The translations under genes and the position numbers were made by a program. A DNA stretch of 40,848 nt from a virus (taxonomy: Duplodnaviria; Heunggongvirae; Uroviricota; Caudoviricetes). Numbering within the stretch: position 1 is the first letter of the stretch; each line of letters starts with the position of its first letter. This document shows, piece after piece, positions 1 through 40,848 of the stretch. The notes below the pieces were generated by a model. That model made no database searches and was not told where the DNA came from. It saw only the letters and a list, made by a program, of their open reading frames with translations. The stretch lies in the IMG/VR virus record IMGVR_UViG_2778261067_000009. One strand, given 5' to 3'.

Positions 1-327
1 ATGAAAAGAAACCTTCCGTTAATTATTTTGTTGTCTTCTCTGGTTATGGGCTGTACGCAACATAAAACAGATATGCCCCGACAGTTGGTTAAGGCATTAC
101 CACAATATCCGGCCTATGCAGCGGCAAATTATATAAAGGGACGGGTTGATGTGAAGTTTGATATTGGTGCTGATGGTACTGTCACCCGAATTGAGTTTAT
201 CCGTTCAGAGCCGCACCATTTGTTTGATGAGCAGGTTGTAAAGGCGATGGCAAAATGGCGATTTGAGAAGGACAGGCCGTGTAAAGGCGTGAAGAAAACG
301 TTTATCTTTAGTCCTTCTGCACCCTGA
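1..327 (+). CDS. Prophage-encoded lipoprotein with TonB C-terminal-like domain
   Basis: Signal peptide plus lipobox (LVMGC) at N-terminus; C-terminal part fits the TonB_C pattern (PxYP...G.V.V.F.I..DG.V....) as recalled; sits just upstream of cos like lambda bor-type morons. Confidence 0.6.
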   Translation: MKRNLPLIILLSSLVMGCTQHKTDMPRQLVKALPQYPAYAAANYIKGRVDVKFDIGADGTVTRIEFIRSEPHHLFDEQVVKAMAKWRFEKDRPCKGVKKTFIFSPSAP

Positions 328-458
328 TTATTTCATCAGAAATTAATTATCACTCTGTTGTTATTCTGTACATCCCGGCAGGGTAAGTCTTGTTCCGTCG
401 GATATGAAGATGAAATATTGTTGGAGGACAGTGGGTACCTGCTCCTGTAACCGAACGT

Positions 459-659
459 TCATTTCTCGTTATTTTTCATGCTGGCCGGGCGCAGATGCGT
501 TGCATCTGTTGCCAGCCTTCTCCTGCAGGCTTCAATAACCCACGCTGAAAAGTTTCCTGAACCTTTCAGATCAAGAGCGATGTTAATTTGTTCAATCATC
601 TGGTTTGGAAATCGGATGTTGCGGGTTGTTGTTCTGCGGGTTCTGTTCTTTGATGACAT
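459..659 (-). CDS. ynfO: YlcI/YnfO family (DUF3950) small prophage protein
   Basis: 66 aa product MSSKNRTRRTTTRNIRFPNQMIEQINIAL...GSGNFSAWVIEACRRRL closely resembles E. coli prophage YnfO/YlcI proteins from memory. Confidence 0.6.
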   Translation of the reverse strand: MSSKNRTRRTTTRNIRFPNQMIEQINIALDLKGSGNFSAWVIEACRRRLATDATHLRPASMKNNEK

Positions 660-835
660 AATGTTTCCCCATATTCAGTGTTGCTGATTTGTATTATCTG
701 AAGTTGCTTTTACGTTAATTTGATGCAGATCAATCAATACGATACCTGCGTCATAATTGATTATTTCTCGTGGTTTGATGGCGTACACACATGTTGTGAT
801 AAACCTTATATAGATGATAATCATTATCATTTCGT

Positions 836-1015
836 GGGTCCTTTCCGGCGATCCGGGCCGTTACGGGGCGGCGACCTCGCGCGTTTTCGCTATTTATGAA
901 AATTTTCCGGGATCCATGTCCGGTTTCTCTTCAAGTTAACTATATGAAAAATATAAAAACAGGTCTTCTGTGAACCGGACATGAACAAAAAACAGACATG
1001 TAAACCGGACATGGC
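836..1015 (+). other. cos: Prophage cos site: cosQ-like GGGTCCTTTCCGG (836-848), cosN GGGCGGCGACCT (866-877), cosB with three CCGGACATG-type repeats (915-923 inverted, 975-983, 1005-1013)
   Basis: Near-identical to lambda cohesive-end sequence GGGCGGCGACCTCGCGGGTTTTCGCTATTTATGAAAATTTTCCGG; located immediately upstream of the Nu1 homologue as in lambda. Confidence 0.85.
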
Positions 1016-1060
1016 CGGTTTTGTTGTGATTGTGAGGTGAGAGTTTTTGCGAGGTGAGGA

Positions 1061-1570
1061 GTGGCTACGCAGACTGAAGTTGCCAGGCATTTAAGTCTGA
1101 CCGATCGCCAGCTTCGCAGATTGCAGAAATTGCCGGGTGCCCCGATATCGAATAAGCGAGGGCAACTGGATCTGGATGCCTGGCGCGATTTTTACATATC
1201 GTATCTGAGAAGAAGTAAAAACGATGTGCCTGATGGCGATAGCGAAGACGACTATGAGGAGAAATTGCTTATTGCCAGATGGGAACTGACAGCAGAACAA
1301 GCTGTTACACAGCAGTTAAAAAATGAGGTGTCAAAAGGAAAACTTATTGACACCGGGTTCTGTATTTTTGCCCTCAGCAAGCTGGCAATGGCGTTATCCA
1401 GTACGCTTGATTCCATCCCTTTATCCATGCAACGACAGTTTCCTGATTTAACACCGCGCCATCTTGACCATCTGAAAACCCTTATTGCGAAGGGGGCAAA
1501 TCAGTGTGCGCGGGCAGGGGATAAATTACCGGATTTACTCGATGAATATATCAGAGCAACAACTGAATAA
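1061..1570 (+). CDS. nu1: Terminase small subunit (lambda Nu1-like)
   Basis: N-terminal HTH region and C-terminal ...FCIFALSKLA...LDSIPLSMQRQFPDL... match lambda Nu1; probable GTG start with GGAGG just upstream; 3' end overlaps terminase large subunit start. Confidence 0.85.
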   Translation: MATQTEVARHLSLTDRQLRRLQKLPGAPISNKRGQLDLDAWRDFYISYLRRSKNDVPDGDSEDDYEEKLLIARWELTAEQAVTQQLKNEVSKGKLIDTGFCIFALSKLAMALSSTLDSIPLSMQRQFPDLTPRHLDHLKTLIAKGANQCARAGDKLPDLLDEYIRATTE

Positions 1571-3470
1571 TATGATGAGTGCTGTCACAACAGCATTACA
1601 GCCCCTGATAAGGGCATTGCCGGTGACGCCAGTTGAATGGGCTGATCAAAATTATTATCTGCCTAAAGAATCCTCATACGGTGACGGAGAATGGAAAACG
1701 CTGCCGTTCCAGGTCGCCATTATGAACTGTATGGGTAACGACCAGGTTCGCACGGTTAACCTGATTAAATCTGCCCGTGTTGGCTATACAAAGATGTTGC
1801 TGGGGGTGGTCGGGTATTTTATTGAGCATAAATCACGAAACAGTCTGCTTTTTCAGCCCACGGATTCTGCCGCTGAAGATTTTATGAAGTCTCACGTGGA
1901 GGCGACGATTCGGGATGTGCCATGCCTGAAAGACCTTTCCCCATGGCTGGGTCGTAAACATCGTGATAATACCCTCACGCTGAAACGTTTTTCATCGGGC
2001 GTGGGTTTCTGGTGCCTGGGCGGGGCTGCCGCTAAAAACTACCGTGAAAAATCCGTGGACGTGGTCTGCTATGACGAACTTTCCTCGTTCGAACCGGATG
2101 TCGAAAAAGAGGGTTCGCCAACCCTGCTTGGGGATAAACGTATTGAGGGCTCTGTATGGCCCAAATCCATTCGCGGCTCGACGCCTAAAATCAAAGGCAC
2201 CTGCCAGATCGAAAAAGCGGCCAACGAGTCGGCGCATTTCATGCGTTTTTATGTGCCCTGCCCACACTGTGGGGAGGCGCAGTATCTGAAATTTGGCGAT
2301 GAATCCACGCCTTTTGGCCTTAAATGGGAGAAGGACAGCCCCGAAAGCGTTTTCTACCTCTGTGAACATCATGGCTGCGTGATCCATCAGTCTGAGCTTG
2401 ACCAGAGCAACGGGCGGTGGATCTGTGAAAACACGGGGATGGGGACCCGTGACGGTCTGACGTTTTTCAGCGCCGCGGATAATGAAATTCCGCCGCCGCG
2501 ATCCATCACGTTCCATATCTGGACGGCGTACAGTCCGTTCACCACCTGGGTACAGATAGTCTATGACTGGCTGGATGCACTGAAAGATCCCAACGGCCTG
2601 AAAACCTTTGTGAACACCACGCTGGGCGAGACCTGGGAAGAGGCCGTGGGCGAAAAACTCGATCACCAGGTACTGATGGATAAGGTCGTGCATTACACGG
2701 CGGCGGTGCCAGCCCGGGTGGTTTATCTGACGGCGGGCATTGACTCGCAGCGAAACCGTTTTGAGATGTATGTCTGGGGATGGGCTCCGGGAGAGGAAGC
2801 CTTTCTGGTGGATAAAATCATCATTATGGGACGTCCTGATGAGGAAGAGACGCTGTTACGTGTGGATGCGGCGATCAACAAAAAATACCGCCATGCGGAT
2901 GGCACCGAAATGACCATTTCCCGTGTCTGCTGGGACACCGGGGGGATCGATGGCGAAATCGTTTATCAGAGGTCAAAAAAACACGGTGTTTTCCGGGTAC
3001 TGCCGGTAAAAGGCGCATCTGTCTATGGCAAGCCGGTGATCACCATGCCAAAAAACCGCAATCAGCGGGGCGTTTATCTGTGTGAAGTGGGGACGGACAC
3101 CGCAAAAGAAATTCTCTATGCCCGTATGAAAGCCGAGCCCACGCCTGCGGATGAAGCCACGTCGTATGCCATCCGTTTTCCTGATGATCCGGAGATTTTT
3201 TCGCAGACAGAGGCGCAGCAACTGGTCGCGGAAGAGCTTGTGGAGAAGTGGGAAAAAGGAAAGATGCGTCTGCTGTGGGATAACAAAAAGCGGCGTAACG
3301 AAGCGCTGGACTGCCTGGTGTATGCCTACGCGGCATTACGTGTGTCCGTGCAACGCTGGCAGCTTGATCTGGCTGTACTGGCAAAATCCCGGGAAGAAGA
3401 GACGACCCGGCCAACCCTTAAAGAACTGGCAGCGAAGCTGTCCGGAGGAGTGAATGGTTACAGTCGCTGA
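1542..3470 (+). CDS. A: Terminase large subunit (lambda gpA-like)
   Basis: MNISEQQLNN... N-terminus and long stretches (AVEWADQNYYLPKESSYGDGEWKTLPFQ, KSIRGSTPK, WTAYSPFTTWVQIV) match lambda gpA; start chosen at ATG 1542 inside the longer six-frame ORF. Confidence 0.95.
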   Translation: MNISEQQLNNMMSAVTTALQPLIRALPVTPVEWADQNYYLPKESSYGDGEWKTLPFQVAIMNCMGNDQVRTVNLIKSARVGYTKMLLGVVGYFIEHKSRNSLLFQPTDSAAEDFMKSHVEATIRDVPCLKDLSPWLGRKHRDNTLTLKRFSSGVGFWCLGGAAAKNYREKSVDVVCYDELSSFEPDVEKEGSPTLLGDKRIEGSVWPKSIRGSTPKIKGTCQIEKAANESAHFMRFYVPCPHCGEAQYLKFGDESTPFGLKWEKDSPESVFYLCEHHGCVIHQSELDQSNGRWICENTGMGTRDGLTFFSAADNEIPPPRSITFHIWTAYSPFTTWVQIVYDWLDALKDPNGLKTFVNTTLGETWEEAVGEKLDHQVLMDKVVHYTAAVPARVVYLTAGIDSQRNRFEMYVWGWAPGEEAFLVDKIIIMGRPDEEETLLRVDAAINKKYRHADGTEMTISRVCWDTGGIDGEIVYQRSKKHGVFRVLPVKGASVYGKPVITMPKNRNQRGVYLCEVGTDTAKEILYARMKAEPTPADEATSYAIRFPDDPEIFSQTEAQQLVAEELVEKWEKGKMRLLWDNKKRRNEALDCLVYAYAALRVSVQRWQLDLAVLAKSREEETTRPTLKELAAKLSGGVNGYSR

Positions 3471-3660
3471 ACTGCAGGCGCTGCGTCAGGCGCGCCTTGA
3501 TTTATTAACCGGTAAACGGGTGGTGTCTGTCCAGAAAGATGGTCGCAGAATTGAATATACGGCGGCCTCTCTGGATGAGCTTAACCGGGCGATCAATGAT
3601 GCTGAGTCGGTACTGGGGACAACCCGCCGTCGCCGTCGTCCACTGGGAGTGAGGTTATGA
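3454..3660 (+). CDS. W: Head-tail joining protein (lambda gpW-like)
   Basis: 68 aa; LTGKRVVSVQKDGRRIEYTAAS matches lambda W; overlaps A stop. Confidence 0.9.
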   Translation: MVTVAELQALRQARLDLLTGKRVVSVQKDGRRIEYTAASLDELNRAINDAESVLGTTRRRRRPLGVRL

Positions 3661-5249
3661 AACGAACGCCTGTCCTGATTGATGTGAACGGCGTTCCGCT
3701 TCGGGAGAGCCTCAGCTACAACGGGGGCGGCGCAGGATTTGGCGGGCAAATGGCGGAGTGGTTGCCACCCTCGCAGAGTGCCGATGCGGCCCTGCTGCCT
3801 GCGTTGCGTCTGGGGAATGCCCGGGCAGATGATCTGGTGCGCAATAACGGAATAGCGGCTAATGCGGTGGCCCTGCATAAGGATCATATTGTCGGGCATA
3901 TGTTTCTGATCAGCTACCGTCCGAACTGGCGCTGGCTGGGGATGCGGGAGACTGCGGCAAAAAGTTTTGTCGATGAGGTGGAGGCGGCCTGGTCAGAATA
4001 CGCAGAAGGGATGTTTGGTGAGATCGACGTGGAAGGGAAACGCACGTTTACGGAATTTATCCGTGAAGGTGTGGGCGTTCATGCGTTTAACGGCGAAATC
4101 TTTGTGCAGCCGGTCTGGGATACGGAGAGCACGCAACTGTTTCGTACGCGTTTTAAAGCCGTGAGTCCGAAACGGGTGGACACGCCAGGACACGGTATCG
4201 GGAACCGTTTTCTGCGGGCCGGGGTGGAGGTCGATCGATATGGGCGTGCCGTTGCGTACCATATCTGTGAGGATGATTTTCCTCGCTCCGGGAGTGGACG
4301 ATGGGAACGGATCCCGCGTGAACTTCCCACCGGGCGTCCGGCCATGCTGCATATTTTCGAGCCGGTGGAGGACGGGCAGACCCGTGGGGCCAATCAGTTT
4401 TACAGCGTCATGGAACGGCTGAAGATGCTCGATTCCCTGCAGGCAACACAGCTTCAGTCGGCCATTGTCAAGGCCATGTATGCAGCGACAATTGAAAGTG
4501 AACTGGATACCGAAAAGGCCTTTGAATATATCGCCGGTGCGCCGCAGGGGCAGAAGGATAATCCGCTTATTAATATTCTGGAGAAGTTCTCCAGCTGGTA
4601 TGACACGAATCACGTGACGCTGGGCGGTGTCAAAATTCCGCACCTTTTCCCTGGTGATGATCTGAAACTGCAGACAGCGCAGGATTCAGACAATGGATTT
4701 TCGGCGCTTGAACAGGCGCTGCTGCGGTATATCGCCGCCGGTCTTGGCGTTTCCTACGAACAGTTGTCCCGTGATTACTCGAAGGTCAGTTACTCAAGTG
4801 CCCGCGCCTCCGCCAATGAGTCGTGGCGCTATTTTATGGGGCGGCGAAAATTTATTGCGGCCCGACTGGCCACGCAGATATTTTCCTGCTGGCTGGAAGA
4901 GGCACTTCTTCGGGGGATTATTCGTCCGCCACGGGCACGTTTTGATTTTTATCAGGCGCGATCAGCCTGGTCACGGGCAGAGTGGATTGGTGCCGGAAGA
5001 ATGGCCATTGACGGGCTCAAGGAAGTCCAGGAATCAGTGATGCGCATTGAGGCCGGACTGAGCACGTATGAGAAAGAGCTGGCGCTGATGGGCGAGGATT
5101 ATCAGGACATTTTCCGCCAGCAGGTCAGGGAATCTGCAGAGCGGGAAAAAGCCGGACTCTCACGCCCGGTGTGGATAGCGCAGGCGTATCAGCATCAGAT
5201 AGCGGAGAGTCGCAGGCCGGAAGAGGAGACAACACCACGTGAGACGTAA
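3657..5249 (+). CDS. B: Portal protein (lambda gpB-like)
   Basis: 530 aa; ALLPALRLGNARADDLVRNNG, FEPVEDGQTRGANQFYSVME, LLRYIAAGLGVSYEQLSR motifs match lambda B. Confidence 0.95.
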   Translation: MKRTPVLIDVNGVPLRESLSYNGGGAGFGGQMAEWLPPSQSADAALLPALRLGNARADDLVRNNGIAANAVALHKDHIVGHMFLISYRPNWRWLGMRETAAKSFVDEVEAAWSEYAEGMFGEIDVEGKRTFTEFIREGVGVHAFNGEIFVQPVWDTESTQLFRTRFKAVSPKRVDTPGHGIGNRFLRAGVEVDRYGRAVAYHICEDDFPRSGSGRWERIPRELPTGRPAMLHIFEPVEDGQTRGANQFYSVMERLKMLDSLQATQLQSAIVKAMYAATIESELDTEKAFEYIAGAPQGQKDNPLINILEKFSSWYDTNHVTLGGVKIPHLFPGDDLKLQTAQDSDNGFSALEQALLRYIAAGLGVSYEQLSRDYSKVSYSSARASANESWRYFMGRRKFIAARLATQIFSCWLEEALLRGIIRPPRARFDFYQARSAWSRAEWIGAGRMAIDGLKEVQESVMRIEAGLSTYEKELALMGEDYQDIFRQQVRESAEREKAGLSRPVWIAQAYQHQIAESRRPEEETTPRET

Positions 5250-6744
5250 TCTTTCACACATTATTGCCGCAGCATTCAATGAACCGCTGCTTCTGGAGCC
5301 CGCCTATGCGCGGGTTTTCTTTTGCGCGCTCGGGCGCGAGATGAGGGCAGCAAGTCTTTCGGTACCACAACAGCAGGTACAGCTTGATGCTCCCGGAATG
5401 CTGGCTGAAACGGATGAGTACATGGCCGGAGGTAAACGACCGGCCCGTGTTTACCGGGTGGTGAACGGTATTGCTGTACTGCCGGTGACCGGCACGCTGG
5501 TGCACCGGCTGGGTGGTATGCGGCCATTTTCCGGAATGACAGGCTATGACGGTATTGTCGCCTGTCTTCAGCAGGCAATGGCGGATAGCCAGGTGCAGGG
5601 CGTACTGCTGGACATTGACAGTCCGGGCGGGCAGGCCGCCGGCGCGTTTGACTGCGCTGACATGATTTACCGCCTCCGTCAGCAGAAGCCGGTCTGGGCA
5701 CTGTGCAATGACACGGCCTGTTCTGCAGCCATGCTGCTGGCGTCGGCCTGCTCCCGACGGCTGGTTACCCAGACATCCCGTATCGGCTCCATTGGCGTGA
5801 TGATGAGCCATGTCAGCTATGCCGGTCATCTGGCGCAGGCCGGTGTGGATATCACGCTGATTTATGCCGGGGCGCACAAGGTGGATGGCAATCAGTTTGA
5901 AGCGTTGCCGGCAGAGGTTCGCCAGGATATGCAGCAGCGGATTGATGCGGCGCACCGGATGTTTGCCGAAAAAGTGGCGATGTATACCGGGTTGTCTGTG
6001 GATGCGGTCACGGGAACAGAGGCCGCCGTTTTTGAAGGTCAGTCCGGCATTGAGGCCGGGCTGGCGGATGAATTAATCAATGCGTCGGATGCCATCAGTG
6101 TGATGGCCACGGCGCTGAACAGTAATGTCAGAGGAGGCACTATGCCGCAATTAACTGCAACGGAAGCCGCCGTGCAGGAGAACCAGCGAGTGATGGGGAT
6201 CCTGACATGCCAGGAAGCGAAAGGACGTGAACAGCTTGCCACGATGCTGGCAGGGCAACAGGGCATGAGCGTTGAACAGGCCCGGGCGATTCTGGCCGCG
6301 GCGGCACCGCAGCAGCCGGTGGCATCCGCGCAGAGTGAAGCCGATCGCATTATGGCGTGTGAAGAAGCGAACGGTCGTGAACAACTGGCGGCAACGCTGG
6401 CGGCGATGCCGGAGATGACGGTGGAAAAAGCCCGCCCGATCCTGGCGGCTGCACCACTGGCGGATGCCGGGCCCTCACTTCGTGATCAGATCATGGCCCT
6501 GGATGAGGCAAAAGGGGCAGAAGCGCAGGCTGAAAAACTGGCGGCCTGCCCGGGAATGACCGTGGAGAACGCCCGGGCTGTGCTGGCTGCGGGATCAGGT
6601 AAGGCCGAACCGGTCTCTGCATCCACAACCGCCCTGTTTGAACATTTCATGGCGAATCATTCACCGGCAGCGGTGCGGGGTGGCGTGTCACAGACGTCAG
6701 CAGACGGTGATGCGGACGTGAAAATGCTCATGGCCATGCCATGA
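5239..6744 (+). CDS. C: Head maturation protease / scaffold (lambda gpC with nested Nu3-like C-terminal domain), S49-type peptidase
   Basis: AFNEPLLLEPAYARVFFCAL and ClpP/S49-like core match lambda C; GTG start overlapping portal stop; C-terminal third carries scaffold-like repeats. Confidence 0.9.
   Translation: MRRNLSHIIAAAFNEPLLLEPAYARVFFCALGREMRAASLSVPQQQVQLDAPGMLAETDEYMAGGKRPARVYRVVNGIAVLPVTGTLVHRLGGMRPFSGMTGYDGIVACLQQAMADSQVQGVLLDIDSPGGQAAGAFDCADMIYRLRQQKPVWALCNDTACSAAMLLASACSRRLVTQTSRIGSIGVMMSHVSYAGHLAQAGVDITLIYAGAHKVDGNQFEALPAEVRQDMQQRIDAAHRMFAEKVAMYTGLSVDAVTGTEAAVFEGQSGIEAGLADELINASDAISVMATALNSNVRGGTMPQLTATEAAVQENQRVMGILTCQEAKGREQLATMLAGQQGMSVEQARAILAAAAPQQPVASAQSEADRIMACEEANGREQLAATLAAMPEMTVEKARPILAAAPLADAGPSLRDQIMALDEAKGAEAQAEKLAACPGMTVENARAVLAAGSGKAEPVSASTTALFEHFMANHSPAAVRGGVSQTSADGDADVKMLMAMP
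6187..6600 (+). repeat. Three diverged tandem in-frame repeats (~47-53 aa each) within the Nu3/scaffold part of gene C
   Basis: Protein repeats RVMGILTCQEAKGREQLATMLAGQQGMSVEQARAILAAAAP / RIMACEEANGREQLAATLAAMPEMTVEKARPILAAAP / QIMALDEAKGAEAQAEKLAACPGMTVENARAVLAAGSG; lambda has one such unit as recalled. Confidence 0.6.
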
Positions 6745-6780
6745 AGTCAGTGCTGACCATCAATATGAGGTTTTAACAAA

Positions 6781-7128
6781 ATGGTGACGAAAACCATCAC
6801 TGAACAGCGTGCGGAAGTACGTATTTTTGCTGGTAATGATCCGGCTCATACCGCCACAGGCAGCAGCGGGATTTCTTCTGCAACACCGGCTCTGACGCCC
6901 CTGATGCTGGATGAAGCCACCGGGAAACTGGTGGTCTGGGATGGACAGAAAGCCGGTAGTGCGGTTGGCATACTGGTACTGCCGCTTGAAGGCACAGAGA
7001 CGGTGCTGACCTATTACAAGTCGGGGACCTTTGCGACGGAGGCAATCCGCTGGCCTGACAGTGTGGATGAACACAAAAAGGCAAATGCCTTTGCCGGCAC
7101 AGCCCTGAGTCACGCGGCTCTGCCGTAA
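6781..7128 (+). CDS. D: Head decoration protein (lambda gpD-like)
   Basis: DPAHTAT...TPLMLDE...KLVVWDG...AVGIL...YKSGTF motifs match lambda D. Confidence 0.9.
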   Translation: MVTKTITEQRAEVRIFAGNDPAHTATGSSGISSATPALTPLMLDEATGKLVVWDGQKAGSAVGILVLPLEGTETVLTYYKSGTFATEAIRWPDSVDEHKKANAFAGTALSHAALP

Positions 7129-7185
7129 CACGTTATCAGGCCACCATGGTGGCCTGACTGATTTCTGAATGAAAGGAACTGATTT

Positions 7186-8214
7186 ATGGGATTGTTTACG
7201 ACCCGCCAGTTACTCGGTTATACCGAACAAAAAGTTAAATTCCGTGCGCTATTTCTGGAGCTGTTTTTCCGCCGTACGGTGAATTTCCACACCGAAGAGG
7301 TGATGCTGGACAAAATTACCGGAAAAACGCCGGTGGCGGCCTATGTCTCCCCGATCGTTGAAGGAAAAGTGCTGCGCCATCGTGGTGGTGAAACCCGCGT
7401 GTTGCGTCCGGGCTACGTCAAGCCGAAACACGAATTTAATTACCAGCAGGCGGTTGAGCGCCTTCCCGGTGAAGATCCGGCTCAGCTGAACGACCCGGCC
7501 TACCGTCGTCTGCGTATCATCACTGATAACCTCAAACAGGAAGAGCACGCTATTGTGCAGGTGGAAGAAATGCAGGCGGTGAATGCCGTGCTGTATGGCA
7601 AATATACGATGGAAGGAGACCAGTTCGAGAAAATTGAAGTCGATTTTGGCCGATCGACGAAGAATAACATCATACAAGGTAGCGGTAAGGAGTGGTCAAA
7701 ACAGGATCGTGACACGTTCGACCCGACATATGATATCGACCTTTTCTGTGATCAGGCCAGTGGTCTTGTGAATATTGCCATTATGGACGGTACCGTCTGG
7801 CGTCTGCTGAATGGCTTTAAGCTTTTCCGCGAAAAAATGGATACCCGTCGCGGTTCAAATTCACAACTCGAAACGGCAGTGAAAGATCTGGGCGCAGTGG
7901 TATCCTTCAAGGGGTATTACGGCGATCTGGCCATTGTGGTAGCGAAAACGTCTTATGTGGCAGAGGACGGTACCGAAAAACGTTATCTGCCGGAGGGCAC
8001 GCTGGTGCTGGGGAATACGGCAGCAGAGGGGATTCGTTGCTATGGAGCCATTAAGGATGCACAGGCGTTGTCTGAAGGAGTGGTGGCTTCTTCCCGTTAC
8101 CCGAAACACTGGCTGACCGTGGGCGATCCGTCCTGTGAATTCACCATGACGCAGTCCGCGCCGCTGATGGTGCTGCCGGATCCGGATGAGTTTGTGGTGG
8201 TACAGGTGAAATAA
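7186..8214 (+). CDS. E: Major capsid protein (lambda gpE-like)
   Basis: 342 aa; YVSPIV.G.V.R.RGG, PGYVKPKHE, EDPAQLNDPAYRR, LETAVKDLG, TMTQSAPLMVLPDPDEFV match lambda E. Confidence 0.95.
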   Translation: MGLFTTRQLLGYTEQKVKFRALFLELFFRRTVNFHTEEVMLDKITGKTPVAAYVSPIVEGKVLRHRGGETRVLRPGYVKPKHEFNYQQAVERLPGEDPAQLNDPAYRRLRIITDNLKQEEHAIVQVEEMQAVNAVLYGKYTMEGDQFEKIEVDFGRSTKNNIIQGSGKEWSKQDRDTFDPTYDIDLFCDQASGLVNIAIMDGTVWRLLNGFKLFREKMDTRRGSNSQLETAVKDLGAVVSFKGYYGDLAIVVAKTSYVAEDGTEKRYLPEGTLVLGNTAAEGIRCYGAIKDAQALSEGVVASSRYPKHWLTVGDPSCEFTMTQSAPLMVLPDPDEFVVVQVK

Positions 8215-8265
8215 TCCGTGAGCGGGGGCGAAATGCCCCCGTGTTTTTTTCACAGGGAGCTGGAT

Positions 8266-8634
8266 ATGGCAACAAAAGAAGAAAATCAGAAACGTCTTCG
8301 TGAACTGGCTGGTCTGCTGGGGCGCGAGGCGGATATGTCGGGGAGTGCTGCGGATATCGCACAGCGTGTGGCAGAGTGGGAAGAGGAGGTTTGCGCCTCG
8401 GAAAATGAAATCGCAGATGTTGATGATACCGTTCATGAGCAGGCATGCAGGCACACCGGTGAGGATGACGTTGGTATTCTGGAACGTATCAGGCTTCTGA
8501 AGTGTTTTTACCTGTGCGGTGTTGACGATAAAACAGGTGAGCCTGTTGAGCATGTTGATGCTGGCAGAGTAATTCTGATGCCCCCCTCAGTGGCAAAAGA
8601 CATGGTTAGGAGCGGAATGGCCGTTTATGCGTGA
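8266..8634 (+). CDS. FI: DNA packaging protein (lambda FI-like)
   Basis: Position between E and FII; start chosen at ATG 8266 preceded by AGGGAG; weak similarity to lambda FI only. Confidence 0.65.
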   Translation: MATKEENQKRLRELAGLLGREADMSGSAADIAQRVAEWEEEVCASENEIADVDDTVHEQACRHTGEDDVGILERIRLLKCFYLCGVDDKTGEPVEHVDAGRVILMPPSVAKDMVRSGMAVYA

Positions 8635-8980
8635 TTTTGAGAATTCCTTTGATGCTGCCCTTGCCGGGGTGGACAGAACGATTGTTGAAGTGATGGGGCT
8701 CTGTGCGCAGTTCACCTCGGGGGCACAGTGTGGCAGCGAAGTTCAGGGGGTTTTTGACGATCCGGAGTCGCTGGGGTTTGCCGGTAGCGGGGTCCGTATT
8801 GAAGGAAGCAGCCCGTCATTATTTGTGCGGACGGATACGGTTCGTGCCGTGCGGCGTGGTGACACGCTGACCATTAATGGTGAGACATTCTGGGTGGATC
8901 GTGTTTCTCCGGATGACGGGGGTAGCTGTTATCTCTGGCTCAACCGTGGGCAACCACCCGCAGTTAACCGGCGACGATAA
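8627..8980 (+). CDS. FII: Head completion protein (lambda FII-like)
   Basis: GVFDDPESLGFAGSGVRIEGSSPSLFVRTD...WVDRVSPDDGGSCYLWL...PPAVNRRR nearly identical to lambda FII. Confidence 0.9.
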   Translation: MRDFENSFDAALAGVDRTIVEVMGLCAQFTSGAQCGSEVQGVFDDPESLGFAGSGVRIEGSSPSLFVRTDTVRAVRRGDTLTINGETFWVDRVSPDDGGSCYLWLNRGQPPAVNRRR

Positions 8981-8994
8981 ACGCAGGGTGAATT

Positions 8995-9570
8995 ATGGCG
9001 ATAAAAGGGCTTGATCAGGCGATTGACAATCTGAGCCGGGTTCGTAAAAACGCCATTCCGGCTGCTTCTGCAATGACCATTAACCGCGTGGCCACAACGG
9101 CGATTAATCAGTCTTCGTCACAGGTTGCCCGGGAAACCAGGGTGAGACGGAAACTGGTAAAGGAACGGTCCAGACTGAAACGGGCGACGGTCAGAAATCC
9201 GAATGCCAGAATTATCGTTAACCGCGGTGATCTCCCTGTGATTAAGCTGGGGATCAGAATGCTGGGGCGTCGTCCGAACAGCATACTCAAAGCCGGTCAG
9301 CATCGTTATCAGCGGGCATTTATCCAGCGATTAAATAATGGGCGCTTGCATGTTATGCAACGTCTTCCCCAGGCCAGATATGAGGAGGGCAATGACGACA
9401 AGGGAAGGAAAAAGCGTAATCGCCTTCCCATTCAGGTGGTGAAAATCCCGATGGCGGCCCCACTGAAACAGGCATTTGATGAGAATGTTGACCGTATCCG
9501 GCGTGAACGCCTGCCTAAAGAACTGGCATACGCGCTGAAACAACAACTGAGGATTGCGATAAAACGATGA
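8995..9570 (+). CDS. Z: Minor tail protein Z
   Basis: MAIKGLDQAIDNLSR...SSQVARETRVRRKLVKERSRLKRATV...IRRERLPKEL matches lambda Z. Confidence 0.9.
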   Translation: MAIKGLDQAIDNLSRVRKNAIPAASAMTINRVATTAINQSSSQVARETRVRRKLVKERSRLKRATVRNPNARIIVNRGDLPVIKLGIRMLGRRPNSILKAGQHRYQRAFIQRLNNGRLHVMQRLPQARYEEGNDDKGRKKRNRLPIQVVKIPMAAPLKQAFDENVDRIRRERLPKELAYALKQQLRIAIKR

Positions 9571-9962
9571 AACACACTGACATTCGTGCCGCAGTGCTGG
9601 ATGCACTCGAGCAGCATGAACACGGGGCGACGCTGTTTGATGGTCGCCCCGTTGTTTTTGACGAAGAGGATTTTCCTGCGATCGCGGTTTATCTGACGGA
9701 TGCAGAGTATACCGGTGAAGAGCTGGATGCAGATACCTGGCGGGCCACACTGCATATTGAGGTGTTTTTACCGGCACAGGTACCTGATTCGGAGCTCGAT
9801 CAGTGGATGGAAAGCCGGATTTATCCGGCGATGACTGCGATCCCTGCACTGGCAGGACTGATTACCACGATGGTTACGCAGGGCTATGAGTATCGTCGTG
9901 ATGACGATATGGCGTTATGGAGCTCTGCAGATCTGACTTATTCCATTACATACGAGATGTGA
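9567..9962 (+). CDS. U: Tail terminator protein U
   Basis: [28 protein letters not shown]...LTYSITYEM almost identical to lambda U. Confidence 0.92.
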
Positions 9963-9969
9963 GGACGAT

Positions 9970-10722
9970 ATGGCAACACCAAATCCCCTGGAGCCAGTAA
10001 AAGGTGCCGGTACCACTCTGTGGGTTTACAACGGCAAGGGTGATGCTTATGCAAACCCGTTGTCAGACGCTGACTGGCAGCGACTGGCTAAGGTGAAGGA
10101 TCTGACGCCGGGCGAGATGACGGCAGAATCCTACGATGATAACTACCTGGATGATGAAGACGCAGACTGGACCGCGACCGGGCAGGGGCAGAAATCTGCA
10201 GGTGATACCAGTTTTACGCTGGCCTGGAAACCGGGAGAGGAAGGTCAGAAAGGGCTTATAGGCTGGTTTGAAAGCGGCGATGTCCGGGCCTATAAAATCC
10301 GTTTTCCGAATGGCACGGTGGATGTGTTTCGTGGCTGGGTCAGCAGTATCGGTAAGGCCGTGACGGCGAAAGAAGTGATCACCCGCACGGTGAAAGTCAC
10401 TAACGTGGGTAAACCTTCTGTAGCGGAAGAACGCAGCAAAATTACGCCGGTCAGTGCGATTAAGGTGACGCCTACATCCGGTACGGTGGCAAAAGGGAAA
10501 ACAACCACCCTGACGGTTTCTTTTGAGCCGGAAAGTGCAACCGACAAGACGTTCAGAGCGGTTTCCGCCGATCCGTCGAAAGCCACCATTAGTGTGAAAG
10601 ATATGACAATTACGGTAAACGGCGTGGCGACAGGTAAGGTGCAGATCCCTGTGGTGAGCGGAAATGGTCAGTTCGCCGCAGTGGCTGAAGTCACCGTTAC
10701 TGAAGCGGGCGCTGCAGGGTAA
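9970..10722 (+). CDS. V: Major tail protein V (with C-terminal Ig-like domain)
   Basis: [23 protein letters not shown]...[20 protein letters not shown]...[28 protein letters not shown] matches lambda V. Confidence 0.95.
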
Positions 10723-10735
10723 ACGGAGGTAATAC

Positions 10736-11167
10736 ATGTTTCTGAAAACAGAACAATTTGAATATAACGGTGTGTCTGTCACGCTTTCCGAATTGTCTGC
10801 GCTGCAGCGTATCGAGCATCTTGCCCTCCTGAAACGGCGTGCAGAACAGGCAGAATCCTGCGGCAACCTGCAGGTAAGCGTGGAAGATCTCGTCAGAACC
10901 GGCGCGTTTCTGGTGGCGATGTCCCTGTGGCATAACCATCCACAGAAAACGCAGTCACCGTCAATGAATGAGGCCGTGATGAAGATAGAGCAGGAAGTGC
11001 TCACCACCTGGCCTGCCGATGCCATTGCCCGGGCGGAAGACATGGTGTTGTGCCTGTCCGGGATGATCGAAGCTGTTCGTCCGGATACTGATATTACTGA
11101 AGTGGCGAAAAATAACACGCTGACTGATGATGATTTTTCTGCGGGAAAGTCTTCGACGGCGAGCTGA
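10736..11167 (+). CDS. G: Tail assembly chaperone G
   Basis: MFLKTEQFEYNGVSVTLSELSALQRIEHLALLKRRAEQAES... matches lambda G. Confidence 0.9.
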   Translation: MFLKTEQFEYNGVSVTLSELSALQRIEHLALLKRRAEQAESCGNLQVSVEDLVRTGAFLVAMSLWHNHPQKTQSPSMNEAVMKIEQEVLTTWPADAIARAEDMVLCLSGMIEAVRPDTDITEVAKNNTLTDDDFSAGKSSTAS

Positions 11168-11607
11168 ACTTTGCCCTCAGACTGGCGCGTGAGATGGGGA
11201 GACCCGACTGGCGCGCCATGCTTGCCGGGATGACATCCACCGAATATGCCGACTGGCACCGTTTTTACCGCACGCATTATTTTCAGGATACCCAGCTGGA
11301 TATGCATTTTTCCGGGCTGACGTACGCTGTACTCAGCCTGTTTTTTTGCGATCCGGATATGCATCCCTCTGATTTCAGTCTGCTTGTCCCCCGGCATGAG
11401 GAAGAGCAGGTGGAGAGGCCGGATGAGGACAAAATGCTGATGCAGAAAGCGGCAGGACTTGCCGGAGGCGTCCGGTTCGGTGGGGACGGAGGGCGCGATA
11501 TTTTATCGTCTGCGGATGTGGCGGATGTCATGGTGGATGATGCCGCATTAATGATGGCTTCAGCGGGGATTCCGGGAGGTGTGAGATATGTCCCAGCCGG
11601 TTGGTGA
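10736..11607 (+). CDS. GT: Tail assembly chaperone G-T fusion made by programmed -1 ribosomal frameshift (T part in the -1 frame from ~11149)
   Basis: Slippery heptamer G GGA AAG in G zero frame at 11143-11149; -1 frame then reads VFDGELNFALRLAREMGRPDWRAMLAGMTSTEYADWHRFY... matching lambda gpT. Confidence 0.8.
11143..11149 (+). promoter_or_regulatory. -1 programmed frameshift slippery site GGGAAAG for G-T
   Basis: Heptamer in correct phase within G, ~20 nt before G stop; identical arrangement to lambda as recalled. Confidence 0.8.
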
Positions 11608-14161
11608 TCTTGTTATTGACCTGAGTCTGGATGCTGTCCGTTTCGATGAGCAGATGAGCCGGGTAAGGCGTCATTTTTCAGGTCTGGATACCGACGCCAG
11701 AAAAACCGCCAGTGCTGTTGAACAGGGCCTGAGCCGCCAGGCGCTGGCTGCACAAAAAGCCGGGATTTCCGTCGGGCAGTATAAAGCGGCCATGCGAACC
11801 CTGCCCGCACAGTTTACGGATATCGCCACGCAGCTTGCAGGTGGTCAGAATCCCTGGCTGATCCTGCTGCAACAGGGCGGTCAGGTGAAAGACTCGTTCG
11901 GTGGTCTTATCCCGATGTTCCGGGGACTGGCGGGAGCCGTCTCGCTACCTGCCGTCGGGATCACATCACTGGTCGCCGCGACAGGTGCGCTGGCGTACGC
12001 CTGGTACCAGGGGGATTCCACGCTTTCAGCGTTTAATAAAACCCTGGTTCTTTCCGGTAATCAGTCCGGACTGACTGCCGATCGTATGCTGACTCTCTCA
12101 AGAGCCGGGCAGGCAGCAGGGCTGACGTTTAACCAGGCGAGAGAGTCACTGGCAGCCCTGGTGAATGCCGGTGTGCGTGGTGGTGAACAGTTTGATGCCA
12201 TCAACCAGAGTGTCGCGCGTTTTGCGTCTGCATCCGGTGTGGAGGTGGATAAAGTCGCTGAAGCCTTCGGGAAGCTGACCACTGACCCGACGTCGGGACT
12301 GATGGCGATGGCGCGCCAGTTCCGTAACGTGACGGCAGAGCAGATTGCGTATGTTGCACAGCTGCAGCGTTCCGGAGACGAGGCCGGGGCATTGCAGGCG
12401 GCGAACGATATCGCCACGAAAGGCTTTGATGAGCAGACCCGTCGCCTGAAAGAAAACATGGGAACACTGGAGACCTGGGCGGATAAAACAGGGAAGGCAT
12501 TCAAATCGATGTGGGATGCCATTCTGGATATCGGTCGTCCTGAATCCTCAGCGGATATGCTCGCCAGTGCGCAGAAGGCATTTGATGAGGCGGATAAAAA
12601 ATGGCAGTGGTACCAGAGCCGGAGCCAGCGCCGGGGAAAGACCTCCTCTTTTCGTGCGAACCTTCAGGGGGCATGGGATGACCGGGAAAATGCCCGTCTG
12701 GGTCTGGCAGCGGCCACGCTGCAGTCGGATATGGAAAAAGCCGGTGAACTGGCGGCAAGGGACCGGGCTGAGCGTGAGGCGTCACAGCTGAAGTATACCG
12801 GAGAGGCACAGAAGGCGTATGAGCGCCTGCAGACGCCGCTGGATAAATATACCGCCCGTCAGAAAGAGCTGAATAAGGCCCTGAAAGACGGAAAAATCCT
12901 GCAGGCGGATTACAACACGCTGATGGCGTCGGCAAAAAAGGATTATGAATCGACGCTGAAAAAGCCGTCAGGTGTGAAGGTGTCTGCCGGTGAGCGCCAG
13001 GAAGACCGGGCGCATGCAGCCATGCTGGCGCTTGAAACCGAGCTCAGGACGCTGGAAAAACACAGCGGTGTGAATGAGAAAATCAGCCAGCAGCGCCGGG
13101 ATTTATGGGAAGCGGAAAATCAGTATGTGGTCCTGAAAGAGGCCGCCACGAAACGGCAGTTATCTGAGCAGGAAAAATCCCTGCTGGCCCATGAGAAAGA
13201 AACGCTGGAGTACAAACGCCAGCTGGCTGAGCTGGGCGACAAGATTGAACACCAGAAACGGCTGAATGAGCTGGCACAGCAGGCGGCGCGGTTTGAACAG
13301 CAGCAGAGCGCGAAGCAGGCGGCAATCAGCGCAAAAGCCCGCGGACTCACCGACCGTCAGGCGCAGCGGGAGTCGGAAGAGCAGCGCCTTCGTGAGGTGT
13401 ACGGTGATAATCCGGCTGCGCTGGCGAAGGCCACATCTGCACTGAAGAACACCTGGTCTGCGGAGGAGCAGCTTCGTGGAAGCTGGATGGCCGGGATGAA
13501 GTCCGGCTGGGGCGAGTGGGCGGAAAGTGCGACGGACAGTTTTTCGCAGGTTAAAAACGCGGCCACGCAGACCTTTGACGGTATTGCACAGAATATGGCA
13601 GCGATGCTGACTGGCAGCGAACAGAACTGGCGTGGTTTCACCCGTTCTGTGCTGTCCATGCTGACAGAGATTTTTCTGAAGCAGGCGATGGTGGGGATAG
13701 TCGGGAGTATCGGCAGCGCCATTGGCGGTGCTTTCGGTGGTGGTGCGTCTGCCTCCACGGGGACGGCCATTCAGGCTGCGGCGGCGAACTTCCATTTCGC
13801 GACCGGGGGATTTACGGGGACGGGGGGTAAATATGAACCTGCGGGGATTGTTCATCGCGGGGAGTTTGTCTTCACGAAGGAGGCGACCAGCCGGATTGGT
13901 GTCGGCAATCTGTACCGCCTGATGCGGGGCTATGCGGAAGGTGGTTATGTCGGCGGTGCCGGAAGTCCGGCGCAGATGCGGCGGGCGGAAGGCATTAATT
14001 TTAATCAGAACAATCACGTGGTGATTCAGAACGACGGCCCCAACGGGCGGGCAGGGCCGCAGCTGATGAAAGCGGTGTATGAGATGGCCCGCAAGGGGGC
14101 ACAGGATGAACTCCGGCTGCAGTTGCGTGATGGCGGTATGTTATCAGGGAGCGGTGGATGA
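11588..14161 (+). CDS. H: Tail tape measure protein H
   Basis: 857 aa; N-terminus MSQPVGDLVIDLSLDAVRFDEQMSRVRRHFSG and long internal stretches match lambda H; RBS GGGAGGTG upstream. Confidence 0.95.
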   Translation: MSQPVGDLVIDLSLDAVRFDEQMSRVRRHFSGLDTDARKTASAVEQGLSRQALAAQKAGISVGQYKAAMRTLPAQFTDIATQLAGGQNPWLILLQQGGQVKDSFGGLIPMFRGLAGAVSLPAVGITSLVAATGALAYAWYQGDSTLSAFNKTLVLSGNQSGLTADRMLTLSRAGQAAGLTFNQARESLAALVNAGVRGGEQFDAINQSVARFASASGVEVDKVAEAFGKLTTDPTSGLMAMARQFRNVTAEQIAYVAQLQRSGDEAGALQAANDIATKGFDEQTRRLKENMGTLETWADKTGKAFKSMWDAILDIGRPESSADMLASAQKAFDEADKKWQWYQSRSQRRGKTSSFRANLQGAWDDRENARLGLAAATLQSDMEKAGELAARDRAEREASQLKYTGEAQKAYERLQTPLDKYTARQKELNKALKDGKILQADYNTLMASAKKDYESTLKKPSGVKVSAGERQEDRAHAAMLALETELRTLEKHSGVNEKISQQRRDLWEAENQYVVLKEAATKRQLSEQEKSLLAHEKETLEYKRQLAELGDKIEHQKRLNELAQQAARFEQQQSAKQAAISAKARGLTDRQAQRESEEQRLREVYGDNPAALAKATSALKNTWSAEEQLRGSWMAGMKSGWGEWAESATDSFSQVKNAATQTFDGIAQNMAAMLTGSEQNWRGFTRSVLSMLTEIFLKQAMVGIVGSIGSAIGGAFGGGASASTGTAIQAAAANFHFATGGFTGTGGKYEPAGIVHRGEFVFTKEATSRIGVGNLYRLMRGYAEGGYVGGAGSPAQMRRAEGINFNQNNHVVIQNDGPNGRAGPQLMKAVYEMARKGAQDELRLQLRDGGMLSGSGG

Positions 14162-14487
14162 AAACCTTTCGCTGGAAAGTGAAGCCGGATATGGAGGTGA
14201 ACTCGCAGCCATCGGTGCGTGAAGTGCGTTTTGGTGACGGGTACTCACAGCGTATGGCGGCAGGGCTGAATGCTGACCTGAAAACATACAGGGTGACGCT
14301 TTCCGTGACCCGGGAGGAGGCCCGGCATCTGGAAGCGTTCCTGGCAGAGCACGGTGGCTGGAAGGCATTTTTGTGGAAGCCACCCTATGCATACCGGCAG
14401 ATAAAGGTGACCTGTGCCGGGTGGTCTGCGCGGGTCGGGATGTTGCGCGTTGAGTTCAGCGCGGAGTTTAAGCAGGTGGTGAACTGA
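14158..14487 (+). CDS. M: Minor tail protein M
   Basis: MKTFRWKVKP...VRFGDGYSQR...YRQIKVTCAGW...LRVEFSAEF matches lambda M. Confidence 0.92.
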   Translation: MKTFRWKVKPDMEVNSQPSVREVRFGDGYSQRMAAGLNADLKTYRVTLSVTREEARHLEAFLAEHGGWKAFLWKPPYAYRQIKVTCAGWSARVGMLRVEFSAEFKQVVN

Positions 14488-15185
14488 TGCAGGATATTCA
14501 CGAAGAAAGCCTGAACGAGCTGGTTAAGTCAGAGCAGTCACCGCGGGTGGTGCTCTGGGAAATCGACCTGACAGTGCAGGGCGGTGAGCGGTATTTTTTC
14601 TGCAATGAGCTGAATGAAAAAGGGGAGCCGGTGACCTGGCAGGGGCGTGAATATCAGGCGTACCCGATTGAGGGGAGTGGCTTTGAGATGAACGGAAAGG
14701 GCAGCAGTGCCCGCCCGTCGCTGACAGTGTCCAATCTTTTCGGCCTTGTCACCGGGATGGCGGAGGATTTGCAGAGCCTGGTGGGTGCCACGGTGGTCCG
14801 TCGCCGGGTGTATGCGCGTTTTCTGGATGCGGTGAACTTTGTGGCAGGCAATCCGGAGGCCGACCCGGAGCAGGAGCTGACGGACCGGTGGGTGGTGGAG
14901 CAGATGTCAGCGCTGACGGCCATGACGGCCTCGTTTGTGCTGGCGACACCGACGGAGACGGACGGTGCGCTGTTTCCCGGTCGCATCATGCTGGCGAACA
15001 CCTGTATGTGGGATTACCGGGGCGATGAATGCGGGTATAACGGTCCGGCAGTGGCGGATGAGTTCGACAACCCCACCACGGATATCCGGAAGGACAGATG
15101 CAGTAAATGCATGCGCGGGTGTGAGATGCGCGGCATGGTGGCTAATTTCGGCGGTTTCCTTTCCATTAATAAACTTTCGCAGTAA
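14487..15185 (+). CDS. L: Minor tail protein L
   Basis: VVLWEIDLT..GGERYFFCNE.NEKGEPVTWQGR.YQ.YPI.GSGFE matches lambda L. Confidence 0.95.
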   Translation: MQDIHEESLNELVKSEQSPRVVLWEIDLTVQGGERYFFCNELNEKGEPVTWQGREYQAYPIEGSGFEMNGKGSSARPSLTVSNLFGLVTGMAEDLQSLVGATVVRRRVYARFLDAVNFVAGNPEADPEQELTDRWVVEQMSALTAMTASFVLATPTETDGALFPGRIMLANTCMWDYRGDECGYNGPAVADEFDNPTTDIRKDRCSKCMRGCEMRGMVANFGGFLSINKLSQ

Positions 15186-15195
15186 ATCCCGGTTT

Positions 15196-15939
15196 ATGAC
15201 ACAGACTGAATCAGCGATTCTGGCGCATGCCCGGCGGTGTGCGCCTGCGGAGTCGTGCGGCTTCGTGATAAGCACGCCGGAGGGGGAGTGGTATATCCCT
15301 TGTGTGAATATTTCTGCAGAGCCGGAGGCGTATTTTCGTATCGCACCGGAAGACTGGCTGCGGGCAGAGATGCAGGGGGAGATTGTGGCACTGGTCCACA
15401 GTCATCCCGGTGGGCTGCCCTGGCTGAGCGAGGCTGACCGGCGGCTGCAGATAAAAAGCGCACTGCCCTGGTGGCTGGTCTGCCGGGGTGACATTCACAA
15501 ATTCCGCTGCGTGCCGCACCTGACGGGACGGCGCTTTGAGCACGGGGTGACGGACTGTTACACCCTGTTCCGGGATGCATACCATCTGGCGGGGACTGAA
15601 ATGCCGGATTTTCATCGCGAGGATGACTGGTGGCGCAACGGTCAGAACCTTTACCTGGACAATATGGCGGTCACCGGCTTTTACCGGGTGCCCCTGTCCT
15701 CTGCACAGGCGGGCGATATTCTGCTGTGCTGCTTTGGTGCTTCGGTACCGAACCATGCCGCCATTTACTGCGGCAACGGTGAGCTGCTTCACCATCTGCC
15801 TGAACAACTGAGTAAACGGGAGAGGTATTCCGAAAAATGGCAACGACGAACGCATTCTGTCTGGCGTCACCGCCACTGGCACGCATCTGCCTTCACGGGG
15901 ATTTGCAACGATTTGGCCGCCGCCTCAGCCTGTATGTGA
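15196..15939 (+). CDS. K: Tail assembly protein K (JAB/MPN plus NlpC/P60-like)
   Basis: RISPEDWLRAEMQGEIVALVHSHPGGLPWLSEADRRLQ and HGVTDCYTLFRDAYHLAG match lambda K; start chosen at ATG 15196 within the longer ORF. Confidence 0.9.
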   Translation: MTQTESAILAHARRCAPAESCGFVISTPEGEWYIPCVNISAEPEAYFRIAPEDWLRAEMQGEIVALVHSHPGGLPWLSEADRRLQIKSALPWWLVCRGDIHKFRCVPHLTGRRFEHGVTDCYTLFRDAYHLAGTEMPDFHREDDWWRNGQNLYLDNMAVTGFYRVPLSSAQAGDILLCCFGASVPNHAAIYCGNGELLHHLPEQLSKRERYSEKWQRRTHSVWRHRHWHASAFTGICNDLAAASACM

Positions 15940-16517
15940 ACACGGCAGCGGAAGCCATTCGCGCCCTGTCGATGCAGATGCCGGGCTTTCGCTGTCAGAT
16001 GAACGAAGGCTGGTACCAGATACGTATTGCCGGTGAGGATACCGCGCCGGAGGCGGTGTATGCCCGTCTTCACGAACAACTGGGTGAGGGAGCGGTCATC
16101 CACATTGTGCCGCGACTGGCCGGAGCCGGGGGAAATGGTGTTTTTCAGGTGGTGCTGGGGGCAGCAGCCATCGTGGGCTCTTTCTTCACCGCCGGTGCAA
16201 CGATGGCGTTGTGGGGCGCAGCCCTGAGTGCCGGAGGGCTGACTGCCACCACGATGCTGTTCTCACTGGGTGCCAGCATGATACTGGGTGGTGTGGCCCA
16301 GATGCTGGCCCCGAAGGCAAAGACGCCGGAGTACAAAAGCACGGATAACGGTAAACAGAACACGTATTTTTCGTCACTGGACAACATGATTGCCCAGGGT
16401 AACCCGATGCCGGTGCCTTACGGTGAAATGCTGGTTGGTTCACGACGGATATCCCAGGACATCAGCACCCGTGATGAGGGCGGTGACGGGAAAGTGGTGG
16501 TTATCGGGCGGGGATGA
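15837..16517 (+). CDS. I: Tail assembly protein I
   Basis: ARICLHGDLQRFGRR...IHIVPR.AGA...GVFQ.VLGAAAI.GSFFTAGAT and GKQNTYFSSLDNM.AQGN match lambda I. Confidence 0.9.
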   Translation: MATTNAFCLASPPLARICLHGDLQRFGRRLSLYVNTAAEAIRALSMQMPGFRCQMNEGWYQIRIAGEDTAPEAVYARLHEQLGEGAVIHIVPRLAGAGGNGVFQVVLGAAAIVGSFFTAGATMALWGAALSAGGLTATTMLFSLGASMILGGVAQMLAPKAKTPEYKSTDNGKQNTYFSSLDNMIAQGNPMPVPYGEMLVGSRRISQDISTRDEGGDGKVVVIGRG

Positions 16518-16562
16518 AAATAAAAAAATCCCGCAGAGTCAGCGGAGCTGCGGGAGAGAACG

Positions 16563-16682
16563 ATGAAGATTAACGTTATGGAGTTATTTTTCAGGCATCA
16601 AAAAAGTAACGCAGCGTCATTATTGCGGCTACAGGCAATTTGCAGAAATGTGAAGAATTTCAGAAATTTTATTCCGTCATGA
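16563..16682 (+). CDS. Small hypothetical ORF (39 aa) inserted between tail genes I and J
   Basis: ATG 16563 preceded by GGGAGAG at about -8; followed at once by a strong terminator; lambda has no I-J gap as recalled; protein MKINVMELFFRHQKSNAASLLRLQAICRNVKNFRNFIPS has no family I recognise. Confidence 0.3.
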   Translation: MKINVMELFFRHQKSNAASLLRLQAICRNVKNFRNFIPS

Positions 16683-16683
16683 C

Positions 16684-16714
16684 ACAGGCACCCTCCGGGG
16701 TGCCTGTTGTTTTT
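16684..16714 (+). terminator. Rho-independent terminator (10 bp GC-rich stem, 4 nt loop, T-run)
   Basis: ACAGGCACCC-TCCG-GGGTGCCTGT followed by TGTTTTT. Confidence 0.65.
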
Positions 16715-16757
16715 GGGCATAAACAGATTCAGACATCAGACAGGAGAGGGGGACAGA

Positions 16758-19700
16758 GTGGGTAAAGGGGGCGGCAAGGGGCACACACCGCGTGAGGCGA
16801 AGGACAATCTCAAGTCAACGCAGATGATGAGCGTGATTGATGCCATCGGTGAGGGACCGGTGGAAGGCCCGGTGAAGGGACTGCAGAGTATTCTGGTGAA
16901 CAAAACCCCCCTGACGGACACGGACGGTAATCCCGTGATACACGGTGTGACCGCCGTCTGGCGTGCCGGGGAGCAGGAGCAGACACCGCCGGAAGGCTTT
17001 GAGTCCTCCGGGGCGGAAACCGCACTGGGTGTGGAGGTGACGAAGGCAAAGCCGGTGACGCGCACCATCACGTCAGCGAACATTGACCGTCTGCGGGTCA
17101 CCTTCGGGGTGCAGTCACTGGTGGAGACCAGCTCAAAGGGTGACCGTAATCCCTCTTCTGTCCGGCTGCTGATTCAGCTTGAGCGTAACGGTAACTGGGT
17201 GACGGAGAAGGATGTCACTATTAACGGCAAGACCACCTCGCAGTACCTGACGTCGGTGATTCTGAATAATCTCCCTGAGCGCCCCTTTAACATCCGGGTG
17301 GTCAGGGTGACGGCGGACAGTACCACGGACCAGCTGCAGAACAGAACGCTGTGGTCGTCATACACCGAAATCATCGATGTGAAACAGTGCTACCCGAACA
17401 CGGCCATTGTGGGGCTGCAGGTGGATGCGGAGCAGTTCGGTGGCCAGCAGATGGTGGTGAACTACCATATCCGCGGCCGCATCATTCAGGTGCCGTCAAA
17501 CTATGACCCGGAAAAACGCACCTACAGCGGTATCTGGGACGGGAGTCTGAAACCGGCATACAGCAATAACCCGGCCTGGTGCCTGTGGGACATGCTGACC
17601 CACCCGCGCTACGGGATGGGAAAACGCCTGGGGGCCGCGGATGTGGACAAGTGGGCTCTGTATGCCATCGGGCAGTACTGCGACCAGACGGTTCCGGATG
17701 GTTTCGGGGGCACAGAGCCGCGGATGACCTTTAATGCGTACCTGTCACAGCAGCGTAAGGTGTGGGATGTCCTGGGGGATTTCTGCTCGGCGATGCGCTG
17801 TATGCCGGTATGGAACGGCCAGACGCTGACGTTCGTTCAGGACCGTCCGTCGGATGTGGTGTGGCCGTACACCAACAGCGATGTGGTGGTGGATGATAAC
17901 GGCGTGGGGTTCCGCTACAGCTTCAGTGCCCTGAAGGACCGGCACACGGCGGTGGAGGTGAATTACACCGACCCGCAGAACGGCTGGCAGACCTCCACTG
18001 AACTGGTGGAAGACCCGGACGCCATCCTGCGCTACGGGCGCAACCTGCTGAAGATGGATGCGTTCGGCTGTACCAGCCGCGGTCAGGCCCACCGTGCCGG
18101 ACTGTGGGTGATAAAGACCGAACTGCTGGAAACGCAGACGGTGGATTTCACGCTCGGGTCTCAGGGGCTGCGGCACACACCCGGTGACATCATTGAAATC
18201 TGTGATAACGACTATGCCGGGACCCTGACCGGCGGACGCATCCTGTCCATCGATGCCGCCAGCCGCACACTGACGCTGGACCGTGAGGTGACACTGCCGG
18301 AAGCAGGTACATCGACGGTGAACCTGATTAACGGCAGCGGTAAGCCGGTGCGCGTGGACATCACTGCACACCCCGCCCCTGACCGGATACAGGTCAGCGT
18401 CCTGCCTGATGGCGTGGCGACATACGGTGTGTGGGGACTCTCCCTGCCGTCACTGCGTCGTCGCCTGTTCCGCTGTGTTTCCATCCGGGAAAACACGGAC
18501 GGCACCTTTGCCATCACGGCGGTGCAGCATGTGCCGGAAAAAGAAGCCATTGTGGATAACGGGGCCCGCTTTGAGCCGATGTCCGGCTCACTGAACAGCG
18601 TCATCCCGCCGGCAGTGCAGCACCTCACGGTGGAGGTGAGTGCCTCAGACGGCCAGTATCTGGCGCTGGCGAAATGGGACACGCCGCGGGTGGTGAAGGG
18701 CGTGCGCTTCAGTCTGCGCCTGACCAGTGGCAGTGGTGAGAACAGCCGCCTGGTGACCAGCGCCATCACGGCGGACACGGAGTACCGTTTCAGTGGCCTG
18801 CCGCTCGGGGAATACACCCTGACGGTCAGGGCGATAAACAGCTACGGCCAGCAGGGCGAACCTGCCACCACCACATTCCGGATTAATGCACCGGCGGCAC
18901 CGGCCAGCATTGAACTGACGCCGGGCTATTTTCAGATAACGGTGGTCCCGCATCCTGCGGTGTATGACCCGACGGTACAGTATGAATTCTGGTTCTCAGA
19001 AAAACGCATCACGGACACGGCACAGGTGGAAACCTCTGCCCGTTATCTGGGTACCGGCAGCCAGTGGAGCGTCTCCGGCCCGCACATTAAGCCCGGGAAG
19101 GATTTCTGGTTTTATGTGCGCAGCGTCAACCTGGTGGGGAAATCTGCGTTTGTGGAGGCCAGCGGGCAGGCCAGCAATGATGGTGAAGGGTATCTGGAAA
19201 TTTTCCGTGGGCTGATAGATGAGGCGCTGCTGGGGAAGGCACTGAAAGAGCGTATTGATGCGTCAGCCCTGCGTACTGAGGTCACGCAACTGGAAGAAGA
19301 CATCCGCCAGCGACTGGAGACGGATGTTGCGGAAGTGACCCGAAAAATCGGGGAGGCGGAAAACAGCCTCACGCAGCTGGTTGCGAAAAAGAATGAGGAC
19401 CAGACGCTGGCCATCGCGCAGGTGAGTCAGCAGGTGGACCGGGTGAGCAGTGAAATCACACAGACCGTCAGCCAGAGCACGGAGGAAAACGCCAGGCAGA
19501 TAGCGCAGGTCCGCCAGTACGTGGATGACAAAGGGAGTGAAATCACCTCGACCACGGATAAAAAGCTGGAAGACCAGAGCGCCACCATACAGCAGATACA
19601 GCAGGTCCAGTCAGACACGAATGATGAGCTGGCAGCGCTGTACATGCTGAAGGTACAGAAAACGAAAAACGGCATTCCGTATGTTGCCGGTATTGGTGCG

Positions 19701-20444
19701 GGGATTGAGGATGCTGATGGCCAGACGCTGAGCAATATTCTGCTGCAGGCGGACCGTATTGCGATGATTACCCCGGAGAACGGCAACACCACGCCGCTGT
19801 TTGTGGCGCAGGGGAATCAGCTGTTTATGAACGACGTGTTCCTGAAGCGACTGTTTGCAGTGAGCATCACCTCGTCCGGCAATCCCCCGACGTTCTCCCT
19901 GACGCCGGAGGGCAGGCTGACGGCCCGCAATGCGGACATCAGCGGACATATCAGTGCGAACTCGGGCACGCTGAATAATGTCGTGATAGCGGAGAACTGC
20001 ACGATAAATGGCACGCTGAAAGCGGAGAACATTATTGGTGATCTGGTGAAATGTGCCGGGGTGGCTTTTCCGGTGGATGGTAGTCACCTTGCGAACGGTA
20101 CACTAACGCTGACGGTGTATGACGATCACAGCTTTGACCGGCAGATTATAATCCCGCCGATAATCTATGTCGGGTCAAAACAGGAATCCCGCACCAGTAA
20201 TGACATCTGGACAGAGTGCTTCCTGCATGTTGATCAGAACGGACGCCGGATTTATTCAGGCAGGTCAGTGGCAGAGCCGGGAATTTTCAGCGGGATCATC
20301 GATATGCCAGCTGGCGGTGGTCATATCACCCTGAGTTTTACCGTGAGCTCACGGCGTCAGAATAACAGTTGGGGCAGTTCACGTATCAGTAACCTTCAGG
20401 CGATAGTGGTGAAGAAAAACAGCGCGGGGATCAGCATCCGCTGA
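16758..20444 (+). CDS. J: Tail tip/central fibre protein J (host specificity)
   Basis: [22 protein letters not shown]...; long stretches match lambda J ([65 protein letters not shown]); GTG start 16758 with AGGAGAGG upstream. Confidence 0.95.
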
Positions 20445-20642
20445 ACATCGCGCCCCGGGATTGCCGGAAGGAGACAAAAACCGTACAGTATGCGCGGGTG
20501 CCTTTGGCTGATGGCCGGAGGGAACACCTGAAGGCCTGATGTGAAAAGGCCCCGGACAAAACATTCATGTTTAACCCGAGGCCTGACCATTCATCCTAAG
20601 CAAGTGAAAGGTTAGCGCCTCTCCGTAAAAGGAGCAAGCGTT

Positions 20643-20783
20643 ATGTCGCAAAAACCGTTAAAAACCACCGTGATTTGTATCACGGTAGTGCTCATTATCT
20701 GGATCAACCACAGTTCACTGTGCGAGTTCCGGTTCCGGATAGCGGGCGCGGAGATTGCGGCGTTCTTACAGTGTAAGCGGTAA
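20643..20783 (+). CDS. hok: Hok/Gef-family type I toxin (46 aa membrane peptide)
   Basis: [48 protein letters not shown] segment plus LCE.RFR....E.AAF motif as in HokB/HokC; AAGGAG RBS 7 nt upstream. Confidence 0.7.
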
Positions 20784-20879
20784 GAAACCGTGGCGGAGGA
20801 GTGTACCTTTCCCGCCGACCGGTTGCTGAGGGTGATCAGCCGGATGGCACCTTTTTAACATCAATAAATCACAAATTTA

Positions 20880-20913
20880 CCGCAGGCCGGGAAACCGGTC
20901 CTGCGGTTTTTTT
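20880..20913 (+). terminator. Rho-independent terminator between hok-like gene and tail fibre gene
   Basis: CCGCAGGCCGGGAAACCGGTCCTGCGG followed by TTTTTTT. Confidence 0.65.
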
Positions 20914-20926
20914 ATGGAGGAAATCC

Positions 20927-22195
20927 ATGGCAGTCAGAATATCGGGTGTGCTGAAGGACGGGGCCGGTAAGCCGGTACCGGGATGCACGATAGAGCTGAA
21001 AGCGCGCCGCACAACGGAGACGGTGATTGTCACCACGGTGGCGTATGGTCAGCCGGGGGAAACCGGCAGTTACAGTATGGATGTTGAGCCGGGGTTGTAC
21101 CGGGTGACGCTGAACACGGAAGGGTACGCGCCGTCATATGTGGGTGACATTCTGGTGAAGGCGGAGTCTGCACCGGGAACGCTGAATAAATTTCTGATGG
21201 ACCTGGAGGACGCACAGTATTACCCGAAAGCCCTTGCAGAGCTGGAAGCGGTGGCCGCGGAAATCCTGAAACGTGCGGAAGCGTCAGCGGCGAGTGCAGA
21301 GGAAGCGAAGAAACGGGCAGAGAATGCGCGGGGACCGAAGGGTGATAAGGGAGACACGGGGCCACAGGGTATTCCCGGGCCAAAAGGCGATACCGGCGAG
21401 CGTGGGCCAAAGGGTGAGCGTGGTGAGGCAGGCCCACAGGGGGTACAGGGGCCACGGGGTGAAACCGGACCCGTGGGACCGCAAGGAGAGGCGGGTATTC
21501 AGGGGCCTGCTGGCCCTGCGGGCCCGCGGGGTGAAACCGGAGCCAGAGGCGAAAAAGGAGAGCCGGGAGATCCAGGAGGACCTCCGGGACCAAAAGGTGA
21601 CACTGGCCCCAGAGGGGAGCCGGGGCCTCAGGGCCCGGCAGGTCCGAGGGGACCTGCCGGAGAGAGAGGGCCGCAAGGATTGCAGGGTGTGGCAGGGGAG
21701 AGAGGCGATACAGGTCCGGCTGGTCCACAGGGTATACCTGGACCTCCGGGGCCAACAGGTAGCGTCGGTCCTAAGGGGGAAAAAGGCGAGCCTGGTGATC
21801 GAGGTCCACAGGGTGCTACCGGCCCCAGAGGACCACAAGGGGAAAAAGGGGATAAAGGTGACCCCGGCCCGGCAGGCCCTGCCGGTGAGCGGGGGCCGAA
21901 AGGTGATACCGGGCCGACGGGCCCCGCAGGGAAGGATGGCGCAGATTCACAGGCGAACAGAGTGCGTATCAGCGAGAAAACAGAAGTCACCTCCAGCACA
22001 GTCGTTTTCCCCTCTTTTTATGGCGGTGCGCATGGGGAAAATGCAGCCCCTGATGGCGCTGTGATTCTGAATATCAGGACGGCTCAGGTATCACTGACGA
22101 ACGGCAATTTAGGGGAAGCCTGTGTCACTGCTGTCACTTACGGCTTCCTTCAGGTTCACGATGGCAGCCAGTGGGTTACGGTGAAACATGAATAA
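20927..22195 (+). CDS. stf: Side tail fibre protein with collagen-like Gly-X-Y repeat shaft (lambda Stf-like N-terminus)
   Basis: N-terminus [28 protein letters not shown] matches lambda Stf [28 protein letters not shown]; ~200 aa of G-X-Y triplets; GGAGG RBS; start at 20927 inside the longer ORF. Confidence 0.85.
21332..21940 (+). repeat. Collagen-like Gly-X-Y triplet repeat region within the tail fibre gene (one single-residue interruption at GGPPGP)
   Basis: ~67 consecutive G-X-Y triplets rich in Pro/Lys/Glu; produces spurious long ORFs in other frames and on the opposite strand. Confidence 0.85.
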
Positions 22196-22263
22196 CATGA
22201 TTTTCCCGGGTGCGGAAAGCTTAAACGGGTACCCCGTCCTGAATATTCGTATGAGGAGAAGAA

Positions 22264-22935
22264 ATGAATCTTAAAAATCTGCAACGTTATACTCCTGAGA
22301 AGTCGGATGTTCCGGGGGCAATGTACCTGAAGGCAGAGGATGGCCGTGACTGGTATGAAAGCCAGTCGTCATTTAAGGCGGATACGCTGAAGCTGGTTTA
22401 TGACAGCGAAGGCATAATCACGAGTATCAGTAAGGATGTGTCGATGCTGTGGCCAGTGGGACAGAGTGTGGTGGAGGTTGAGGATACAGAAGAAAACCGC
22501 AAAGCTGATATCTCCGGGCGCTGGAAGTTTGACGGGGAAAAAGTCGTTGATACTCTGACCGCGGAGAAAGCGCGCGGGATGAAGGGCGATGAAATAAACG
22601 CGTGGCGTAATGCGATGGAGGCGGCGAACTACACGTTTGACCACAATGGCCGGAAATGGGACTACGGAAAGTCAACGCAGACGCGCCTTGAGCCATCGGT
22701 GGCGGCAGCGAAAGCGGGGAAACTGCCGGAGGCGTTTTTCTGGACGGATGCGGAAAACAATGATGTACAGGTGACAGCAGAAGAGCTTATTGCGCTGAGT
22801 GAAGCGGCAGAGCAGGCGATGTTCACTAAAGGGATGGAAATCCACATTCGCCAGCGCACCATGAAGAAGGACCTGGAATCGCTGAGCAGTGCGGATGAGA
22901 TCCTGGCATACAGGGTTGGCTGGGCACAGGAATAA
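22264..22935 (+). CDS. Putative tail fibre accessory/assembly protein
   Basis: 223 aa ORF directly downstream of the tail fibre gene with own RBS; assignment by position and vague recollection of DUF4376-type proteins at this position, not by a clear lambda Tfa match. Confidence 0.45.
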   Translation: MNLKNLQRYTPEKSDVPGAMYLKAEDGRDWYESQSSFKADTLKLVYDSEGIITSISKDVSMLWPVGQSVVEVEDTEENRKADISGRWKFDGEKVVDTLTAEKARGMKGDEINAWRNAMEAANYTFDHNGRKWDYGKSTQTRLEPSVAAAKAGKLPEAFFWTDAENNDVQVTAEELIALSEAAEQAMFTKGMEIHIRQRTMKKDLESLSSADEILAYRVGWAQE

Positions 22936-23098
22936 CAGACAAAAAGATGGGGGACCATCACCTCCCCCATGAACTGCGTTGATTATGTCATTATTGTGAA
23001 GGTATACACTATGCCGGACGAATACTGCCACGGAAAAGTTAATTCCGGAAGTGACGGAAATCTCATTTTTCGTGCATCCTGTTGATATGGATGATTTT

Positions 23099-23428
23099 TC
23101 AGATTTCCGGAAGTCCGTATTTTGCCCGGGCGCGGTTGCATGCTTCATTCGCGATGCCATTTTCTCCGGACATTGCGAATTCCCGGCATGTGGACGGACG
23201 GTTTTTGTAAACAGAGCAATATGCGTTTTCACCCGGAGTTCCCGCCAGAGCGACACATCGGGGATTTTTCTGACTTGTGCCGCGCATACAGCGATGAAAG
23301 GGGGATATTTGCTCAGTGAGACTGACCGGAACCTTTCCGCCAGCATCGTCAGCTTCTGCCCAGTAAAAAGAGACGCGGAAAAATGCACAACAGGCACCAC
23401 ACGTCATGCATGGATTCGGATTGTTCAT
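23099..23428 (-). CDS. YkgJ-family cysteine-cluster (putative zinc/iron-chelating, CxxCxxCC) protein, prophage moron
   Basis: [21 protein letters not shown]...DDAGG...RCMRG...RCVAL.G.PGE...C.VY..RP..CREF pattern typical of UPF0153/YkgJ; opposite strand to phage late genes; start chosen at internal Met (MNNPNPC). Confidence 0.6.
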
Positions 23429-23526
23429 TTTTATACTATTTGTTGTTTTTTCAGCGATCAGATCAAAGGGCGCTGAAAAAAACATTCTCCAAAATTAGAT
23501 TATAACTATTTGATTTTATGGATAGA

Positions 23527-23560
23527 GGCATGCTTTTTACGCAAAAGTAAAAAGCATGCC
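23527..23560. terminator. Perfect 12 bp stem-loop (GGCATGCTTTTT-N10-AAAAAGCATGCC) downstream of potB; possible terminator at the prophage/host junction
   Basis: Perfect inverted repeat; lies 30 nt past the potB stop on the - strand and upstream of the ykgJ-like gene; no canonical T-run. Confidence 0.4.
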
Positions 23561-23592
23561 AAATTTGCTATTAACTCTTTGAATATTCAGCA

Positions 23593-24456
23593 CTAATCAT
23601 CTATTTCGGTTGCCTTCTTATTCAGCAGACGAGAAGCGCGCCAGTAAACCAGCAACATCAGGCCCATTACGATAGTCAGCGTAATGCTGGTGGCTGCACC
23701 AAACGGCCAGTCACGAATATTGAGGAACTGTACCTTGATGACGTTACCGATCAGCAGGTTTTTCGCACCGCCCATCAGGTCGGACACATAGAACAGGCCC
23801 ATCGCTGGCAGCATTACCAGCAGACATCCGGCAATAATTCCCGGCATCGTCAGTGGGATAATGATGCGGATGAAGGTCTGCAACTTGCTGGCACCGAGAT
23901 CGCGCGCCGCCTCAAGCAACGGCTTATCCAGTTTTTCGATACTGGAGTACAGCGGCATCACCATAAACGGCAGCAGAATGTAAACCAGACCGATAATCAC
24001 CGCACTAGGCGTGAACATGATGCGAATTGGTGTATCGATAACGCCCAGCCAGAGCAAAAACTCGTTGAGATAGCCTTTGGTGCTGAGGAAAATTTTCAGC
24101 CCGTAAATACGAATCAATGAGTTGGTCCAGAACGGAACAATCAGCAGAAACAGCAGCAGCGGACGCACCTTGTGTGGCAGCTTCGCCAGAAACCAGGCAA
24201 AAGGATAGCCCAGCACCAGGCAGGCGAGGGTGGCGATCAGCGCCATATTCAGCGAGTGCAATAGCACTTCAAAATAAAGCGGATCGAGCAGACGCGTGTA
24301 GTTATCCAGCGTAAAGACCATTTTGACGAAACTGGCGTCGTCGCGGGTCAAAAAGCTGGTGCCAATGATCATCAGGTTGGGCAGAAAGACAAACAACACA
24401 AGCCAACCGACAATAGTGACAATCACTACATTCTGGAACTTACTTGTGTTCTTCAT
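23593..24456 (-). CDS. potB: Spermidine/putrescine ABC transporter permease PotB
   Basis: Full-length match to E. coli PotB as recalled; overlaps potA stop; followed on the - strand by ATGATT then divergent sequence where potC should start. Confidence 0.95.
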
Positions 24457-25576
24457 CAGCCAGTACGACCTCCCAGCTTTCTACCCAATTAATGGCCATT
24501 TTTTGGTCGAGAGAGTGGTCAAAGTCAGGATCGTCTTCATTGAAGAATTCGCTGACCATCACCATCTTGCCATTTTCCAGTTCAACAACCGACTCCAGCG
24601 TCATACCTTTGTAGTTACGCTCGCGAACGTAACCAATCAGCCCTTCAGCGTGGTTGTCGTCGTTAATCTCTTCAACACGTAAGTCTTCCGGGCGCAGCAG
24701 AACATGCAGTTTTTGCCCCGGTTCAACGCCGAAGTTAACGTAGATATTACACTCGCGGCCTTCAACGTTGGCGCGTACGCGCTGCTCGTCGAGACGTTCG
24801 ATGACCGTGGCATTAAACATATTGATTTCACCGATAAACCCAGCAACAAACAGGTTTTTCGGCTCTTCGTAGATTTCACGCGGCGTGCCGTCTTGCTCAA
24901 TGCGACCATCGCGCATCACCACAATCCTGTCCGACATGGTGAGTGCTTCTTCCTGGTCGTGAGTCACGAAGACGAATGTAATGCCAAGCTTACGCTGTAG
25001 CGCTTTCAGCTCGTTCTGCATCTGTTTACGCAGTTTGTAATCCAGCGCTGAGAGCGACTCATCCAGCAACAACAGACGAGGCTTGTTAACCACCGCGCGA
25101 GCAATGGCGACGCGTTGCTGTTGACCACCAGAAAGCTGATGCGGTTTACGTTGAGCGAAGGTTTCCAGCTGCACCATCCGCAGGGCTTCCATCACGCGGG
25201 GCGTAATTTCAGCTGCGGGGGTTTTTTGCATGCGCAACCCAAAGGCCACATTTTCGAACACGGTCATGTGGGGGAAAAGTGCGTAGCTTTGGAAAACAGT
25301 GTTCACATAGCGGTTTTCCGCCGGAACGTGGGTGATGTCCTCGTTATCCAGCATGATGCGTCCGGAATCAACAGTTTCCAGACCTGCAATCAGGCGAAGA
25401 ACGGTTGTTTTACCGCAGCCAGAAGGGCCAAGCAGCGTGAGGAACTCGCCATTGTTGATAGTCAGATCCAGCTGGGGAATGACCTCTTTACCATCAAAGC
25501 ATTTGCGAATTCCCGCCAATTGCACCAGCGGTGAAAGCGAACTCGGTTGTTTATTCAATTTTTTACTCTGTCCCAT
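24440..25576 (-). CDS. potA: Spermidine/putrescine ABC transporter ATPase PotA
   Basis: 378 aa; Walker [13 protein letters not shown] signature [14 protein letters not shown]; matches E. coli PotA. Confidence 0.97.
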
Positions 25577-25825
25577 GTAAACGCAACGGATGGCTTACCG
25601 ATGCGGGGTTTGTGGTTAACCACCTTGGTGACTCTTAATGAGGGCGGTAATTCTACGGCAAACCGCTTGAATCGCCAATCTTTGTTGTGAATTACTGGCT
25701 TAGCTTTATATTCATTAAGGTAATGCTGATAAATATTCCCGCTTGCAGGGGTAAAAGTGACCTGACGCAATATTTGTCTTTTCTTGCTTCTTAATAATGT
25801 TGTCACAAAAAGTGAGGGTGACTAC

Positions 25826-27052
25826 ATGGATAAACTACTTGAGCGATTTTTGAACTACGTGTCTCTGGATACCCAATCAAAAGCCGGGGTGAGACAGGTT
25901 CCCAGCACGGAAGGCCAATGGAAGTTATTGCATCTGCTGAAAGAGCAGCTCGAAGAGATGGGGCTTATCAATGTGACCTTAAGTGAGAAGGGCACGTTGA
26001 TGGCGACGTTACCGGCTAACGTCCCAGGCGATATCCCCGCGATTGGCTTTATTTCTCATGTGGATACCTCACCGGATTGCAGCGGCAAAAATGTGAATCC
26101 GCAAATCGTTGAAAACTATCGCGGTGGCGATATTGCGCTGGGTATCGGCGATGAAGTTTTATCACCGGTTATGTTCCCGGTGCTGCATCAGCTACTGGGT
26201 CAGACGCTGATTACCACCGATGGTAAAACCTTGTTAGGTGCCGATGATAAAGCTGGTATTGCAGAAATCATGACCGCGCTGGCGGTATTACAACAAAAAA
26301 ACATTCCGCATGGTGATATTCGTGTCGCCTTTACCCCGGATGAAGAAGTGGGCAAAGGGGCGAAACATTTTGATGTTGACGCCTTCGATGCCCGCTGGGC
26401 TTACACCGTTGATGGTGGTGGCGTAGGCGAACTGGAGTTTGAAAACTTCAACGCCGCGTCGGTCAATATCAAAATTGTCGGTAACAATGTTCACCCGGGC
26501 ACGGCGAAAGGAGTGATGGTAAATGCGCTTTCGCTGGCGGCACGTATTCATGCGGAAGTTCCGGCAAATGAAAGCCCGGAAATGACAGAAGGCTATGAAG
26601 GTTTCTATCACCTGGCGAGCATGAAAGGCACCGTTGAACGGGCCGATATGCACTACATCATTCGTGATTTCGACCGTAAACAGTTTGAAGCGCGTAAACG
26701 TAAAATGATGGAGATCGCCAAAAAAGTGGGCAAAGGGTTACATCCTGATTGCTACATTGAACTGGTGATTGAAGACAGTTACTACAATATGCGCGAGAAA
26801 GTGGTTGAGCATCCGCATATTCTCGATATCGCTCAGCAGGCGATGCGTGACTGCGATATTGAGCCGGAACTGAAACCGATCCGCGGTGGTACCGACGGCG
26901 CGCAGTTGTCGTTTATGGGATTACCGTGTCCGAACCTGTTCACTGGCGGTTACAACTACCATGGTAAGCATGAATTTGTGACTCTGGAAGGTATGGAAAA
27001 AGCGGTGCAGGTGATCGTCCGTATTGCCGAGTTAACGGCGCAACGGAAGTAG
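25826..27052 (+). CDS. pepT: Peptidase T (tripeptide aminopeptidase)
   Basis: [21 protein letters not shown]... matches E. coli PepT; start at ATG 25826 with GAGGGTG RBS inside the longer ORF. Confidence 0.95.
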
Positions 27053-27058
27053 CGAAAA

Positions 27059-27084
27059 GGGATGCGGCATGTGATGCCGCATCC
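27059..27084. terminator. Stem-loop between convergent pepT and roxA (likely bidirectional terminator)
   Basis: GGATGCGGCA-TGTGA-TGCCGCATCC palindrome in the 47 bp gap between convergent genes. Confidence 0.5.
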
Positions 27085-27099
27085 AGCTTAACTTCAAAC

Positions 27100-28221
27100 T
27101 TACCCTTCGAAGAACCAATACCCGCTATTGACCAGCGCCGCGAGCATCGCGAGGAATGACGGATCTTCCAGCGCATCGCCAAAATTCTCCGCGGTCAGCG
27201 CAATGTTGCTGGCGAGCGCATCCAGTGCCGGACGGTGCGGGGAATCGATCTTCTCACCATTGGCATACACGTCGTCGCCAATGCGCAATACGCGCAGACC
27301 ACCCAGACGCACCAGCACATCACCTTGTTTCAGCGCATCGTAGATTTCATCCGGCTGATAAGGCGGCTCTGGCGGCGCGATATCCAGTTCATGACGTGAC
27401 TGGGATATAAACTCGCCAAACCATTGCTTAAAGTGTTCCGGCTGGTTGATCAATTCGAGCATCATCTCACGCAGTTTATCCATCTCTTGCGGCAGAACGT
27501 CCGCAGGATGAGCGCGAGGTGGAACATCAGGATCGCTGTAGTAGTTGCCGCCCAGTTCACGTTGCAGCACATAATCGGCAAATCCGCTAATCAGTTCCCG
27601 CGTATTTGGCGCGCGAAAACCCACGGAATAGTTCATCGCATTTTCCAGCGCGTAGCCTTCATGGGGGAATCCTGGCGGAATATAAAGAATATCGCCTGGC
27701 TCCAGTTCTTCATCAATGATGGCTTCGAACGGATCGACCTGTAACAGATCCGGGTGCGGGCAGTGCTGTTTCATTTGCAGCTTTTCGCCCACTCGCCAGC
27801 GACGACGTCCGGTACCCTGAATGATAAACACGTCGTACTGATCGAGATGTGGGCCGACGCCGCCGCCAGGTACGGAAAAAGAGATCATCAGGTCATCAAT
27901 ACGCCAGTCCGGCAGTTCACGGAACGGCCGCATCAGCGAGGCGCTCGGCTCATGCCAGTGGTTCACTGCCTGTACCAGTAACGACCAGTTGGTTTCACCG
28001 AGATGATCGTAGCTTTCGAACGGGCCGTGGCTGACCTGCCATTTGCCATCCTGGTGACTGACCAGTCGACTGTCGACTTCGCTTTCCATCGCCAGACCCG
28101 CCAACTCGTCTGGAGAGATCGGGTCAATAAAATTATTAAAGCCGCGTTTTAACACCACCGGGCGTTTCTGCCAGTGACGTTCAAGAAAATCGGGCCAGTT
28201 AAGAGTGAGTTGGTATTCCAT
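27100..28221 (-). CDS. roxA: Ribosomal protein uL16 arginine hydroxylase RoxA (YcfD), JmjC/cupin
   Basis: MEYQLTLNWPDFLERHWQKRPVVLKRGF... matches E. coli YcfD/RoxA; start taken at the Met that gives 373 aa. Confidence 0.9.
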   Translation of the reverse strand: MEYQLTLNWPDFLERHWQKRPVVLKRGFNNFIDPISPDELAGLAMESEVDSRLVSHQDGKWQVSHGPFESYDHLGETNWSLLVQAVNHWHEPSASLMRPFRELPDWRIDDLMISFSVPGGGVGPHLDQYDVFIIQGTGRRRWRVGEKLQMKQHCPHPDLLQVDPFEAIIDEELEPGDILYIPPGFPHEGYALENAMNYSVGFRAPNTRELISGFADYVLQRELGGNYYSDPDVPPRAHPADVLPQEMDKLREMMLELINQPEHFKQWFGEFISQSRHELDIAPPEPPYQPDEIYDALKQGDVLVRLGGLRVLRIGDDVYANGEKIDSPHRPALDALASNIALTAENFGDALEDPSFLAMLAALVNSGYWFFEG

Positions 28222-28380
28222 GTTAAGCATCCACAGGCTGGTATCTGCAACCGATTATAACGGATGCTTAACGTAATGCGTGAAGTATGGACATATTTTA
28301 TCAATTAGTGTTTTTTGCCGTTTCATAATGTTTCAGATTGTTCATTATGTTTTTGATTATAAACAGATTTGTGATTTTCC

Positions 28381-28448
28381 TTGTTCCAGCTTGTTTCACG
28401 TTGTAGCCCTTTGTGCAACGATCGGTGTAGTTAATGGTGTAGTTAATT
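28381..28448. repeat. attL: Left direct repeat of the island (attL candidate), core CGGTGTAGTTAATGGTGTAGT
   Basis: TTGTTCCA..TTGTTTCA...GTGCAACGATCGGTGTAGTTAATGGTGTAGTTAATT recurs with few changes at 39249-39306. Confidence 0.55.
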
Positions 28449-29699
28449 GTGATGACCGGAATCAAAATTATGAGCAGAGCACTTAACAAACTGAGCGATA
28501 CACAGCTGAGGAAAATCAACGGCACACCCGCCCAAAAAACAGCCTTTCTTAATGACGGTGGAAACCTGAGCGTCAGGCATTCAACCAGTGGCCTTTTAAC
28601 CTGGTATTTCACTTACAGGGCCGGAACGGGAAGGGGGGCACCACCGGAACGCATTAAGCTGGGAAATTATCCTGATCTGAGCCTGAAATCAGCCAGGGAA
28701 AAAGCCGCCCAGTGTCGCGCATGGCTGGCAGAGGGGAAAAATCCACGTCATGAGCTTAATTACACCGTACAGGAAGCGTTAAAGCCGGTAACGGTTGGCG
28801 ATGCGCTCACCTACTGGCTTGAGTCGTACGCAAAGGAAAACCGCGTGGATTATGCCGCCCTGAAAAAGCGCCTTAATAATCACGTAATACAGCACATTGG
28901 TGCTATGCCGCTGGATAAATGCGAGCTACGGCACTGGCTGGCCTGTTTTGACCAGGTGGCAAAGCGAACGCCTGTTACTGCCGGATTCTTGCTACAGACG
29001 TGCAAACAGGCGCTTAAGTTCTGCCGGAGGCGGCGCTATGCAATCAGCAACGTTCTTGATGATATGAGTGTGGCGGACGTTGGGAAAAAACCGGATATAA
29101 GCGAGCGTGTCTTAAGCACCAAAGAACTGGGCGAATTATTGCAGGCACTGGACAAAAAAATATTCTCCCCCTACTACATCGCGTTAATCCGCCTCCTGAT
29201 TGTGTTCGGATGCCGGACGGTAGAACTGAGGTTATCGGAGATCAGCGAGTGGGATTTTACCGAAATGCTCTGGACCGTGCCGAAAGAACACAGCAAAACG
29301 AAGGTGGCAATATTCCGGCCCATACCGGAAGCAATACTGCCGTTCGTCACGCAGCTGGTGGAGCAGAACAGGCACACGGGCTTATTGCTGGGGGAAGTGA
29401 AACAGGAAACAAGCGTGTCGCAGTACGGCAGATTAGCGCACAGGAGGCTAAATCACCCTCACTGGTCACTACATGACATCCGGCGCACCTTTACAACGAT
29501 GCTGAGCGATTTAGGCGTGGATCCTCACGTCGTGGAGCAGCTTACAGGCCACCAGATGCCAGGAATGCAGCGAGTTTATAATCATTCCCGTTATCTGGAT
29601 GCTAAACGCAATGCGCTGGATATGTGGATGGAGCGGTTAGGGATACTGGCGGGAACACATGAAAACGTAACCGCACTACCAGCAGCCAGAAGAAAATAA
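28449..29699 (+). CDS. int: Tyrosine-type site-specific integrase (P4/CP4-57-like family)
   Basis: 416 aa; C-terminal catalytic region with ...HDIRRTFTTMLSDLGVDPHVVEQLTGHQ...VYNHSRY; abuts the left repeat; true start may be the internal Met at 28470. Confidence 0.9.
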   Translation: MMTGIKIMSRALNKLSDTQLRKINGTPAQKTAFLNDGGNLSVRHSTSGLLTWYFTYRAGTGRGAPPERIKLGNYPDLSLKSAREKAAQCRAWLAEGKNPRHELNYTVQEALKPVTVGDALTYWLESYAKENRVDYAALKKRLNNHVIQHIGAMPLDKCELRHWLACFDQVAKRTPVTAGFLLQTCKQALKFCRRRRYAISNVLDDMSVADVGKKPDISERVLSTKELGELLQALDKKIFSPYYIALIRLLIVFGCRTVELRLSEISEWDFTEMLWTVPKEHSKTKVAIFRPIPEAILPFVTQLVEQNRHTGLLLGEVKQETSVSQYGRLAHRRLNHPHWSLHDIRRTFTTMLSDLGVDPHVVEQLTGHQMPGMQRVYNHSRYLDAKRNALDMWMERLGILAGTHENVTALPAARRK

Positions 29700-30064
29700 T
29701 TTTTTTCGTGTTTTTTCAGTATGCGCATACTGGATAAGCACACAGATACAACGGCGAACAATGTGAAACAACGTGGAACAACCACGAACAAGAGGCGAAA
29801 AAGTACACAGGTTTATAAGTGACTGATTTTATTTGTGTGACTGTTTTTTTATACATTAGCGAATAACGCTTTAACGCGTGAGAAAAAAGGCATGAAACAA
29901 TATTTTATGCCTTTGTATTAACATGAATTTAAAAGATTTTATTCTTACTGTTTCATTTTCTGTAAATCATACATCCTCAATATTTGCCATTCATCACTCT
30001 AGCGGGAACAATACGACACAATAAGACACCTGATGACTCTTTAAGAAACGAAAGGGGGGCAATA

Positions 30065-30253
30065 GTGTTAAGCACTGATCGGTTTATACGTGAAAAAGAA
30101 TGCGAAAAACTAACCGGCCTTAGCCGTACGTGTCGCTACCGCCTGGAAAAGGCCGGACAATTCCCATCACGTCGTAAACTTGGCGGTCGTTCCGTTGGCT
30201 GGTCTTTATCCGAGGTTCTGGCCTGGAAGGATAGCTGCAAGGCAGTTCATTAA
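30065..30253 (+). CDS. alpA: AlpA-family transcriptional regulator/excisionase-like protein
   Basis: 62 aa HTH protein ...LTGLSRTCRYRLEKAGQFPSRRKLGGRSVGWSLSEVLAW... typical of AlpA; GTG start 30065 with AAAGGGGGG RBS. Confidence 0.75.
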   Translation: MLSTDRFIREKECEKLTGLSRTCRYRLEKAGQFPSRRKLGGRSVGWSLSEVLAWKDSCKAVH

Positions 30254-30522
30254 TCACGCTGGCGGCACGCAGCCGCCACACATCAATCATCTGAACACAG
30301 AGCTATAACCATGAAGATTGAATATACGCCAGAACGTGGGCGGGGATTCGTTCGCCCTGGTGAAACTGAAAAACAACAAAATTGGGGTTTTTCAGACATA
30401 AAAAAAGCGGCCCCGAAATGGAGCCGCCTTTCTGAACAGATAACCCGCTGCGCCGTTTGTGTGTGTGATCCCAAACATAAGAACGGCAATGATAGTCGCT
30501 ATCAGGCTGGTGGGCAATGCTA

Positions 30523-30711
30523 TCAGTCTGGTTCAGTTCGTTGCCATACCTGCAATGAGCGCTTTTCCCTGTACTCTTTAAGGAATTGCTCAAGGGCAAA
30601 AGCACATGGCGCGAATCTTTCTGATTCATGCTCTATCTTTCTGCGCCGTCTTTTCCGTGCCGGTGATAATGTTTTGGTCAATTCTTTATCGGTCATTGTG
30701 TTGTCCTGCAT
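30523..30711 (-). CDS. Hypothetical small basic protein (62 aa)
   Basis: ORF downstream of the RHH gene on the - strand; no convincing RBS; KRRRRK basic patch; could be spurious. Confidence 0.25.
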   Translation of the reverse strand: MQDNTMTDKELTKTLSPARKRRRRKIEHESERFAPCAFALEQFLKEYREKRSLQVWQRTEPD

Positions 30712-30753
30712 AGCAATGCGCCGTAATACCTTACACCACGGCGCTGATGGTGA

Positions 30754-30933
30754 TTACTCTGGTTCTTTGGCCTTGCGCCGCTGGCGATATTCAACTTCTC
30801 GTTTTAATGCTGCAGTAACAAATTGCCCCGTACTTTCGCCAGGCATTTTTACCGCCTCAACATTGTTCATAACTTCATGCGGAACCCTTGCCGCAACGGT
30901 TTGTGATTTTGCGTTTACTGCTTTTGTCGCCAT
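30754..30933 (-). CDS. Small ribbon-helix-helix-like DNA-binding protein (59 aa), candidate island repressor
   Basis: MATKAVNAKSQTVAARVPHEVMNNVEAVKMPGESTGQFVTAALKREVEYRQRRKAKEPE; beta-strand then two-helix pattern typical of Arc/MetJ/CopG RHH; GAGGGG RBS; divergent from the operator/promoter region; below the 60 aa cut-off of the supplied ORF track. Confidence 0.45.
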   Translation of the reverse strand: MATKAVNAKSQTVAARVPHEVMNNVEAVKMPGESTGQFVTAALKREVEYRQRRKAKEPE

Positions 30934-30983
30934 GTGGTGTACCCCTCATAAAAAACAAATGCAGTATGCAGGAAAAAAAACAA

Positions 30984-31035
30984 GTGTTCAACACTTGACG
31001 TGTTTAACACCTGGGTTTAAATTGGTGTTCAACAC
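30984..31035. promoter_or_regulatory. Operator/promoter region: three copies of the 11 bp palindrome GTGTT(C/T)AACAC overlapping a TTGACG -35 and TTTAAAT -10 candidate
   Basis: Palindromes at 30984-30994, 31000-31010, 31025-31035; lies between the divergent RHH gene and the icd-like operon. Confidence 0.5.

Positions 31036-40848: not shown

Follow-up and report, generated by a model that had tools for sequence, protein, structure and literature searches.

Why does a lambda-like prophage of E. coli carry a short lipoprotein that resembles the C-terminal domain of TonB, and what might such a protein do? The question is raised by the first gene of a 40,848-nucleotide stretch of Caudoviricetes DNA (IMG/VR record IMGVR_UViG_2778261067_000009), the whole of which we refer to as the window. 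The gene is already known as an object. RefSeq lists the window allele as 'TonB family protein' (WP_000828068.1), and a 72%-identical allele (WP_000830178) is labelled 'TonB C-terminal domain protein' in phage 21 (CPT_21_73) and 'TonB fragment' in Perceval (LF82_160). Our literature search found neither a functional study of this protein nor a paper noting that it is anchored as a lipoprotein. A preliminary description of the window had proposed a TonB-like lipoprotein encoded next to cos, and had named it a candidate for superinfection exclusion or lysogenic conversion. Here we examine the signal, fold, neighbourhood, distribution and selection of the gene, and weigh what it may do for the lysogen.

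A predicted outer-membrane lipoprotein

The features of the locus are collected in Table 1. The N-terminus of the 108-residue protein, MKRNLPLIILLSSLVMGC followed by TQ, matches a PROSITE-type lipobox pattern at Cys18. Lipoproteins were recognised by a positive n-region, a hydrophobic core and the pattern [LVI..][..][AGS]C with the Cys within positions 15–35; the window protein has a basic n-region (K2, R3), the core LPLIILLSSLV and the lipobox VMGC. The mature gene product contains no hydrophobic segment, the maximum 19-residue Kyte–Doolittle mean being 0.47. The signal is a trait of the family, as the lipobox pattern is present in 15 of 16 members, Cys18 is invariant across an 11-member alignment (34–72% identity), and the spacing from the Cys to the PxYP motif is held at 15–16 residues in the close family. 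At position +2 the window protein has Thr and its relatives have Ser, Ala or Thr, and none of the 15 members with the pattern has Asp there. With Thr at +2, sorting to the outer membrane by the Lol system is expected, and we describe the product as a predicted outer-membrane lipoprotein whose location is read from this signal. The signal peptide and lipobox Cys claimed in the preliminary description thus hold up on closer inspection.

Table 1 Features of the TonB_C locus, in window coordinates
Feature	Position	Strand	Basis
TonB_C-domain lipoprotein CDS, 108 aa	1..327	+	ORF from ATG to TGA (stop 325–327); identical to WP_000828068.1
Predicted signal peptide, lipobox V-M-G-C, Cys18 codon 52–54	1..54	+	Pattern check; family alignment
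Tether T19–M25, from the predicted acylated Cys to P26 (= TonB P153)	55..75	+	Alignment; AF2 pLDDT <50 at 20–23
TonB C-terminal domain, residues 26–104, helix-strand-strand-helix-strand, YP motif Y36-P37	76..312	+	Pfam, phmmer, AF2, Foldseek
YlcI/YnfO-family gene (DUF3950, 66 aa), convergent	459..659	-	Pfam
cosN, 12-mer GGGCGGCGACCT identical to the lambda cohesive end	866-877	+	Exact match
Nu1-type small terminase subunit (terS), start of packaging/head module	1061..1570	+	Window identical to relative locus L003 up to base 2557

A TonB C-terminal domain in sequence and predicted fold

The mature part scores 54.9 bits against Pfam PF03544 (TonB_C; cut-off 24.6, E = 1.3e-14) and 54.6 bits against TIGR01352 (cut-off 27.1). 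A phmmer search of the PDB retrieved the TonB C-terminal domains of E. coli and Salmonella (E ~4e-16), to which residues 26–104 align without gaps at TonB 153–231. The C-terminus of the window protein is equivalent to TonB 235, giving a coverage of TonB 153–235. The window protein is 36% identical to E. coli TonB across 85 positions and keeps the TonB residues P161, Q162, Y163, P164, F180, G186, F202, W213, Y215 (as F) and F230. Other positions of TonB have been replaced. R158, Q160 and R166 are K, L and Y in the window protein; Q160 and R166 are implicated in receptor contact, R166 with the FhuA plug. The last strand also carries other side chains, KKTFIF vs VVNILF in TonB. Taken as an observation on TonB-box binding, these replacements count against it. 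Q160L is a known TonB-box suppressor allele of TonB (PMC2533080); we give the Leu at this position little weight because the phage-21 allele has Tyr there. In the FhuA co-crystal, TonB is ordered over residues 158–235 and its three-stranded sheet pairs with the TonB box (PMC2533080). The segment covered by the window protein is almost exactly this ordered fragment, an observation on the side of TonB-box binding.

Structure prediction, which the preliminary description had suggested as a check, gave the same answer as the sequence searches. The AF2 model, for which 6 aligned sequences were used, exceeds a pLDDT of 90 at residues 31–105, with helices at 38–42 and 76–84 and strands at 47–55, 61–70 and 94–103. 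In a Foldseek search the best match of this model was 2gsk_B, TonB bound to BtuB (rmsd 1.0 Å, TMt 0.89), alongside 2grx_C, TonB bound to FhuA (rmsd 1.2 Å, TMt 0.93), and both of these and 1u07 had a Foldseek probability of 1.00. Strand 94–103 of the model is the counterpart of the strand by which TonB pairs with TonB boxes (PMC2533080). That 2gsk_B and 2grx_C are receptor-bound conformers of TonB is a further observation on the side of TonB-box binding. A BFVD fold search returned no other viral protein with the same fold at E <= 0.001. The proposed resemblance of the mature part to the TonB C-terminal domain is therefore confirmed by PF03544, by the PDB matches and by a model that superimposes within 1.0–1.2 Å.

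Neither a TonB nor a spanin by its architecture

We considered whether the protein could be a TonB energy transducer, and rejected this. An uncleaved N-terminal transmembrane anchor is missing, residues 1–18 being a cleavable lipoprotein signal, and the proline-rich rod is absent, as only 7 residues lie between Cys18 and the start of the TonB-homologous part. The protein has 108 residues vs 239 in TonB. Against the TonB equivalogs of NCBIfam (PRK10819) it reached at best 74.2 bits vs a cut-off of 315 (NF008084), and these matches were confined to the last ~85 profile positions. The window protein is not a TonB. It shares with the C-terminal domain of E. coli TonB (~150–239; 2GRX, 2GSK, 1U07) the fold, the YP motif and the aromatic and glycine residues, but lacks the anchor and rod, has a predicted lipid anchor instead, and is missing the last 4 residues. 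Since it is closer to other short lipoproteins (34–49% identity) than to TonB (36%), it is an old paralogue and no recent tonB fragment.

A spanin identity was also considered. The protein has a full-length match to PHROG 1267 (E = 7.7e-43), which is labelled 'Rz-like spanin'. In relatives a complete Rz with an embedded Rz1 is already present upstream (8195–8662 and 8415–8600 in relative locus L001), the TonB_C gene following ~340 bp downstream, and the phage 21 annotation likewise places an i-spanin and an o-spanin upstream of its TonB_C gene. An o-spanin would be a small lipoprotein encoded inside or beside the gene of its i-spanin, and a unimolecular spanin a lipoprotein with a transmembrane segment at its C-terminus. 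Lacking such a segment, the protein is not a unimolecular spanin, and its domain is TonB_C. For this TonB_C lipoprotein the PHROG label looks wrong. A PADLOC search for defence systems gave no meaningful match.

A mosaic module between the lysis cassette and cosN

The TonB_C gene is situated between the lysis cassette, which lies beyond the window's left edge, and a lambda-type cosN. The cosN site is 539 bp beyond the stop codon, with one small gene (YlcI/YnfO) between, and as an exact copy of the lambda cohesive end it settles the earlier claim that the gene lies next to cos. Window positions 525–910 match the cos region of lambda-type phages at ~88% identity, and lambda-like head and tail genes follow downstream of terS. 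The window begins exactly at the ATG, so the region upstream of the gene is missing from it. The near-identical prophages include the Stx1a prophage of E. coli ARS-C301, in which Q, stx1AB, holin, lysozyme and Rz/Rz1 are followed, after 340 bp, by the TonB_C gene, ylcI (minus strand), cos and terS. Identity to ARS-C301 reaches only base 2557 of the window and gives way to divergence after it, and the window prophage adjoins potB, not yecD.

Among relatives the slot from Rz to cos carries bor/iss, KilA-N or the TonB_C gene as cargo. A comparison of 80 IMG/VR contigs with the window allele defined a mosaic module of ~1 kb with its edges at gene borders: the most frequent start of the conserved block is just past the Rz stop (48 contigs) and the most frequent end is just beyond ylcI (57 contigs). 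The 108-residue ORF is intact in all 70 viral contigs with enough flank, and the YlcI/YnfO gene, which is transferred together with the TonB_C gene as part of the same ~1 kb module, accompanies the window allele in 68 of the 70. The YlcI/YnfO product gave us the impression that it may be a ribbon-helix-helix protein; a search with it gave no sequence match in the PDB, so a solved DNA-binding fold is not supported. Phage JLK-2012 has the same TonB_C/ylcI pair ahead of a different packaging/head module, of the HNH/terS/terL type. As the gene is thus found with different virion modules (lambda-like and that of JLK-2012), its function is not tied to the tail of its own carrier. The J C-terminus of the carrier phage is 95.7% identical to that of phage 1720a-02 and at most 68% identical to others, a comparison that identified no characterised receptor type for the carrier.

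A widespread family of short TonB_C lipoproteins

Among 5426 complete E. coli genomes the window allele is present in 415 and the 72%-identical allele in 1225, including the type strain ATCC 11775. A general block of TonB should cost the cell iron and B12 acquisition, and such frequencies weigh against one. The window allele is found in Stx1a-converting prophages, and the phage-21 allele is carried mostly by phages other than Stx phages. The phage 21/Perceval allele has the same length, lipobox and lysis–cos slot as the window allele, and is placed after iss/bor, with direct linkage to iss in ExPEC-type prophages. It differs in its flanks, in the absence of a YlcI/YnfO gene downstream and in the loss of half of an upstream palindrome described below.

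The locus search for more distant relatives used a 5-sequence alignment, the 11-sequence family alignment being too divergent. Members of the same architecture occupy the lysis–terminase slot in a Klebsiella phage and a Sodalis prophage. The short TonB_C lipoproteins of Raoultella, Klebsiella, Erwinia and Sodalis (among them P0037, P0035 and P0040) have a lipobox, a ~15-residue spacer and a TonB_C domain in 107–133 residues, are 41–50% identical to the query by tblastn and share with it the sequences SEPxHLFD and KWRFE..KP.KGM.KT. Unlike the window gene, several of those in Raoultella, Klebsiella and Erwinia lie outside recognisable prophages. The relatives in Raoultella, Klebsiella sp. R390 and Erwinia are in apparently non-prophage chromosomal contexts, several of them with lacZ-like, LacI-family and DUF1440 genes as neighbours, and hint at a cellular role unrelated to exclusion. 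The motifs SEPxHLFD, Y39 and KP.KGM.KT are conserved in the family and absent from TonB, which could mean a partner different from that of TonB.

Selection and expression in the lysogen

Between the window allele and the phage-21 allele dN/dS is 0.13 with a saturated dS of 1.37, which indicates purifying selection on the TonB_C lipoprotein. By part, dN/dS is 0.10 for the domain, 0.16 for the tether and 0.21 for the signal peptide.

The upstream region contains a sigma-70-like site with an extended -10, 32 bp 5' of the ATG, and the -10-like core TGT(T/C)AGAAT is shared by the two otherwise diverged alleles. In 65 of the 70 contigs a perfect 17-bp palindrome, AGAATAAG-A-CTTATTCT, overlaps the -10-like element; the phage-21 allele lacks its second half. 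A search around the TonB_C gene gave no terminator-like hairpin (folding of 310–470, z = 0.26 vs shuffles). Given this and the position on the late-operon strand, late read-through is likely too. The Perceval homologue LF82_160 is transcribed 8-fold over the prophage background in the LF82 lysogen (PMC9928086, Table 1), a value that belongs to this 72%-identical homologue and not to the window allele. On this evidence the family would rank as a genuine moron that lysogens express. The earlier suggestion of a lysogenic-conversion gene, or moron, consequently gains real support from the bor/iss slot, the ~1 kb module, the purifying selection and the transcription of the Perceval homologue.

A possible competitor for TonB boxes

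What could an outer-membrane lipoprotein with a TonB C-terminal domain do? The reading that we put forward, as a possibility somewhat short of an even chance, is that the product of this prophage moron is a TonB C-terminal domain anchored in the outer membrane and uncoupled from energy, which competes for TonB boxes. Cleavage by signal peptidase II would give a mature protein of 91 residues, held by its 7-residue tether at the inner leaflet of the outer membrane. The tether would place the domain beside the periplasmic face of TonB-dependent transporters and would thereby give it a high local concentration there. The retained three-stranded sheet and YP motif may allow it to pair with TonB boxes, either those of the FhuA, FepA, Cir and BtuB transporters or those of incoming group-B colicins, and so to compete with scarce cellular TonB. 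As the ExbB/ExbD-coupled anchor and the proline-rich rod are both absent, TonB boxes would most likely be occupied without transmission of force. TonB-dependent phages (T1, phi80, H8), colicins and microcins would then enter less readily, which would amount to an exclusion or bacteriocin-tolerance function expressed by the lysogen.

The outer-membrane location, the binding of TonB boxes, the competition with TonB and the phenotype are all inferred here, and the idea of a decoy that excludes phages is plausible by analogy. To our knowledge, tolerance of phage 21 lysogens to T1, phi80 or colicins has not been reported. The analogy draws on engineered TonB fragments. As summarised in PMC9841981, an overexpressed periplasmic TonB domain inhibited iron import via TonB-dependent transporters (Howard, Herrmann, Stratilo & Braun 2001), and a TonB-box pentapeptide lowered colicin killing and phi80 infection. 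The engineered fragments were likewise uncoupled from ExbB/ExbD, and their inhibition of import is the mode of action proposed here. They were artificial, soluble and overexpressed, whereas the window protein occurs naturally, is much shorter and has a predicted lipid tether at the outer membrane.

A second analogy is with Cor (phi80, N15, HK022) and Llp (T5), which the account in PMC11436027 describes as small outer-membrane lipoproteins that act periplasmically on FhuA. In profile searches of Pfam and PHROG the window protein matched TonB_C-type families only, and no sequence relationship to Cor or Llp was detected there. Cor and Llp are specific for a receptor, whereas a mimic of the TonB domain would be generic for all bearers of a TonB box. 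In its fuller form the proposal is of a generic, receptor-independent exclusion or immunity device that would cap TonB boxes from the periplasm against TonB-dependent phages, group-B colicins and microcins, with YlcI/YnfO and the palindrome as its possible control circuit; this version we hold tentatively, at a confidence slightly lower than that in the reading above.

Alternative explanations

The alternative that survives best, although we regard it as rather unlikely, is a host-fitness function through another partner (peptidoglycan, a periplasmic binding protein or an envelope component), so that the lipoprotein would act in lysogenic conversion as Bor and Iss do, by envelope robustness or by serum or stress resistance, and would not block import that depends on TonB. 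Bor and Iss are likewise small, lysogen-expressed outer-membrane lipoproteins of the Rz–cos slot, adjacent to the TonB_C gene in phage 21 and in ExPEC prophages, but they are unrelated to it in sequence and fold and bor/iss lie on the opposite strand. The shared moron slot and the linkage to iss in ExPEC-type prophages would fit such a function, as would the conserved family motifs not found in TonB, the chromosomal, non-prophage relatives in Raoultella, Klebsiella and Erwinia, and the expression of a homologue in the lysogen. Other partners are moreover known for TonB-like C-terminal domains: FusB, whose structure 9hi3 was one of the fold matches, binds ferredoxin. None of our results, however, points to a specific partner, the closest structures are receptor-bound conformers of TonB, and the protein still carries TonB's YP motif and aromatic core residues.

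A late-lytic function, reached by read-through of the late operon, is distinctly improbable. The lipoprotein would in this case act during lysis or after it, and would either keep progeny or competing phages from productive adsorption to infected cells and debris, as Llp does in T5, or serve as an accessory to the spanins or to lysis. The gene is directly 3' of holin, endolysin and Rz/Rz1 on the same strand in prophages of E. coli, Klebsiella and Sodalis, the absence of a terminator-like hairpin around it would permit the read-through, and the match to PHROG 1267 (E = 7.7e-43) carries the label 'Rz-like spanin'. Against this, the relatives already have a complete Rz with its embedded Rz1 upstream, the protein has no C-terminal transmembrane segment, a homologue is transcribed in the lysogen, some chromosomal relatives lie outside prophages, and the carrier phages differ in tail and receptor types.

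Very unlikely, in our view, is a primary role as an iron or regulatory modulator, in which partly throttled TonB-dependent iron uptake or transporter signalling would shift the Fur regulon, including the Fur-repressed stx1 of the Stx1a prophages with the window allele, and TonB-independent iron routes would be favoured. This explanation draws on the occurrence of the window allele in Stx1a-converting prophages, on the 17-bp palindrome over the -10-like element in 65 of 70 contigs, and on Perceval, in which the Fe/Mn importer SitABCD and an NmpC porin are expressed as morons alongside LF82_160 (PMC9928086). It is countered by the upstream search for a Fur box, whose best match, 13 of the 19 positions of the 19-bp box, is unconvincing, by the palindrome half that the phage-21 allele lacks, and by the carriers of that allele, which are mostly not Stx phages; it also depends on the same inferred binding of TonB boxes as the competition for TonB boxes proposed above.

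That the gene is a dead remnant of a host tonB whose 3' end was captured is hardly credible and largely refuted: the labels 'TonB fragment' and 'partial tonB-like' in Perceval, ev017 and CP-933N and the frameshifted C-termini without the last strand in some metagenomic variants would suggest it, but dN/dS is 0.13 with saturated dS, the dedicated lipoprotein signal is conserved across genera, identity is 36% to E. coli TonB vs 44–49% to short lipoproteins, none of 70 viral contigs has a broken ORF, and a homologue is transcribed in the lysogen.

Implications

By its sequence the gene is ordinary, but it is very prevalent and under selection, a homologue is transcribed in a lysogen, and what it does is directly testable. 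TonB-dependent transporters are a major entry for phages, colicins, microcins and siderophore–antibiotic conjugates. If the lipoprotein does compete with TonB for TonB boxes, it would add a generic mechanism based on mimicry beside the receptor-specific exclusion lipoproteins Cor and Llp, and it would be of practical use as a natural TonB-box binder of minimal size. Should that reading prove false, a very common and selected prophage lipoprotein with a lysogen-expressed homologue would remain to be explained. If it is true, the presence of the gene could affect how susceptible a strain is to Trojan-horse siderophore drugs, and could explain differences between strains in sensitivity to colicins, microcins and phages and in iron physiology among pathogenic E. 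coli (STEC, ExPEC, AIEC).

Family assignment of the TonB_C lipoprotein and its variable residue

The TonB_C lipoprotein is matched from end to end by the PHROG family phrog_1267 (E = 7.7e-43), which is filed under lysis with the label "Rz-like spanin". This label seems to have been given mistakenly, on the basis of gene position, to TonB_C lipoproteins encoded 3' of the lysis cassette. At residue 94 (window 280-282) the protein is polymorphic among the 70 viral contigs with the window-type allele, being Cys in 41 and Arg in 29, and the Cys94 form has one unpaired periplasmic cysteine in addition to the lipidated Cys18.

A palindrome upstream of the TonB_C gene

Beyond the left edge of the window, 5' of the TonB_C gene, is a perfect 17-bp palindrome, AGAATAAG-A-CTTATTCT, seen at 8962-8978 of a relative's locus that contains the same gene with its upstream flank (L001). 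In 65 of the 70 contigs with the window-type module, the palindrome lies over the -10-like element of a putative promoter. The YlcI/YnfO and TonB_C genes travel together in a single mosaic module of about 1 kb. The window-type module with the palindrome also has ylcI/ynfO; at the phage-21 allele, ylcI is absent and so is the second half of the palindrome. YlcI/YnfO (IRFPNQMIEQINIAL...NFSAWVIEACRRRL) resembles, by eye, a ribbon-helix-helix DNA-binding protein; a PDB sequence search with it returned no match. Judged from sequence, the palindrome is a possible operator, a candidate site for a module-encoded regulator.

Coordinates of the features discussed, as window positions
Feature	Position	Strand	Remarks
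YlcI/YnfO	459-659	-	DUF3950; 66 aa
J, tail tip	16707-20444		C-terminal 299 aa, 19545-20441
Hok/Gef-family toxin ORF	20643-20783	+	46 aa; Pfam PF01848
Side tail-fibre protein	20801-22195	+	
Integrase	28449-29699		second element
AAA_25/RepA-type helicase	32321-33721		second element; replication
Capsid E-like	35672-36727		second element; lambda-type
Decoration D-like	36739-37074		second element; lambda-type
cos segment, copy 1	37532-37595	+	lambda-type; exact cosN 12-mer, 37562-37573 (+)
Nu1-like terS	37707-38249		second element; small terminase
cos segment, copy 2	38394-38448	-	lambda-type; exact cosN 12-mer, 38429-38440 (-)

Tail-end genes of the prophage

At its receptor-binding end, J shares 95.7% identity with Stx phage 1720a-02, and no other phage record exceeds 68%; the characterised lambdoid types therefore do not allow the receptor of the prophage to be inferred. 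Immediately 3' of J is the Hok/Gef toxin ORF, a position at which some relatives have an Ail/Lom outer-membrane protein. The side tail-fibre protein has a long region of collagen-like Gly-X-Y repeats.

A second integrated element with two cos segments

A second integrated element (window 28449-39000) is flanked by roxA and phoQ. It encodes an integrase, a helicase, lambda-type head proteins and a small terminase, and an SSB is provisionally assigned to it by analogy with L022, the annotated E. coli 99-3311 locus. The ORFs scanned in the element include neither a large terminase nor portal or tail genes, and the element resembles a PICI-type phage satellite. Its two cos copies share 89% and 87% identity with the cos of the prophage (window 836-912) and bracket terS in inverted orientation. 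These cos copies suggest that lambda-type helpers, for example the neighbouring prophage, package the satellite.

Neighbours of TonB_C homologues

On a Raoultella chromosome, a gene for a DUF1440 membrane protein (L006 6738-7301) adjoins the TonB_C lipoprotein gene, and in the Klebsiella phage ST13-OXA48phi12.4 a DUF1440 gene (L005 1277-1903) lies about 3 kb upstream of the phage's own TonB_C lipoprotein gene. The occurrence of DUF1440 beside or near the TonB_C gene in both may be left over from joint capture of the two genes from a chromosome. In the prophage Perceval, the TonB_C homologue, the NmpC porin and the SitABCD Fe/Mn importer are all morons expressed in lysogeny (PMC9928086, Table 1). 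NmpC and SitABCD are TonB-independent routes and, in this single example, could offset a TonB block.

Follow-up and report, generated by a model that had tools for sequence, protein, structure and literature searches.

The window, as we call the whole stretch of 40,848 nucleotides analysed here (virus record IMGVR_UViG_2778261067_000009, Caudoviricetes), carries between its tail genes I and J a non-coding gap of 240 bp (positions 16518-16757). An earlier note on this DNA, made from the sequence alone, had described two hairpins and a 39-codon open reading frame in the gap, with coordinates that turned out to be exact, and had likened the arrangement to a moron (a small gene plus terminator) or to a small RNA locus in the late operon. 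Which strand carries a gene here, and for what product?

The gap very probably carries a self-contained gene on the minus strand for an Hfq-dependent small regulatory RNA, the one known as EcOnc22/23/24 in E. coli O157:H7 Sakai, which belongs to the same family as PasB. The element is thus already known: it is catalogued as EcOnc22/23/24 in EHEC and as PasB in EPEC. Of the two suggestions, the small RNA locus was the right kind of answer; a homologue of EcOnc22/23/24 and PasB is present. The plus strand, to which the locus had been assigned, was the wrong one: the RNA is encoded by the minus strand and is antisense to the tail genes. The features discussed below are:

15837..16517, plus strand: tail assembly gene I (longest open reading frame; Pfam PF06805 Lambda_tail_I, E = 1.4e-16)
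16522..16554, minus strand: Rho-independent terminator of the small RNA, identical with the left GC hairpin (terminator scan, fold)
16538..16598, minus strand: stretch equivalent to the Hfq CRAC peak of EcOnc22 (Tree et al. 2014, coordinates shifted)
~16612 to 16522, minus strand: small-RNA gene, EcOnc22/23/24 = PasB family (very probable); predicted primary transcript GCGUUACUUUUUUGAUGCCUGAAAAAUAACUCCAUAACGUUAAUCUUCAUCGUUCUCUCCCGCAGCUCCGCUGACUCUGCGGGAUUUUUUU
16563-16682, plus strand: 39-codon open reading frame (MKINVMELFF...) from the list of open reading frames, not conserved as coding
16619..16624, minus strand: predicted -10 box of the small RNA, AATAAT (most variants have TATAAT; this one also has a weak -35)
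16649..16664, no strand assigned: putative upstream box TGTGA-N6-TCAGA (on the minus strand TCTGA-N6-TCACA), conserved among variants
16684..16717, plus strand: terminator-like hairpin ACAGGCACCC-TCCG-GGGTGCCTGT, then TGTTTTTGGG (scan, fold), 41 nt before J
16758..20444, plus strand: tail tip gene J (Pfam FNIII-A_GpJ, Phage-tail_3), the right edge of the locus

The gap between genes I and J

The left edge of the locus is the stop codon of gene I (TGA, 16515-16517), the start of which is annotated at 15936 in the RefSeq entry of the identical gene versus 15837 for the longest open reading frame. Gene J begins with GTG at 16758, the same base as in RefSeq, with GGAGAGGGGGA directly before it, and its N-terminus can be aligned with that of lambda J. 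From left to right the order is stop codon of I, small-RNA terminator, small-RNA body, predicted promoter of the small RNA, plus-strand terminator and J.

In lambda (NC_001416) gene I extends from 14773 to 15444 and gene J starts at 15505. The two genes, given in the earlier note as contiguous, are in fact 60 bp apart, and the 60 bp contain a GC hairpin, AAACCGCC-TGCG-GGCGGTTT, which aligns with the right-hand hairpin of the window. The extra material in the window therefore amounts to about 180 bp, roughly 16518-16680. Nor does the terminator before J belong to the insertion, as had been supposed, because lambda has a terminator-like hairpin at the same place: a GC-rich stem-loop with a T-rich stretch behind it, a little ahead of J and in the position of 16684-16717 of the window. 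The lambda hairpin differs in sequence and is weaker (-15.9 kcal/mol, z = -1.9); the terminator scan makes no call there, and the small-RNA module is absent from lambda. The scan of a genome collection with the N-terminus of J hit mostly lambda itself, inside assemblies of unrelated organisms; its usable yield was the lambda gap and two variants from E. albertii.

The probable transcription unit on the minus strand

On the plus strand the left GC hairpin has A7 in front of it and no T residues behind; it is therefore a Rho-independent terminator of the other strand, and the scan of the minus strand calls it as such (CCCGCAG...CUGCGGG-A-UUUUUUU). The 7-8-bp GC stem (CCCGCAG/CTGCGGG, 16554-16548 paired with 16536-16530) is followed by an A and U7 (16528-16522), the end lying 5 nt from the stop codon of I; the hairpin folds with -15.6 kcal/mol (z = -3.9 versus shuffles). 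That this hairpin overlaps the GGGAGAG in front of the ATG at 16563, as had been noted, holds; the role assigned to the overlap, at a ribosome-binding site, does not, the hairpin being the terminator of the minus-strand small RNA.

The predicted transcript starts with the G at 16612, ends in the U-run 16528-16522 and is 91 nt long (fold -20.6 kcal/mol, z = -3.1). Its body consists of a U-run, an (ARN)3 motif (AAAAAUAAC, 16591-16583), a variable middle, a conserved CUCC...UUAAUCUUC segment and the terminator hairpin with its U7 tail. Such an anatomy, as read from the sequence, is typical of a small RNA that binds Hfq. Its likely seed is the conserved, single-stranded CUCC...UUAAUCUUC, the putative target-pairing segment of the RNA being CUCCAUAACGUUAAUCUUC. 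The locus also appears to be moron-type, as had been suggested, in the sense of an autonomous small transcription unit within the late operon with what look like its own promoter and terminator.

For comparison we used a set of 68 unique sequences drawn from three sources: annotated phages, contigs of E. albertii, and 120 viral contigs that a search with the terminator pattern had returned; 65 are related to the gap, and 3 are unrelated pattern matches. The invariance of the terminator stem in this set is uninformative either way because the stem had served as search pattern. In a consensus fold of 28 variants the terminator alone is paired and the remainder is unpaired; neither conserved structure outside the terminator nor covariation was found in these variants.

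Promoter and 5' end

On the minus strand a -10-like hexamer (16624-16619) lies about 65 nt upstream of the terminator. At this fixed position 59 of the 65 unique variants have a hexamer of the form (T/A/G/C)ATAAT, and in one variant from E. albertii (L006) a promoter on the minus strand (TTTTCA-17-TATAAT) passes the scan, as does the terminator. In the window itself no sigma-70 promoter passes the scan, and the -35 is weak.

Further upstream, at a distance of 34+-1 nt from the start motif CTGCGTTA, the box TGTGA-N6-TCAGA is found in 59/65 unique variants. It resembles a CRP site, with its centre near -44.5 of the predicted start (the CRP-promoter positions tested were -41.5 and -61.5). As a single match in the window it is not significant; for this reason, and because of the odd spacing, we did not adopt the CRP reading of the box.

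Two positions come into question for the 5' end: 16612 if deduced from the -10 box (91 nt), and about 16596-16598 if deduced from the read boundaries of the homologues (about 76 nt). The 5' end of PasB as judged from read coverage falls at about 16596-16597, as do the 5' ends of the CLASH fragments from EHEC, and the size of about 85 nt seen in northern blots lies between the two alternatives. The boundary at about 16597 could be due to processing, but equally to trimming by RNase or to sparse reads over the U-rich stretch at the 5' end.

EcOnc22, EcOnc23 and EcOnc24 of Sakai

In 2014 Tree et al. (PMC4104026) described EcOnc22, encoded in prophage Sp15 (the Stx1 phage) of Sakai, by an Hfq CRAC peak and by a northern blot with a band of about 85 nt, the RNA being destabilised in delta-hfq; EcOnc23 (Sp14) and EcOnc24 (Sp11) are listed as Hfq-binding sites and homologues of EcOnc22 (their Table S2). 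In the current Sakai record Sp15, Sp14 and Sp11 all have a gap of 240 bp between I and J that is near-identical to that of the window, and the three RNA copies are identical to one another. In all three prophages the minus strand encodes the tail genes and the plus strand the EcOnc RNAs, which are hence antisense to the tail genes. The RNA predicted for the window is identical with EcOnc22 in 89 of 91 positions (97.8%); the two base changes are at RNA position 3 and in the terminator loop, and the promoters differ in a few bases, located in the spacer. Shared are the 240-bp I-J gap, the strand relative to the tail genes, the predicted promoter, the ARN motif, the likely seed segment and the terminator. 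Over this region the window has 95-96% identity with VT1-Sakai, the phage record that corresponds to Sp15.

The coordinates of Tree et al. refer to an older version of the Sakai genome. The shift was calibrated with AgvB1 (139-145 nt), HnrS (132-149 nt) and CLASH reads, which give 135-137 nt directly, and lies at 135-145 nt. With a shift of 135-137 nt the Hfq peak of EcOnc22 (2902714-2902774; Table S2, PMC4104026) corresponds to 16598->16538 of the window, an interval that takes in the ARN motif, the segment in front of the terminator and the terminator's own 5' arm. Placing the peak on the right-hand hairpin, where the unshifted coordinates had put it, was rejected once the shift between genome versions was found.

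Fragments of EcOnc22/23/24 also appear among the RNase E-CLASH data tabulated by Waters et al. (PMC5286369), where they read GCCTGAAAAATAACTCCATAACGTTAATCTTCA. The sequence of these hybrid reads is exactly that of the window from 16596 to 16564 on the minus strand. The hybrids of EcOnc22-24 seen in these tables comprise only 1-2 reads each (with yjbJ, ECs4701, ECs5349 and rRNA), and the site in yjbJ is inside the coding region. A review of 2021 has an entry for EcOnc22 (with 23 and 24) that gives northern and Hfq-CRAC, with no target assigned.

Others have shown for near-identical or homologous copies that lysogens accumulate the RNA, at a size of about 83-85 nt, that both Hfq and RNase E bind it, and that its stability requires Hfq. 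A full-text literature search with the terminator sequence returned unrelated papers only.

PasB of E2348/69

In 2021 Pearl Mizrahi et al. listed for EPEC E2348/69 a small RNA of 83 nt, PasB, encoded on the minus strand (1466343->1466261) of prophage PP6 (Table S6, PMC8550237). The RNA has a log2 fold change of -6.8 in delta-hfq and forms Hfq-dependent chimeras with 37 RIL-seq partners (PMC8550237). PasB lies inside a 240-bp gap between tail assembly protein I (end 1466255) and gpJ (start 1466496), and the I-J locus of E2348/69 aligns with that of the window along its whole length. The probe used for the PasB northern, AATCCCGCAGTGATCGCGGAGCT (PMC8550237), is complementary to the terminator of the EcOnc22-24/PasB family and covers the homologous hairpin.

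The RNA of the window and PasB are 75% identical (76/101 aligned columns). They have in common the I-J junction, the strand, the architecture of the predicted promoter and the terminator with its U-tail; PasB is longer by 7 nt, owing to one indel of 6 nt and one of 1 nt, and several bases are substituted in the middle and in the seed segment (CCUUCACAUUGAUCUUCAUUUG versus CCAUAACGUUAAUCUUCAUCG). The seed proposed for PasB is just upstream of the terminator. Since the seed segments of the two RNAs differ, their targets probably differ too.

A preprint by Zhu, Shabalina and Storz (2026, 10.64898/2026.05.13.724894) places PasB within an operon for structural proteins of the phage and reports a copy in Stx2a_WGPS6 (NC_049945), a phage that is among the best matches to the gap of the window. 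EcOnc is not mentioned in the accessible part of its text. The PasB entry in the table of 2021 (PMC8550237) gives no EHEC homologue; the entries for PasA and PasD have one. In the literature on these RNAs we found no mention of a link between PasB and EcOnc22-24, of tandem arrays or of the conserved upstream box. PasB of EPEC and EcOnc22-24 of EHEC are variants of one family at the I-J junction that differ in their seed segments; this link and the box conserved upstream may be of use for further study.

Distribution and annotation

The gap sequence is present in 802 of 5426 complete E. coli genomes (~15%), in a median of 3 places per genome and almost always on the chromosome. Among 50,697 phage records 147 contain it, all of them E. 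coli lambdoid or Stx-converting phages. Across the module most of the phage copies reach only 60-80% identity, as one would expect of a family whose frame is conserved and whose middle varies.

None of these 147 phage records has a small-RNA feature under the match, and among the matches listed for 30 RefSeq E. coli genomes J is the only feature under the match. The Rfam search of the whole window at the gathering threshold gave no match, there being no Rfam model for the small RNA, and the search of the gap at E values up to 10 gave matches at chance level only (atpB, 13.6 bits vs 37.4; NsiR1, 12.9 vs 39). For want of an Rfam model, readers of the raw sequence and gene callers are therefore drawn to the spurious 39-codon open reading frame. 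The importance of the finding lies mainly in annotation. Compared with other small RNAs from prophages of pathogenic E. coli, this one is among the more widely distributed.

The plus strand: open reading frame and right-hand hairpin

That the gap is a moron of the plus strand, with a 39-residue protein made from the ATG at 16563 behind the ribosome-binding site GGGAGAG and with the terminator at 16684-16717, we regard as extremely improbable. The open reading frame, a purine-rich stretch 6 nt upstream of it and a downstream terminator are all there, about half of the variants retain the ATG with the N-terminus MKINV.ELF, and in two phage records an automatic "hypothetical protein" has been called in the gap. 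However, the codon at the position of the ATG is ATG in 32 of the 65 unique variants, ACG in 27 and ACA in 2 (4 are gapped), and in 37/64 variants the net change in length within the span of the open reading frame is not a multiple of three. As a consequence of these frame-breaking indels the variant "proteins" share only MKINV.ELF and continue with unrelated tails, the lengths ranging from 22 to 62 residues. Substitutions at codon positions 1, 2 and 3 number 531, 757 and 586, without an excess at the third position. The conserved N-terminus merely complements the conserved segment of the small RNA (AACUCC.UAAC.UUAAUCUUCAU), and the presumed ribosome-binding site is the 3' arm of the terminator hairpin. 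Also against a plus-strand gene are the Pfam search of the 39 codons, which gave no match, the RefSeq annotation of the identical locus, in which the 240-bp gap is empty, the promoter scan, which finds none on the plus strand, and the published Hfq-bound RNA, which comes from the opposite strand. A gene of 39 codons with a good ribosome-binding site, as the earlier note had it, is thus contradicted by start codon and frame, which are not kept across the variants, and by a substitution pattern that is not of the coding type. The comparison of I-J junctions proposed there did find the insert to be widespread; the open reading frame on the plus strand is not conserved in it, the small RNA on the minus strand is.

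The right-hand hairpin calls for a separate explanation. Its stem (16684-16707) has 10 pairs and folds with -26.3 kcal/mol (z = -5.1; none of 200 shuffles was as stable), and its U-tract, TGTTTTTGGG, is on the plus strand, unlike that of the left hairpin. The earlier claim of a strong intrinsic terminator just before J is credible on these grounds, a GC-rich stem-loop being followed by a U-rich tract on the strand of the operon. A hairpin occupies this place in three unrelated sequences, those of the window, the E. albertii type and the lambda type; in the E. albertii type (CCCGGTATC...GATACCGGG) a terminator is called on both strands. By analogy with the late operon of lambda, the hairpin would stop polymerase that is unmodified by Q before J, Q-modified polymerase would read through, and the promoter of the small RNA would be insulated. 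A Q-dependent stop combined with insulation seems to us the most economical reading. A rival reading is that the gap contains no gene and that the hairpins are cis elements of the late mRNA only, serving the I and J segments as 3' stabilisers or processing sites, and as a terminator. The fact that lambda and the phages of the E. albertii type keep a GC hairpin before J, in different sequences, does suggest a cis role for the right-hand hairpin. As an account of the whole gap, however, we hold this to be very improbable, as it leaves unexplained the conserved -10 box on the minus strand, the conserved upstream box, the A-run before the left hairpin and the published minus-strand RNA, which is bound by Hfq and verified by northern. 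A cis role of the right-hand hairpin is compatible with a small-RNA gene alongside.

Proposed mode of action

For the small RNA on the minus strand we propose that in the lysogen, while the late operon is silent, host RNA polymerase would transcribe the gene from its own promoter, that the U tail and the ARN motif would serve as contacts for Hfq, and that the single-stranded segment before the terminator would pair with mRNAs in trans.

The RNA could instead act mainly in cis or on look-alike phages, by pairing with the I-J spacer of its own phage, or of a co-resident or incoming one with the same cassette, followed by cleavage by RNase III and altered expression of J or I; convergent late transcription would then silence the promoter of the small RNA in lytic growth. 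In favour of this is the geometry only: the gene lies within the late operon but is encoded by the other strand, its RNA is perfectly complementary to 16522-16612 of the late transcript, and EHEC genomes have a median of 3 copies, Sakai three identical ones. Yet the complementary stretch ends 145 nt before the start of J and begins 5 nt after the stop codon of I, so that neither ribosome-binding site is covered. The chimeras that PasB forms on Hfq with many unlinked RNAs are those expected of a small RNA acting in trans, and a body that varies between phages fits changing targets in trans. We therefore consider action in cis or on look-alike phages unlikely and prefer pairing in trans.

The cassettes of the small RNA can be stacked up to four in tandem, and every copy in these arrays contains the upstream box. 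It is a tentative and rather doubtful extension that the I-J junction is a dedicated cassette site for Hfq-dependent small RNAs in which the middle and the seed are exchanged between phages. Each of these RNAs is perfectly antisense to the late spacer of phages with the same cassette and might therefore, under this extension, modulate the tail genes of co-resident or incoming relatives besides acting on host targets.

Comparison with other prophage-encoded elements

Several small RNAs of prophages were considered as candidates for this RNA or as its relatives. SvsR was ruled out since it is located at the 3' end of cI, and HnrS since it is EcOnc10-12 and belongs to the lysis/late region; AgvB and AsxR were ruled out as relatives, their sequences being unrelated.

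In their organisation AgvB, AsxR and HnrS (EcOnc01, 02 and 10-12) are nevertheless comparable: they too are short Hfq-binding RNAs of EHEC lambdoid prophages and share with the RNA of the window a 5' part that varies, a terminator conserved at the 3' end, ARN motifs and the presence of several copies per genome via polylysogeny; each has its own promoter, which for the RNA of the window is a predicted one. They differ in their sites, which are the moron site downstream of PR'/Q or positions near the lysis genes, whereas the RNA of the window is in the tail operon, and in that their targets are known (GcvB, FnrS, hha), unlike those of the window RNA.

A protein-coding parallel in position is the prophage gene for Cu,Zn superoxide dismutase (sodC), which at the I-J junction is likewise a minus-strand insert with its own signals. 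Some relatives carry sodC beside the body of the small RNA, with the promoter block replaced there; the gap of the window, in contrast to these sodC variants, is without a protein gene.

Tandem small-RNA modules at the I-J junction

In some phages the gap between tail genes I and J is about 915 bp long and contains four small-RNA modules in tandem.

Tandem small-RNA arrays in collected related loci
L097, 315-1230: tandem small-RNA array
L087, 4412-5110, and L092, minus strand: likewise

Every module has its own TGTGA-N6-TCAGA box and its own -10 box, while the middle segment differs from module to module. Three of the four terminators are of the CCCGCAG type and one is of another type (TCTCCCGT...ACGGGAGA); the final module is identical to the small-RNA module of the window. 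The Pas preprint describes multi-copy Pas genes as distal, not tandem (Zhu, Shabalina and Storz, 2026; 10.64898/2026.05.13.724894).

In the window the CRP-like box (TGTGAAGAATTTCAGA) lies at 16649-16664, and 59 of the 65 unique related variants conserve it at fixed spacing. Its centre, near -44.5 relative to the predicted start, does not coincide with a canonical CRP position. Static overnight cultures in LB contained more PasB, the copy in EPEC E2348/69, than exponential cultures in DMEM (Pearl Mizrahi et al., 2021; PMC8550237), a difference that would fit catabolite or stationary-phase control of the small RNA and that we regard only as a lead.

Other forms of the junction

Six variants, L005 (112-1017), L004, L046, L102, L123 and L142, have an I-J gap of about 846 bp. 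Inside these gaps is a minus-strand gene for a Cu,Zn superoxide dismutase (Pfam Sod_Cu, E 3.9e-32) that has its own terminator hairpin and stands in place of the promoter block of the small RNA, the body and terminator of which are retained downstream. Morons that encode proteins can thus occupy the I-J junction as well.

The small-RNA module is likewise retained in the E. albertii-type loci L006 (846-1183) and L007. Their gap measures 336-343 bp, its right-hand part being longer than and different from that of the window, and contains a different hairpin (CCCGGTATC-TGCT-GATACCGGG), called as a terminator on both strands by the terminator scan.

The genome-contig scan also returned lambda-type I-J junctions (L008-L039), in which J is 75-78% identical to J of the window and the gap is in most cases the 60 bp of lambda itself. 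They are on short contigs from assemblies labelled Streptomyces, Neobacillus, Chromatium, Shewanella, Bradyrhizobium and others, and look like contamination with lambda DNA.

Ends of the small RNA

One hybrid in the RNase E-CLASH tables (Waters et al.; PMC5286369, supplementary file 9) reads ...CACTCTGCGGGATTTTTTT joined directly to GCCTGAAAAATAACTCC... The CACTCTGCGGGATTTTTTT side comes from the 3' end of a paralogue, which was mapped antisense to ECs1805 in Sp9, and the GCCTGAAAAATAACTCC side begins at window position 16596 of the small RNA (stretch concerned, 16522-16596). Judged by this junction, the 3' end after U7 looks genuine, and the 5' end at 16596 may be genuine too.

In supplementary file 4 the EcOnc22 locus (2902729-2902766), a copy in E. 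coli O157:H7 Sakai, carries the label 'asxR2'. The probable cause is a find-and-replace, 'asxR' for 'EcOnc2', which altered EcOnc22-24 as well. A search of that table by the name EcOnc22 would miss these rows.

The window beyond J

The prophage ends within about 22.9-23.6 kb.

Features beyond the prophage end
within 23596-31336: host genes potB, potA (minus strand) and pepT
28449-29696: second tyrosine integrase, after these host genes
30311-31336: Icd-like cell-division inhibitor domain, after these host genes

The second integrase and the Icd-like domain past the host genes suggest a separate, P4-like integrated element. Between J and the prophage end, the ORF that follows J (20801-22195) contains an extended Gly-X-Y repeat of the collagen type. 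This ORF matches Scl/Lcl collagen-like adhesin models with scores below the model cut-offs, as is also the case for side tail fibres in EHEC prophages.

What the first reader, a model, noticed from the sequence alone, without database searches (positions are those of the whole stretch)
20445..20913. Hok-family type I toxin gene between J and the side tail fibre gene, with no obvious mok frame
A 46 aa peptide with the Hok/Gef TM segment and the LCE.RFR....E.AAF motif is inserted with its own RBS and terminator between J and stf. The ~200 bp upstream leader should encode the antisense Sok-like RNA and fold-back elements, but I find no upstream overlapping mok-like reading frame with a start codon, so translational control may differ from plasmid R1 hok/sok. 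On a prophage it could act in maintenance or abortive infection.
Basis: partly seen in the sequence, partly recalled or inferred. Interest (0 to 1): 0.5.

Follow-up and report, generated by a model that had tools for sequence, protein, structure and literature searches.

The report
Prophage hok/sok toxin–antitoxin module lacking mok
Between the tail-tip gene J and the side tail fibre gene, this prophage carries a small self-contained toxin/antisense-RNA cassette of the well-known Hok/Sok type; it is a close cousin of the studied hokW-sokW cassette of Shiga-toxin phages and, like that cassette, has no "mok" leader reading frame.

Summary
The ORF at 20643-20783 (+) encodes a 46-aa Hok/Gef peptide (Pfam PF01848, 40.5 bits against a cutoff of 22; PHROG 251, E 6.5e-21). 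It lies in a complete hok/sok-type cassette, 20461-20913, between J (stop codon ends at 20444) and the tail fibre gene (ATG 20927).

Every RNA element of the plasmid R1 paradigm can be placed:
- a promoter and a 5' tac box;
- a long 5'-3' fold-back (tac/fbi), supported by compensatory changes;
- a ucb:GAGG hairpin and a Sok-target hairpin with a YUNR loop;
- a 3' protective hairpin and a terminator;
- on the opposite strand, a promoter plus terminator for an antisense RNA of about 59 nt.

No ATG/GTG/TTG (or CTG/ATT/ATC/ATA) reading frame runs from the leader into the hok ribosome-binding site. This holds across the clade. It also holds for hokW-sokW of Sakai prophage Sp5 and phage 933W (63% aa identity), which has been shown experimentally to be a working toxin-antitoxin pair.

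So this is a new member of a known, already annotated family. The modest novelty is a family-wide mok-less architecture. RNA folding suggests Sok could close the hok start site directly. In this window that signal is weak, and it is untested.

The parts
20461..20489 (+). Predicted hok promoter: -35 TTGCCG (20461-66), 17-nt spacer, -10 TACAGT (20484-89); +1 about 20496
   Evidence: Read from the sequence. The same geometry is seen upstream of hokW (TTGCCC/17/TAAATT) and of the P2-like phage copy (TTGCCG/17/TAGATT). Similarity to those loci begins at about 20460. The consensus scan found no strong sigma-70 site, so the promoter is inferred from position and conservation only.
20496..20913 (+). 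Predicted full-length hok mRNA (about 418 nt)
   Evidence: The Rfam RF01794 match starts at 20496 at model position 1. MFE -178.4 kcal/mol, z = -8.2. The ends are predicted, not mapped.
20496..20516 (+). tac box (GGGUGCC...) and extended 5' arm of the fold-back
   Evidence: Pairs with 20832-20852 in the full-length fold. In alignment A2 the helix is 94% paired, with 5 pairs changed on both sides. The first 9 bases are invariant in 29 sequences.
20545..20553 (+). ucb / anti-SD (AAAGGCCCC): pairs with the GAGG region in the full-length form and with tac in the 3'-trimmed form
   Evidence: MFE structures of full-length and truncated RNA. The tac-ucb helix is 89.5% paired across A2.
20567..20599 (+). 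10-codon stub (ATG ... TAA) in the R1-mok phase; no SD upstream
   Evidence: In sister alleles (L011, L014, L029) the same ATG reads through for 69 codons, but most alleles have a stop. Judged incidental.
20578..20621 (+). Sok-target (sokT) hairpin: GAGGC...GCCUC base, variable upper stem, loop with a YUNR motif (CUAA). GAGG 20578-81 is the counterpart of the mok SD; ATT 20589 occupies the place of the mok ATG
   Evidence: Folds at -20 kcal/mol and forms in the truncated mRNA. The equivalent hairpin is found in all 29 relatives, with compensatory changes in the upper stem. Compared with hokC and R1.
20584..20610 (.). Hypervariable recognition segment (upper sokT stem and loop = single-stranded 5' tail of Sok)
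   Evidence: Among 25 otherwise near-identical J-stf copies, diversity peaks here, with 5 distinct alleles.
20544..20602 (-). Predicted Sok-like antisense RNA, about 59 nt: 18-nt single-stranded 5' tail, GC-rich hairpin, U tail
   Evidence: Fold -22 kcal/mol. Same size and position as the annotated 59-nt SokC of K-12, with a homologous terminator stem. Expression not tested.
20609..20637 (-). Predicted sok promoter: -35 TTGCTC (complement of 20632-37), 17-nt spacer, -10 TAACCT (complement of 20609-14)
   Evidence: Sequence. AGGTTAGCGCC and the CAA of the -35 are invariant or nearly so across A2. hokW has TTGACT/18/TAACCT at the same place.
20613..20643 (+). Hairpin that closes the hok start site (UAGCGCC-UCUCC ... 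GGAG-CAAGCGUUA), enclosing the SD and the A of the AUG
   Evidence: Pairing probability is 0.91 in full-length RNA, 0.02 in truncated RNA, 0.58 with the Sok site blocked and 0.82-0.91 in a 3' cleavage product. 93.5% paired across A2, with one-sided changes only.
20629..20634 (+). hok Shine-Dalgarno AAGGAG
   Evidence: Sequence.
20643..20783 (+). hok-family toxin gene, 46 codons plus stop
   Evidence: Intact in all 60 distinct relatives collected. dN/dS is 0.19-0.67.
20786..20824 (+). 3' stem-loop expected to protect the trimmed mRNA
   Evidence: helix 18: 94% paired, 6 pairs changed on both sides.
20832..20852 (+). fbi and extended 3' arm of the fold-back (core GGCACC 20846-51)
20878..20913 (+). 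Intrinsic terminator (12-bp stem, U7), 14 nt before the tail-fibre ATG

Best explanation
IDENTITY (high confidence). The interval 20461-20913 is a self-contained hok/sok-type type I toxin-antitoxin cassette of the hokW-sokW subfamily (PHROG 251). It is a moron sitting in the J-stf gap of a lambdoid prophage. A weak constitutive promoter is predicted to make a stable mRNA of about 418 nt. Its 5' end (tac) pairs with its 3' end (fbi), which locks the RNA shut. In that state the Sok-target loop is masked by the 3' UTR, and the hok SD and AUG sit in a hairpin. A convergent promoter inside the leader is predicted to make a Sok-like antisense RNA of about 59 nt, complementary to leader positions -98 to -41.

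MECHANISM (inferred by analogy with R1 and from folding). Slow 3' trimming removes fbi. Then tac pairs with ucb, and the GAGGC...GCCUC target hairpin forms. That hairpin takes up the UAGCGCC arm that was closing the hok start site.

DIFFERENCE FROM R1 (shown). There is no mok reading frame, so Sok cannot act by blocking mok translation.

WORKING MODEL (about 0.4 on its own). Sok binding to the 5' arm and loop of the target hairpin, or RNase III cutting of that duplex, releases the 3' arm. The 3' arm then refolds onto the hok SD/AUG. Repression is therefore direct and structural, and is reinforced by mRNA decay.

BIOLOGICAL ROLE (inferred from hokW). When Sok is lost, for example on prophage induction when late transcription runs through the cassette, the peptide is made and helps lysis and phage release. 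It could also stabilise the prophage.
For: Peptide: Pfam PF01848 above cutoff; PHROG 251, E 6.5e-21; 63% identical to HokW. PGAP names the gene 'Hok/Gef family protein' in 119 or more E. coli genomes that carry the same J-hok-stf arrangement.

RNA: the Rfam hok-leader model hits with E 2.5e-10. The fold has z = -8.2. The full-length and truncated folds reproduce the R1-type two-state switch. On 29 relatives the structure is 85% paired, against 36-46% for slid controls. Compensatory changes occur in the 5'-3' fold-back, in the helix between the target loop and the 3' UTR, and in the 3' hairpin.

Antisense: a Sok-like tail-hairpin-U-tail RNA of 54-60 nt is predictable in 26 of the 28 distinct sequences of A2. 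It is collinear with the annotated SokC.

No mok: with positive controls. The Sakai Sp5 hokW locus is identical to 933W and also lacks mok. PMC8621323 nevertheless shows that HokW is toxic, that sokW neutralises it, and that HokW is made from the native locus after mitomycin C.

Relay: across 29 relatives the mean probability of the start-site-closing helix is 0.81 (full-length), 0.32 (truncated) and 0.81 (truncated with Sok bound). The opening energies are 12.5, 10.2 and 12.7 kcal/mol. For hokW itself they are 11.8, 7.2 and 11.6.
Against: No transcript ends, toxicity or antisense expression were measured for this locus.

The Rfam score is below the gathering threshold (50.7 < 59), and both promoters match the consensus poorly (one search found none).

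The relay is purely thermodynamic. In this window the opening energy of the start site changes by only about 1 kcal/mol (11.4, 10.4, 10.5), because the AUG is also predicted to pair with codons 38-41 in all states. Several relatives (L007, L029, L044, L057) show no predicted switch. The closing helix shows only one-sided changes and no compensatory pairs.

For hokW, RNase III and Hfq were only partly required, and how translation is repressed was left open.
Confidence: 0.8

Rival explanations
1. A cryptic mok equivalent exists. Under this view hok translation is still coupled to a short leader ORF, and Sok blocks that ORF. Two candidates end at UAG 20613-15, on the 5' arm of the closing hairpin, so a terminating ribosome could unmask the hok SD. 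One is the 24-codon GTG ORF 20541-20615, which has an SD-like GAAGG at 20530-34. The other is an 8-codon ORF from AUU 20589, which sits 7 nt after GAGG at exactly the place of the mok AUG.
For: Both ORFs lie in the Sok-complementary region. The GTG ORF is also present in hokW of 933W and Sp5. AUU occupies the position of the hokC and R1 mok ATG. In R1, mok only has to be translated up to the hok SD.
Against: Neither ORF is conserved. The GTG is replaced (GGAAAGACG, AGAAAAGCG, CCACTGG) in at least 7 of 29 representatives, and its frame shifts in the P2-like copy. AUU is present in only one of the five alleles of the recognition segment. Only 17 of 43 distinct leaders have any canonical-start ORF reaching the SD, and those starts are scattered. 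Both candidate ORFs stop 27 nt before the hok AUG.
Confidence: 0.15
2. Sok acts only through mRNA destruction. Duplex formation recruits RNase III (and then RNase E), and the hok mRNA is removed. Sok binding has no specific effect on the structure of the start site. Translation of the trimmed mRNA is simply constitutive and direct from the strong AAGGAG SD.
For: RNase III contributes to sokW antitoxin activity. The duplex would be about 59 bp. In this window the predicted change in start-site opening energy on Sok binding is negligible.
Against: sokW still protected substantially in an rnc mutant, and the authors concluded that another repression mechanism exists. In most relatives, hokW included, the closing helix is predicted to re-form on Sok binding.
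Confidence: 0.25
3. The cassette is a decaying, silent remnant. Under this view mok has been lost, so Hok can no longer be translated, as proposed for several K-12 chromosomal hok loci. The gene would have no current function.
For: In R1, loss of the mok start or premature mok stops abolish toxicity. Many truncated 'Hok/Gef' fragments of 25-31 aa exist in databases. A mok-phase frame is still open for 59 codons without a start.
Against: The Hok ORF is intact in all 60 distinct relatives, with dN/dS of 0.19-0.67. The RNA helices keep compensatory changes. The antisense recognition segment is diversifying rather than decaying. The equally mok-less hokW is toxic, Sok-controlled and expressed from its native locus.
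Confidence: 0.07

Closest known systems
hokW-sokW of Sakai prophage Sp5 / phage 933W (Takada et al. 2021, Toxins 13:796, PMC8621323); PHROG 251
   Same: A 46-codon ATG ORF with the same MSQK...AAFLQCK ends. It is 63% identical at the protein level, and the best nucleotide-level relative (the P2-like copy) is about 80% identical over 20460-20802. All RNA elements are collinear: tac, ucb, GAGG, target hairpin, UAGCGCC closing arm, 3' hairpin and fbi. It has the same sok promoter position and the same absence of mok. It is also a moron in the late/tail region of a lambdoid phage, downstream of lom.
   Different: The genomic slot differs: here J-stf, there lom-orf in a short-tailed Stx phage. About 37% of residues differ. 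The Sok recognition segment is different, so cross-regulation is unlikely. This copy has its own strong terminator, whereas the hokW copies show no similar stem after fbi in the alignment. Function was tested only for hokW.
hok/mok/sok of plasmid R1 and hokC/mokC/sokC of E. coli K-12
   Same: Hok/Gef peptide fold class. A stable, highly folded mRNA with 5'-3' end pairing and a two-state switch after 3' trimming. An antisense RNA of about 60 nt against the leader, 40-100 nt upstream of hok. A GAGGC...GCCUC target hairpin with a YUNR loop (R1 mechanism as summarised in PMC9841398).
   Different: R1 and hokC have an ATG 8-9 nt after GAGG, at -57, opening a 69-71-codon mok frame that runs across the hok start. 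Here that position is ATT followed by stops, and no frame reaches the hok SD. The peptide is 46 aa rather than 50-52 aa. It falls below the NCBIfam HokA and Hok-subfamily cutoffs.
Leader-ORF-independent type I systems controlled by mRNA structure (tisB/istR-1 standby site; H. pylori aapA/IsoA)
   Same: The toxin mRNA is made inactive and is activated by processing. The antisense binds in the 5' UTR, away from the toxin SD, and acts through RNA structure and RNase III (own knowledge; aapA3 parallel noted in PMC9841398).
   Different: There is no sequence relationship. This is an analogy for how a mok-less hok might be controlled, not a family assignment.

Membership tests
Hok/Gef peptide family (Pfam PF01848) | Profile score above the curated gathering threshold | tested here: met
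   40.5 bits against a cutoff of 22, E 2e-10, residues 10-44.
Hok/Gef peptide family (Pfam PF01848) | Short peptide with an N-terminal hydrophobic helix, then the conserved SLCE motif and an E-x-AAF tail | tested here: met
   Residues [14 protein letters not shown], then SLCEFRFR...AEIAAF. S25, C27, E37, A39, A40 and F41 are invariant in alignment A1.
Hok/Gef peptide family (Pfam PF01848) | Membrane toxicity when expressed | not testable with these tools
   Shown only for HokW (63% identical; PMC8621323) and for 42 of 45 diverse Hok homologs (bioRxiv 10.1101/2025.08.07.668861).
NCBIfam HokA equivalog NF007290 / Hok subfamily NF007279 | Score above the curated cutoff | tested here: not met
   37 against 89 bits, and 33.2 against 73 bits. 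It is not an ortholog of HokA, and it lies outside the curated Hok subfamily model.
hokW-sokW subfamily (PHROG 251) | Profile match over the full length and a collinear leader | tested here: met
   phrog_251: 75 bits, E 6.5e-21, residues 1-45. The leader aligns end to end with hokW.
hok/sok type I TA locus (R1 paradigm) | 5'-3' fold-back (tac/fbi) in the toxin mRNA | tested here: met
   Predicted in the MFE structure. 94% paired across 28 distinct sequences, with 5 compensatory pairs.
hok/sok type I TA locus (R1 paradigm) | Alternative tac/ucb pairing and a Sok-target hairpin after 3' trimming | tested here: met
   Truncated RNA folds into tac-ucb plus a GAGGC...GCCUC hairpin. These are 89.5% and 80.8% paired, and 4 pairs in the target hairpin are compensatory. 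This is in silico only.
hok/sok type I TA locus (R1 paradigm) | Convergent antisense gene (promoter, about 60-nt RNA, terminator) against the leader | tested here: inconclusive
   Promoter-like hexamers at conserved positions and a tail-hairpin-U-tail RNA are found in relatives. The RNA is collinear with the annotated SokC. The consensus scan reports no promoter, and there are no expression data.
hok/sok type I TA locus (R1 paradigm) | Overlapping mok reading frame whose translation is needed for hok translation | tested here: not met
   No ATG/GTG/TTG/CTG/ATT/ATC/ATA frame from the leader reaches the hok SD. The positive controls hokC and R1-type give ATG -57.
Rfam RF01794 (sok / hok leader) | Score at or above the gathering threshold | tested here: not met
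   50.7 bits against 59. The match is full-length (model 1-157) with E 2.5e-10. It is a divergent relative rather than a curated member.

The most novel reading that the evidence does not exclude
The whole hokW clade, this locus included, is a mok-independent branch of the hok/sok family. In it the 3' arm of the Sok-target hairpin (AGGUUAGCGCCUCUCC) doubles as the anti-SD for hok. Sok binding or RNase III cleavage would then close the hok start site directly, rather than through a leader peptide. In addition, the 27-nt recognition segment is swapped among otherwise identical prophage copies, which would give each copy a private antitoxin.
Probability: 0.4. Interest if true: 0.5.

Novelty: new member of a known kind. 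Interest (0 to 1): 0.3.

Why it matters
hok/sok is the textbook type I toxin-antitoxin system, and its regulation is taught as obligatorily three-gene (hok, mok, sok). This locus and its characterised cousin hokW show that a large phage-borne branch keeps every RNA switch element but has dropped mok. That makes a concrete question testable: how can an antisense RNA that binds 40-100 nt upstream silence a toxin gene without a leader ORF? Practically, the cassette is a common moron in STEC and bovine E. coli prophages, found in 191 of 5426 complete genomes. By analogy with hokW it may affect lysis timing and phage release. As a gene find it is ordinary, because it is already annotated by PGAP and catalogued in PHROGs.

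Tried and rejected
1. The Rfam gathering-threshold scan of the whole window found nothing. Only the E-value scan exposed the sub-threshold RF01794 hit.

2. The sigma-70 consensus scan found no promoter in 20300-21000. Promoters are therefore assigned only by homology of position.

3. The 24-codon GTG ORF 20541-20615 was considered as a mok substitute. It is rejected as a conserved feature because the start is absent from at least 7 of 29 representatives and the frame is not kept.

4. ATG 20567, in the R1-mok phase, was considered as a mok start. It has no SD and lies in the stem of the ucb hairpin. It is stopped after 10 codons here and in most alleles, and reads through in only 4 of 25 subclade sequences.

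5. A first test of the Sok relay, using mean unpaired probability of the start site, showed almost no change (0.46 against 0.41). Helix probabilities and opening energies gave a clearer result, but a weak one for this window.

6. PADLOC gave no defence-system match.

7. A search for a second copy in the window found none.

8. The GTDB scan returned only 5 loci. A literature search for 'mokW' found no paper describing such a gene.

Full report
1. WHAT IS IN THE SEQUENCE

The interval lies between the end of a 1245-codon J-type ORF (stop codon ends at 20444) and a collagen-repeat tail-fibre gene (ATG 20927). It contains one ATG ORF of 46 codons, 20643-20783 (+). The ORF is preceded by AAGGAG at 20629-34. 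It is followed, about 95 nt later, by a 12-bp stem plus U7 terminator at 20878-20913.

The peptide is [46 protein letters not shown]. It passes the Pfam Hok/Gef threshold (40.5 against 22 bits) and matches PHROG 251 at E 6.5e-21. It falls below the NCBIfam HokA and Hok-subfamily cutoffs. In RefSeq, the same J / 'Hok/Gef family protein' / tail-fibre trio is annotated in near-identical form. 191 of 5426 complete E. coli genomes hold a match, and 119 hold the whole J-hok-stf arrangement, mostly bovine and STEC isolates.

2. THE CASSETTE AROUND IT

At a relaxed threshold, Rfam's RF01794 aligns full-length to 20496-20654 on the + strand (50.7 bits, E 2.5e-10, gathering score 59). The model is named 'sok', but on this strand it describes the hok leader, from +1 to the hok AUG. 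This fixes the likely +1 at GGGUGCC (20496). Upstream lie TTGCCG, a 17-nt spacer and TACAGT (20461-89). The same geometry precedes hokW and a P2-like phage copy, and similarity to those loci starts exactly there.

The predicted 418-nt mRNA folds at -178.4 kcal/mol, 8.2 sd below shuffles. In that fold:
- 20496-20516 pairs with 20832-20852 (tac/fbi, core GGUGCC:GGCACC);
- AAAGGCCCC (ucb) closes a hairpin onto GAGG (20578-81);
- the future Sok-target loop is paired with the 3' UTR;
- the hok SD and the A of the AUG are enclosed in a hairpin, 20613-20643.

Removing the 3' end up to 20826-20832 switches the prediction. Tac now pairs with ucb, and a -20 kcal/mol GAGGC...GCCUC hairpin (20578-20621) presents a CUAA (YUNR) loop. 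This is the R1 logic as summarised in PMC9841398.

On the minus strand, TTGCTC, a 17-nt spacer and TAACCT (complement of 20609-37) would start an RNA near 20602. It would end after a GC-rich hairpin and UUUU near 20544. That gives 59 nt, with an 18-nt single-stranded 5' tail. The annotated SokC of K-12 is also 59 nt, lies at the same relative position and shares the terminator stem sequence.

3. COMPARATIVE EVIDENCE

I collected 60 distinct relatives from IMG/VR and GTDB and aligned 29 representatives from tac to fbi (A2).

The window-derived full-length structure is 85% paired on A2, against 36-46% when partners are slid. 31 pairs show changes on both sides. The 5'-3' fold-back is 94% paired with 5 compensatory pairs. 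The helix between the target loop and the 3' UTR has 6 compensatory pairs, and the 3' protective hairpin has 6. The truncated-form helices (tac-ucb, target hairpin) are 89.5% and 80.8% paired.

26 of the 28 distinct sequences of A2 yield a Sok-like RNA of 54-60 nt with the same tail-hairpin-U-tail shape. The Hok ORF is intact in all 60, with dN/dS of 0.19-0.67.

4. THE mok QUESTION

In R1, and in an R1-type plasmid and K-12 hokC used here as positive controls, an ATG sits 8-9 nt after GAGG, at -57. It opens a 69-71-codon frame across the hok start.

In the window the homologous triplet is ATT (20589), in frame with a TAG at 20613. The frame in the R1-mok phase is open for 59 codons (20600-20776) but has no start before 20675. 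No ATG/GTG/TTG/CTG/ATT/ATC/ATA frame from the leader reaches the hok SD.

Across 43 distinct leaders of the clade, only 17 have any canonical-start frame that reaches the SD. Those starts are scattered (-103, -76, -46, -28, -5).

The hokW locus of Sakai Sp5 is identical to that of 933W over 400 nt, and it also has none. Yet PMC8621323 shows three things: HokW is toxic, sokW RNA expressed from its own promoter neutralises it, and HokW protein appears from the native prophage after mitomycin C. That paper does not mention mok for hokW. A recent survey of Hok diversity explicitly left Mok unanalysed. A search for 'mokW' found no description.

It is a property of the whole clade, and it is compatible with function.

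5. HOW IT MAY WORK WITHOUT mok (INFERRED)

The 3' arm of the target hairpin (AGGUUAGCGCCUCUCC) is also the 5' arm of the hairpin that closes the hok start site.

In the window, the probability of the UAGCGC:GCGUUA helix is 0.91 in full-length RNA and 0.02 in trimmed RNA. It is 0.58 when the Sok site is blocked, and 0.82-0.91 in a 3' fragment such as RNase III cleavage would leave.

Over 29 relatives the means are 0.81, 0.32 and 0.81. The opening energies of the start site are 12.5, 10.2 and 12.7 kcal/mol. For hokW they are 11.8, 7.2 and 11.6. This suggests a direct structural relay from Sok binding to the hok start site.

The caveats are substantial:
- in this window the energy change is only about 1 kcal/mol;
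- the AUG is also predicted to pair with codons 38-41 in every state;
- some relatives show no switch;
- the closing helix has no compensatory pairs.

I give this sub-model about 0.4. The rivals are a non-conserved short leader ORF, pure RNase III-driven decay, and a silent remnant.

6. BIOLOGICAL ROLE

Nothing here tests the role. There is no PADLOC match. The cassette sits inside the late operon with no terminator between J and its promoter. Q-antiterminated late transcription should therefore cross it head-on to sok. This is my inference. It would fit the reported RecA-dependent loss of sokW and rise of HokW on induction, and the reduced phage release without hokW-sokW. Prophage stabilisation or exclusion of other phages remains possible.

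7. COMPARISON AND VERDICT

The locus works like hok/sok. It is a member of the Hok/Gef peptide family and of the hokW-like PHROG 251. It fails one defining feature of the R1-type locus (mok), and it misses the Rfam and NCBIfam curated thresholds.

It is best filed as a new member of a known kind: a J-stf paralogue of hokW-sokW, 63% identical. The family-wide mok-less architecture is the one point a specialist might find worth an experiment.

Noticed in passing
window 20584-20610 (and the same columns in L011-L042): Among 25 otherwise almost identical J-stf copies of the cassette, nearly all variation falls in a 27-nt block. That block forms the upper stem and loop of the Sok-target hairpin and the single-stranded tail of Sok. 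It has five alleles, each keeping the stem and a YUNR loop. This looks like swapping or diversifying selection of antisense specificity. Genomes carry up to 5 matching places.
   Followed up: partly
L002 3183-3323; L004 1501-1641; PHROG 251: RefSeq phage records and PHROGs label the 46-aa Hok peptide 'MokW-like host killing', although these loci have no mok frame. PMC8621323 gives HokW as 51 aa. The ATG ORF is 46 codons, and the frame upstream is open for only 5 more codons (AAG GAG TCA AGC GCT after a TAA), with no start codon.
   Followed up: partly
window 20496-20654 (+) against K-12 sokC (L092 453-511): Rfam RF01794, 'sok antitoxin', matches on the strand of the hok mRNA, from +1 to the hok AUG (model length 157). 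It does not match on the strand of the antisense RNA of about 59 nt. A hit therefore marks the leader rather than the antitoxin's orientation.
   Followed up: no
L006 (Planococcaceae MAG UBA3378) and L007 (Vagococcus sp. WN89Y), 1501-1638: Hok loci whose peptide is identical to that of the E. coli P2-like phage copy (L002) turn up in contigs assigned to Firmicutes genomes. L006 also carries a masked N run. These are probably contaminating or mis-binned enterobacterial contigs rather than real host range.
   Followed up: no
window 20927-22195: The tail-fibre gene after the cassette is only 422 codons, and about half of it consists of collagen-like Gly-X-Y repeats. The corresponding gene in strain RM10466 is 567 codons. 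The repeat tract appears to vary in length between prophages.
   Followed up: no
window about 23590-28230: In the near-identical genome the prophage ends just after the tail-fibre assembly gene and abuts potB, potA, pepT and roxA. ORFs of matching size and strand occur in the window at about 23590-28230, but I did not check them directly. If they correspond, the hok cassette is about 3 kb from the prophage-chromosome junction.
   Followed up: no
window 20541-20555: There is a second small variable block in the subclade (GATGTGAAAAGG against GAAAGACGAAGG), immediately 3' of the predicted Sok terminator. It changes the U tract of Sok (CCUUUUCAC against CCUUCGUCUUUCC). It also removes the GTG of the 24-codon leader ORF.
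   Followed up: partly
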